Shown here: one piece after another, positions 1 through 24,398 of the stretch | How positions within the stretch are numbered: position 1 is the stretch's first letter | Layout of the letters: each line of letters starts with the position of its first letter | Source of the DNA: a virus | Length of the DNA: 24,398 nt | Strand: one strand, 5' to 3' | IMG/VR virus record: IMGVR_UViG_3300012979_000023 | Span: 1 to 24,398 of that record | Position numbers and translations under genes: made by a program | The notes under the pieces: model-generated | Told to the model about the DNA's origin: nothing | The model's database searches: none | What the model saw: only the letters and a program-made list of their open reading frames with translations

Positions 1-123
1 CATATCCTTCTTTATCGTAATAAAGGGCACGGATACAACCTGTTTCAATATTACGAATACGACCAAAATTTGAAACTTCATAAGTTGGTTCTTCTGTAAA
101 TTGCTTCCAAATTTCTTCTTCGC
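1..123. repeat. Terminal direct repeat, copy A (identical to 24276..24398); circular-closure overlap of the contig
   Basis: Direct comparison: 'catatccttctttatcgtaataaagggcacgg...ccaaatttcttcttcgc' occurs at 1-123 and again at 24276-24398 (window end). An ORF reads continuously across the junction. Confidence 0.95.
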
Positions 124-175
124 CCTCTTCTGGTAAGATAGTTGGTTCAATTAGATTTAGTTTAAACTTTTCCAT
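1..175 (-). CDS. HNH homing endonuclease, N-terminal part (NUMOD4-like motif). Continues at 24275 on the circular molecule; the full gene is 591 nt / 196 aa
   Basis: ATG at 175-173. Translation is MEKFKLNLIEPTILPEEGEEEIWKQFTEEPTYEVSNFGRIRNIETGCIRALYYDKEGY..., and 'YEVSNFGRIRN' is the NUMOD4-type signature. The frame stays open to base 1 and joins in frame to 24275 downward. Confidence 0.85.
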   Translation of the reverse strand, partial: MEKFKLNLIEPTILPEEGEEEIWKQFTEEPTYEVSNFGRIRNIETGCIRALYYDKEGY

Positions 176-193
176 TTTAAAATAGCCTCCAAA

Positions 194-367
194 TTATTTA
201 TTGCTAAATTTTTCGGCGGTTTTGTTTAAGTAGATATAGATTTTTTCTTTTTCTTCTGGCGTTAAGTGCTCTACTTGCCCAGAAGCGTATTTACGCAGAC
301 GACTGTAAGAAATTCCCGTAGCTTCTGCGAGTGCTCGTTTATTGAAATTTTTTATAATTTTTTTCAT
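194..367 (-). CDS. Small helix-turn-helix DNA-binding protein (57 aa, XRE/Cro-like)
   Basis: Below the ORF-track size cutoff. ATG at 367 with GAGGAG about 11 nt upstream, TAA at 194-196. Translation is MKKIIKNFNKRALAEATGISYSRLRKYASGQVEHLTPEEKEKIYIYLNKTAEKFSNK, and 'LAEATGISYSRLRKYASG' fits an HTH pattern. Confidence 0.6.
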   Translation of the reverse strand: MKKIIKNFNKRALAEATGISYSRLRKYASGQVEHLTPEEKEKIYIYLNKTAEKFSNK

Positions 368-446
368 ACGAAATAAATCTCCTCTTATCCCGCCATTATA
401 TATGAAAAATTCAACAATTCACTGGAACAATTTTGTCCCAAAAATT

Positions 447-1466
447 TTAGAGATTAGAAATTTTTCCTTTAATATACTTTAATTCTTTTTCTATCTTCTT
501 TTGGCTATCCACGAAGGTGCGGGCAAAATCTACTTGTAAATTAGAGATTTCAACTGTATCTCGTTCGCTTTCATAAGGATAACGGACTATTTTTACGACA
601 CGCTGATATTGTTTAATACGTTTAATCTTATCAACAATCATAACCGCGTCGCCAATAGAAACAGAATTACCTAATTTGGACAGGGTTAATTTATAACTTG
701 CTCTTGGCATTGCGATTTGATTAAGATAATTTTCTGCTTTGCGTTTTAAAATATCAGCGACCTCGATATCCTCATCAATCCATACTTTTTCAATATACTT
801 ATTGCTATAAGTAAAATTCTCTAAATAGTTTTTGTCATTATTAACTACCGCTATTGTTAATCCATCCTTTCCATAAGGGTAAAGGACAGTGGCATAATCA
901 TAAGTATTAGATTGTTTCTTCAATAATTTTAAGTTAAGTTCATTAGAGTAATAAGCCCCTAAATCACTACCTAAAAAATCATATACACGCATTATCTTAT
1001 TTTTTGTATCAAACCAAATATCGTGCCCACAATAGGCTCTTACGTCTTTTATAGCGTCCAGAGCAATTATATTGGCTTCTTGTTTAGTCATCATAGTTCT
1101 ATTTTCGCTATTATACTCCAATTGCCAATCAGTATTCCACAAACAATACTCATAAATAGATTGCGGGTTCATATCCAGACAGTCAAAATATTGGAATAGA
1201 GAGCCTTGAAGACTTTCAATATTAGGGCTACAAAAAACTTGAATATATTCGTTATCTTCATTAAGTATTTCTTTAATTACATAACTATAATCCTTGGTTT
1301 CTACATAATTTTCTTCTTGTAGAATTTCTAAATTATAATCATTACAAATGGCTTTGAAACGCAGGGATTTAGTCCCCGCGTCCAAAGTCTCAATTGTATG
1401 AACATCTTTTAGATTACTATCCAGTAGGGCAAGAAAATTATGCTCGGTGTCATACACTTTTATCAT
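447..1466 (-). CDS. Tail-tip protein, Tal N-terminal-domain type (phage minor structural protein N-terminal region, gp27-like); no C-terminal extension
   Basis: 339-aa ORF directly after the Dit-type genes. It starts 'MIKVYDTEHNFLALL...LRFKA...' and ends '...YKLTLSKLGNSVSIGDAVMIVDKIKRIKQYQRVVKIVRYPYESERDTVEISN', which resemble siphophage Tal / prophage-tail N-terminal domains from memory. Confidence 0.7.
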   Translation of the reverse strand: MIKVYDTEHNFLALLDSNLKDVHTIETLDAGTKSLRFKAICNDYNLEILQEENYVETKDYSYVIKEILNEDNEYIQVFCSPNIESLQGSLFQYFDCLDMNPQSIYEYCLWNTDWQLEYNSENRTMMTKQEANIIALDAIKDVRAYCGHDIWFDTKNKIMRVYDFLGSDLGAYYSNELNLKLLKKQSNTYDYATVLYPYGKDGLTIAVVNNDKNYLENFTYSNKYIEKVWIDEDIEVADILKRKAENYLNQIAMPRASYKLTLSKLGNSVSIGDAVMIVDKIKRIKQYQRVVKIVRYPYESERDTVEISNLQVDFARTFVDSQKKIEKELKYIKGKISNL

Positions 1467-1477
1467 AATTTTCCTCC

Positions 1478-1831
1478 TTAAATATAACGAGGGTTATATT
1501 CTATTGAAATGGATGCCTGTAATCCGTTATTAATTTTTACGACATTTCTGCCGGGTTTTAGTTTGGGGAATTCCCAGGCGTCATAAAGCCCAAACGCATT
1601 CTCGTCATTGACAAGAACCGTGCGGTTTTCGCCGTCAATAACTAAATTATCTCCCATTTTAATACCCGAAACATTAATAGGTTCGTCGCTTAAACCCTCT
1701 ATTGTTAATTTGATGAAATCCACCTTGGGGATAAAAGTAATTATACAAGGGGCTGGGGCAGTCCCGTTATTTACGATAACAAAACTGCTCCCAGTTTCAT
1801 CAAACTCTATTGGAAAATAATTTTGTTCCAT
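1478..1831 (-). CDS. Distal tail protein (Dit) C-terminal galectin-like domain, encoded as a stand-alone 117-aa protein
   Basis: Has its own AGGAGG RBS. Motifs 'VIVNNGTAPAPCIITF', 'GDNLVIDGENRTVLVN', 'WEFPKLKPGRNVV' and 'EYNPRYI' parallel the C-terminal half of canonical Dit proteins (e.g. the SPP1 gp19.1 pattern N-G-x-x-P-x-I ... GD-x-L-x-ID ... L-x-P-G-x-N). Confidence 0.7.
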   Translation of the reverse strand: MEQNYFPIEFDETGSSFVIVNNGTAPAPCIITFIPKVDFIKLTIEGLSDEPINVSGIKMGDNLVIDGENRTVLVNDENAFGLYDAWEFPKLKPGRNVVKINNGLQASISIEYNPRYI

Positions 1832-1848
1832 AGGTTTGACCTCCTATT

Positions 1849-4800
1849 TTACAGAACTTCACTCGTATTGTTAGCGAGTTGTATCCAACCGCGACCAGTA
1901 TAAGCCCAGTCAGGATTGTTAGTGCTTACATAAGGAACAGTAATACGCTCGCCGTAAAGGTAAATGCCGAGTTTATATTCTTCATTTGCTATTGGCACAG
2001 AGTAGTAATTAGTATCTCTCGCAATTGCGTAGTTCTTATTTACTTCGGTGGTGTTAAGAGAAGTATAACTCTCTGGCACCCAGAAGGAACCATCAAAGTA
2101 ATAACGTCCATTATCTGTATCATAGTAATAATATGTAGTTAAGATATTAGAAGCATTACCATAAGAGTAAGTAGTGCCCTGTGCGTCTGCCGGATTAGTA
2201 TAAACATAGAAATTCATAGAATTATCTGCGTCATTAACCAAGCAGATACTCTGTTGTAGTTTAGTAAGTTTTAACTTATCAAACTCACCAGCGTAAATAG
2301 AAGAAGTTTTACTTTCGAACCATTGGTCGCAAGAGAAATACCATTCACCAACTACTCTATTGTCTGCGTCAGCAGTATATTTAGAAATAGGAATTATTAA
2401 GCCCGGCACTAATTGACGATTTTCAGGAGCATAAAGGTCAGGATACTGATAAGTTTGAACTTCACTATTGGTTTGAACAATATAATCTGCTTCGGTAGAA
2501 ACAAAGTCCCATCCATTGAAGTAATTATAAGGTTCGTCAATACTCTTATTGCGTAGAGCCACAATGCTATCAGGCACTGCCAAGAATTCACCCGTAATTA
2601 GATTATACCAGCCATTATCGGGTATTCGTAAATCTTCACCATTAAATCTATACCAAGTGCCTTTTGGAACGGGAACCCAATAGTCTCTAATTAAAAGATT
2701 TTCATAGACGCTAACATTATAACCTAATGTAGTAGAACCGCCATTCGTAAAATCTATATATTTAATATTGGTATATCTCATTTTATAAGCAGACGTAGTA
2801 TCTGCGATATCAGTTAAACTATCGTCGAACGGTTTAAACGCATACTTACCATATAGATTTGTATTATCTTTTATGATTTCAAATTTACTTGTGTCTGGAT
2901 TCCAGAAGAAATACTCATATGGTTTTTGTGTATATACATCTTGTGTGCCAACAACCACGTTAGTAGTATTTCGGCAATTAGATATATTGGCTTTTAAGCA
3001 TAAACCGGGGGTTATTTTTTCTGGAATTATTGGTGCCTTATATTTTATCGTAGTGCCTGGAAATGGTTCCATATCATTTTTAGTATTACGACCTCGTGTG
3101 GTTCCAATATTCACACTGGGCATATAATCATCTATTCGTAATGAAGTGCCCGCTGGAAGTCTTTTATTGGTTTCACCTGGTTGTGAAGCACTATAATAAT
3201 AACTATCAAATGTAGAAACATAAGGATAATCATCATAAGGAATATTGACAATTTCTACCGCATAATCAATATCATAAATATTATCAGTTGGAGGATAATC
3301 CGGATTATTTAAGTCTAATCTCAACTGAATATTGACTGGAATTTTTGTCCTCTCATTAGCAGGACCAATCTTGGGATGTTTAATCTTGTAAGTGTTTGGA
3401 TAGAAAGGAGCATATAGAACATATTGAGAACCAGTTCTAATTAACTCTTCAAATGAGAACACAATATCGCCAGAAGCGTCCCAAGAACGAGGGTTCCACA
3501 TATAAATGCCGTCAGGATAGCCCGCAGGTCTATACAAATTCTTATCAAAACCGAAATAATCCCAGGTTAAAGCGAGTGGAGTATCACGATAAAGTTGTGG
3601 ATTAATAGGCTGATTATTTTCATCTACACGCCAAGAGGTTTCAATGAAAATATCCCAGTCGGGGTTCCAATCACTCATAGAACAAGAGAAACCGGCACGA
3701 CCTAATTCATTAGCCTCGTTCTTATTATCCTGATAATAAATACAAGTATAATTATATACTGTTTCAGGATATACGAAATCTAATTCGTGAAGTGCGGAGA
3801 ATGCCTCGTAAGTATATTCACCGGTGTATTCATAATTAGTGAAATCGTGGAAACGTAGGCGTTTAGCTTCTGGGTAAATACCTACATCAGCCAAAGAAGT
3901 GGCAGTGCTAAAATCTATATCATTCAAATCGATTGCGGTTAAGCCTAACGCATTATACAACTTACCTGCCTGGTTAAAGGAAATATCTTCTGCCTTAACC
4001 CAACTCTCAACCTCTGGGATATAGCACCATAAGCGGTCGATAGTAAGTTTATTAATATGGACTTCACTCTTAAACGGAATAGTGGCAGTTGCTTCATCAG
4101 GAACATCGTAGTCTGGGTTCTGTCCAGGACCGGTCATAGGCTCGGTCGCACTTAACATAATCCAACCTACTGGATATTCTTTTAAGCGACCCCAACCATT
4201 ACGCTCTTCAATGATAGTGTAAGTATCACGTTCAATTATCATCGCAAGAGTTTGATATTTACGAGCAGGTCCTCTATGGATACCAGCGTATTTATTCAAT
4301 ACTCTTACCTGATAAGGAATGAAATATTCGAACTTTTCATCTTCGTAGAGAGCATCGTGATAGTGGTTGTAATATTTAATCGCACCATTGGGGTTCAATA
4401 CTACGCCGTCTAAATCACAATTTAAGTAATTGGGGTTTTCTTCATCCACAGTAATTAAATCAGTTTCATAAGCACCACCGCGATAATATTCTACGTATAG
4501 AATATTGTCTGCTTCATCCGCAGTAAATTTATCATAAACTACTATTGGAGATGGAGCGTCAATGAATGCCTGGATATTATTACTTGCGATAATATTTTCA
4601 TCAAATACTAATCGTCCGTGTTTGAATTTGTCATCATAGTATAGGTCTAAATCAATACCAAGGTCGGCTAAACTATTGGCGTTTTTGATATCTTCAATAG
4701 AGTAGAAAATATCTTTGGAGCCTATACGATAATTATCTTGATAATATACAACAGTCTTGGTGAATGTTCTTAATTTATAATAAATATTCGCCAAACCTAA

Positions 4801-7800
4801 TTCGTATATTTCTTTTAAGGACATACTCTGGAAGGAAAGGTCCGTGTCTAAATCTATCATACCATCCAAATGAAATTCATCAGGTTTATAGTCATTAAAA
4901 CGTAGCATATCTTCCAGGGTTTCTTCTTGTGGATTGTAATAGGTAGGAACATCTACATATTGATTGGCGATAAACGCGTTATCCCAATCATAGTAGTTTT
5001 CAGTAATTTTGCCGTAAATTAGTGGGTCATACATTACTTGGAGTGGTAATACTTCTTCTGGTTTAATAGTGATAACTTTTTGAGCCAACGCAAGATTGCC
5101 TTGGTCATTGATACCACTAAAATCATTCATAGTATATGTGCCACCCTCATTGCTATTACCAAAGAAGATTTCGGTGATTAAGTCAAATAAGCCATTAGCA
5201 GGCATTACATAATCAAAAATCTTGTCGCCTTCGGCTACGGGGATTAAATCACGAACAAGACGGTCTCTATCATAAAGTTTTAAACCCCATACATAGCATC
5301 CACCAACCTGCGGATATTGTGGCATTGGGAAACTGGCGTAGTTAATATTTCTGGTTTTAGAAACTGTTTGATAAATGATATTACCCTGTGTGTCAGTTCC
5401 TACGCCTTCCAAAGTTTCTATAACAATAGAACCGTAATTTTCATCTTCGTAAGGATTAGTTCCTATCACGGCACTCTCTAAATTGTTAGGAGTTCCCATA
5501 CCAGAAATGGCAGGGAATAACATCGGGTTGAAAGGCATTATATTAACTTTTCCGGTATTTGGATTGGTAGCCTGGAATAAAGTGAAAGAACCGCGAGGCT
5601 GTTCTCTTCCTTCAAAGAAGTCATTATCAGTATTTTCGAACTGAACTTGATAAGGAGAATTCATAGTATTTTTATTATAAATTTCAGCATAATTATTATA
5701 CGCGTCTATAATAAAGGTAAAAGGATTACCAAATACTTTTCTTACGGCTGGATTAACTTCTTCTCCCATCTGTCCTGTGCGTCCTAAACAAGAAAGCCAA
5801 CCACCTAATTTAGTTTCACTCGGGAAAGGTATATCTATTTTTTGAGAAATACCATAAAAATTAAACGCATCAATTTCATTATAATTATCATCGTAGGTGC
5901 GGGCTACACCTCTACGATAGCCTCCCATTAAACCAATAGCAGATATAGGCACGTCAGCACCAGGATTAGTAGGACCGCCGGCACCGGTATAATAAGTAAA
6001 ACCATCGAAAGTCTGTGGTCCCAAAGCCGTATAAACCCAACTGCTTACAACAGGAATACGAGGACGCATAGAGAATGTGCCCTTTCCTTTTGCTCCATAA
6101 AATGGGTAATCTGTAATATCAAATGTTTCTCCAAGAGGTGTAGTAATAGTAGTTCCATAAGGACGTTGGCTATTAGGGATAGTATTTAATGGAGCGTGAT
6201 AACCCATAAAATTCAAATAGTCAAAACTCTGTGCTCCATAAGATTGTCTGGCAACTGCCTGGGTCAATCCTAATTCTTTTTGTGTGTAGCCTAAACCAAG
6301 AGCATATCCAGTGAATTCTACACGAAGTCTGCCGATTTCTTTTGGGCGATATCCTAAATCAATATAAGGAATGCGTCCCGCCACAGTGCTTAAATGGTTA
6401 AGAATACTATGAGAAGTTGAAGTATCAAATCCCCAATATAGCACTTTCTGTTCATAAGATGCGTTTTCAGGGTCATCAGGCTCAATTAAAGTCTCATAGA
6501 CAATCGCGATTTCTTCGGCATTAACTAAATCTTCAAATGAATACCAACGAGATGGGTCAGCGAGCATACCGCCACCGCAAATAACAGGCTTAAACTTATT
6601 AATTAATTCATTTGGTAATGTATCTACCATTTGAATTGGGTATTCATAAGTATCAATTGCGAACTCCCAAGAGGTAGAAGCAATTAGATTAGCCTCATCA
6701 ACTTCGTCAGTATAATAATTGATATCTACATATTGTGGTTCTGGGGCATACCAAATTGTGTATGTAGGTTTCAAATCTTCTGGCTTATCGAGTCGTTCGT
6801 CCATACGATACCACTCATAAGTTTCGCCATCCACATAATAGTTTTCTGGTTTTTTAGCATTGAAATCAATATAGAAGTCAATATACTCACCTTCACGGAA
6901 ATCAGACTGGTCAAAAGTCAAAGTTTCAGTGCCGACTACTTCATAAGTGCGGATGCCGAATACCTTCTTGATATAACGGATTACTGTGCTGTAAGTCTGT
7001 GGCTCTTCTTCCATAGGTTTATAGACAATCTCATAAGGAGAATATTCTAAAACACGAGAAAGAGAAACACGTTTGCCAGGATACACAAAATCTGTCTGAT
7101 AGCCTTCTGGCTTATGTTTATTTAAACGAACGATATCGCCAAAAGTAGGAACTTGATAGAAATCACGCTCGCTAATTGGGATAACTTCTTCGCTAATAAT
7201 AGTTCTTGTGCCGTCTAATTCTTCTCTAATATAATTGACGTTGATGAAATTGTTTTGCTCCTGATAAACAACATTGAAAGTCTTATTGTTAAGATTATCA
7301 AAATTAATTACAAAAGGAGTTTCTAATTCCTTAATAACGCCAGGGTTATAATAAGCCGGCTGGTATTTATCTACATTAAATTCTACATAGGGGTCCCATT
7401 CTTTTTCGCCAGTAAAATCATTACCGCGGAACCAAACCGTCATAGTCTGGAATAGGTTATCACCCTTATAGTAATTAACATAGCAATGTCCAATAGTGTG
7501 TTCCAAGTTAGTATCGGTGTATCTATCATCATCGATAATATTGAAACTATTTAATTTAGTGCCGTCTTCGAAGAAGGTCTGGCTTACTTTATCATATAAG
7601 CAATTGCTTGGGGCGACTTGATTACCAATCTTGTCATAGAACTGAACTGGAATAAAATCGCGGATTAGAACATCACCTTGATAAATACGGCAACTATAAA
7701 TACCAATACCCGCTAATCCATCAGCATAAGAACCGGAGTTATTATTGGCGAATAGATATAATGGATAAGGCATCTGGGCACTCTCGGTTTGTAATTTATT

Positions 7801-10383
7801 AGTATAAGTAAAAATTACGTTGGAGTAGCCTGCTTGTGCGGAAGAATAAATACCAGAGTTAGAGCCGAAGCCGATTGCGTTATCCTCTGTTAAGGTAAGC
7901 ATATTAGTATTCTTACCTGCCTTGGCTTCATAGGTATTGACTCCCGTTAAGTTGGTGCCATACTGCGTCTGGTTATTAAAACGCATAAAATAAGAGCCTT
8001 GATTGCTGGTGCTACCAAATAGGTAAGCATAACCGGCATTTACTTCGTGTAATGGCACATAATTATCTACACGCTTACATTCCATAATAACTGTCAATTT
8101 AGACATATCAGTAGTAGATACGCCAGTATTAATAAACGCGTGGTTTAAAGTCCATTCGGGATGTAAGTGCTCATAATCGCCTAAATCGTTATGTTGTAAG
8201 AATAAGAAGCGATGTGGATAGTCAATTCCATCAGGGTCTTCTGGTTCAACCTCTTTGATATATACAACATCAACAGAACTTAAATCCAGAAGGGCAGAGA
8301 AATTAACTGGACCATTGTATTGTAGAATGCCGTCGCCCGCATAGCCTGGCTTATAAGCATTTAAGTCTAATCCTAAATCAAATAGAGTAGTGCCTAATTC
8401 AAAATCAATTACTCGATAAGTTATATTAGAACTACCTATCCAGTTCATATCCGCTACTTCGTCGATATAATAGCGGACTGGGGTTTTATATTCAGTCGCT
8501 AAATATAGGACATCATAAGCAGAGCCTAAACTCTCAAAATCCATTAGAGCAGTAGAACTATACTTATCAATAATGCCGGGTTCATAATATTCGGGACGAT
8601 ATAGGTCTAAATTAATAATATCCTTTAAACGAATACCACCGACTACATCGGCTTCATTAATAGTAATAATACTTGTATTAATTGTGCTATAAGCACTACT
8701 TAATTCTTGTCTATATTTAACAATAATGTTCTTGGTTCTTAATTCTACAATCTCACTATACAAGATAATAATAGGAGATGCTTGTGTTAGTGCGGAAAGT
8801 GAAACTTCGCCGTCATAAGAAGCCAATTCATCAAATTGATATCCTTCCGGTCTATGTAAAGAAATAGGAATAATATCATTTAAAATTGGGTTATTTAAGA
8901 ACATTAAAGCATTAATTTCTATACGCTCTTCAACTGGGGTGCTATCAAAAGAACCAGTATAATATCTCACTACAATTGGGAAATTAATTTCCTTATAGTA
9001 GATTTGTAGTATGCCGGCATTCATAACACTATGATAAGTCTCATAAGTATCAGCATTATAAAGAGCACCCTCTTCATACTCACTGGTATGATACTTATCT
9101 AAATTAAGGTTCATATCACGGACTACATCAAAATCAGTTTCAAATGCGTCCATATATTTAGTAGTAATTGTGTTAGTTGCTACACGATACCAATTGGGGT
9201 AAGTGCCAACGTAGTATTCTACATAAAGAGTATTTTCGGTTCTATTATAACGCACCACATAAGATAGTCCAAGAGTATCATAAGTGATAGTATCATTCTC
9301 GCCAAAATCTACGACGAAACCTTCATTAAAATAGCCACCTTCTGGGCGGAATGCGTTTAAACGAATAATATCTTTCAGGGTCATACCTTCAATGATATCG
9401 CTTTCCCGCACACTCAATACAGCAGTGTCTATTAACTCATAGGTGCCGTCATCTTGTTCCTTTTCATAGCGAACTGTAATGTTTTTACTTTCCTCATTTT
9501 CTATCTTTTGGAAATATACGTTAATTGGGCTGGCTTGTAGCAATGCCTCAACTGTTAATTCGCCGTCATATCCAACAGATGCTTTGTAGCCTTCTGGTTT
9601 ATAGGTTTTTACTTCTACCAATTGGCTAATAGAATTAATATTCTTTAACTCCGGATAAGTGAAAGAAATAATGCGAGACAATAGTTCATTGTAATATCCT
9701 GTGCCGTCGTCCATATAATAAGCAACATTTAAATTGTAAGATATGGGAGCATAATTAATAATAAGGGCACTCAAAGATTGTAAGTTTTCATAGTTGAGTT
9801 CAATACCACCCAAATTAGTGGCAACACCCATATTATAATATTGAGGCAGATATTTATTTACATCCACGCCGATGCTTTCTAATGTATTACCTTCTTCTTC
9901 AAAAGAAGACGCTCGAATAGTAATACTTTCAGTTGCCAATAGAGTAGAATTATTCTGGTAATAAACTACCGTTAATTTAAAAGAATTCGTCATATTGGCG
10001 TTGGTAGTATAAATTTCTCGTGAGCCCTTGGCGTAATCACTTGTTAGAGTATAACTAACAACAAAATTACCATTTTTAAGACGATTAGGTTTAGATGCTC
10101 CTTGTAGGCTCACATCAAACAGCAAACTTAAATCATCAAATTGTAGGGTAGCCTTTTTAAGCATCTGGGTTAGACGACTTATTCTCATAAAGGCTTCTTC
10201 TTCATCGGCACACAATACTAAAAATTCTAATTCGATAGTCTTAAATCTATCTTGTTGTCTAATGGCAGTAGGTTGAATATCACCATCCAACCAATCTTCC
10301 ATAGTATCAACTTTATTACTATTTAAGACACGATTATAGAGTTGTATGCCGAGACTGCTTAAATCAATGCCGTTAATTAACAT
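1849..10383 (-). CDS. Giant 2,844-aa tail-tip adhesin. It has a Dit-like N-terminal domain (aa 1-~128), about 16 repeats of ~83 aa (MucBP/beta-grasp-like), three lectin/jelly-roll-like modules, and SH3b-like modules
   Basis: Single uninterrupted 8,535-nt ORF. The N-terminus 'MLINGIDLSSLGIQLYNRV...IELEFLVLCADEEEA...LQFDDLSLLFDV' is Dit/Sipho_tail-like. A motif '(Y/H/F)(K/R)P(E/G)(G/Y)Y' recurs at aa 262, 346, 511, 596, 678, 1007, 1090, 1177, 1832 and 2284. 'L(I/V)RD(F/L/Y)(I/W)PV' occurs at aa 905, 1708 and 2563. An SH3b-like segment lies at aa 2022-2080. Confidence 0.9.
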   Translation of the reverse strand: MLINGIDLSSLGIQLYNRVLNSNKVDTMEDWLDGDIQPTAIRQQDRFKTIELEFLVLCADEEEAFMRISRLTQMLKKATLQFDDLSLLFDVSLQGASKPNRLKNGNFVVSYTLTSDYAKGSREIYTTNANMTNSFKLTVVYYQNNSTLLATESITIRASSFEEEGNTLESIGVDVNKYLPQYYNMGVATNLGGIELNYENLQSLSALIINYAPISYNLNVAYYMDDGTGYYNELLSRIISFTYPELKNINSISQLVEVKTYKPEGYKASVGYDGELTVEALLQASPINVYFQKIENEESKNITVRYEKEQDDGTYELIDTAVLSVRESDIIEGMTLKDIIRLNAFRPEGGYFNEGFVVDFGENDTITYDTLGLSYVVRYNRTENTLYVEYYVGTYPNWYRVATNTITTKYMDAFETDFDVVRDMNLNLDKYHTSEYEEGALYNADTYETYHSVMNAGILQIYYKEINFPIVVRYYTGSFDSTPVEERIEINALMFLNNPILNDIIPISLHRPEGYQFDELASYDGEVSLSALTQASPIIILYSEIVELRTKNIIVKYRQELSSAYSTINTSIITINEADVVGGIRLKDIINLDLYRPEYYEPGIIDKYSSTALMDFESLGSAYDVLYLATEYKTPVRYYIDEVADMNWIGSSNITYRVIDFELGTTLFDLGLDLNAYKPGYAGDGILQYNGPVNFSALLDLSSVDVVYIKEVEPEDPDGIDYPHRFLFLQHNDLGDYEHLHPEWTLNHAFINTGVSTTDMSKLTVIMECKRVDNYVPLHEVNAGYAYLFGSTSNQGSYFMRFNNQTQYGTNLTGVNTYEAKAGKNTNMLTLTEDNAIGFGSNSGIYSSAQAGYSNVIFTYTNKLQTESAQMPYPLYLFANNNSGSYADGLAGIGIYSCRIYQGDVLIRDFIPVQFYDKIGNQVAPSNCLYDKVSQTFFEDGTKLNSFNIIDDDRYTDTNLEHTIGHCYVNYYKGDNLFQTMTVWFRGNDFTGEKEWDPYVEFNVDKYQPAYYNPGVIKELETPFVINFDNLNNKTFNVVYQEQNNFINVNYIREELDGTRTIISEEVIPISERDFYQVPTFGDIVRLNKHKPEGYQTDFVYPGKRVSLSRVLEYSPYEIVYKPMEEEPQTYSTVIRYIKKVFGIRTYEVVGTETLTFDQSDFREGEYIDFYIDFNAKKPENYYVDGETYEWYRMDERLDKPEDLKPTYTIWYAPEPQYVDINYYTDEVDEANLIASTSWEFAIDTYEYPIQMVDTLPNELINKFKPVICGGGMLADPSRWYSFEDLVNAEEIAIVYETLIEPDDPENASYEQKVLYWGFDTSTSHSILNHLSTVAGRIPYIDLGYRPKEIGRLRVEFTGYALGLGYTQKELGLTQAVARQSYGAQSFDYLNFMGYHAPLNTIPNSQRPYGTTITTPLGETFDITDYPFYGAKGKGTFSMRPRIPVVSSWVYTALGPQTFDGFTYYTGAGGPTNPGADVPISAIGLMGGYRRGVARTYDDNYNEIDAFNFYGISQKIDIPFPSETKLGGWLSCLGRTGQMGEEVNPAVRKVFGNPFTFIIDAYNNYAEIYNKNTMNSPYQVQFENTDNDFFEGREQPRGSFTLFQATNPNTGKVNIMPFNPMLFPAISGMGTPNNLESAVIGTNPYEDENYGSIVIETLEGVGTDTQGNIIYQTVSKTRNINYASFPMPQYPQVGGCYVWGLKLYDRDRLVRDLIPVAEGDKIFDYVMPANGLFDLITEIFFGNSNEGGTYTMNDFSGINDQGNLALAQKVITIKPEEVLPLQVMYDPLIYGKITENYYDWDNAFIANQYVDVPTYYNPQEETLEDMLRFNDYKPDEFHLDGMIDLDTDLSFQSMSLKEIYELGLANIYYKLRTFTKTVVYYQDNYRIGSKDIFYSIEDIKNANSLADLGIDLDLYYDDKFKHGRLVFDENIIASNNIQAFIDAPSPIVVYDKFTADEADNILYVEYYRGGAYETDLITVDEENPNYLNCDLDGVVLNPNGAIKYYNHYHDALYEDEKFEYFIPYQVRVLNKYAGIHRGPARKYQTLAMIIERDTYTIIEERNGWGRLKEYPVGWIMLSATEPMTGPGQNPDYDVPDEATATIPFKSEVHINKLTIDRLWCYIPEVESWVKAEDISFNQAGKLYNALGLTAIDLNDIDFSTATSLADVGIYPEAKRLRFHDFTNYEYTGEYTYEAFSALHELDFVYPETVYNYTCIYYQDNKNEANELGRAGFSCSMSDWNPDWDIFIETSWRVDENNQPINPQLYRDTPLALTWDYFGFDKNLYRPAGYPDGIYMWNPRSWDASGDIVFSFEELIRTGSQYVLYAPFYPNTYKIKHPKIGPANERTKIPVNIQLRLDLNNPDYPPTDNIYDIDYAVEIVNIPYDDYPYVSTFDSYYYSASQPGETNKRLPAGTSLRIDDYMPSVNIGTTRGRNTKNDMEPFPGTTIKYKAPIIPEKITPGLCLKANISNCRNTTNVVVGTQDVYTQKPYEYFFWNPDTSKFEIIKDNTNLYGKYAFKPFDDSLTDIADTTSAYKMRYTNIKYIDFTNGGSTTLGYNVSVYENLLIRDYWVPVPKGTWYRFNGEDLRIPDNGWYNLITGEFLAVPDSIVALRNKSIDEPYNYFNGWDFVSTEADYIVQTNSEVQTYQYPDLYAPENRQLVPGLIIPISKYTADADNRVVGEWYFSCDQWFESKTSSIYAGEFDKLKLTKLQQSICLVNDADNSMNFYVYTNPADAQGTTYSYGNASNILTTYYYYDTDNGRYYFDGSFWVPESYTSLNTTEVNKNYAIARDTNYYSVPIANEEYKLGIYLYGERITVPYVSTNNPDWAYTGRGWIQLANNTSEVL

Positions 10384-10386
10384 TAA

Positions 10387-10572
10387 TTAAATTCCTCCTT
10401 GTCTTTGGACTTCTAATCCAATGTTATTTAACATAGAGGCATTTTGTTCCTCTTGGCTGGGGGCAGACTGTTGAGTTTCTCTTATTACTGTGTCTATATT
10501 TCCACTACTGGAAGTATTTGTAAAGGTTTGTTCAGTCTGCTGTTGAATTAATGACATTACATTTTTTTCCAT
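10387..10572 (-). CDS. Hypothetical Q/S/T-rich 61-aa protein in the tape-measure position
   Basis: ORF with ATG 2 nt after the stop of the upstream gene, ending 1 nt before the giant ORF start. Low-complexity sequence with no recognisable family; coding status rests on tight packing only. Confidence 0.45.
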   Translation of the reverse strand: MEKNVMSLIQQQTEQTFTNTSSSGNIDTVIRETQQSAPSQEEQNASMLNNIGLEVQRQGGI

Positions 10573-10574
10573 AA

Positions 10575-11090
10575 CTATACCTCATTAATCCCTAATTTGT
10601 TAAAAATTTCTTGTCTCTCTTTTAAGGAACCGCCACTGTATCCTTTATCCTCTTTAAGATAAATAGGGTCTTTAATATTTTTCAAGGCTTGACCTACTGC
10701 TAATTTAGTTAAATTTGCTTCCATCTCTTTACGAGTTAAATACCCTTCATATGCGTCTTCAATTTCTTTTGGCGTCATCTTAAAAAAATCAGCGGGGGCT
10801 ATTCCCATTTCGCCTACGGCTTTGGTATATAACCCCCCTATATCAAAAAAGGATGTGAGGGATTGAGGAATGGCTGACATAATACCGGGCATTAAATTAC
10901 CCTCATCAACTGCCGTTTTGACAAGAGCAATTTCTTCATTTGTAATGTCAGGGTGCTGGCTGATTAACCCACAATACAAAATGAATTCGGTATTTTGTTC
11001 CTCACATAGATTTAAATTTTGAGCCAATAGACTTAAACCTTTCAGCCCAAATTTGACCTCAAAATATTTTTGAGGAGTTCTAATAATCAT
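10575..11090 (-). CDS. Tail assembly chaperone-like protein (171 aa); possibly a chaperone fused to a minimal tape-measure-like helical tail
   Basis: Lies immediately downstream of the major tail protein gene (ATGA overlap). The N-terminal 'YFEVKFGLKGLSLLAQNL...ILYCGL' resembles gpG-type chaperones; the C-terminal half is predicted helical by composition. Family not verified. Confidence 0.5.
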   Translation of the reverse strand: MIIRTPQKYFEVKFGLKGLSLLAQNLNLCEEQNTEFILYCGLISQHPDITNEEIALVKTAVDEGNLMPGIMSAIPQSLTSFFDIGGLYTKAVGEMGIAPADFFKMTPKEIEDAYEGYLTRKEMEANLTKLAVGQALKNIKDPIYLKEDKGYSGGSLKERQEIFNKLGINEV

Positions 11091-11476
11091 TTCCGTTCTA
11101 ACGGACCTGTGCCTAAAATGGAAATATTATATTTGAATTGTTTATCAAATACCGCAGTTAAAGGGAAATTTGTAATTAAACCTGTCCCCTTAAAATGAAT
11201 ATCATTTATAATAATTTCCACTTCAATTCCAGCGTTAGACATAAAAGCCTCTTCCAAAAGAGAGAGAGAATTAGAATTGGCTAAATAAATACCATTACAC
11301 TGGATATTCCACATTTTTAGACCGTCCATATTTTCAGCCCATTCCGCTTTGATTTTATTAGTAATTTCAATTGGGGTCATAGACTGATTGAGGGTCGCTC
11401 CTGTTTGTCCGCCTACCGGCTCTTTATTTACATAAAGAATTACATCAATTCCCTTTTGGGCTGGATTAAATGTCAT
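11087..11476 (-). CDS. Major tail protein, TP901-1/Phage_tail_2 type (129 aa from the internal ATG)
   Basis: The track ORF extends to 11566, but AGGAGGAAGAAGATA-ATG at 11476 gives 'MTFNPAQKGIDVILYVNKEPVGGQTGATLNQSMTPIEITNK...WNIQCNGIYL...FKGTGLITNFPLTAVFDKQFKYNISILGTGPL', the typical pattern of this family. The upstream extension overlaps the preceding gene and looks non-coding. Confidence 0.8.
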   Translation of the reverse strand: MTFNPAQKGIDVILYVNKEPVGGQTGATLNQSMTPIEITNKIKAEWAENMDGLKMWNIQCNGIYLANSNSLSLLEEAFMSNAGIEVEIIINDIHFKGTGLITNFPLTAVFDKQFKYNISILGTGPLERK

Positions 11477-11867
11477 TATCTTCTTCCTCCTTTGCGGAAT
11501 AAGTAAGAAGAAAAGTATATCTAATAACACCGTGCTTGCGGATTGGACCAGTCCCATTGTCATCAATAATACGAGCAGATTGTTGATTCGCCGAAATGAT
11601 ATATGGATTAGTCTCTCTTAAATATACTATATTGCGGTTTATGTTTTCAATAATTTCTAATATTTCTTTTTCGCCTGAATAAGTAGAATATACATCCAAC
11701 ATAAAACTAACAGTTTCGGTGGTGGTATCAAATGATTGGCTAATTTGATGCCCGTCTGTGCGGAGCATCAACCAAGGAAATAATTCTTTATATTCTCCAC
11801 TGTCTGTAATATGATAGCCGAGTTTTTGAATTAATTCGTAAAATTGGCGTTTAAGTTCTAAAACCAT
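11466..11867 (-). CDS. Putative tail completion / tail terminator protein (133 aa)
   Basis: Lies directly upstream of the major tail protein gene. Size and position match SPP1 gp17-like / gpU-like proteins; sequence similarity was not confirmed by eye. Confidence 0.5.
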   Translation of the reverse strand: MVLELKRQFYELIQKLGYHITDSGEYKELFPWLMLRTDGHQISQSFDTTTETVSFMLDVYSTYSGEKEILEIIENINRNIVYLRETNPYIISANQQSARIIDDNGTGPIRKHGVIRYTFLLTYSAKEEEDNDI

Positions 11868-11868
11868 A

Positions 11869-12078
11869 TTACTCTACCGCCTTTGGGTCAGGCACGATAG
11901 TATAATTATCTACACTATCATACTTACCTAAATATAAATATTTCGCATAAAGATGTTCTATGATTTCGGTTTCAGTGCCGTCTTCCTCAATAATAATAGC
12001 AGTATGAGGTTCAGACCAATCATATACATATCCTTCGGGTGCCTTATAAGCACGCATTCTATTACTTACATTAGCCAT
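11869..12078 (-). CDS. Hypothetical protein (69 aa)
   Basis: Tightly packed ORF with GGAGG RBS between the gp10-like and tail-completion genes; no motif recognised. Confidence 0.55.
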   Translation of the reverse strand: MANVSNRMRAYKAPEGYVYDWSEPHTAIIIEEDGTETEIIEHLYAKYLYLGKYDSVDNYTIVPDPKAVE

Positions 12079-12091
12079 TATACTTCCTCCT

Positions 12092-12613
12092 TTAAGTAAT
12101 TTGTGTTTCAGGTATGACTATCCCTATTTCCAGGTATTCCGCTTGCGTTTCCACGCTAACTCTCGCCGCGTTTTCAGCCCAGCGTTGAAGAAAATTTTGC
12201 GAGTTAGCCTGCCTGCCGGTATTAATCTCACTGAATATTTGGTCATACATATAATAATATTCCCACGTTAAAACAAGTTCATAGGCTCGCACCCATTCAT
12301 CATAAGCCGAGTTAATAGCGGTCTCAATTGCCTGCTCAAAATAAGGCTGTGCGTCTTGCTTCCAAGTGCCATATTCTACAAATTGAGCGTATTCACAATC
12401 AGTATATAAAATTATATCCAATCCGTCTATATAGCATTTAATTGAACTTAATAAATTACCAGTGCGGACGGGGCAATTGGAACGAATAACACTATCAAAA
12501 GTATTTTTGAATATCCAATTGCCCATAGTATAATCTGCGGGGAATTGAAAATTACGCGTAGAAGACCATAAGCCTAAATCATTTTGTAAATTAAAACTCG
12601 CGTATAAGCCCAT
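12092..12613 (-). CDS. HK97 gp10-family head-tail joining protein
   Basis: 'PVRTGNLLSSIK...DIILYTDCEYAQFVEYGTWKQDAQPYFEQA' matches the (D/R)TG-x-L-x-x-S ... YA-x-x-VE-x-G signature of HK97 gp10-like proteins. Confidence 0.75.
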   Translation of the reverse strand: MGLYASFNLQNDLGLWSSTRNFQFPADYTMGNWIFKNTFDSVIRSNCPVRTGNLLSSIKCYIDGLDIILYTDCEYAQFVEYGTWKQDAQPYFEQAIETAINSAYDEWVRAYELVLTWEYYYMYDQIFSEINTGRQANSQNFLQRWAENAARVSVETQAEYLEIGIVIPETQIT

Positions 12614-12616
12614 TAC

Positions 12617-12835
12617 TTACACCTCGCTATGTAAATCCTCCACGTGCTGGGCTAACATAGCCTCTTTCTTTTCTAACTCATAGACACGCTCAATAACATT
12701 ATTATGAAGATTTACTTTTTTTTCTAATTGTTCAAGGCGATAATTAGTTAATCGAGCAGACGCAATAACACCTAAAATAGAGCCCAAAGCAGTGCCCAAA
12801 AAACCAATTATCGCGATAATTATTGTCTCACTCAT
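12617..12835 (-). CDS. Small membrane-anchored coiled-coil protein (72 aa; one N-terminal TM helix)
   Basis: 'TIIIAIIGFLGTALGSILGVIA' is a hydrophobic helix. It is followed by a heptad-like charged region 'RLEQLEKKVNLHNNVIERVYELEKKEAMLAQHVEDL'. Confidence 0.65.
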   Translation of the reverse strand: MSETIIIAIIGFLGTALGSILGVIASARLTNYRLEQLEKKVNLHNNVIERVYELEKKEAMLAQHVEDLHSEV

Positions 12836-12846
12836 TTCTATTTACC

Positions 12847-13314
12847 TCATTTATTATAAAAAATATTAATTGATGTGGCTTTATATACATTTAATGAAAA
12901 ATTTAACGTTAAAGTCATATCTTCATAAGTAGCAGAGGTAAAATATTTACCAGAAGAGTAAGAATTACTTGTATTTTGATATACTACATTAATTCCGGTT
13001 CCATCATAATAAAGAACCAGAGGGTATCGAACCGCACTTATGTTCAAACCGGAACTATCGTTCGCACATACCATTAAAGCCATAAAAGGCGTATCAGCAG
13101 AAGGTAAATAATCTTCTAAATACCAACTAATAGTAGCACTGCCTACATCACCACGAGTAAGTTGTAGATATTCTAATTCGCCTCCGCCAGTAGTCAAATT
13201 AGAAATTGCCGTAGCCATATTTAATGGAGCAATAAGCCCAGTCTCTCCGGTTTTAGAACGAATAGCATCACCAATAGAAGTTAGAGTGCTTTCTTCAATA
13301 AATACTTTACTCAT
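12847..13314 (-). CDS. Fibre-associated protein 2 (155 aa), sharing the N-terminal 'IGDAIR-KTG' motif with the 381-aa LRR protein
   Basis: 'LTSIGDAIRSKTGETGLIAPLNMATAISNLTTGGG' aligns with 'LSAIGDAIREKTGKEDLLTLDQMPEEIKGISGGG' of the 13823-14968 product. The start codon overlaps the stop of the collagen-like gene (TAATG). Confidence 0.7.
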   Translation of the reverse strand: MSKVFIEESTLTSIGDAIRSKTGETGLIAPLNMATAISNLTTGGGELEYLQLTRGDVGSATISWYLEDYLPSADTPFMALMVCANDSSGLNISAVRYPLVLYYDGTGINVVYQNTSNSYSSGKYFTSATYEDMTLTLNFSLNVYKATSINIFYNK

Positions 13315-13808
13315 TAATAAGCACCCTCCTCTGCGACGCCAATAGCGGATAGAGAAGCATCAATCATAGCCTGAATTTCAGTTGCGGTTTTAAATTGTGA
13401 AACATCAGGAATTTGGATTTCTGCTTTTACCTCATTAACTAAATCTTGCTTTTCGGATTCCGTCCAATAATCTACGCCCTTGACGGGGGCTGGTCCGGTT
13501 AATCCCTGGGGTCCCTCTGGACCCGTTGGTCCTTGAATTCCTTCCGGTCCTCTTTCCCCTTGGGGACCCTGTGGTCCCATTTCGCCCTGCGGTCCTTGTG
13601 GTCCTATCGGTCCCGCAGGTCCAGTTAAACCGATAGGTCCTTGTTCCCCCGGCATACCTTGAAGACCCTGTATTCCTTGGTCTCCTTTGGGACCTTGCGG
13701 TCCTATTGAACCCTGTGGTCCCGCAGGACCTTCTGGACCCTGGGCACCCATAATGGTCATAATTTCCTGCCATTCATTGGAGGCATTCTTAAATTTTAAA
13801 ACACTCAT
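13314..13808 (-). CDS. Collagen-like repeat protein 2 (164 aa; 29 uninterrupted G-X-Y triplets)
   Basis: G-X-Y run '[25 protein letters not shown]...GPQGLTGPA', followed by '[18 protein letters not shown]...[10 protein letters not shown]'. The DNA shows GGN-CCN periodicity at 13490-13745. Confidence 0.9.
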
Positions 13809-13822
13809 TTAGGCATCCTCCT

Positions 13823-15688
<1,866 letters not shown>

Positions 15689-15699
15689 AATATCCCTCC

Positions 15700-16002
15700 T
15701 TACTCATTTACTTCCATAAGAACAGCAAACCATTCATTGCCACTCTTAATTTGACGCATTAGCTTATACATCTTACCACTAAATTCATAGCGGGTATGAA
15801 CATATTCGTCTAACTTAATATTAGTAATAACATTAAGGGTGAGTGCGGTTGTGGCTCCATACTGGGAGATTTGAGTCTGGGTTGCCCCGACTGAAACGTG
15901 AGCCGGCACTCTTTCTTTATATTCTTTATTTGCGGTATTGCCTCCCATACCATCGCCGGTAAGGGTTAGAACAACACGCTGGATTGTATCTCTTTTAATC
16001 AT
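15700..16002 (-). CDS. Head closure / head-tail adaptor protein (SPP1 gp16-like position), 100 aa
   Basis: Size and position, immediately after the connector gene with an ATGA-type overlap; weak sequence recognition only. Confidence 0.55.
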   Translation of the reverse strand: MIKRDTIQRVVLTLTGDGMGGNTANKEYKERVPAHVSVGATQTQISQYGATTALTLNVITNIKLDEYVHTRYEFSGKMYKLMRQIKSGNEWFAVLMEVNE

Positions 16003-16292
16003 ACTGTTTTCACCTTTCTATATTTATTTAGTAGGCGAACAACTTTATCGCTATAAAAACTATCGTAATCGGCAGACACGCCAGAACTACTTTGACTTGT
16101 AGTCCCTTCACTACCAATACGATTATAACGCTCAATAACCATCTGAATAACTACGAAATCTAACTTCTCATTATAAGCAGGTAGATTACAATAGACATAC
16201 GCCTCTTCTCGGCATAAACCCATTAAAGTGGATAATAGTTCGTCTTGGGCGTCATCCTGAATGTTAAGTAAAATCTTAATCTTATCTAACAT
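15999..16292 (-). CDS. Head-tail connector protein (gp6/gp15-like, Phage_connect_1 type), 97 aa
   Basis: 'MLDKIKILLNIQDDAQDELLSTLMGLCREEAYVYCN' fits the 'vK..L.i.d...D.ll..li..a...i..y' N-terminal signature. It is the first gene after the capsid terminator. Confidence 0.7.
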   Translation of the reverse strand: MLDKIKILLNIQDDAQDELLSTLMGLCREEAYVYCNLPAYNEKLDFVVIQMVIERYNRIGSEGTTSQSSSGVSADYDSFYSDKVVRLLNKYRKVKTV

Positions 16293-16308
16293 AATTCAAT
16301 CCTCCGCT

Positions 16309-16349
16309 AAAAAAATAAGGGCTCGCCTGCCCTATAAGCAAGCAAGCCC
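16309..16349 (-). terminator. Rho-independent terminator downstream of the major capsid gene
   Basis: Minus-strand RNA: GGGCUUGCUUGC-(7-nt loop)-GCAGGCGAGCCC, a 12-bp stem with two G-U pairs (plus-strand arms 16319-16330 / 16338-16349), followed by UUAUUUUUUU (A-run 16309-16315). Confidence 0.8.
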
Positions 16350-16357
16350 AATATCAA

Positions 16358-17137
16358 TTAACCACCAATGGTAATCTTAACAGCCTTGGTAGCGTCAGTT
16401 AGAGCAACGACAGCAACCTTACGACCGAATACGGAATTCTTACGATGGTCAGCATCGCGTTCCTGCTCAACTTCGGTGTCCTTCTTAATGAATAGAGAAA
16501 CAGCATCCTTGGTAGCGAGGTAGCCCTTGCCAGCCTCAACAGCCTTGGAAACGATTACAGGAACACCAGCAACAGTGCCGATATAACCAGTGCGGACGAA
16601 ACCTTCGCTATAAGAGAGGTCGTCTTTAAGAGCCTTACGGAACTCTGCCTTATCAGCAGGAGAGATTAGAAGGAATAGACCCTCTTCATTTTCGAGGTTC
16701 ATCTTTGCGATAGCATCAACAACAACGTCGAAATCCCAAGCAGTGCCGTCCTGGGTTAGGGTAGCCTTGTCAAATTCGCCAATAGCAAGAGTAGTGAATT
16801 GGTTAATTAGGTCGGCGGAAACGCCAGCAAGACCAGTATCAACAACCATAGGGTCAGTCATTTCCTGCTCATCGAAATAGACGAAACGACCCTGGAAGGT
16901 CTTAACTTCATACTCATTAGAGGTGAAACTTACTTCAATATCCTTGGTGTTGCCTTCGCCCATTGCGAGTTCCTCGACGCCAGAAGTAGCAGAATAAGTA
17001 TGAACCTTAATCTTCATACCAGGCTCCTGGGTTAGGGAAGTATCAACAGTCATATAAGCGTTTAAATCTACCTGGGTAGCAAGCATATCTGCTAACTTAT
17101 TAGCAAGAACAAAATTTTCATAAATAGTATGTGCCAT
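16358..17137 (-). CDS. Major capsid protein (259 aa, small HK97-fold type)
   Basis: Follows the scaffold gene and is followed by a strong terminator. It has strongly biased codon usage (AAG, TTC, GAC, ACC, CAG) and about 48% GC against about one-third elsewhere. Ala/Gly/Val/Thr-rich with no Cys, typical of capsid proteins. Confidence 0.8.
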   Translation of the reverse strand: MAHTIYENFVLANKLADMLATQVDLNAYMTVDTSLTQEPGMKIKVHTYSATSGVEELAMGEGNTKDIEVSFTSNEYEVKTFQGRFVYFDEQEMTDPMVVDTGLAGVSADLINQFTTLAIGEFDKATLTQDGTAWDFDVVVDAIAKMNLENEEGLFLLISPADKAEFRKALKDDLSYSEGFVRTGYIGTVAGVPVIVSKAVEAGKGYLATKDAVSLFIKKDTEVEQERDADHRKNSVFGRKVAVVALTDATKAVKITIGG

Positions 17138-17154
17138 AATATATTATCTCCTTT

Positions 17155-17748
17155 TTAATCACGTTTAGTAAGTTGTGAATACAACTTTGGATTAGTTCTA
17201 TAAATTTCAGCCTGTTGGGCTACATTAAGTTTGCTAAATTCTTCACGTGTCATACCGGTCTGTTTGGCGGAGCCCGTCTTCGGAGATGGGTTAGAAATCT
17301 TCTTCGCTACTGCGTCGCTTACTGCGGACTTAAAAGCCTGCTCAAAGACATTAATATTTTCTAACATAGTTTCTGCGTCTTCTGCGACAATATAATCTAC
17401 AAACTCAACTGGTAGTCCTCGTGAGGAGAGCACCTTGGTTGCTTCTAACTTATTCTGGGTGATAGTGAATTCACGCTCTCTACGCTCTAACTCTTCCAAC
17501 TTCTGGTTGTATTCATAGTCTTTGCGTTGAGCTTCATCCATAGTCTTTAACTTTTCAGCCTCTGCCATTTGGCTTTCAAACTGCTTCTGCTGTTTCTTTA
17601 ATGCGTTAGAAACCCTGCGGTCGCCCTCTTTTTGGAGCAACATTTGGACTTCACTTTCAGTATAAGTTTTCTCAACAGTAGTTTCCCCGGTATTGTTCTC
17701 GGTTAAACCTTCGGTTCCGGAACCCTTAACTTCAATATTTTCAGTCAT
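17155..17748 (-). CDS. Capsid scaffolding protein (DUF4355-like)
   Basis: Charged coiled-coil sequence 'QKQFESQMAEAEKLKTMDEAQRKDYEYNQKLEELERREREF...' with '...LSSRGLPVEFVDYIV' lies directly upstream of the capsid gene. Confidence 0.8.
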   Translation of the reverse strand: MTENIEVKGSGTEGLTENNTGETTVEKTYTESEVQMLLQKEGDRRVSNALKKQQKQFESQMAEAEKLKTMDEAQRKDYEYNQKLEELERREREFTITQNKLEATKVLSSRGLPVEFVDYIVAEDAETMLENINVFEQAFKSAVSDAVAKKISNPSPKTGSAKQTGMTREEFSKLNVAQQAEIYRTNPKLYSQLTKRD

Positions 17749-17848
17749 CTTTATATCCTCCTAAATTTTAAGTTGCCTTCTCGCATAGAGAATTCAACCT
17801 CATCAGTAATAATTGAAAATTATGCCAAACCACTGAAACAAAATTGTC

Positions 17849-18679
17849 CTACTCTTCCTCTAAAATTTCTTCTGTATATTCAACAAAAGAGCAAGCACAA
17901 TTTGGGTGATAAGGCGGTAGTAGGTCGCCCATCTCCGCTTCTTCTAACGGGACTGCGTCGCCTACGTAATCTAAACAAATTCCACCGCACACTGCGTCGC
18001 CGACAATCTCTACATATTCTACGCCAATAGACAATAGAACCTTTTTAGTAGCCTTGGACCACATAGCCATAGTTTCAGTTTTAAGCAGACGCTCAAATTC
18101 ATAGAATGTGCTGTCAGTCAATTTCTTCCATTCTGCTAACATCCATTCATAGCCCTTGCCTTTGCGAATGCCCTGTTCTAATATAATAGCCAATTTATTC
18201 TGGTAGTCCAAGAGATGAGAATAAAGCCTATCACTAAATATCTTCCCATCCTGGCACCACGGCTTTAAAACCACGGTTTGTTCCACAAGGAAATCAGGTA
18301 GTATGCCGAACTCTGTGCGGTTATAGATAGAGAAGGTAGCCCGCATAGTCTCTTTATATGAACGCATCATACTCTCTTTAATAACCTGGGCTCCCATCCA
18401 ACACCAATCTACAAAACGGCGTAATTCTTTTCGCTCTATATCCTTCAACGCCATATATAGTCGTGGGTGGTTCTCTAAATCTATCTTCATATCTAAATGT
18501 AGTAGCCCATCTTTAATTAGTTTATCTAAATCTTGTTTGACGCTTATCTCGAATTCTTCCAATAGTATCTCAATCATTTCTATGAGTTTCTTTTGGTCCT
18601 CATAAGCATCAGCCAATAGAGATAGAACAAGTTCTATTGTGGGCTCAATGTATGGATTAATTCTCTTTCGGGGCTTCAT
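17849..18679 (-). CDS. Minor head (head morphogenesis) protein, SPP1 gp7 / Mu F family
   Basis: The C-terminal 'DAVCGGICLDYVGDAVPLEEAEMGDLLPPYHPNCACSF' carries the PP-x-HPNC-x-C signature of Phage_Mu_F proteins. It lies downstream of the portal. Confidence 0.85.
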   Translation of the reverse strand: MKPRKRINPYIEPTIELVLSLLADAYEDQKKLIEMIEILLEEFEISVKQDLDKLIKDGLLHLDMKIDLENHPRLYMALKDIERKELRRFVDWCWMGAQVIKESMMRSYKETMRATFSIYNRTEFGILPDFLVEQTVVLKPWCQDGKIFSDRLYSHLLDYQNKLAIILEQGIRKGKGYEWMLAEWKKLTDSTFYEFERLLKTETMAMWSKATKKVLLSIGVEYVEIVGDAVCGGICLDYVGDAVPLEEAEMGDLLPPYHPNCACSFVEYTEEILEEE

Positions 18680-18872
18680 TCGCTTCTACTCCCTTTTGGT
18701 ATTGTGTGCCGAAATAGAAAGCAATGATGGTAGTATAAATCATCATAAACTCTTGCGGAATAACCACGGTTGGAATGAAAATACTACAAATCAATAGGGC
18801 ACAGAACACTAATGTAGTAGTAATAGTAATAATAGATTTCACTTTAAGTAAATTTTTCCAAGTCTCTTTCAT
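18657..18872 (-). CDS. Small membrane protein, two predicted TM helices (71 aa)
   Basis: Strong RBS AAAGGAGGTAAGAGT-ATG. Hydrophobic helices are 'SIITITTTLVFCALLICSIFI' and 'FMMIYTTIIAFYFGT'. The 3' end overlaps the minor head gene start. Confidence 0.65.
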   Translation of the reverse strand: MKETWKNLLKVKSIITITTTLVFCALLICSIFIPTVVIPQEFMMIYTTIIAFYFGTQYQKGVEANEAPKEN

Positions 18873-18900
18873 ACTCTTACCTCCTTTTTTAAGGGTATAG

Positions 18901-18928
18901 AAAAACCCCAGAGCGTTTTGCTCCGGGG
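18901..18928 (-). terminator. Rho-independent terminator after the 86-aa ORF
   Basis: Minus-strand RNA: CCCCGGAGC-AAAAC-GCUCUGGGG, a 9-bp stem with one G-U pair (plus-strand arms 18906-18914 / 18920-18928), followed by UUUUU (18901-18905). It starts 6 nt after the TAA at 18935-18937. Confidence 0.8.
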
Positions 18929-18934
18929 TCTAAA

Positions 18935-19195
18935 TTAGTCTTTAAGATACGCGGGACGAACCTTTGGGAAGTAATGAAAATAGTTATCACCGAAAAATTT
19001 GGGGTTCTTAACTCTATCAACGAGACCGCTATTATACATAGAAGTAAGTCTCTGTGGCGAAATGGCAACACCAAGTTCTTTGCTCCAATCATTAGCAGTC
19101 ATCCAACAATTACTAACCTGTGTAAGAACACGCTCAAAATTAATACCATTCATTTCAACATAACCATACATCATACCGAGCATCTTTTCATTCAT
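18935..19195 (-). CDS. Hypothetical 86-aa protein with a possible winged-helix segment; has its own promoter and terminator
   Basis: ORF flanked by the 19229-19257 promoter and the 18901-18928 terminator. 'TANDWSKELGVAISPQRLTSMYNSGLVDR' is HTH-like. No family recognised. Confidence 0.6.
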   Translation of the reverse strand: MNEKMLGMMYGYVEMNGINFERVLTQVSNCWMTANDWSKELGVAISPQRLTSMYNSGLVDRVKNPKFFGDNYFHYFPKVRPAYLKD

Positions 19196-19228
19196 AGATT
19201 TTTATTCTCTCTTTCATTTGATATAATA

Positions 19229-19257
19229 ATTATATCATTTATTTTTGTAAAAATCAA
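19229..19257 (-). promoter_or_regulatory. Sigma-70/SigA-type promoter with extended -10
   Basis: Minus strand: TTGATT (19257-19252), a 17-nt spacer, then TGaTATAAT (-10 at 19234-19229). It lies in the 71-nt gap between the portal stop and the 86-aa ORF. Confidence 0.7.
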
Positions 19258-19266
19258 ATACCTGAA

Positions 19267-20622
19267 TTATAACTCGTTCTCCGCAGGTTCCTCTTCCTCT
19301 TCTGTTTCCATAGCCTTGGTTTGATATCCAATAGCAGTCTGATAGAAAGGATTTTCTTCCTTCTCGGTCTTAACTCTCTCTAATTCTGCCTGAACATCCT
19401 CTATAAAAGGAATTTGAGCAAGTAGAGTTTCCTTACTTACGATATCACTTAAAGTATTGACCATATTAGCAATGTCAGCATCATTACTGGGAATATTACG
19501 AGTAAAGATAATATCAATACTACGCCAATCAAAACTATTGGCAAGCACGCCTTTTATATTAGCCAATAGTTCAATACGTTGTTGTAAGCCTCGTTTGAAT
19601 TTGCGTTCCTTAATAGCAATTTTATTTTCAGTGCCGAGCAACTTATATTTAATTGCGACGCCAGAAGAGTTAGAAGCAAACTCCTTATCTGCCATATTAG
19701 GACACTTGGCGAACTTATGAATGTCAGCATCAATGCGGTTTTTAATGTTCTCAATATTAGCATCACTGGTCTGTTTAATAAGCCATTCAGCCTTGGTGCC
19801 TTCATCCATTAGTAAGACACGATTTTCCTTCATCTGGCGAACGTCCTCGCTATCTGCCGTAAAGCCATACAAAGCGAGATAAGCATCAACGAAATACTCA
19901 AAGTCATTTAGACTATCGCTCTCTAATTTATCATAGGCATCAATAAGACTAATAATATTTTCAAAGTCGCCGGTCTGCTCTTCGTTGTTCTTATAAATAG
20001 CAATTGGCACCATATTAAAATAATGCTGATAAGTTTCCAATAGTTCGAAAGAACTAATACTCTCATTAGTCTTATAACGAATAACTTCCGTGCTATTAAT
20101 AACTTCTACAATAGTATATTCCTTATCTTCAACAATATCATAATCAGTATAATATCTAATAAAAGCAATGAGATTATTCTCAATAGTTCCATCAAAGATA
20201 GGAATACAGCCCTTGGTATCCAATGCCTTAAACCGCACTTCATCTTCTGCCATATAAGTCATTTCATAAGCAACGCCATAAATGCTGGCGTTCTTGGCGA
20301 GTTCGGCATTTTCATCTGCTTCATCATTATATTCAAAAATTAAGTTAAGTTCTTCTAATGCCTTATCATCATTGCTGGTATAAGTAATAGGCTTGCCGAT
20401 AAAATAACCGGTAAGAGTATCTGTAATATAACTCGCATAAGGATTAGCAATCTTATTATTGGGCTTGGTGGGGTCAGTCATTACTCTATTAAGTATTTCA
20501 TTCTTTGCCAAATAATAATCTTCTAACATTTGTAAGCGAGGTAATTCATTCATCTTATGATTTTTTACGGCACGACGTATTACGTCTTCCGTAAGCAACT
20601 TAATATCCTGTAAAATAATCAA
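19267..20622 (-). CDS. Portal protein, SPP1 gp6 family (451 aa; TTG start)
   Basis: 'NNKIANPYASYITDTLTGYFIGKPITYTS' is typical of SPP1-type portals. It has an acidic C-terminal tail, follows terL, and has AGGAGG 7 nt before the TTG. Confidence 0.9.
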   Translation of the reverse strand: MIILQDIKLLTEDVIRRAVKNHKMNELPRLQMLEDYYLAKNEILNRVMTDPTKPNNKIANPYASYITDTLTGYFIGKPITYTSNDDKALEELNLIFEYNDEADENAELAKNASIYGVAYEMTYMAEDEVRFKALDTKGCIPIFDGTIENNLIAFIRYYTDYDIVEDKEYTIVEVINSTEVIRYKTNESISSFELLETYQHYFNMVPIAIYKNNEEQTGDFENIISLIDAYDKLESDSLNDFEYFVDAYLALYGFTADSEDVRQMKENRVLLMDEGTKAEWLIKQTSDANIENIKNRIDADIHKFAKCPNMADKEFASNSSGVAIKYKLLGTENKIAIKERKFKRGLQQRIELLANIKGVLANSFDWRSIDIIFTRNIPSNDADIANMVNTLSDIVSKETLLAQIPFIEDVQAELERVKTEKEENPFYQTAIGYQTKAMETEEEEEPAENEL

Positions 20623-20635
20623 AATAATATCCTCC

Positions 20636-21883
20636 TTAAAACAACAAATCCTTCTTCATTGTTGTCAATTGAGTTCTTGCGTCTAAACATTGGAGCGAAT
20701 ACCTCAAAGAGTCCAGATAATGGTTATAACAATCCTGGGCTTCGTTGATATACTCATTCGTCTGTTTGTCTTTCTTCCAACTGTAATTAGCCAATTCTTC
20801 CTGAATATTCTTACAATCAGGATGGACTACAATTTCATACTGTTGGAGTTTTTGAATTCCTTGAAGCACACTGCCTTGCCCCTTCACACACGGTCTAATG
20901 CGGGGCACCCCGTGTCGCTTAATTTCTTCGATTGATTTTTGTTCAGCACTGTCCGCACAAATGATACTTTTGGCGAAACCCATCTCCTTAATCTTATCTG
21001 CGATAGCATCATTAAGGAAATTCGTGCCACCCCATTCTTTAAACACGTAGATGCGTCGTTCATTTTCAACCAAAAGAGACGCAACAAAAGCGGTCGGGTC
21101 ATTGGTATAACCAAAGTCCAAACCGCAAAGTAATTGACCCTTAATGTTATCTGGATTAAACTCCATAACTTGCCAATTATTATATATTAACTTGTCTAAT
21201 GACCCAAACTCTCCTAACGCGTAAATCTTATAATAAACTTCATTAGTAGCCTTCATCATTAGTAAGGCTTTTACATAGTCCTCCGGAAGATGAGGATTAT
21301 CAAGATAAGTAGTATGAATTATTTTCACAGTTTTTCTAAACTCTTTTAATTCCGGGTTATCGGCAAAAAATTGTAAATAACACCAATTCGCCTTTGACAC
21401 GGGATTTAGTGATAGGATAATTTCTTGGTCTTCTGCCCGCGGGTCTCTAACACGCAGGTTAATTTGGCTGAAATCGTCCAGGGTAAATTCTGTCGCTTCT
21501 TCCAGCCAGGCGTCAGTAAGTCCAGCGATGGATTTGATTTTTTCGGGGTCATCCAAACCCATACACAGGAATGATGAACCATTAGGCAAGGTGATTGTAA
21601 AGTCGGTCCTATTAATATTACAATATTTTAATATATTAAATTGACTTAACACATCCAATAGCAACTGAAAAGTAGAATTCTTGGTTGTGCGATTTACCTT
21701 GCGTAGGACCAGTATTTTGCGTTTGCTTTTTAAGGCTTTATAAATAAGACGTTGTGCTATAAAATAACTTTTTCCACTGCCGGCTCCCCCATAAAACACC
21801 AAAAAACGGTGCCCGGACGGCTCCAAATGTGGCAAATAAACGGGGTTAAATATATTAGTATGAATTCGTAATTTTAGAGCCAC
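20636..21883 (-). CDS. terL: Terminase large subunit, PBSX/XtmB (Terminase_3) type
   Basis: N-terminal 'NIFNPVYLP...FLVFYGGAGSGKSYFIAQRLI' (Walker A) and C-terminal nuclease-type 'GLDFGYTNDPTAF...CADSAEQKSIEE...YNHYLDSLRY'. The GTG start overlaps the end of the upstream ORF. Confidence 0.95.
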   Translation of the reverse strand: MALKLRIHTNIFNPVYLPHLEPSGHRFLVFYGGAGSGKSYFIAQRLIYKALKSKRKILVLRKVNRTTKNSTFQLLLDVLSQFNILKYCNINRTDFTITLPNGSSFLCMGLDDPEKIKSIAGLTDAWLEEATEFTLDDFSQINLRVRDPRAEDQEIILSLNPVSKANWCYLQFFADNPELKEFRKTVKIIHTTYLDNPHLPEDYVKALLMMKATNEVYYKIYALGEFGSLDKLIYNNWQVMEFNPDNIKGQLLCGLDFGYTNDPTAFVASLLVENERRIYVFKEWGGTNFLNDAIADKIKEMGFAKSIICADSAEQKSIEEIKRHGVPRIRPCVKGQGSVLQGIQKLQQYEIVVHPDCKNIQEELANYSWKKDKQTNEYINEAQDCYNHYLDSLRYSLQCLDARTQLTTMKKDLLF

Positions 21884-22110
21884 AGCACTTGACCGTGTTG
21901 AACCAGTAGAGAACGTAATAGATAAGAAATTCTCATATCAATTTCTCTATTTAATTTTACAAATTCTTTTTGTGCCTCTTCATCTTTTAACTCTTCTGGA
22001 TTTGCGGTAATAGCCATCCGCATAGCCATTAGTGAGTTGCTAAATTCCTGTGCTTTTTCTGCGGAACTCTTAAATAGTTCCTCTAACTGTTTCTTCTGTT
22101 CGTCAGTCAT
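21874..22110 (-). CDS. Hypothetical acidic helical protein (78 aa) wedged between terS and terL
   Basis: GGAGG RBS inside the terS 3' end. It overlaps terS by 8 nt and terL by 10 nt. No motif recognised. Confidence 0.55.
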   Translation of the reverse strand: MTDEQKKQLEELFKSSAEKAQEFSNSLMAMRMAITANPEELKDEEAQKEFVKLNREIDMRISYLLRSLLVQHGQVLWL

Positions 22111-22486
22111 TATTATCCTCCACTAATGATACCTCAATAGTATCTTTATTTTCTGTTTTAACAACCTGTAAGCCAAGGTTTTTAGAGAGTAATTCTAATG
22201 CTTTAAGTTTTGCCGAGGTATTATACACTTGGTCGCCTTTTTCAGCAAAACCAATAGAAGCCAATTCAGTTATAATACGTGTGGCGTCTATGTTAAGACT
22301 TTCATATATTTCTTCACGACGCTTGCGAATATACTCAATTACCTCTGGGTCTTTTAAAATTGTATATGGATATCTTGGATTTTTCTGTTCTTTCCCGTCT
22401 TTGGGATACGCGACCCGATATGCCTGAACCGCGTTAAATCCATTGGCTAAATAAGCCTCCGCAAAAATTCTGCGGGCTTCTGTCAT
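22103..22486 (-). CDS. terS: Terminase small subunit (Terminase_2 type)
   Basis: 'RIFAEAYLANGFNAVQAYRVAYP' matches the 'F..eYl..gfNatqAa..AGYs' N-terminal HTH of Terminase_2 small subunits. It lies upstream of terL. Confidence 0.85.
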   Translation of the reverse strand: MTEARRIFAEAYLANGFNAVQAYRVAYPKDGKEQKNPRYPYTILKDPEVIEYIRKRREEIYESLNIDATRIITELASIGFAEKGDQVYNTSAKLKALELLSKNLGLQVVKTENKDTIEVSLVEDNND

Positions 22487-22492
22487 ACGAAA

Positions 22493-22699
22493 TCACTCCT
22501 TCCCTTTTGGCAGACCGAACACATTCTTATATTTATTCCACTCGGTTAAACTTTCATTTAACTCGGGGCTGGATTTAAATAACCATATACGGTTGCCGTT
22601 TTTGTGTTTAGTTTCGTTTGTATATGTAAAGCCTTGTAATTTCAGGAAATTTTTAAGTTGTAATGAATAACAGTAGAAATATGTGGTTTGGTTAGACAT
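22493..22699 (-). CDS. Small hypothetical protein (68 aa), possibly DUF5659-like
   Basis: GAGGAG RBS. The pattern 'YSLQLKNFLKLQGF...NRIWLFKSSPELNESLTEW' resembles the small phage DUF5659 family from memory only. Confidence 0.5.
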   Translation of the reverse strand: MSNQTTYFYCYSLQLKNFLKLQGFTYTNETKHKNGNRIWLFKSSPELNESLTEWNKYKNVFGLPKGKE

Positions 22700-22743
22700 A
22701 ATGTATTCTCCTCTTCTAAATAAACATAAACTTTAAAGGTGCC

Positions 22744-22775
22744 TTTTTTATTCAAAACTTGTTTTGAATAAAAAA
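22744..22775. repeat. Perfect AT-rich inverted repeat (15-bp arms, 2-bp centre)
   Basis: ttttttattcaaaac-tt-gttttgaataaaaaa. Arms 22744-22758 and 22761-22775 are exact reverse complements. Confidence 0.9.
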
Positions 22776-22791
22776 TAAATAGGTTTGAAAT

Positions 22792-22840
22792 CTATTAGGG
22801 GACTAATAGGCTAATATCTATTAGGATAACTATTAGGATA
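22792..22840. repeat. Cluster of four CTATTAG-core repeats (three direct, one inverted); iteron-like
   Basis: ctattag (22792-22798) and the inverted ctaatag (22803-22809). 'ctattaggata' occurs at 22818-22828 and 22830-22840, a 12-bp register. Confidence 0.8.
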
Positions 22841-22882
22841 TGGGTAATTAAATAATTCAACCGAAGATAATCTTTTAATTCA

Positions 22883-22945
22883 TCGTCTTGTAATTATTTA
22901 TTACGTCGTAAGGTAATAAAATAATACATCGTAAGGTAATAAAAT
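22883..22945. repeat. Three 17-bp direct repeats in a 23-bp register (two perfect, one degenerate); iteron-like
   Basis: 'tcgtaaggtaataaaat' at 22906-22922 and 22929-22945 (identical). A degenerate copy 'tcgtcttgtaattattt' is at 22883-22899 (11/17). The array lies immediately 3' of the Rep-like gene stop. Confidence 0.85.
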
Positions 22946-22955
22946 GAATCACTTT

Positions 22956-23594
22956 TTACTTAATGTCGGCATAACTTTCCGCCACAAAATATAATGTCTT
23001 TGTCGGCACTGGAATTTCTTTGCCGTCCTCGGTATAATGAATAGCATAATATTCATCATAAGAAATTATTCCTTCCTCCTGGAATAATTTAAGTGTTTCA
23101 GTAATCATAGCACTAATTGCTTTATTGTCTCGTGAATATCCAAGACGTTCGGCAATTTCATAATTGCGGAATACATATAGTTCGTGATTTTGTTTTTTCC
23201 ACATAAACCAGTCCAATAGGATGGTATAAATTCTTAACATTTGCTTTTGGCGGAATGTCGTTAATTTTAATATCATATCTCTGTCAATTAATTTATACTT
23301 ATCTTCTGGATTTTGCGGAAAAACGTAATTATTACCTTCTTCTGCGATTAAGCCTTTTTCAATTAATTTATCCATATGCCGTTTTAATTGGGCTCGTCCG
23401 CTGAAATCACAAGTAGCGTAAATTGTAGGACGCAGTTGTGCGTAGTTCCTTTTAGATAGATATAATTTATCCCCATCATAAGTCGCATAATAATACAATA
23501 AACCGTATAATAAATCATTAGTTTCATAATTCATAAAATTCGCCTCCAATGATATACGACGCTGATAGGGTTTAATAGTAGTTAATTGTGCCAT
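22956..23594 (-). CDS. Putative replication initiator / replisome-organizer-like protein with two winged-helix-like segments (212 aa)
   Basis: 'RAQLKRHMDKLIEKGLIAEEGNNYVF' and 'YEIAERLGYSRDNKAISAMITETLKLFQEEGIISY' look like two wHTH units. It is the first gene after the strongest promoter and is adjacent to the iterons. Family unverified. Confidence 0.5.
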   Translation of the reverse strand: MAQLTTIKPYQRRISLEANFMNYETNDLLYGLLYYYATYDGDKLYLSKRNYAQLRPTIYATCDFSGRAQLKRHMDKLIEKGLIAEEGNNYVFPQNPEDKYKLIDRDMILKLTTFRQKQMLRIYTILLDWFMWKKQNHELYVFRNYEIAERLGYSRDNKAISAMITETLKLFQEEGIISYDEYYAIHYTEDGKEIPVPTKTLYFVAESYADIK

Positions 23595-23648
23595 TTTAAA
23601 TCTTCTCGCTTCCTGTTAAAATAATAATAAATAGTTAAAATAAGGAGA

Positions 23649-23745
23649 CCCCATTAAATAGATACAATAGGCTTTTCAAAAAAAATACAGAGAGAAAAGG
23701 AATGAATTATGGCAAATGCCGTGCCTTGTATCTATATTAATGGGG
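23649..23745. repeat. Long imperfect inverted repeat (24- and 23-nt arms, 50-nt spacer) in the leader of the Rep-like gene
   Basis: Plus strand 'ccccattaaatagatacaataggc' (23649-23672) against 'gccttgtatctatattaatgggg' (23723-23745). They pair over about 21 positions with small bulges. Confidence 0.8.
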
Positions 23746-23834
23746 TTTAGTAAAGGAGAAACCCAACTACGAGTTGGATTTATGCGAAGTGATTTGACCA
23801 CGACCCGTAAAATGGTCTTTCACTTTCTATATAT

Positions 23835-23863
23835 ATTATACCATTTTTTTTCTGTGAGGTCAA
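23835..23863 (-). promoter_or_regulatory. Near-consensus sigma-70/SigA promoter with extended -10 (candidate early/main promoter)
   Basis: Minus strand: TTGACC (23863-23858), a 17-nt spacer, then TGgTATAAT (-10 at 23840-23835). The -35 overlaps the TGA stop of the HNH gene. Confidence 0.8.
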
Positions 23864-24398
23864 ATTTGTGCCTCTTTTGGGTCAGGCTCTTCCGCAAGCG
23901 TGAAATAACCAATTTTAAATGGACTTCGTGCTCGGTGAATATTAGATGAAATCTGGGCTTTGGATAAACCTGTAATTTCGTGTGCCTCATTAATACTACT
24001 GAACTCTTGGATAATTTCCCCTGTTTCAGTATCTCTTAACACTATTGGAGTAGAAGCCCATTTAATAGTAAAATTATATCCGTAAGGACGAATGTTATTA
24101 CGATTTTCCTGTTTAGTGGCAAACCGCAAATTCTTATAATAATTATTATAATGACATCTATCAATATGGTCTATATAAATTCTACCTGCTTCTTCATCAT
24201 AGCCTTCGCAAAAATGTTTTGCGACAACACGATGAATTTTATAAAAACGCTTCTTTTTTCCGAAATTAATTGTGGCATATCCTTCTTTATCGTAATAAAG
24301 GGCACGGATACAACCTGTTTCAATATTACGAATACGACCAAAATTTGAAACTTCATAAGTTGGTTCTTCTGTAAATTGCTTCCAAATTTCTTCTTCGC
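23860..24398 (-). CDS. HNH homing endonuclease, C-terminal part (HNH_3 core plus NUMOD1/IENR1-like HTH). 24276-24398 duplicates the part already listed at 1-123
   Basis: The frame is open from the window edge: '...EGYATINFGKKKRFYKIHRVVAKHFCEGYDEEAGRIYIDHIDRCHYNNYYKNLRFATKQENRNN...IQEFSSINEAHEITGLSKAQISSNIH...'. 'HR..DHID..NN..NLR..T..EN' is the HNH_3 signature. The track's 89-aa ORF (TTG start) is only its tail. Confidence 0.85.
   Translation of the reverse strand, partial: EEEIWKQFTEEPTYEVSNFGRIRNIETGCIRALYYDKEGYATINFGKKKRFYKIHRVVAKHFCEGYDEEAGRIYIDHIDRCHYNNYYKNLRFATKQENRNNIRPYGYNFTIKWASTPIVLRDTETGEIIQEFSSINEAHEITGLSKAQISSNIHRARSPFKIGYFTLAEEPDPKEAQI
24276..24398. repeat. Terminal direct repeat, copy B (identical to 1..123)
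   Basis: See copy A; exact 123-nt identity. Confidence 0.95.

Follow-up and report, generated by a model that had tools for sequence, protein, structure and literature searches.

Dit is the universal hub for siphophage adhesion devices, and in canonical Dits the ring domain assembles as a hexamer that serves as the hub joining the tail tube to the Tal trimer. The virus sequence analyzed here (IMG/VR record IMGVR_UViG_3300012979_000023; the window is the whole stretch of 24,398 nt) raises the question of whether such a hub can be built from two genes. A first-pass annotation had proposed a Dit in two parts, one opening a giant open reading frame (ORF) and the other encoded by a separate 117-aa gene beyond its end. 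We searched each half separately with profiles and structure models, and both match Dits. Sequence, structure, and comparative genomics agree on the division, and we consider it highly probable that the Dit of this siphovirus-type phage, now encoded by two genes, was once encoded by one, with the ring domain on the giant and the galectin domain free.

The two gene products are the two domains of Dit

We examined the junction of the two genes directly in the sequence. The minus strand carries every gene here. The giant ORF (positions 1849..10383) encodes 2,844 aa, is uninterrupted across 8.5 kb within the window, and ends with a TAA stop at 1851..1849. The small ORF (1478..1831) encodes 117 aa, with an ATG start and a TAA stop. 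Between them lie 17 nt (1832..1848), in which the small gene has its ribosome-binding site, an AGGAGG located 8 nt upstream of the ATG; the sequence from the giant into the small gene reads ...GAAGTTCTGTAA AATAGGAGGTCAAACCT ATG. The spacing from the giant's TAA, the separate AGGAGG, and the change of frame had all been described in the first-pass annotation and can all be read in the sequence, where the frame offset is 2. The Dit motifs that the annotation cited are each found in the translation of the small ORF. Thus, the two Dit domains are on separate polypeptides, with a stop codon, a gap, a separate ribosome-binding site, and a frame change between them.

The small ORF encodes a complete, stand-alone Dit C-terminal galectin-like domain, as identified by Pfam, AlphaFold, and Foldseek. 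The Pfam model PF22768 (SPP1_Dit C-terminal domain) is matched over all of its 97 positions (1-97), with E = 2.5e-12 and a score of 47.3 bits where the cut-off is 25, and PHROG 33, "distal tail protein Dit," matches at 1.3e-19. By hhalign, aa 16-117 of the small-protein family align to positions 135-236 of canonical Dits (E = 3.7e-37), and an HMM of the canonical C-domain scores the small protein at 1.7e-35. A phmmer search of the protein against PDB sequences gave chance matches only, and an NCBIfam search of both Dit pieces gave no match. An unrelated fold would have argued against the earlier proposal, and the AF2 model (pLDDT 87, pTM 0.80) has the Dit galectin fold: Foldseek retrieved PDB Dits first (TMq 0.56-0.68) and galectins next.

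The galectin-like domain occupies residues 16-117 of the small protein in a single unbroken stretch (HMM positions 12-114). The monomer model shows no secondary structure for residues 1-15, with a mean pLDDT of 53 for residues 1-10. These 15 residues include a conserved tail at residues 4-12 (NYFPIEFDE), unstructured in that model, in which P7, I8, and F10 are invariant in the alignment of homologues.

Residues 1-128 of the giant (10000..10383) are the Dit N-terminal ring domain, at the place where the first-pass annotation had put the N-terminal half. In an hhalign comparison with a profile of 68 canonical Dits of 226-243 aa, aa 1-128 of the giant family align to canonical positions 2-129 (probability 99.9, E = 3.8e-37), and the homology stops around residue 118-128. 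The AF2 model of the giant's N terminus has a pLDDT of 81, and its best Foldseek matches are the Dits of NF5, monocin, TP901-1, SPP1, p2, and 80alpha (9m8o, 9j1k_K, 4v96, 2x8k, and 2wzp are among the top matches); a 134-aa GTA chain, 6tba_4A, is also among the matches. Pfam is blind to this domain, returning nothing for the N terminus alone (133 and 323 aa) at E-values up to 10, with PF05709 absent, and phmmer and profile searches against PDB sequences gave chance matches only. The assignment is based on profile-profile alignment, pairwise BLAST, and structure.

The two pieces together occupy a canonical 226-243-aa Dit with zero overlap by hhalign, at 2-129 and 135-236. The HMM of the Dit C-domain has no match anywhere in the giant; a complete two-domain Dit within the first ~260 aa had been considered beforehand, and there is no second Dit domain in the first 300 aa. 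The pieces tile exactly, without overlap, and the giant has no C-domain; together they make up a single Dit in which no part is absent or present twice.

We looked for an unsplit dit among relatives and found two. P0196 (236 aa) is 43% identical to the giant's N terminus (E = 2e-34) and 40% identical to the small protein by BLASTP, and the Dit of L027 (230 aa), whose gene is placed between those for a 727-aa TMP and Tal, is 31% identical to the giant's N terminus (E = 1e-19) and 37% identical to the small protein. Both pieces find their counterparts, in the same order, in these unsplit Dits, and a MAFFT alignment of a virtual fusion of the giant's N terminus with the small protein is continuous through the break. 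Conservation on the two sides of the break in the split family is 0.77 and 0.81, equal to that of the domains, while the linker of canonical Dits, at 0.31, is their least conserved part; the two sequence sets in this comparison differ in divergence.

The same alignments bear on a different history, in which a tandem dit duplication was followed by complementary domain loss, instead of insertion or fission in one gene. The present state is compatible with either route, and a weak BLASTP alignment pairs "GAGEIFTIN" of P0196 with "GSREIYTTN" of the giant (residues 120-128), the same P0196 segment also aligning to residues 14-21 of the small protein; such a match to both pieces hints at a duplicated first strand. 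Set against this are the absence of overlap in the profile-profile alignment, the silence of the C-domain HMM in the giant, and the absence of any relative with two full dit copies among those seen, and we regard the duplication route as unlikely. A duplicated first beta-strand at the break, considered as a separate feature, was dropped, as the profile alignment does not support it.

The two-gene layout is conserved among uncultured phages

We found the same two-gene layout in all 20 related loci examined, which come from different samples. The gap between the two ORFs varies in these loci from -1 to 22 nt, as does the frame offset (0, 1, or 2), and an SD-like motif is found in each. The upstream ORF, 2,844-3,295 aa where complete, stops at TAA or TGA, never at the recoded TAG. 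Homologues of the small protein form more than 130 clusters, every one of them 104-122 aa in length (114-122 aa in all listed except two), and their alignment has 26 invariant columns. The split-Dit layout is common to a large clade of uncultured phages. A megablast search of 12 kb of the window and a tblastn search with the N-domain found no match among GenBank phages, and when the N-domain and the small protein were each scanned against 185,579 representative genomes of bacteria and archaea, neither gave a prophage copy from which a host could be assigned.

These comparisons address whether the split could stem from faulty sequencing or assembly, or from a single long "evolved Dit" gene that recently acquired a pseudogenizing mutation. 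Errors do abound in some related JGI contigs, where many genes are broken, and our first search for homologues of the N terminus returned short fragments only, which were ORFs of recoded relatives cut by in-frame TAG codons or came from noisy long-read contigs. The giant ORF here is nevertheless intact, the layout recurs in 20 independent loci with TAA or TGA stops, an SD-like site, and an ATG, and the small protein keeps its length and invariant columns over its many clusters. The comparative data refute an error or pseudogene, to which we give practically no credence.

A second possibility is that programmed frameshifting, read-through, or bypass during translation fuses the two ORFs, placing the galectin domain at the far C terminus of a single polypeptide. 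Unusual decoding does exist in the clade, with some relatives recoding TAG as Gln, and the two ORFs share a frame in 6 of the 20 loci. Yet the giants end in stops other than TAG, a second stop (TAA or TAG) directly follows the first in the same-frame loci, and each small ORF begins with ATG and is preceded by a separate SD-like site. The variation in gap and offset makes a conserved recoding signal impossible, and a fused product is in our judgment extremely unlikely. Taken together, the variable spacing and frame, the real stops, and the SD-like sites in 20 loci exclude an artifact or a conserved frameshift, and we retain the reading of two separately translated Dit halves.

The giant continues into a putative modular adhesin

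We mapped the remainder of the giant (residues 129-2844 plus the TAA, 1849..9999) with AF2 and Foldseek and with iterative HMMs for repeats. The region at aa 134-300 was modeled by AF2 as Mub-like repeats, with the Mub-repeat surface protein YwfG (7yl4) as the Foldseek match. Iterative HMMs find at least seven Mub-like repeats inside aa 134-1200, with E-values inflated through self-training; the repeats are visible only by this approach, since BLASTP of the giant against itself at E = 1e-3 found none. The extension also holds two jelly-roll-like modules and, at about aa 2007-2077, a predicted SH3-like wall-binding module. A match of phrog_1794 to the giant is restricted to the C-terminal part of phrog_1794.

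Other giants are 39-59% identical to this one across aa 1-2250 and 24-41% identical past that, and the distal ~600 aa vary between relatives. Judged by fold and homology, by the variable distal region, and by the minimal Tal described below, we infer that the extension is a modular cell-surface adhesin.

The neighboring tail genes include a minimal Tal and no tape measure gene

Both Dit genes are directly upstream of tal. Tal (447..1466; PF06605 at 6e-28, PF18994 at 8.6e-08, TIGR01665 at 3e-20) directly follows the small Dit gene and is minimal, having 339 aa and the structural N-terminal part only. No further receptor-binding gene was found downstream of it. On the other side of the Dit genes, a major tail (tube) protein is encoded at 11087..11476 (PF06199 at 3.5e-13, phrog_1407 at 2e-21). 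Its likely start is the ATG at 11476, as the TTG listed at 11566 runs into the upstream gene; its relatives are 123-132 aa.

The tape measure gene is the canonical upstream neighbor of dit, which typically lies between it and tal. Here, Pfam, PHROGs, and NCBIfam revealed no tape measure gene upstream of Dit or elsewhere in the complete 24.3-kb genome. Two small genes of 171 aa and 61 aa (10387..11090), both without a family match, fill the slot usual for the chaperone and tape measure genes, as judged by comparison with the sister lineage described below. Neither protein has an NCBIfam match, and a homologue search with the 171-aa protein found unannotated family members only. With the tape measure missing, the tail-tip assembly pathway may be non-canonical here.

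A larger reading of the locus is that phages of a ~24-27-kb clade with siphovirus-type tail genes have an obligate two-gene Dit whose ring subunit would be a ~320 kDa receptor-binding fiber taking up one-third of the genome, in phages that would have no conventional TMP. We put this forward tentatively and think it somewhat unlikely as a whole. If true, the TMP-Dit-Tal initiation complex would be rewired, and tail length or initiation would be set by a mini-protein of 50-170 aa or by the hub itself.

A sister lineage suggests that fission came before gigantism

The first-pass annotation had pictured a dit interrupted by about 8 kb of adhesin-coding sequence, and we searched for extensions of intermediate size. 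They occur in a sister lineage that is already split, in which the N-domain is joined to ~350-940 aa of Flg_new_2-type repeats, without a C-domain. The next gene in this lineage encodes a protein of 214-220 aa whose C-terminal half matches the C-domain HMM (1e-8 to 7e-10), and the third encodes a Tal of 339-340 aa, the length range of Tal in both split-Dit lineages. The sister C-domain protein has an additional N-terminal region of ~115 aa. When a single sister protein of 220 aa was compared with the small-protein family by hhalign, the match was weak (E = 0.0018), the relationship being clear only via the canonical C-domain HMM.

Homology between the sister lineage and the giant reaches aa 184, inside the first extension module. 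A lineage that is split with short extensions and shares the first module argues for fission before gigantism, not for one 8-kb insertion. Hence, the division of dit stands, and a single 8-kb insertion is too simple a picture, since the sister split carries only ~350-940 aa. From these sequences, the giant size would have arisen later, as the arm grew by the addition and diversification of modules. Two independent fissions are possible, because P0196 outscores the sister lineage in similarity to the giants.

A proposed two-part hub

The proposed arrangement is as follows. The first gene supplies the Dit ring domain, followed by ~2,700 residues of putative modular surface-binding domains where the linker and galectin domain normally follow, and the second, from its own ribosome-binding site, delivers the linker and galectin-like domain as a free 117-residue protein. 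Six giant chains would form the hub ring, from which six ~320 kDa arms would radiate at the tail tip. These arms would be the main host-adhesion device, given that Tal is minimal and no other receptor-binding gene follows. We infer that the two polypeptides reassemble at the tail tip, the 117-residue protein re-binding the ring periphery non-covalently. Docking would probably involve the N-terminal peptide of the small protein (residues 4-12) and, on the giant, residues 119-133, whose conservation is equal. In this scheme fission would have come first and enlargement of the arm afterwards.

It could instead be that the halves no longer cooperate, with the ring domain alone serving as the hub and the galectin-like protein repurposed, for instance to serve as an adaptor on Tal or the arms, to assist assembly as a chaperone, or to act as a lectin in its own right. 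Ring-only Dits are known, and canonical Dit C-domains are peripheral, without mutual contact (PMC7291167); a GTA chain is among our Foldseek matches, and the extra N-terminal region of the sister C-domain protein suggests functional drift. However, in both lineages the C-domain gene is still flanked by tal and the ring-domain gene, and conservation is unusually high in giant residues 119-133 and in the peptide of the small protein that corresponds to the linker, which fits a retained mutual interface. We therefore judge a loss of cooperation to be quite unlikely and favor reassembly of the two halves.

Comparison with other Dits and hubs

The canonical Dits SPP1 gp19.1, TP901-1 ORF46, p2 ORF15, and 80alpha gp58 match ours in both domains, in their order, and in a position directly upstream of tal. 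Unlike the canonical Dits of Gram-positive siphophages, the Dit described here consists of two polypeptides, its ring-domain chain is 2,844 aa rather than about 250, and it has no tape measure gene upstream. We found no split or bipartite Dit in the full-text literature searched, in the top 50 BFVD structural neighbors, or among GenBank phages. The described Dits that we found, evolved ones included, are single polypeptides, unlike this Dit, which is cut at the interdomain linker and conserved in that state across a large uncultured clade.

Evolved Dits have carbohydrate-binding modules inserted in galectin-domain loops, with the protein in one piece (PMC7291167). Those of Lactobacillus phages J-1 and PL-1, 936-group phages, and streptococcal phages are likewise Dits turned into adhesins by added modules. 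Classic evolved Dits also occur inside the same N-domain family (P0266, P0291, P0258, and others, 393-439 aa), their C-domain being broken at HMM position about 74. By homology and fold, extra host-binding-type modules are present on the Dit here as well (Mub-like repeats and the SH3-like module), but the addition, ~10-fold the size, comes after the ring domain, and a separate gene encodes the galectin domain, which is whole and has no modules in its loops. The split may open a route to very large adhesins: extensions freed from returning to the C-domain span ~350 to ~3,170 residues.

The ring domain is likewise uncoupled from the galectin domain in lambda gpM, which is a ring-only Dit, in the GTA distal tail protein, and in T5 pb9 (OB-fold) (PMC7291167). 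Those systems differ from ours in having no separate galectin gene and in their small ring proteins. In Ceduovirus (c2, bIL67), also a small-genome siphophage with a hub from more than one gene product, the hub consists of two different Hcp-like proteins (PMC12474359). The hetero-hexamer of that hub is built from two alternating ring paralogues, whereas here the ring and the peripheral domain come from a single Dit.

The split Dit can be regarded as a natural domain-separation experiment, one that shows the ring domain to be separable from the peripheral domain and opens to testing the contribution of the galectin domain when untethered. It also affects annotation: Pfam and PHROGs recognize the small gene alone as Dit, so pipelines leave the hub-forming giant unannotated.

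The 117-aa protein is a complete Dit domain

The small protein encoded at 1478..1831 (minus strand, 117 aa) is a complete Dit domain. It matched Pfam PF22768 (SPP1_Dit, "Siphovirus-type tail component, C-terminal domain") over all 97 model positions (1-97; E = 2.5e-12, 47.3 bits, cut-off 25) and PHROG 33, "distal tail protein Dit," at 1.3e-19. An AlphaFold2 model built from 30 family members (pLDDT 87, pTM 0.80) places residues 16-112 in an all-beta sandwich; residues 1-15, ahead of it, have no secondary structure. Its best PDB neighbors were Dits (monocin 9j1k_K, 80alpha 6v8i_AC, NF5 9m8o, and SPP1 2x8k; TMq 0.56-0.68), with galectins ranking after them. The full-length Pfam match, the model, and these neighbors bear out the first-pass annotation, which had read the protein as the C-terminal galectin-like half of Dit. 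All of its best 50 neighbors in BFVD were full-length Dits, none shorter than 176 aa and none a stand-alone domain.

The giant ORF begins with a Dit ring domain

The N terminus of the 2,844-aa giant ORF (1849..10383, minus strand) had no match in Pfam, PHROGs, or PDB sequence searches. We modeled its residues 1-300 with AlphaFold2 from 26 sequences (pLDDT 81). Residues 1-120 form a beta-sandwich that includes a single long helix (61-75) and a hairpin (24-44) modeled at low confidence. This predicted topology is the one that a Dit ring domain shows together with its "belt." Two small beta domains follow. Foldseek matched this model to PDB Dits including NF5, monocin, TP901-1 4v96, SPP1 2x8k, p2 2wzp_P, Douge, Bxb1, and 80alpha, for most over approximately 146-187 aligned columns, a span limited to the N domain. 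Past residue 134, the match was to the Mub-repeat surface protein YwfG.

An N-domain profile searched against 1.84 billion representative proteins returned 164 relatives in three groups. One consists of giants (2,842-3,214 aa); the other two are both numerous, with lengths of 400-1,054 aa and 226-243 aa. The C termini of the three scanned from the shortest group (P0196, P0203, and P0207; 236-242 aa) matched PF22768, and coherent HMMs for both the N-domain and the C-domain could be built from the 220-245-aa set. Thus, the 220-245-aa relatives are ordinary two-domain Dits.

The two pieces tile a single Dit. By hhalign against an alignment of 68 canonical Dits, residues 1-128 of the giant family align to positions 2-129 (probability 99.9, E = 3.8e-37) and residues 16-117 of the small-protein family to positions 135-236 (probability 99.9, E = 3.7e-37). 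Together with the model, this supports the earlier placement of the N-terminal half at about 10000-10383. Unsplit relatives match both pieces: P0196 (236 aa) is 43% identical to giant residues 3-118 (E = 2e-34) and 40% identical to small-protein residues 14-117 (E = 1e-26), and a 230-aa Dit from IMG/VR locus L027, encoded between a 727-aa tape measure and a 571-aa Tal, matches the giant and small pieces at 31% and 37% identity, respectively. When the pieces were virtually fused, homology ran from giant residue 118 (...TSDYA) directly into small-protein residue ~5 (YFPIEF...). The canonical C-domain HMM scored the small protein at 1.7e-35 and had no match in the giant even at E = 10, so the start of the giant is not already a two-domain Dit and no second Dit domain is hidden in it.

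The split is real and old

All genes adjoining the split Dit lie on the minus strand, in the order tail terminator (11466..11867), tail tube (11087..11476; PF06199), a 171-aa ORF (10575..11090), a 61-aa ORF (10387..10572), the giant, the small gene, and a 339-aa Tal (447..1466; PF06605 and PF18994). The tube ORF was listed as 11087..11566 (159 aa, TTG start, 100-nt overlap with the terminator gene); the ATG at 11476 gives 129 aa, in line with the 123-132 aa of relatives. The junction between giant and small gene, GAAGTTCTGTAA-AATAGGAGGTCAAACCT-ATG, was correctly described in every detail: a TAA stop, a 17-nt gap, AGGAGG 8 nt ahead of the small-gene ATG, and a frame offset of 2.

At 90% identity, small-protein homologs fall into more than 130 clusters. 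All are 104-122 aa long and, among the matches listed, all but two are 114-122 aa; many sit on contigs of 24-29 kb. At 20 related loci, the upstream ORF (2,844-3,295 aa where complete) ends in TAA or TGA followed by a Shine-Dalgarno-like motif, with a gap of -1 to 22 nt and a frame offset of 0, 1, or 2 depending on the member. This variation, with the stops and motifs, excludes both an artifact and a conserved frameshift joining the two ORFs. Most relatives (L004-L008, L011, and L014-L026) can be translated only under genetic code 15 (TAG = Gln) and carry in-frame TAG at Gln positions of both genes. The giant stop is always TAA or TGA, TAG-recoding relatives included; no in-frame TAG occurs in either gene of the window phage, L012, or L013.

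The split seems to predate the giant

N-domain relatives of 468-1,054 aa contain InlB-B/Flg_new_2 repeats and no C-domain. In the sister lineage (loci L028, L029, and L030), which shares the small-phage layout of the window, the tube is followed by a 79-90-aa gene, a 51-58-aa gene, the N-domain-plus-extension gene, a 214-220-aa gene (preceded in L029 by a 59-aa gene), and a 339-aa Tal. The C-terminal half of the 214-220-aa proteins (L028, 7179..7775; L029, 5618..6262; L030, 11187..11849) matches the canonical C-domain HMM at 1e-8 to 7e-10. These proteins also carry an extra N-terminal region of ~115 aa without family match.

The giant aligns with the sister extension proteins up to residue 184, ~55 residues beyond the ring domain. 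From this homology and the shared split, fission and fusion of the ring domain to a first extension module seem older than the giant. The first-pass annotation had proposed a dit gene interrupted by about 8 kb. One Dit is indeed divided between two genes, but the intermediate-size extensions that it sought belong to an already split sister lineage, so a single insertion seems too simple and the 8 kb looks like later growth. Canonical P0196 scores nearer to the giants than the sister lineage does in the N-domain search, and two independent fissions rather than one are possible.

The same family includes classic evolved Dits (393-439 aa) whose galectin domain is broken at HMM position ~74. The unsplit P0313 (569 aa) has an unrelated ~175-aa insertion in the linker and a second in the galectin domain; thus, the Dit interdomain linker is a permissive site.

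A predicted adhesin built on the tail hub

The ring domains of Dit assemble into a hexamer placed between the Tal trimer and the final ring of the tube, with peripheral galectin domains that anchor receptor-binding proteins or carry CBMs (PMC7291167). Because known ring domains are hexameric, six giant chains would form the hub, from which six arms would project. The arms include at least seven Mub-like repeats (residues 134-1200) and an SH3-like wall-binding module (2007-2077); the giant's only PHROG match is the C-terminal, SH3-like wall-binding part of an amidase family, without the catalytic domain. Relatives diverge much more in the distal ~600 aa (2250-2844) than over the first 2,250 (24-41% versus 39-59% identity). 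By homology and fold, the arms may bind the host surface.

Tal is a 339-aa structural core in the window, with no receptor-binding gene after it. It measures 339-340 aa in both split-Dit lineages (447..1466 here; L029, 6274..7293; L030, 11861..12880) and 571-759 aa in unsplit relatives; this difference would fit a transfer of adhesion from Tal to Dit. Given the reduced Tal and the lack of a following receptor-binding gene, the giant is likely the main adhesin.

The small protein probably docks back onto the periphery of the ring. The peptide in it that corresponds to the linker (residues 4-12; P7, I8, and F10 invariant), unstructured in the monomer model, has a conservation of 0.81 versus 0.72 for the domain of the small protein. 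Giant residues 119-133 reach 0.77, and in canonical Dits no part is less conserved than the linker (0.31). This pattern of conservation suggests a putative new mutual interface between the two peptides.

The split Dit would function in the manner of a Dit and of an extreme evolved Dit, but unlike both it is not a single polypeptide, and unlike evolved Dits it has no CBM inserted in galectin loops. We found no described split Dit in the literature searched, GenBank phage records, or BFVD; GenBank phages held only unsplit relatives, Clostridium phage phiSM101 and MT835666.

Genome context

The two ends of the window share 123 identical nt (1..123 = 24276..24398), which identifies it as a complete genome, circular and 24,275 bp long. 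The giant gene takes up one third of it. A NUMOD4/HNH-type endonuclease ORF (minus strand) spans the circular junction. Across the whole genome, no ORF was similar to an endolysin, a DNA polymerase, or a tape measure protein. Between the tube and giant genes (10387..11090) lie only the 171-aa and 61-aa ORFs, neither with a family match, and in the sister lineage only the 79-90-aa and 51-58-aa genes. The missing tape measure is common to the sister lineage, while unsplit-Dit relatives have normal ones of 727-1,121 aa.

A search of 185,579 representative genomes turned up no prophage copies. The Shine-Dalgarno sites are strong and the C-domain has its nearest cultured relative in phiSM101, both hints of a Firmicutes host, which we offer as conjecture. 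A 72-aa protein with an N-terminal hydrophobic segment (12617..12835; phrog_1863) lies mid structural module, and no holin or endolysin was recognizable elsewhere in the genome. Two collagen-like (Gly-X-Y) fiber genes and a 383-aa leucine-rich/DUF285-like gene (the three together at 13314..13808, 13823..14974, and 14955..15359) are placed between the head-tail adaptor and neck genes; their products may be head or neck fibers. An overlapping 112-aa ORF in an alternative frame (13435..13773) probably arises as a side effect of the Gly-X-Y repeat.

Follow-up and report, generated by a model that had tools for sequence, protein, structure and literature searches.

A giant phage protein with a distal-tail-protein ring domain, an adhesin-like arm, and a predicted place in a Dit split between two genes

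The distal tail protein (Dit) forms the conserved hub at the tail tips of siphophages and tailocins, and decorating this hub with binding modules is a main route by which host range evolves in phages of Gram-positive bacteria. Classical Dits, such as SPP1 gp19.1, TP901-1 ORF46, and p2 ORF15, are about 230 to 300 amino acids (aa) long. In the "evolved Dits" of Lactobacillus phages J-1 and PL-1, Lactococcus phages, and Streptococcus thermophilus phages, six copies around the tail tip bind cell-wall saccharides. These are single polypeptides in which one or two CBMs are inserted in galectin loops; those of S. thermophilus phages are about 500 aa long, and their CBMs project about 60 Å (PMC7291167, PMC9437275). 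The ring scaffold can do without the galectin domain or carry another in its place, as seen in Dits that consist of the ring only or have an alternative C-terminal domain (lambda gpM, T5 pb9, and the Hcp-like L15/L16 of ceduoviruses; PMC7291167, PMC12474359). Finally, ORF25 of the Eggerthella lenta phage PMBT5 (817 aa) has been annotated as "DIT, N-terminal region only" and was found in virions by mass spectrometry (PMC9394477).

We analyzed a window of 24,398 nucleotides of viral DNA (IMGVR_UViG_3300012979_000023, positions 1 to 24398), in which all features located below lie on the minus strand. An uninterrupted reading frame of 8,535 nt (1849 to 10383), with an ATG start, a TAA end, and an AAGGAGG Shine-Dalgarno sequence upstream, encodes a protein of 2,844 aa and 326 kDa with a computed pI of 4.4. 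The ORF call, the translation, and the Shine-Dalgarno sequence bear out the original prediction of a giant ORF at this place, as does its composition, which is rich in Tyr (8.9%), Asn (7.6%), Thr (7.4%), and Asp (7.3%). The same sequence is found in another rotation as a public contig of 24,416 bp (ENA ERZ27246411 k141_1829592). Because this contig has a 141-bp terminal direct repeat, we take the genome to be a circle of 24,275 bp, of which the giant ORF occupies 35.2%, in line with the predicted share of about 35%. Homologues of the giant fall into 237 protein clusters at E ≤ 1e-3, so Dit-fused giants do form a family. Among the 120 matching clusters that were listed, from which the figures for identity, length, and contigs are taken, identity was 51 to 83%, length was 2,826 to 2,990 aa, and contigs were mostly about 22 to 28 kb. 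The uncultured lineage that bears these giants is abundant and comes at least partly from the rumen. Some relatives are recoded at TAG or TGA, possibly by way of a suppressor tRNA or host factors. In the GenBank phage collection, there was no match to the DNA query or to the first 300 aa of the giant. No Dit of this size was found in that collection or in searches of the literature, as had been supposed, and the literature searches also turned up no split Dit.

We assigned residues 1 to ~130 of the giant (9994 to 10383) to the N-terminal ring, or belt, domain of Dit through intermediate sequences and a monomer model. Identity to classical Dits of uncultured phages reached 43%, in an alignment with residues 4 to 139 of the 236-aa Dit P0140 (E = 2e-34). 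An exhaustive HMMER (phmmer) search with the N terminus reached proteins of 226 to 243 aa; when seven of these were scanned, all matched phrog_33 Dit and six matched PF22768. The AF2 monomer model of the domain had a pLDDT of 78. With this model, Foldseek retrieved Dit chains from the solved baseplates of monocin, TP901-1, NF5, p2, Douge, and 80alpha (probability of 0.97 to 1.0, with modest E values of about 1e-4 to 1e-5), along with lambda gpM. Matches in BFVD included entries named "Distal tail protein" and PMBT5 ORF25. Residues 23 to 46 of the model had low pLDDT, and we read this stretch as the place where the belt arm, ordered only in the hexamer, would be expected. When the whole giant and six tiles of it were scanned directly with Pfam and PHROG profiles, no Dit was detected, and a PDB sequence-profile search with the N-terminal alignment gave nothing significant. 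Homology and modeling nevertheless confirm the prediction that residues 1 to about 128 are Dit-like and indicate a genuine Dit ring domain.

The locus further resembles that of classical Dits in its gene order toward Tal and in the presence of a galectin-type PF22768 C-terminal domain in the system. In classical relatives, the order is MTP, two chaperone-size ORFs, TMP, Dit, and Tal. The giant lies between a 61-aa TMP-like ORF and a 117-aa ORF that is followed by Tal (PF06605), which is the Dit slot. The original prediction, which set the giant where TMP and Dit are normally encoded, was thus correct as to Dit, but TMP has not been replaced by the giant, since the TMP-like ORF lies upstream. 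One might still suppose that the giant is a tail fiber or adhesin that decorates the virion by means of a borrowed Dit-like adaptor, either elsewhere or at a lower copy number, with the hub ring made by a different protein. The direct profile searches, which make no Dit call for the N terminus, leave room for this idea, and the fold match alone is no proof of hub function because the tube protein and Hcp share the ring fold (PMC7291167). However, the relatives that the giant matches in sequence, at up to 43% identity, are true Dits encoded between TMP and Tal, and the giant occupies exactly that slot, from the putative TMP remnant to Tal. Moreover, profile scans of the complete 24.3-kb genome found no second ring-domain gene, and the other Dit piece is without a ring. 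We therefore regard a borrowed adaptor as improbable.

On the upstream side, the gene for the major tail (tube) protein (11087 to 11566; 129 aa in the public gene call) matches PF06199 Phage_tail_2 and phrog_1407. Next to it, an ORF of 171 aa (10575 to 11090) would encode a fused tail-assembly chaperone with a G-like N-terminal half and a T-like C-terminal half. Its residues 87 to 168 share 39% identity with the second chaperone-size ORF of the classical relative L024 (E = 6e-17), and residues 2 to 79 show a weak match (E = 0.03) to the first such ORF of L022; the GenBank phage collection had no match to it, and a homology search returned only unannotated orthologues, whose clusters carried no names. 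Directly upstream of the giant is the 61-aa ORF (10387 to 10572), a candidate vestigial TMP ("mini-TMP") in the place of the 664- or 967-aa TMP of classical relatives. Orthologues of this ORF match the extreme C termini of real TMPs (E = 0.003 to 0.006). When an HMM of the TMP C terminus was run against 1,250 six-frame segments, four of the top five matches were these tiny TMP-slot ORFs. For the window's own copy, matches to the TMP C terminus were weak (E = 0.69 and 2.4), PHROG and Pfam scans had none, and pairwise BLAST of the 61-aa and 171-aa ORFs against one TMP C terminus gave nothing. Judging from its orthologues and synteny, the 61-aa ORF looks like a vestigial TMP with the C-terminal motif only.

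On the downstream side, Tal has been reduced to 339 aa (447 to 1466). PF18994 and PF06605 span its residues 2 to 317, which corresponds to the structural N-terminal core only. By comparison, Tal has 620 and 726 aa in classical relatives, and L024 also has a gene of RBP size (753 aa) behind Tal. In the window, no RBP gene comes after the short Tal, and the 753-aa gene of L024 is without a counterpart. To this extent, the claim that the phage lacks separate RBP or baseplate genes was upheld, but two collagen-like fiber-type genes are present elsewhere, among the head-tail joining genes. These could also bind the host, and the giant is not necessarily the sole fiber.

The genome encodes small and large terminase subunits, portal, scaffold, capsid, connectors, tube, Dit, and Tal. 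In its 24.3 kb, no gene for an endolysin, holin, integrase, or DNA polymerase could be recognized, and matches to replication initiators were weak. Such a gene set, together with a candidate vestigial TMP, might be expected of a non-autonomous element, namely, a defective, satellite-like, or tailocin-like particle in which the giant serves as an adhesin for cell-cell or particle-cell targeting. We see only a slim chance of this. Head and tail genes from terminases to Tal are encoded, the source contig assembles as a circle, and the family recurs in many samples on contigs that are mostly about 22 to 28 kb long. In addition, two scans of 185,579 species-representative genomes, one with the giant's N terminus and one with P0140, found no relatives and no integrated copy. 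As to the missing lysis functions, small lysis genes often escape profile searches.

Directly downstream of the giant, the 117-aa ORF (1478 to 1831) encodes the detached, galectin-like C-terminal domain of Dit. It matches PF22768 SPP1_Dit over profile positions 1 to 97 of 97 without insertion (E = 2.5e-12), also matches phrog_33 Dit, and is 40% identical to residues 133 to 236 of P0140 (E = 1e-26). Jointly, the giant and the 117-aa ORF span the whole of this classical Dit, and in the P0140 alignments the junction strand of Dit is found in both. At the boundary between the two genes, the TAA stop of the giant is followed by an AGGAGG Shine-Dalgarno sequence (1840 to 1845) and then by ATG. The galectin-like ORF stands as a gene of its own in all 10 loci examined, whose relative frames vary, and the 120 homologues listed are all stand-alone proteins of 104 to 122 aa. 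The galectin ORF is also detached in the shorter-armed relatives L003 and L004, the former of which entered the comparison through ORF and HMM scans only. On this homology, Dit is divided into a ring gene and a galectin gene. The original view of a Dit-based giant is thus correct for the ring domain and for its beads-on-a-string, beta-rich extension and needs amending in that Dit is split, with its galectin half in the 117-aa gene. Nor is the giant an evolved Dit, with CBMs set into galectin loops (PMC7291167). Because the galectin domain is a separate downstream gene, with PF22768 free of insertion, the giant is a ring domain with a C-terminal extension.

Alternatively, the two genes could be one polypeptide, an ordinary evolved Dit with a huge galectin insertion, in which the stop reflects a sequencing error or is passed by frameshift or readthrough. 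It is true that the two pieces cover a whole classical Dit between them, that insertion-bearing evolved Dits are common in phages of Gram-positive bacteria, and that the detached galectin ORF of L004 carries an insertion of ~95 aa. Yet the stop, the Shine-Dalgarno sequence, and the ATG are kept in all 10 loci, and a fixed frameshift site is excluded because relative reading frames differ between loci. The 104- to 122-aa stand-alone homologues, the complete PF22768 domain in the 117-aa ORF, and the presence of the junction strand in both genes also speak against a single polypeptide, which we consider largely refuted and very improbable. Frameshift or readthrough fusion of the giant with the Dit C-terminal gene was rejected on account of the differing frames, as was fusion of the 61-aa ORF with the giant.

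More than 200 clusters of the giant family, drawn from ENA, Logan, JGI, and NCBI, conserve both length and domain order, and at the DNA level the giant ORF contains no tandem repeats and a single 35-nt direct repeat of 71% identity, which argues that it is neither a chance ORF nor a misassembly. Although a repetitive protein from a short-read metagenome assembly invites the suspicion of repeat-driven concatenation or a chimera, repeats that are diverged in protein and absent in DNA, and independent clusters with 51 to 83% identity among those listed, refute an artifact for practical purposes and make its probability negligible.

Returning to the split Dit with a C-terminal extension, we can set the locus against described systems. 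Unlike in classical Dits, separate genes encode the ring and galectin domains here, the ring half has an additional 2,714 residues, and the TMP slot holds 61 aa rather than hundreds. The locus shares with evolved Dits the use of the Dit hub as a host-binding platform, a role that is predicted for the arm. However, its modules come after the ring domain, its galectin domain is encoded apart, and its extension, built of beta-grasp repeats, exceeds theirs in length many times over. PMBT5 ORF25, from a cultured gut siphophage, likewise joins a Dit ring domain to a long C-terminal part that is not Dit, but it is about 3.5 times shorter and lies behind a recognizable TMP, and a split galectin gene has not been described for it. 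As for lambda gpM, T5 pb9, and L15/L16, none has a separate galectin gene or a multi-thousand-residue arm.

The arm consists of repeat blocks separated by other modules, which we identified with tile HMMs and an iterated repeat HMM. About 16 copies of an ~83-aa repeat had been predicted, and the iterated HMM found about 17 beta-grasp repeats of ~83-aa period, some of them partial. Block 1 (aa 131 to 715; 8239 to 9993) comprises seven or eight MucBP/MubR-like units of ~83 aa each, with HMM copies starting at aa 112, 197, 277, 363, 449, 528, 609, and (694). Block 2 (aa 956 to 1300; 6484 to 7518) has about four units, with starts at aa 955, 1027, 1107, 1196, and (1282), and block 3 (aa 1781 to 1960; 4504 to 5043) has about three, with starts at aa 1777, 1855, and 1936. 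Only one or two units make up block 4 (aa 2136 to 2335; 3379 to 3978), where copies were found at aa (2136), 2191, and (2310). An AF2 model of two repeats (aa 135 to 300) had a pLDDT of 75 to 94 in 10-residue blocks. Foldseek matched this model to the Mbp/MubR region of YwfG (top PDB match), to the tandem Ubl domains of ISG15, and to an R. gnavus Ig-binding protein, and a BFVD match was named "MucBP domain-containing protein." Pfam scans of the giant and of 15 family members gave no match to PF06458 MucBP or to PF09479/PF18998 Flg_new; PF18998 (Flg_new_2) was confined to three relatives with shorter arms, P0141, P0150, and P0155. Profile and model comparisons together point to tandem ubiquitin-like beta-grasp domains of the MucBP/MubR-like kind. 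In having lectin-type modules and beta-grasp repeats in an elongated monomeric rod, the predicted arm resembles MucBP/Mub adhesins such as L. lactis YwfG, the solved fragment of which is a lectin, Mbp, and MubR rod of 40 × 180 Å, and L. reuteri Mub. Those proteins are bacterial and have an LPXTG cell-wall anchor, whereas the giant is predicted to be anchored to the tail hub by its Dit ring domain.

Three larger modules interrupt or end the repeats: module A (aa 716 to 955; 7519 to 8238), module B (aa 1301 to 1780, or 480 aa; 5044 to 6483), and module C with the distal C-terminal domains (aa 2336 to 2844; 1852 to 3378). Tile HMMs revealed a homologous C-terminal half in all three, at about aa 890 to 945, 1693 to 1755, and 2534 to 2598. 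Specifically, the module A HMM matched aa 1693 to 1755, in the C-terminal ~60 aa of module B, at E = 2.8e-12, and tile HMMs tied aa 2534 to 2598 of module C to both. Module A is a conserved candidate beta-sandwich (74% mean identity across relatives), and its AF2 model is all-beta with a pLDDT of 51. Foldseek found nothing significant for it (best E = 0.12, in a weak list of mostly BoNT receptor-binding domains), and a PDB profile search with the module A alignment gave at best E = 0.23, to a CBM. Module B has a mean identity of 41% and no Pfam match. Of the prediction of three lectin-like modules, then, the three modules stand, but given the low pLDDT and the nonsignificant Foldseek result, "lectin" is no more than suggestive for module A, and all three are candidate binders of cell wall or glycans.

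The region between blocks 3 and 4 (aa 1961 to 2135; 3979 to 4503) is highly conserved (75% mean identity) and SH3b-like. Residues 2007 to 2077 weakly match positions 253 to 324 of the 336-position phrog_1794 "amidase" profile (E = 1e-3). True SH3_3 (PF08239) is present in 5 of 15 relatives scanned (E down to 3e-16), where it was the sole Pfam family found; it is an extra domain inserted near aa ~2215 and is missing from the window's copy. The predicted SH3b-like modules are weakly supported in this copy, by the phrog_1794 match, and Pfam detects no SH3 in the giant itself. More generally, neither Pfam nor PHROGs assigned the giant, scanned at full length and as six tiles, to a lectin, MucBP, SH3, or Dit family. 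The distal part evolves fastest and is a candidate determinant of specificity: mean identity is 21% in module C and 46% at the C terminus, compared with 69 to 75% in conserved parts, and identity to P0026 is 40% over aa 2336 to 2844, compared with 76% just upstream. A weak match to Mu-transpos_C_2 was seen at aa 2777 to 2816 (E = 0.0085 to 0.058).

We think it probable that the giant is the ring half of a split Dit and that the phage, whose tail is possibly very short, adheres mainly by means of six monomeric arms borne on its hub. Six copies of residues 1 to ~130, a copy number that we infer from the hexamers of known Dits, would assemble into a hexameric hub that closes the tail tube and provides the docking site of the Tal trimer. 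Where a classical Dit has its peripheral galectin domain, the chain would continue outward from the ring into a monomeric arm of 2,714 residues, with the galectin domain provided in trans by the 117-aa product. The arm is built like a Gram-positive surface adhesin, with the ~17 beta-grasp domains as presumed spacers, and might reach roughly 100 nm if fully extended. Candidate binders of cell wall or glycans are the three beta-sandwich modules, the SH3b-like region, and the fast-evolving distal part. Because Tal retains just its structural core and is not followed by an RBP gene, the arms would be the main host-capture device, acting through the multivalent avidity of six arms. Likewise, because a TMP of 664 to 967 aa is replaced by a 61-aa ORF with a putative TMP C-terminal docking motif, the tail may be very short, with reach supplied by the arms instead.

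More tentatively, and with the odds somewhat against it, the lineage may represent a morphologically new kind of "siphovirus." Such a phage would have a tape measure of ~50 to 80 residues and a tube of just a few rings. Six ~326-kDa monomeric, adhesin-like arms of up to ~100 nm would have taken over reach and host capture, and the Dit domains would be separate genes. The shorter-armed relatives (607 to 1,054 aa), in which the TMP slot likewise contains a tiny ORF and the galectin gene is detached, would then be intermediates in the same remodeling of the tail tip.

These results suggest that the two domains of Dit can be parted into two genes and that the ring domain can bear an arm whose length is several times that of the evolved Dits (~500 aa) in S. 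thermophilus phages, with 35% of a 24-kb phage genome devoted to one protein. For annotation, a ring domain with an extension, followed by a stand-alone PF22768 gene, can be taken as the signature of a split Dit. Members of the family occur commonly in public metagenomes but escape Pfam and PHROGs, and their arms constitute a large untapped set of candidate cell-wall-binding modules. The candidate vestigial TMP predicts a tail roughly 10-fold shorter than those of close relatives that share head genes; for TMPs of 664 to 967 aa, as in classical relatives, tails of ~100 to 145 nm would be expected. The absence of a Tal extension and of an RBP from the tail module would fit a transfer of their role to the arm. 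Overall, the gene set suggests a phage host-attachment device that is put together in a way not described before.

The giant ORF (1849..10383, minus strand) runs for 8,535 nt from ATG to TAA with no interruption, behind an AAGGAGG ribosome-binding site. Its product is an acidic protein (pI 4.4) of 2,844 amino acids and 326 kDa that is high in Tyr, Asn, Thr, and Asp. The window has the same sequence, in another rotation, as a source contig of 24,416 bp (ENA ERZ27246411). That contig shows the 141-bp terminal direct repeat typical of circular assemblies; the genome is therefore circular, with 24,275 bp, and the window exceeds it by 123 bp. The ORF occupies 35% of the genome, and the translation and circular genome size bear out the original prediction on both its continuity and its share. 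A protein search with the whole giant returned 237 clusters. The 120 listed clusters of its family share 51 to 83% identity and span 2,826 to 2,990 amino acids, and its relatives lie mostly on contigs of ~22 to 28 kb from ENA, Logan, JGI, and NCBI. At the DNA level, we found no tandem repeats inside the ORF and only one direct repeat, a trivial one of 35 nt, so repeat-driven misassembly would have no substrate. With 237 clusters in the family, a misassembled ORF is highly improbable; the giant is a real gene, and its internal repeats are old.

Two of the IMG/VR family members come from sheep-rumen metagenomes. Scanning 185,579 species-representative bacterial genomes yielded no relatives of the giant and no sign of a prophage state for its family. 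Across the whole 24,275-bp genome, no tape measure protein (TMP), endolysin, holin, integrase, or polymerase was recognizable; we nevertheless give little credence to the idea that the element is non-autonomous. The sole replication-type candidate is a 212-aa ORF (22956-23594) with weak matches to ScpB and replication initiators. A 72-aa protein (12617-12835) that matches phrog_1863, a family of unknown function, reads as having a hydrophobic N-terminal stretch and could be a holin. The gene for an HNH/NUMOD4 endonuclease (public call, 196 aa) is cut by the window boundary (about 23860-24398 and 1-175); two other ORFs separate it from the terminase genes downstream.

Direct Pfam and PHROGs scans of the giant detected nothing. 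An exhaustive HMMER search with residues 1 to 180, in contrast, matched 111 proteins, each aligned from its own residue ~1, which include, besides other giants, proteins of 226 to 243 aa. Seven of the latter were scanned: all seven matched the distal tail protein (Dit) family phrog_33, and six carried PF22768 at about residues 140 to 235. The best of these relatives, the classical 236-aa Dit P0140, is encoded between a recognizable TMP and Tal and shares 43% identity (E = 2e-34) with residues 3 to 128 of the giant. An AlphaFold2 model of residues 1 to 300 (mean pLDDT, 78) matched Dit chains in the PDB (monocin tip, TP901-1, NF5, p2, Douge, 80alpha, and lambda gpM) and many BFVD proteins labeled "Distal tail protein"; it is disordered at residues 23 to 46, where we would expect the belt arm. 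By homology and predicted structure, then, the N terminus is a Dit ring domain, as had been proposed. It is the only ring domain in the genome, and we regard as improbable the alternative that it is a borrowed adaptor domain.

Directly downstream of the giant lies a 117-aa ORF (1478..1831) that matches phrog_33 and spans the entire profile of PF22768, the SPP1_Dit C-terminal domain (E = 2.5e-12). Residues 133 to 236 of P0140 align to it with 40% identity (E = 1e-26). Since P0140 aligns to both genes of the window, the giant and the 117-aa ORF together reconstitute one Dit, and on these alignments the protein is split over two genes, a point absent from the original prediction. Both genes contain the junction strand (EIYTTN in the giant, SFVIVN in the 117-aa ORF), which might reflect a duplication and then reciprocal loss. 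A frameshift-fused evolved Dit is very unlikely. The 117-aa ORF starts from a stop-SD-ATG context of its own (TAA aat AGGAGG tcaaacct ATG), and this layout is kept in all 10 family loci holding the 3' end of the giant gene. Because the relative frames vary among these loci, frameshift fusion of the two ORFs is excluded, and all 120 listed homologs of the 117-aa protein stand alone (104 to 122 aa). In shorter-armed relatives, a Dit ring is followed by 607 to 1,054 aa with InlB-B-repeat (Flg_new_2) domains. There, too, a detached galectin ORF adjoins the ring gene, so the giant is, by gene content, the most extreme member of a broader clade with split Dits. In one of them (L004, 5618-6262, plus strand), the detached galectin-domain protein has 214 aa, with an insertion of ~95 aa splitting its match to the HMM of the galectin half; it may be a stand-alone "evolved" galectin domain.

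We compared the tail module with that of two classical relatives (L022 and L024) that have the same head and neck genes as the window. The major tail tube gene (MTP) is found in all three. Two chaperone ORFs of ~110 and ~90 aa in the relatives correspond to a single 171-aa ORF in the window (10575-11090, minus strand). Its residues 87 to 168 share 39% identity (E = 6e-17) with the second chaperone ORF and its N-terminal half weakly matches the first, which identifies it by alignment as a fused G+T tail-assembly chaperone. The public call of this ORF is 177 aa, read through a TAG stop (10575-10577). The TMP of 664 or 967 aa gives way to a 61-aa ORF (10387-10572, minus strand), and the Dit of 232 or 238 aa to the giant ring half and then the 117-aa galectin half. 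The Tal of the relatives has 620 or 726 aa, and that of the window 339 aa, the structural core only. After Tal, L024 has a 753-aa gene of RBP size (the L022 locus ends in Tal), whereas the window has no structural gene.

The 61-aa ORF and its orthologs of 51 to 80 aa have a C-terminal motif, roughly [ML]xNx[LIM][AG]L..[QKR]R, in common with the extreme C termini of real TMPs (pairwise E = 0.003 to 0.006 for the orthologs). Among 1,250 six-frame segments, four of the top five matches to an HMM of TMP C termini were these small ORFs. Because the window's own ORF scored E = 0.69, we call it only a candidate vestigial TMP, mainly by synteny and its orthologs. It lies in the frame of the giant, separated by TAA and one codon (10384-10389; TAA TTA ATG). 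Read-through fusion was rejected as not conserved, since the two genes of L002 lie in different frames with a one-base overlap. Work on lambda gpH reportedly established that the length of the tail is governed by that of the TMP, at about 1.5 Å for each residue, and with a 61-aa remnant a drastically shortened tail would be predicted. That the tail is ~10-fold shorter than in classical relatives, with the arms supplying reach, is a tentative suggestion that we hold to be somewhat doubtful. Two collagen-like ORFs (13314-13808, 164 aa; 14955-15359, 134 aa; minus strand) match PHROG "tail fiber" families, with one orphan ORF after each (12847-13314, 155 aa; 13823-14974, 383 aa; minus strand). These four (12847-15359) sit among head-tail joining genes and may encode neck or head fibers and a second host-binding system.

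Beyond the ring, an ~83-aa repeat recurs about 17 times in the arm, close to the 16 predicted, in four blocks (aa ~112-715, 955-1300, 1777-1960, and 2136-2335). Two modeled repeats had high pLDDT and matched tandem ubiquitin-like beta-grasp domains. Their top PDB match was the lactococcal adhesin YwfG, in whose solved fragment lectin and mucin-binding domains and one MubR repeat form a head-to-tail rod (40 by 180 Å); the arm structurally resembles Gram-positive MucBP/Mub adhesins. Three modules, as many as the lectin-like ones predicted, were found (A, aa 716-955; B, 1301-1780; C, 2336-~2610) with a homologous C-terminal half. The model of module A is all-beta but of low confidence (pLDDT, 51), and its Foldseek matches, mostly to clostridial neurotoxin receptor-binding domains, were non-significant. 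The predicted SH3b-like modules correspond to a highly conserved region (aa 1961-2135, 75%) whose likeness rests on a weak PHROG match. Clearly recognizable SH3_3 domains occur in some relatives; three proteins (P0026, P0043, and P0119) have one or two extra near window aa ~2215 that the window lacks, so that, at the sequence level, modules have come and gone along the arm. Conservation peaks (mean identity, 69 to 75%) in the ring domain, in module A, and in the SH3b-like region. The distal part (aa ~2336-2844) evolves fastest, and module C (21% mean identity) and the distal end (46%) are the least conserved, a pattern expected if the arm tip sets specificity.

In ten relatives (L006 to L012 and L015 to L017), the giant gene occupies one frame in which the in-frame stops are TAG only (3 to 37 per gene, with 37 in L016). 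In L013 they are TGA only (6 in 1,455 codons), and the code is standard in the window, L002, L014, and L018. In alignments with the window protein, TAG falls on Gln 21 times out of 91 (e.g., the invariant Q44) and TGA on Trp 3 times out of 4 (e.g., W31). With TAG-only, TGA-only, and standard-code members, three genetic codes appear to coexist within one phage family. A scan of 10 loci, mostly partial ones but with the complete L001 among them, turned up no tRNA gene.

At the end of the tube, Dit assembles into a hexameric ring, with its C-terminal domain facing outward (PMC7291167). Six giant arms would radiate from such a hub, each a monomeric chain of beta-grasp spacers, and the detached galectin domain would bind the ring in trans. 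Because each arm would bear several binding modules, attachment would be multivalent. With YwfG as the yardstick (180 Å per 484 residues), an extended arm might reach ~100 nm. We consider the core of this mechanism fairly probable. As in evolved Dits, the hub would serve as a platform for adhesion modules, but the giant lacks two defining features of that class: its modules do not sit within the galectin domain, which belongs to a separate polypeptide. The nearest described combination of a ring domain with a long C-terminal part is ORF25 of Eggerthella phage PMBT5, a virion protein of 817 aa; a search of the open-access literature turned up neither a split Dit nor one this large. Sequence analysis supports the original interpretation, with important amendments, and the case is of high interest for phage structural biology.

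Follow-up and report, generated by a model that had tools for sequence, protein, structure and literature searches.

A giant split-Dit protein with a beta-grasp array in 24 kb of phage DNA: a probable length-constrained stalk

The giant gene and the division of Dit

The window, 24,398 nucleotides (24 kb) of phage DNA, contains a giant ORF (1849-10383, minus strand) encoding a 2,844-aa protein (Table 1). It lies among tail genes in the order tube (PF06199), a 171-aa ORF, a 61-aa ORF, the giant gene, a gene for the C-terminal domain of Dit (Dit-C), and Tal (PF06605), an order that is kept in relatives. With the tail-tube genes on one side and Tal on the other, the giant gene occupies the position of an evolved Dit. 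No relative was found among 185,579 species genomes; the host of the phage would be of the Gram-positive type.

Residues 3-128 of the giant protein correspond to the Dit N-domain (43% identity, E 2e-34, to residues 4-139 of the 236-aa canonical Dit P0143), and the 117-aa product of the adjoining gene corresponds to residues 133-236 of the same protein (40% identity, E 1e-26). This second gene, with an AGGAGG ribosome-binding site of its own, is in a frame different from that of the giant ORF; stand-alone Dit-C copies of 104-122 aa are the rule in the family. A profile search revealed about 100 proteins that share only the Dit N-domain with the giant protein, many of them of 226-243 aa and also carrying the Dit C-domain (PF22768). 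These similarities show that the Dit is split, the N-domain being fused to a giant arm and the C-domain being encoded by the adjoining downstream gene, followed by Tal.

An evolved Dit is a ring protein with carbohydrate-binding modules (CBMs) that add host-binding capacity at the tail tip; in the known examples one or two CBMs are located in loops of the galectin-like C-domain (PMC7291167). The giant protein matches the evolved Dits of Lactobacillus phage J-1 and of lactococcal and streptococcal phages in its N-domain and gene position. It differs in having ~2,700 aa after the N-domain, in having the C-domain on a separate gene rather than additions inserted in its loops, and in the nature of the added modules, which are of beta-grasp and concanavalin-A-like type, whereas known evolved Dits often carry BppA-type CBMs. 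The giant protein is probably an extreme, split variant of the evolved Dit.

Table 1. Features of the giant protein and its neighbouring genes, with nucleotide coordinates in the window
Feature	Residues	Coordinates	Strand	Description	Evidence
Dit N-terminal domain	1-135	9979..10383	minus	ring domain of giant protein	similarity to canonical Dit P0143
u1	136-217	9733..9978	minus	type A	best hhalign pairing u8 and u4
u2	218-300	9484..9732	minus	type B	hhalign 99% with u5, 98% with u9
u3	301-384	9232..9483	minus	type C	hhalign 100% with u6 (score 118), 95% with u10
u4	385-468	8980..9231	minus	type A, divergent, motif YHTSEY	97% with u1
u5	469-551	8731..8979	minus	type B	phmmer, profile, hhalign
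u6	552-633	8485..8730	minus	type C	phmmer, profile, hhalign
u7	634-715	8239..8484	minus	type D, before non-repeat module	hhalign 99% with u11, 96% with u13 and u15
X1	716-965	7489..8238	minus	concanavalin-A-like / LamG-type jelly roll, probable lectin module	AF2 and Foldseek
u8-u11	966-1300	6484..7488	minus	types A, B, C, D	profile search, hhalign
X2	1301-1789	5017..6483	minus	larger, variable; C-terminal strands homologous to X1	phmmer, hhalign
u12 and u13	1790-1874 and 1875-1955	4519..5016	minus	u12, moderate support; u13, type D	u12 89% with u9; u13 96% with u7
SH3b-like segment	2004-2080	4144..4374	minus	weakly supported	phrog_1794 'amidase' positions 253-324, E 1e-3
u15 and u16	2141-2213 and 2214-2330	3394..3963	minus	u15, type D; u16, weak, insert-bearing	u15 95-96% with u1 and u7; u16 only 68% with u7 (hhalign)
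C-terminal region	2331-2844	1852..3393	minus	first part hypervariable; X-like segment at ~2535-2603	identity profile, hhalign
Dit C-terminal domain		1478..1831	minus	galectin-like; separate 117-aa gene	PF22768 SPP1_Dit E 2.5e-12, positions 1-97 of 97
Tal		447..1466	minus	N-terminal structural part only, 339 aa	PF06605 Prophage_tail E 6e-28, PF18994 9e-8

Repeat units: number, types and fold

Seven tandem units of 82-84 aa fill residues 136-715, which correspond exactly to nucleotides 8239-9978. An earlier note, made from the DNA letters, had described seven tandem ~83-aa units here, and both the units and their motifs are present: single-unit phmmer searches find other units (best pairs, those starting at 301 and 552, E 4e-14, and at 218 and 469, E 5e-8), and a profile built from the note's seven units only and searched against the giant protein places their starts at residues 136/137, 217/218, 301, 385, 470, 552, and 634. 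The same profile matched segments on which it had not been trained, at residues 968-1044 (20.9 bits), 1047-1126 (49.9 bits), 1145-1189 (13.5 bits), 1820-1861 (12.5 bits), and 1877-1950 (24.3 bits), well beyond the best score of 4.3 in 300 residue shuffles of residues 716-2844; at 1221-1298 it scored only 4.5 bits. Profile-profile comparison supports four units at 966-1300, two at 1790-1955, and one at 2141-2213, followed by a second, weak unit that bears an insert; no unit is supported at 1956-2006 (probability ≤21%). The total is 14 well-supported units and one weak one, that is, seven beyond the array plus the weak one. The expectation of about nine downstream units (about 16 in all) was correct for the four at 966-1300 and too high in total, with two rather than three at 1790-2020 and one, then a weak one, from residue 2141.

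Pairwise identity between units is 12-36% at the protein level, not even the closest pair has significant similarity in DNA, and Tandem Repeats Finder detected no ~250-bp array. The divergence of the copies in DNA that the note had reported is therefore real, and its view of the array as old, with no recent amplification, is supported.

Unit types were assigned by hhalign probabilities between units, giving four types in the order ABC-ABC-D-X1-ABC-D-X2-u12-D...D, with a D-type unit before each non-repeat module. The consensus drawn from 120 homologues (1,432 unit instances) is I-t-V-n-Y-Y...D-F...L-x-D...N-k-Y-k-P-e-y-Y-x-x-G...V-x-Y, and conservation shared by all units falls on core-type residues: the first-strand tyrosine (100% of instances), the last-strand tyrosine (99%), and a proline (81%) and glycine of the turn. 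The array runs without gaps in the 120 homologues, with copy number and length fixed, and every unit resembles its orthologue (identity 0.40-0.72) more than its paralogues (0.12-0.36); together these features fit a defined architecture rather than a copy-number-variable adhesin. The most variable unit among homologues is u3 (0.40 identity).

An AlphaFold2 (AF2) model of three units (pLDDT 90.5, pTM 0.71) has linkers of 3-5 residues from the final strand of each unit to the opening strand of its successor, and helical segments between strands 2 and 3 of each unit. Foldseek searches of the PDB with this model returned, nearly throughout the top matches, tandem beta-grasp proteins, including ISG15, the UBL domains of USP7, the immunoglobulin-binding protein of R. 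gnavus (7kpj, E 3e-5), YwfG (7yl5, E 1.1e-2), and the Mub repeats Mub-RV (4mt5, E 2.8e-3) and Mub-R5 (3i57, E 2.4e-2). The model shows the ~83-residue units as ubiquitin-like beta-grasp domains, as the earlier note had guessed.

The proposed MucBP-type membership fared differently. The whole giant protein had no Pfam match at E≤1, none of the 13 units searched matched the MucBP (PF06458), Flg_new, Big, or cadherin models at E≤10, precomputed MucBP or Flg_new matches were present in 0 of the 120 homologues, and a PDB sequence search with the units gave no match. The suggested context of a Gram-positive surface adhesin is likewise not supported, given the phage Dit N-domain, the tail-gene neighbourhood, and the absence of an LPXTG motif from the giant protein. 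The Mub type-2 repeats of Limosilactobacillus reuteri (Pfam MucBP) are recovered by fold, but each is a two-domain unit (B1+B2, ~184 aa) where the phage unit is a single domain, and Mub proteins are secreted, LPXTG-anchored, and bacterial and do not share the fixed copy number of the phage array. Judged by sequence, the units are a beta-grasp family without a Pfam entry. An Ig-like decoration domain (Big_2 type, as in Hoc-type mucus adherence) was also rejected; there is no Pfam match, and the fold is beta-grasp and not Ig-like.

Flg_new and Flg_new_2 (PF09479 and PF18998) were considered as families for the units. Shorter Dit relatives (468-1054 aa) contain one beta-grasp unit, an X-like motif, and then Flg_new_2 beta-grasp repeats, which follow the same Dit N-domain in the relatives of 679-1054 aa; mid-size relatives have exactly one u1-like unit, at the u1 position. 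The Flg_new_2 (InlB B-repeat) arrays thus follow the same plan, and do so within one and the same protein lineage. Their repeats are, however, ~68 aa long as against ~83, and comparison of the 13 units with eight Flg_new_2 repeats from Dit relatives gave an hhalign probability of 0.3%. The B-repeat has an extended loop and no helix between strands 2 and 3 (PMC8900821), where the phage units have helical segments. On these grounds and the lack of Pfam matches, membership in either family was rejected.

The best PDB match, the R. gnavus protein, consists of tandem beta-grasp-like domains in complex with Fab (probability 0.99) and, together with the Mub repeats, raises the question of whether the array binds animal mucin glycans or immunoglobulin, holding the phage in mucus or on antibody-coated bacteria as a tail-tip 'bacteriophage adherence to mucus' device; among predicted viral structures the closest were large, uncharacterised proteins from uncultured phages, which could be read in the same way. 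We consider such a role very unlikely. The fold matches are generic to beta-grasp domains, with ISG15, USP7, and ubiquitin scoring equally; no Mub or Ibp protein resembles the units in sequence; and the tail-tip position and the lectin-like and SH3b-like modules point to a bacterial surface. At 9% identity and a TM-score of 0.21 over the three-unit query, 7kpj has only the domain fold in common with the units, which are arranged differently.

Non-repeat modules

The AF2 model of X1 is all-beta (pLDDT 90, pTM 0.89), and its Foldseek matches are neurexin LNS2 (E 2e-3, probability 1.0), lectin domains of sialidases including the R. gnavus CBM40, botulinum toxin binding domains, and galectins, with modest E-values (2e-3 to 0.1). 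X1 is predicted to have a lectin-like (concanavalin-A-like) fold, and a lectin role is probable; identity among homologues is 68-93%. Homology between X1 and X2 is apparent from phmmer (residues 890-951 against 1693-1754, E 1e-9) and hhalign (97%), and X2 pairs with the C-terminal region at 87% (hhalign); the C-terminal strands of X1 recur in both, so that X2 and the C-terminal segment may also be concanavalin-A-like lectin modules.

The N-terminal half of X2 is variable (0.34 identity among homologues). The peak of variability is located not in the array but in the C-terminal region, where identity to homologues is 0.16 for residues 2331-2500 and 0.35 for residues 2501-2660. The most conserved segment (0.82 identity) is the putative SH3b-like one; a Pfam search of this segment in the giant protein itself gave no match, and a precomputed match to PF08239 (SH3_3) is found in 6 of the 120 homologues.

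A putative stalk at the tail tip

The array is best explained as a stalk of constrained length by which an extreme, split evolved Dit projects lectin-like and cell-wall-binding modules, a combined reading to which we assign a probability of roughly 0.6. The seven back-to-back beta-grasp domains follow the ring-forming N-domain directly. In solved siphophage baseplates the Dit ring is a hexamer; if the same is true here, the tail tip would bear six radiating giant chains, on the assumption that a Dit with its C-domain on a separate chain assembles like the canonical one. The units, with short linkers and in fixed number and order, would mainly form a semi-rigid stalk of defined length, the stiffness being judged from linker length and pTM. 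This stalk would space three concanavalin-A-like modules (one modelled, two proposed from homology), the SH3b-like segment, and the hypervariable C-terminal region and extend them towards the wall of a host cell of Gram-positive type; which modules bind what we can only infer. No further receptor-binding protein gene was found downstream of Tal, so the 2,844-aa chain is probably the main adhesion device of the phage.

A stalk or spacer was among the functions suggested in the earlier note, and it is the one best supported by the fixed architecture, the core-type conservation, and the precedent of SraP and YwfG. The binding region of SraP (S. aureus), YwfG (L. lactis), and the phage protein combine concanavalin-A-like lectin and beta-grasp modules in an extended rod (a predicted one for the phage protein), in which, for the two bacterial proteins, the beta-grasp part is the stem and the lectin the sugar binder. 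The beta-grasp module of SraP, which showed no immunoglobulin binding, belongs to a rigid stem carrying an L-type lectin outwards (PMC4047093); sugar binding by YwfG was confined to its lectin domain and was not seen with the Mub repeat that was assayed. These bacterial proteins have one tip lectin and one to few beta-grasp domains, whereas the phage protein, a probable virion component, has 14-15 units interleaved with three predicted lectin-like modules.

The units might themselves be adhesive, each weakly binding a glycopolymer of the host cell wall, with avidity producing the first, reversible adsorption and the lectin-like modules and C-terminal region adding specificity. Such a role is possible but doubtful. 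It is suggested by the fold, which is also that of the Mub repeats, reported binders of mucin glycans and immunoglobulins; by the richness of the array in tyrosine; by marked variation among homologues (in u8, 0.48, and u11, 0.54, as well as u3), as expected of units tracking the host surface; by the functional CBMs of evolved Dits (PMC7291167); and by a weak Pfam match of one unit to CBM46 (E 1.7e-3). However, the positions conserved in all units belong to the core and turn and form no obvious shared site, the invariant number of copies and the separate conservation of each unit type favour architecture over generic multivalency, the beta-grasp parts of the solved lectin-plus-beta-grasp adhesins showed no sugar or immunoglobulin binding, and variability is strongest in other parts of the giant protein.

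At the other extreme, the array could be purely architectural within the tail-tip complex, folded back along the tube, forming a collar, or helping to set tail length in a phage without a normal tape measure protein, with no outward projection. No tape-measure-sized gene separates the tube gene from the giant gene, only the 171-aa and 61-aa ORFs without family matches, and relatives of the phage have the same layout; the strictly conserved length of the array would also fit. Tape measure proteins, however, are helical and lie inside the tube, where beta-grasp beads on the outer Dit ring cannot sit, and further along the chain come lectin-like, SH3b-like, and hypervariable modules, for which only an exposed position makes sense. 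The shorter relatives with one unit likewise have no long tape measure in the gene table, so its absence is independent of the array. We regard this explanation as very improbable.

With regard to functions beyond those of a stalk, the tyrosine content of the units (9.8%) and the moderate variability of u3 and u8 could reflect ligand-binding surfaces, and Mub repeats of the same fold bind mucins and immunoglobulins.

Genome layout and the split distal tail protein

At about 24.4 kb, the window approximates a complete phage genome, and every gene lies on the minus strand. A head block (small and large terminase, portal, Mu-F-like head protein, scaffold, major capsid, and connectors) is followed by two collagen-repeat proteins and then by genes for tail completion, tail terminator, and tail tube; beyond the tube lie ORFs of 171 aa and 61 aa, the giant ORF, an ORF of 117 aa, and a 339-aa ORF resembling the tail-associated protein (Tal). 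The 171-aa and 61-aa ORFs have no family match, and no tape-measure-sized gene is found between the tail tube and the distal tail protein (Dit) genes, a layout that the relatives share. Because only these two small ORFs occupy the interval, the tape measure of this phage is either very short or missing altogether. The genome contains no separate receptor-binding gene, and no endolysin, integrase, or replication genes were recognized across the window apart from a helix-turn-helix protein.

The giant protein begins with a Dit N-domain. A profile of its residues 1-384, searched against 1.84 billion representative proteins, found 168; those that are not members of the giant family match, almost without exception, residues 1 to ~135 alone, and many are proteins of 226-243 aa with the Pfam SPP1_Dit C-terminal domain at ~140-235. 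In P0143, a protein from this search, residues 4-139 align with giant-protein residues 3-128 (43% identity, E 2e-34) and residues 133-236 align with the downstream 117-aa ORF (40% identity, E 1e-26), which constitutes a full PF22768 domain, is preceded by an AGGAGG ribosome-binding site of its own, and is read in a different frame. Because the two halves of P0143 align in this way, the Dit is, as judged from sequence, cut at the junction of its two domains, with the peripheral domain encoded separately and the ring domain in the giant gene, where it carries a 2,700-aa extension. The same layout occurs in relatives, and the homologue list is full of stand-alone C-domain proteins of 104-122 aa. 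A single Dit broken by sequencing error or pseudogenization was rejected, given that the split with its stand-alone C-domain gene recurs in >120 clusters; the idea that the phage carries a bacterial surface adhesin as cargo was rejected on the basis of the Dit N-domain, the lack of an LPXTG motif, and the synteny conserved in relatives, whose contigs are consistently 24-28 kb.

Positions of the features discussed, with identities of giant-protein segments in comparisons against 120 homologues
Feature	Position (nt)	Strand	Length or residues	Identity
Helix-turn-helix protein	22956-23594		212 aa	
Collagen-repeat protein (Pfam Collagen, E 7.5e-10)	14955-15359	(-)		
Collagen-repeat protein (Pfam Collagen, E 5.5e-15)	13314-13808	(-)		
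Small hydrophobic/coiled protein	12617-12835	(-)	72 aa	
Tail tube ORF (listed TTG start)	11087-11566	(-)		
Two small ORFs	within 10387-11090	(-)	171 aa, 61 aa	
Giant ORF	1849-10383	(-)	2,844 aa	
Dit N-domain	9979-10383	(-)	aa 1-135	0.72
Repeat units				0.40-0.72
Seven-unit array (u1-u7)	8239-9978		aa 136-715	
X1, non-repeat module	7489-8238	(-)	aa 716-965	0.76
X2, non-repeat module	5017-6483	(-)	aa 1301-1789	0.34 (first half)
SH3b-like segment	4144-4374	(-)	aa 2004-2080	0.82
Hypervariable stretch	2884-3393	(-)	aa 2331-2500	0.16
C-terminal segment	about 2575-2779	(-)		
Dit C-domain ORF	1478-1831	(-)	117 aa	

The repeat array and its fold

The stretch in which the earlier note had seen seven tandem repeats of ~83 aa corresponds exactly to residues 136-715 of the giant ORF, and the repeat is real: with single units as phmmer queries, each of the seven matches other units (the strongest pairs being those starting at residues 301 and 552, E 4e-14, and at 218 and 469, E 5e-8), and copies on which the profile was not trained score above shuffled sequence. 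A seven-unit profile recovers its own units (starts 136/137, 217/218, 301, 385, 470, 552, and 634) and finds further copies at residues 968-1044 (20.9 bits), 1047-1126 (49.9), 1145-1189 (13.5), 1820-1861 (12.5), and 1877-1950 (24.3); the top score among 300 shuffles of residues 716-2844 was 4.3. Among the additional downstream units claimed from the first reading, one segment counted there (1956-2006) is unsupported; segment 2214-2330 is weakly supported, and the total comes to 14 solid units and one weak one.

Self-BLASTP of the giant protein returns the identity match only. Paralogous units are 12-36% identical to one another, no DNA similarity between them is significant, and Tandem Repeats Finder gives no signal, so the array is old, as had been proposed, and a recent amplification at the DNA level is ruled out. 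In a consensus of 1,432 unit instances, a tyrosine is present in the first strand (100%) and in the last (99%), together with the proline of the K-P-E-G-Y turn (81%) and the glycine that follows it (73%). Orthologue alignments made for each unit and compared profile against profile resolve four types, A (u1, u4, u8), B (u2, u5, u9), C (u3, u6, u10), and D (u7, u11, u13, u15), in the chain order ABC-ABC-D-X1-ABC-D-X2-u12-D ... D-u16; every non-repeat module is preceded by a D unit.

An AlphaFold2 model of residues 136-384, built with 50 homologues (mean pLDDT 90.5, pTM 0.71), gives each unit a beta-hairpin followed by short helical segments and then by a strand, a helix, and a last strand, with 3-5 residues between successive units. 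Foldseek matches of this model in the PDB are nearly all tandem ubiquitin-like beta-grasp proteins, including the immunoglobulin-binding protein of R. gnavus (E 3e-5), Mub-RV (2.8e-3), YwfG (1.1e-2), Mub-R5 (2.4e-2), ISG15, the ubiquitin-like domains of USP7, and staphylococcal superantigen-like proteins. The predicted viral structures that match best are uncharacterized large proteins of uncultured phages and giant-virus ubiquitin. The suggestion that the units are MucBP- or beta-grasp-like therefore holds for the fold (AlphaFold2, Foldseek) but not for membership of MucBP, because Pfam searches with the whole giant protein and with each unit gave no match except one weak CBM46. Searches of the giant protein against NCBIfam and PHROG yielded nothing but a weak amidase/SH3-type PHROG match, none of the 120 homologues has a relevant precomputed family match, and PDB sequences gave no match to the unit profile and a single chance-level one (E 0.77) to the full-length profile. 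By sequence the units belong to neither MucBP nor Flg_new; homology to Flg_new_2 repeats was rejected, as profile-level comparison finds no detectable similarity. The units are a beta-grasp repeat family absent from the filed families. From the representative search, P0246 (cadherin/Big_9) was discarded as a weak, unrelated match, and P0225 and P0257 were not accepted as independent occurrences, both being fragments of the same giant family.

Lectin-like modules and a proposed tail-tip arm

Phages infecting Gram-positive bacteria build highly diverse adhesion devices from the Dit-Tal core. Here, three non-repeat modules alternate with the repeat blocks of the giant protein. X1 is modeled as an all-beta domain (pLDDT 90, pTM 0.89) with a predicted concanavalin-A-like lectin fold; its fold matches, of high probability and modest E-value, are concanavalin-A-like (neurexin LNS2, sialidase lectin domains including the R. 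gnavus CBM40, botulinum toxin binding domains, and galectins). X2 and the C-terminal segment share the last strands of X1. Conservation of X1 lies above that of the repeats, and within the giant protein it peaks in a segment with a weak PHROG match and, in a few homologues, a Pfam SH3_3 match, which may, on weak support, be an SH3b-like domain of the cell-wall-binding type. The array is ungapped in all 120 homologues compared; the hypervariable stretch has many gaps and is the likeliest candidate for the determinant of host specificity.

In siphophage baseplates the Dit N-domain assembles at the tail tip as a hexameric ring (PMC7291167), so that here six arms would leave the ring. The short linkers, the fixed copy number, and the individual conservation of each unit position argue for an array that would be a defined, fairly stiff stalk, not an expandable adhesin; its task would be to set apart and display the lectin-like modules along with the SH3b-like segment and the hypervariable end. 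We consider this role as mainly a stalk for those parts probable (roughly 0.6). At ~3-4 nm per unit, the seven-unit block would, as a rough estimate, be ~20-28 nm long. In SraP, a beta-grasp module without detectable immunoglobulin binding is part of a rigid stem projecting an L-type lectin (PMC4047093), and in YwfG sugar is bound by the lectin domain only; these solved bacterial adhesins are a direct precedent for a stalk. A less likely possibility is that the units themselves are multivalent binders of host glycans.

The fold matches to Mub and the R. gnavus immunoglobulin-binding protein raise by analogy an improbable further reading, that the Dit-anchored arms bind the mucus or immunoglobulin of an animal host; the phage would first dock on mucus or on bacteria coated with antibody, and the lectin-like and hypervariable modules would contact the bacterial wall afterwards. 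If true, this kind of adherence would be seen for the first time on a distal tail protein and for the first time through a beta-grasp instead of an Ig-like fold. Least likely of all is a purely internal architectural function of the units.

As a presenting stalk, the giant protein would work like lectin-plus-beta-grasp adhesins. Evolved Dits known so far have one or two added sugar-binding modules (PMC7291167); a Dit bearing a stalk and lectin-like heads would work alike, but the CBMs of an evolved Dit sit in galectin-domain loops of one chain, an arrangement not found here. In this genome the Dit would have become an arm of 2,844 residues, in which 14-15 beta-grasp beads are combined with three lectin-like modules. 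A Dit that carries a stalk and lectin heads follows a familiar design logic. Unusual are the splitting of the Dit and the scale, with the giant gene alone taking up 35% of a 24-kb genome, and our literature search found no paper connecting a phage distal tail protein with an array of beta-grasp units. The family, with hundreds of metagenomic members, offers a clear case of putatively duplicated stalk-plus-head modules and a tractable system for relating arm length and multivalent lectins to the control of adsorption.

Relatives, host, and neighboring genes

The giant protein has at least 237 homologues; the 120 listed are 2,735-2,989 aa long, all metagenomic, and annotated "hypothetical protein". 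Their contigs are about 10-28 kb, the longest (24-28 kb) being of complete-genome size. Dit relatives of smaller size (468-1054 aa) carry a single such unit immediately behind the Dit N-domain, then an X-like motif and Pfam Flg_new_2 (InlB B-repeat) domains, a plan from which the giant protein seems to have grown by duplication of stalk-plus-head blocks. For L002, the locus of a relative of P0151, only the gene table was used, and with caution; its DNA does not translate to that table.

With the giant protein as query, tblastn found no match in 50,697 phage GenBank records, and a scan of residues 1-384 against 185,579 species genomes found no relative and so gave no hint of a prophage or host. 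Portals of Clostridium sporogenes phages share 44% identity with the one in this genome, whose other matches are mostly to Firmicutes phages; together with the SH3b-like segment, this suggests a Gram-positive-type host. MT835666.1 (24.4 kb, human fecal; Tal 30% identity) was set aside as an ordinary siphophage with a 1121-aa tape measure and a 231-aa Dit.

Between the head-completion and tail genes, the two collagen triple-helix proteins flank a 383-aa protein without a family match, and the three may be head or neck fibers. The 72-aa protein, with a single hydrophobic N-terminal segment, a coiled C-terminal part, and no Pfam match, looks by eye like a holin or XhlA. The listed TTG start of the tail tube ORF overlaps the terminator gene by ~100 nt and is probably too far upstream; tube proteins as called in relatives are 127-131 aa long, which suggests that the true start is the internal ATG at MTFNPAQ.

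Follow-up and report, generated by a model that had tools for sequence, protein, structure and literature searches.

The window that we analysed, positions 1–24,398 of the IMG/VR record IMGVR_UViG_3300012979_000023, carries all of its genes on the minus strand and includes, at positions 10,387–11,090, the slot between tail genes studied here. Its first 123 nt (1–123) recur letter for letter as its last (24276–24398), forming an unstranded terminal direct repeat. Because the two ends are identical, we regard the 24,275-bp genome as complete and either circular or terminally redundant. Scans against Pfam and PHROGs recognised no DNA polymerase, endolysin or integrase in this genome. Its TerL shares 48–51% identity with terminases of Clostridium and Bacillus phages. 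When the whole window was compared by megablast with 50,697 phage records, no match emerged, and no prophage copy was found among 185,579 species genomes scanned with the patterns used. By these comparisons, the virus appears to belong to a lineage for which no cultured or GenBank phage has been found.

In the window, the tail module runs from the gene for the major tail (tube) protein (MTP) through ORFs of 171 aa and 61 aa to a Dit N-terminal domain fused to ~2,700 aa, followed by a Dit C-terminal domain and Tal. The MTP (129 aa; 11087–11476, minus strand) matches PF06199, Phage_tail_2, at 1.7e-13 and phrog_1407 at 1.2e-21, and its nearest cultured relative is the major tail protein of Bacillus phage PK2 (37.6% identity). 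Next to it is a 133-aa tail terminator (11466–11867, minus strand; phrog_176 'tail terminator', 3.4e-13), whose match to PF11367 (8.2e-05) falls slightly under the Pfam cut-off, as does the match to PF04883 (8.8e-4) of the 173-aa tail completion, or Neck1, protein, which is HK97 gp10-like (12092–12613, minus strand; phrog_5, 2.2e-08). A conserved 72-aa protein with a single TM segment is encoded at 12617–12835, adjoining the tail completion protein.

On the other side of the slot, a giant tail-tip protein of 2844 aa (1849–10383, minus strand) begins with the N-terminal ring domain of a Dit, which occupies its first ~138 aa (9970–10383, minus strand). Residues 4–134 align by BLASTP to residues 5–140 of the 243-aa Dit of PK2 (E = 7e-10), a phage in which the Dit gene comes directly after the TMP gene. 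The rest of the giant ORF has no match in Pfam or the PDB, and the single weak match to the ORF is with the C-terminal part of an amidase PHROG (9.2e-5). We consider this ~2,700-aa remainder a putative adhesin, Tyr-rich, of beta type and containing repeats; orthologues of the giant ORF in relatives are 2864–3125 aa long.

The Dit C-terminal domain, overlooked in the first-pass annotation of this DNA, is encoded by an ORF of its own, 117 aa long, that follows the giant gene (1478–1831, minus strand; PF22768 SPP1_Dit, 2.5e-12; phrog_33 Dit, 1.3e-19) and aligns to residues 143–242 of PK2 Dit. The two Dit ORFs lie in different frames with a 17-nt spacer, both in the window and in relatives. Directly after the second of them comes the gene for Tal, the tail-associated or tail tip hub protein (339 aa; 447–1466, minus strand), which matches PF06605 Prophage_tail at 6e-28 and PF18994 at 8.6e-08 and consists of the N-terminal structural module only. 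One relative found through Tal, MT835666 (24.4 kb, human faeces), was set aside as an ordinary small siphophage with a TMP of 1121 aa.

Because the flanks are identified as MTP on one side and as Dit-N, Dit-C and Tal on the other, the slot of the tape measure protein (TMP) can be said to hold two short ORFs only. Between the MTP gene and the Dit-like start at 10383 there are just the 171-aa ORF (10575–11090, minus strand, TAG stop) and the 61-aa ORF (10387–10572, minus strand, TAA stop), much as the first-pass annotation had described, with its coordinates and the peptide it quoted both correct. Reading the terminal TAG as sense extends the larger ORF to 177 aa (10557–11090), a gain of 6 residues. 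A frameshift joining the two ORFs was considered and rejected: going upstream from its ATG, the 61-aa frame closes after only 3 codons, and the variable spacing of the two genes in relatives (a 13-nt gap, a 4-nt overlap) also disfavours it.

All ORFs of appreciable size were scanned against Pfam and PHROGs, the giant ORF additionally in overlapping segments, and no ORF of the complete genome matched a TMP family. This bears out the earlier statement that no long TMP lies elsewhere, and the overlapping segments speak against the case it had named as a refutation, a TMP domain in another place such as the giant ORF. That the giant ORF is not TMP-like had also been claimed, and both its Dit N-domain start and its composition agree: Tyr 8.9%, Ala 5.0%, Pro 5.1% and no hydrophobic 19-mers, compared with Tyr 0.7–2.1% and Ala 8–14% in seven canonical TMPs, six of which have 2–5 hydrophobic segments. 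By its Dit-type start and non-TMP composition, the giant ORF is not a TMP. Judged by these searches, a canonical TMP is absent from the complete genome.

A TMP might nevertheless be hidden from view: it could lie inside the giant ORF, come in trans from a helper phage or from the host, or have dropped out by misassembly. The lack of a recognisable DNA polymerase, endolysin and integrase lends this some plausibility, as a degree of dependence on other elements is possible. Yet the giant ORF has the ring-domain start and the composition just given, and no prophage copy turned up in the species genomes with the patterns used. The missing segment at this junction that had been named as another refutation also finds no place: we do not see an assembly gap here, because the 123-nt terminal repeat closes the genome and unrelated assemblies from many samples repeat the gene order, with the slot junction showing the same architecture on dozens of independent contigs. 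A hidden TMP is the least probable of the readings that we weighed.

The gene for the 171-aa protein lies directly downstream of the MTP gene, in the window and in the relatives that we fetched. An exhaustive profile search delimited its family at 119 representative clusters (50% identity level), in which the full-length proteins have ~150–200 aa and shorter matches are partial. The window protein itself has no direct match in Pfam, PHROGs, GenBank phages (tblastn) or PDB sequences. In an alignment of 61 family members, Phage_TAC_6 is matched by 6, Phage_TAC_12 by 4 and Phage_tail_T by 1 (1e-08), the last being P0125, a remote two-domain member. In P0125, the N half carries the match to Phage_TAC_12 (residues 47–99) and the C half those to Phage_TAC_6 (117–149) and Phage_tail_T (152–200); at the P0125 locus (L009), the very next gene downstream encodes a canonical TMP of at least 936 aa. 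Phage_TAC_6, which is matched by the T-like half of the family, we take to be the family typified by GTA-type chaperones. Alignment by hhalign to the G-like ORF of PK2 gave E = 6e-4 over the motif ILYCGLI...(D/E)(I/L)T.EE.

The AF2 model of the 171-aa protein (pLDDT 78.5) has a beta-hairpin and a helical bundle in its N half and a long helix at residues 107–138; the stretch MTPKEIEDAYEGYLTRKEMEANLTKLAVGQ (residues 106–135) lies inside this predicted helix. In Foldseek searches, the best BFVD matches to the model are 'tail assembly proteins' of ~200 aa from the Paenibacillus phages Saudage and Wanderer (prob 1.0, E 1e-3 to 5e-3), the N half is also matched by shorter 'tail assembly chaperone' proteins, and comparison with the PDB gave noise only. 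A G-like N half (~1–75) and a T-like C half (~80–171) are thus joined in one frame with no frameshift; no programmed -1 frameshift giving G and GT was found, and the family members retrieved have a single continuous frame. On the strength of the family members and the fold match, we identify the 171-aa protein, from sequence and model, as a one-frame G-T tail assembly chaperone, a view with which its position agrees. It corresponds to the GT form of the lambda-type chaperone, made without a frameshift.

The first-pass annotation had accurately seen this protein as chaperone-like in its N half and helical in its C half, as the AF2 helix at 107–138 and the Phage_TAC_12 matches in the N half bear out. 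It had then offered, as one option, this protein and/or the 61-aa protein as a miniature tape measure; for the 171-aa protein, the long C-terminal helix would serve as the ruler of a tail of ~25 nm. The location in the TMP region and the predicted helix fit such a role, and the window protein has no direct match to a chaperone family. Against it, the distant members match Phage_TAC_6 or Phage_tail_T in the C half, and Phage_TAC_12 in the N half; the whole fold matches phage tail assembly proteins of ~200 aa; the homologous two-domain protein in L009 precedes a canonical TMP; and the full-length members are confined to ~150–200 aa, with no ruler-like variation. The helical C half is a T-like domain, not a ruler, and we see only a slim chance that the 171-aa protein measures a tail. 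What survives of the miniature tape measure is the 61-aa protein, which stays the sole candidate by position, conservation and shape.

As a chaperone, the 171-aa protein resembles lambda gpG and gpGT (Phage_TAC_12, Phage_TAC_6 and Phage_tail_T) in following the tube gene, in its G-like plus T-like build and in its fold. Unlike gpG and gpGT, it is made entirely as the 'GT' form, with neither a -1 frameshift nor a distinct short G product, and it is too diverged from these families for a direct Pfam match. Lambda gpG and gpGT are the model for a dedicated chaperone with a TMP as its client. Reasoning from that model, we infer that a lineage that has retained a dedicated chaperone therefore has a TMP-like client as well.

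The arrangement is not peculiar to the window. Contigs with homologues of the 171-aa protein reach 23–26.6 kb in their longest examples, and most of the complete related contigs with the same gene order are 22–30 kb. At the fetched loci, the order is MTP, a 163–194-aa protein, a 50–92-aa protein, a 2864–3125-aa protein, an SPP1_Dit protein of 117–119 aa and a Prophage_tail protein of ~340 aa. Members only ~25% identical to the window chaperone are still followed by an ORF of 51–69 aa and then by a giant gene whose product starts MLINGxD. Among the more distant chaperone-family loci examined, a full TMP was seen only with the most remote member, P0125, and no slot protein of intermediate length, between 92 aa and the canonical TMPs, was found. 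As far as gene order in these sequences can tell, the layout with a micro-protein in the slot is clade-wide.

The micro-protein family comprises at least 194 clusters at 90% identity, and its gene is invariably flanked by those for the chaperone and Dit-N. Lengths are 50–92 aa, with a mode of 55–56 (69 of the 120 listed). The two ends are conserved: the N-terminus has the consensus M-x-Y-N-E-L-L-N-K, and the C-terminal core L-L-N-x-I-G-L-x-V-Q-R can be generalised as the motif N-x-[IML]-G-L-x-[VIL]-x-R. The linker between them is variable and rich in Ser, Thr and Gln. Codons in the core vary synonymously (TTA, CTT or CTA for Leu; AGA, CGA or CGT for Arg), and pairwise dN/dS is 0.20–0.53. Because of this synonymous variation and these ratios, selection appears to act on the peptide, beyond the mere presence of an ORF, and the micro-protein is, by the pattern of its substitutions, a real gene under purifying selection. 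The AF2 model, with a pLDDT of only 64.5, has a helix at residues 3–22, a disordered linker, a second helix at 40–50 and no globular fold. Two predicted helices with a disordered linker would be compatible with an extended protein resident in the tail lumen.

We found no match to the micro-protein in Pfam, PHROGs, GenBank phages or the PDB. An hmmsearch with its profile against 52 non-redundant TMPs of the PK2 type reached at most 2.4 bits, compared with up to 7.2 for shuffled controls, and hhalign of the profile against TMP C- and N-termini gave E values of 0.054 and 0.13. A C-terminal ending of (R/Q)-x-G-G-x-stop occurs in 21 of the 52 TMPs and in 118 of the 120 listed micro-proteins. The micro-protein stop abuts or overlaps the Dit start, with a spacing of 3 nt before the 2844-aa ORF in the window, and its last Gly-Gly codons (GGAGG) form the Shine-Dalgarno sequence of the Dit gene. 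Because the R-x-G-G-x ending is confounded by this Shine-Dalgarno sequence, we do not count it as homology; the ending overlaps the Dit ribosome-binding site in PK2 too, and the GG is missing from more distant micro-proteins. The micro-protein contains no hydrophobic segment of the TMP kind, and at 50–92 aa it falls short of the hundreds to thousands of residues that characterise TMPs. The 61-aa ORF is put forward as a candidate, the only one, for a vestigial tape measure or tail initiator, on the basis of its position, conservation and shape.

The contrast with cultured relatives sharpens the point. We compared the window with canonical Gram-positive siphophage modules, namely those of PK2, the Clostridium phages CS01 and phi8074-B1, and Geobacillus phage GBK2, with TP901-1 and SPP1 as the studied models. 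The window shares with these modules the tail completion protein, terminator, Phage_tail_2 tube, G/T chaperone, Dit and Prophage_tail Tal, all in the same order. In PK2, CS01, GBK2, phiSM101 and phiCTP1, the genes run MTP, G, T, TMP and Dit, so that the slot of the micro-protein is occupied by a TMP of 727–1178 aa. Where the canonical modules have this TP901-family TMP of 727–1178 aa with its hydrophobic segments, the window has 61 aa; where they have G with a frameshifted or separate T, it has one fused chaperone ORF; and its Dit is split, with the N-domain bearing ~2,700 extra residues.

Two further systems offer partial parallels. RcGTA has a TMP of ~200 aa and a tail of ~50 nm, several-fold longer than 50–92 aa could measure. 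It is similar in its siphovirus-type tube, short tail and short TMP with C-termini in the centre of the baseplate (10.64898/2026.07.19.739414). The 'evolved' Dit proteins of lactic-acid-bacteria phages likewise combine a Dit ring with extra host-binding modules (PMC7291167, PMC7533335). They differ in adding a few hundred residues, compared with ~2,700 placed after the N-domain in the window, where, unlike in an 'evolved' Dit, the C-domain is released as a separate polypeptide.

Studies of model phages indicate what a reduced TMP would have to keep. In TP901-1, loss of 30 aa from either end of the TMP abolishes tails, internal deletions shorten the tail by 0.145 nm per residue, and extrapolation puts zero tail length at 127 aa, which corresponds to the part of the TMP enclosed by the connector and Dit-Tal (PMC5099701). 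In 80alpha, the neck houses the tail completion protein on which TMP residues 1–37 dock, and Tal binds the three TMP C-termini (10.1101/2024.12.10.627806). In the lambda model (see the review PMC9022992), the chaperone holds the TMP and brings tube subunits to an initiator made of TMP, Dit and Tal.

Against this background, we envision that, in a lineage of small uncultured phages with genomes of ~24–27 kb, the long tape measure was reduced to, or replaced by, a micro-protein of 50–92 residues while the other siphovirus tail parts were kept. The micro-protein would be the client of the chaperone and a functional remnant of the TMP. Its N-terminal helix may contact the chaperone and the end of the tail formed by the tail completion protein and terminator, its conserved C-terminal segment may seed the Dit-Tal initiator complex, and a protein with a conserved helix at both ends would fit a TMP cut down to its two docking modules. 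At ~0.15 nm each, 50–92 residues would span ~7–14 nm. Because these lengths lie below the 127-aa intercept at which TP901-1 would have no tail, the tube, capped by the terminator, should amount to no more than a few MTP rings. Rather than a long tail, six copies of the Dit-fused adhesin of 2844 aa would then bridge the distance to the host. The very short tail predicted in the first-pass annotation is still the most economical prediction. We put the probability of a minimal TMP or initiator with a tube of a few rings at most at roughly 50%. The membrane-channel role is unaccounted for in this proposal because the proteins of the slot have no hydrophobic segments of the TMP type.

The tail could also be independent of any tape measure, with another role for the micro-protein: it might, for instance, plug the tube, assist assembly or serve as a leader ORF that couples Dit translation. 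Tail length would then be set by the terminator capping the first MTP ring or rings directly, or by a lumen-resident tail completion protein filling a short tube. The micro-protein has no homology to TMPs, and its stop overlaps or abuts the Dit start with its last codons forming the Dit Shine-Dalgarno sequence. The tail completion family of 80alpha sits in the neck lumen, where it touches the TMP (10.1101/2024.12.10.627806), and in several relatives the tail completion orthologues carry a C-terminal extension of 30–60 aa with a TM-like hydrophobic segment. Such an extension cannot be a general solution, because the window's own tail completion protein lacks it. Weighing further against a tail with no tape measure, the dedicated G-T chaperone is conserved across the clade, and TMPs are its only known clients; the micro-protein peptide is itself conserved, with synonymous substitutions and a dN/dS of 0.2–0.5. 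We judge such a tail unlikely, if well within the range of serious alternatives, and prefer the micro-protein as a minimal TMP.

Taken more broadly, and at somewhat less than even odds, the data may describe a widespread and diverse phage lineage of gut or rumen type in which a siphovirus tail has been reduced to a stubby, podovirus-like one. In such a phage, the TMP would retain its two end-docking functions, the tube would be one or a few rings, and six Dit-fused adhesins of ~2,900 residues would provide the reach. The parts are all of known kinds and the combination is new; the literature searched yielded no account of a siphovirus-type tail module in which the TMP is missing or is a micro-TMP.

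In long-tailed phages and related tail-like machines, the TMP is treated as universal: it nucleates tube assembly, determines how long the tube becomes and is believed to contribute to the channel by which DNA crosses the membrane. Here, a whole lineage keeps the other siphovirus tail parts, including the chaperone of the TMP, yet has only 50–92 residues in the slot. This opens the questions of what a minimal TMP is and whether its two ends suffice, how short an MTP tube can be, and which protein has taken over membrane penetration. For annotation, the genes of these phages would say 'siphovirus', and their particles may resemble those of podoviruses. If our reading is correct, MTP, terminator, Dit and Tal would be able to build a tail that needs no long ruler, and the lineage would offer a minimal system from nature in which to study how a TMP starts and ends the assembly of a tube.

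In the 61-residue micro-protein encoded in the tape-measure slot (10387–10572), between the chaperone gene and the giant Dit gene, the last two glycine codons, GGA GGN (window 10390–10398 and the equivalent sites in relatives), also serve as the Shine–Dalgarno sequence of the giant gene. The micro-protein stop overlaps the Dit ATG (as TGATG or TAATG) in most relatives, suggesting that the two genes are tightly coupled in translation. The same arrangement joins the genes for the tape-measure protein and Dit in the Bacillus phage PK2. Dit itself comes in two parts here, with the N-terminal ring domain in the giant ORF (1849–10383) and the C-terminal domain in a separate ORF of 117 aa (1478–1831). 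Fused to the ring domain are about 2,700 Tyr-rich residues carrying recurrent motifs of the type (Y/F/H)(K/R)P(E/A)(G/Y)Y; this region has a single weak match, to an amidase PHROG in its C-terminal part, and 35% of the genome is given over to the giant gene.

Between the parts of the chaperone gene that encode the G-like and T-like halves, a run of six T precedes GA (TCC TTT TTT GAT; window 10843–10850, minus strand). A –1 slip at this run would lead immediately to a TGA, leaving a G-only product about 80 aa long. The run is probably a coincidence, since the Phe–Phe that it encodes is not conserved in the alignment of the chaperone family.

Stop-codon recoding differs from member to member of the clade: the structural genes of the related loci L001, L003, L007 and L008 contain 34, 47, 14 and 2 in-frame TAG codons, respectively, and L031 has two in-frame TGA codons, whereas neither the window nor L010 has any in-frame stop codon. 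Only two window genes end in TAG, those for the chaperone (10575–10577) and the MuF-like protein (17849–17851). Read as sense, the first TAG would add six residues to the chaperone, matching its 177-aa homologues P0002 and P0004, and the second would extend the MuF-like gene to 17768, so that little would remain of a 100-nt gap that is otherwise empty. Neither the window nor any of eight relatives yielded a tRNA gene.

Positions 1–123 recur exactly at 24276–24398, and this 123-nt direct repeat at the window ends indicates either a circularly closed assembly or terminal redundancy. In this complete 24.3-kb genome, no DNA polymerase, primase/helicase, integrase or endolysin is recognisable, and the genes beyond the structural block are all small: a winged-helix-like protein (212 aa), a NUMOD1/HNH-like protein (89 aa), an HTH protein (57 aa) and TerS. 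The sole holin-like candidate in the window is a 72-aa single-TM protein (12617–12835, minus strand; phrog_1863) that is conserved in L001. Two gene pairs lie in tandem on the minus strand at 12847–15359, between the head-completion and neck genes, each consisting of a collagen-repeat protein (PF01391) followed by a protein with an '...IGDAIR(E/S)KTG...' start: 134 aa (14955–15359) with 383 aa (13823–14974), and 164 aa (13314–13808) with 155 aa (12847–13314). This location is unusual for fibre genes, and the pairs may encode neck or head fibres.

In five relatives, the HK97-gp10-like tail completion protein (L019:6119–6769, L018:7034–7573, L015:8160–8711, L008:4758–5366 and L033:1452–2090) carries a C-terminal extension that runs from a helical stretch through a TM-like hydrophobic segment and a Gly-rich stretch to a conserved terminal motif, '...PE..IT'. 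The protein encoded in the window (12092–12613, minus strand) keeps this motif but lacks the hydrophobic segment. Because the tail completion protein of this family is located in the neck lumen in 80alpha (10.1101/2024.12.10.627806), the extension might take over a tape-measure-like role in the lumen or at the membrane.
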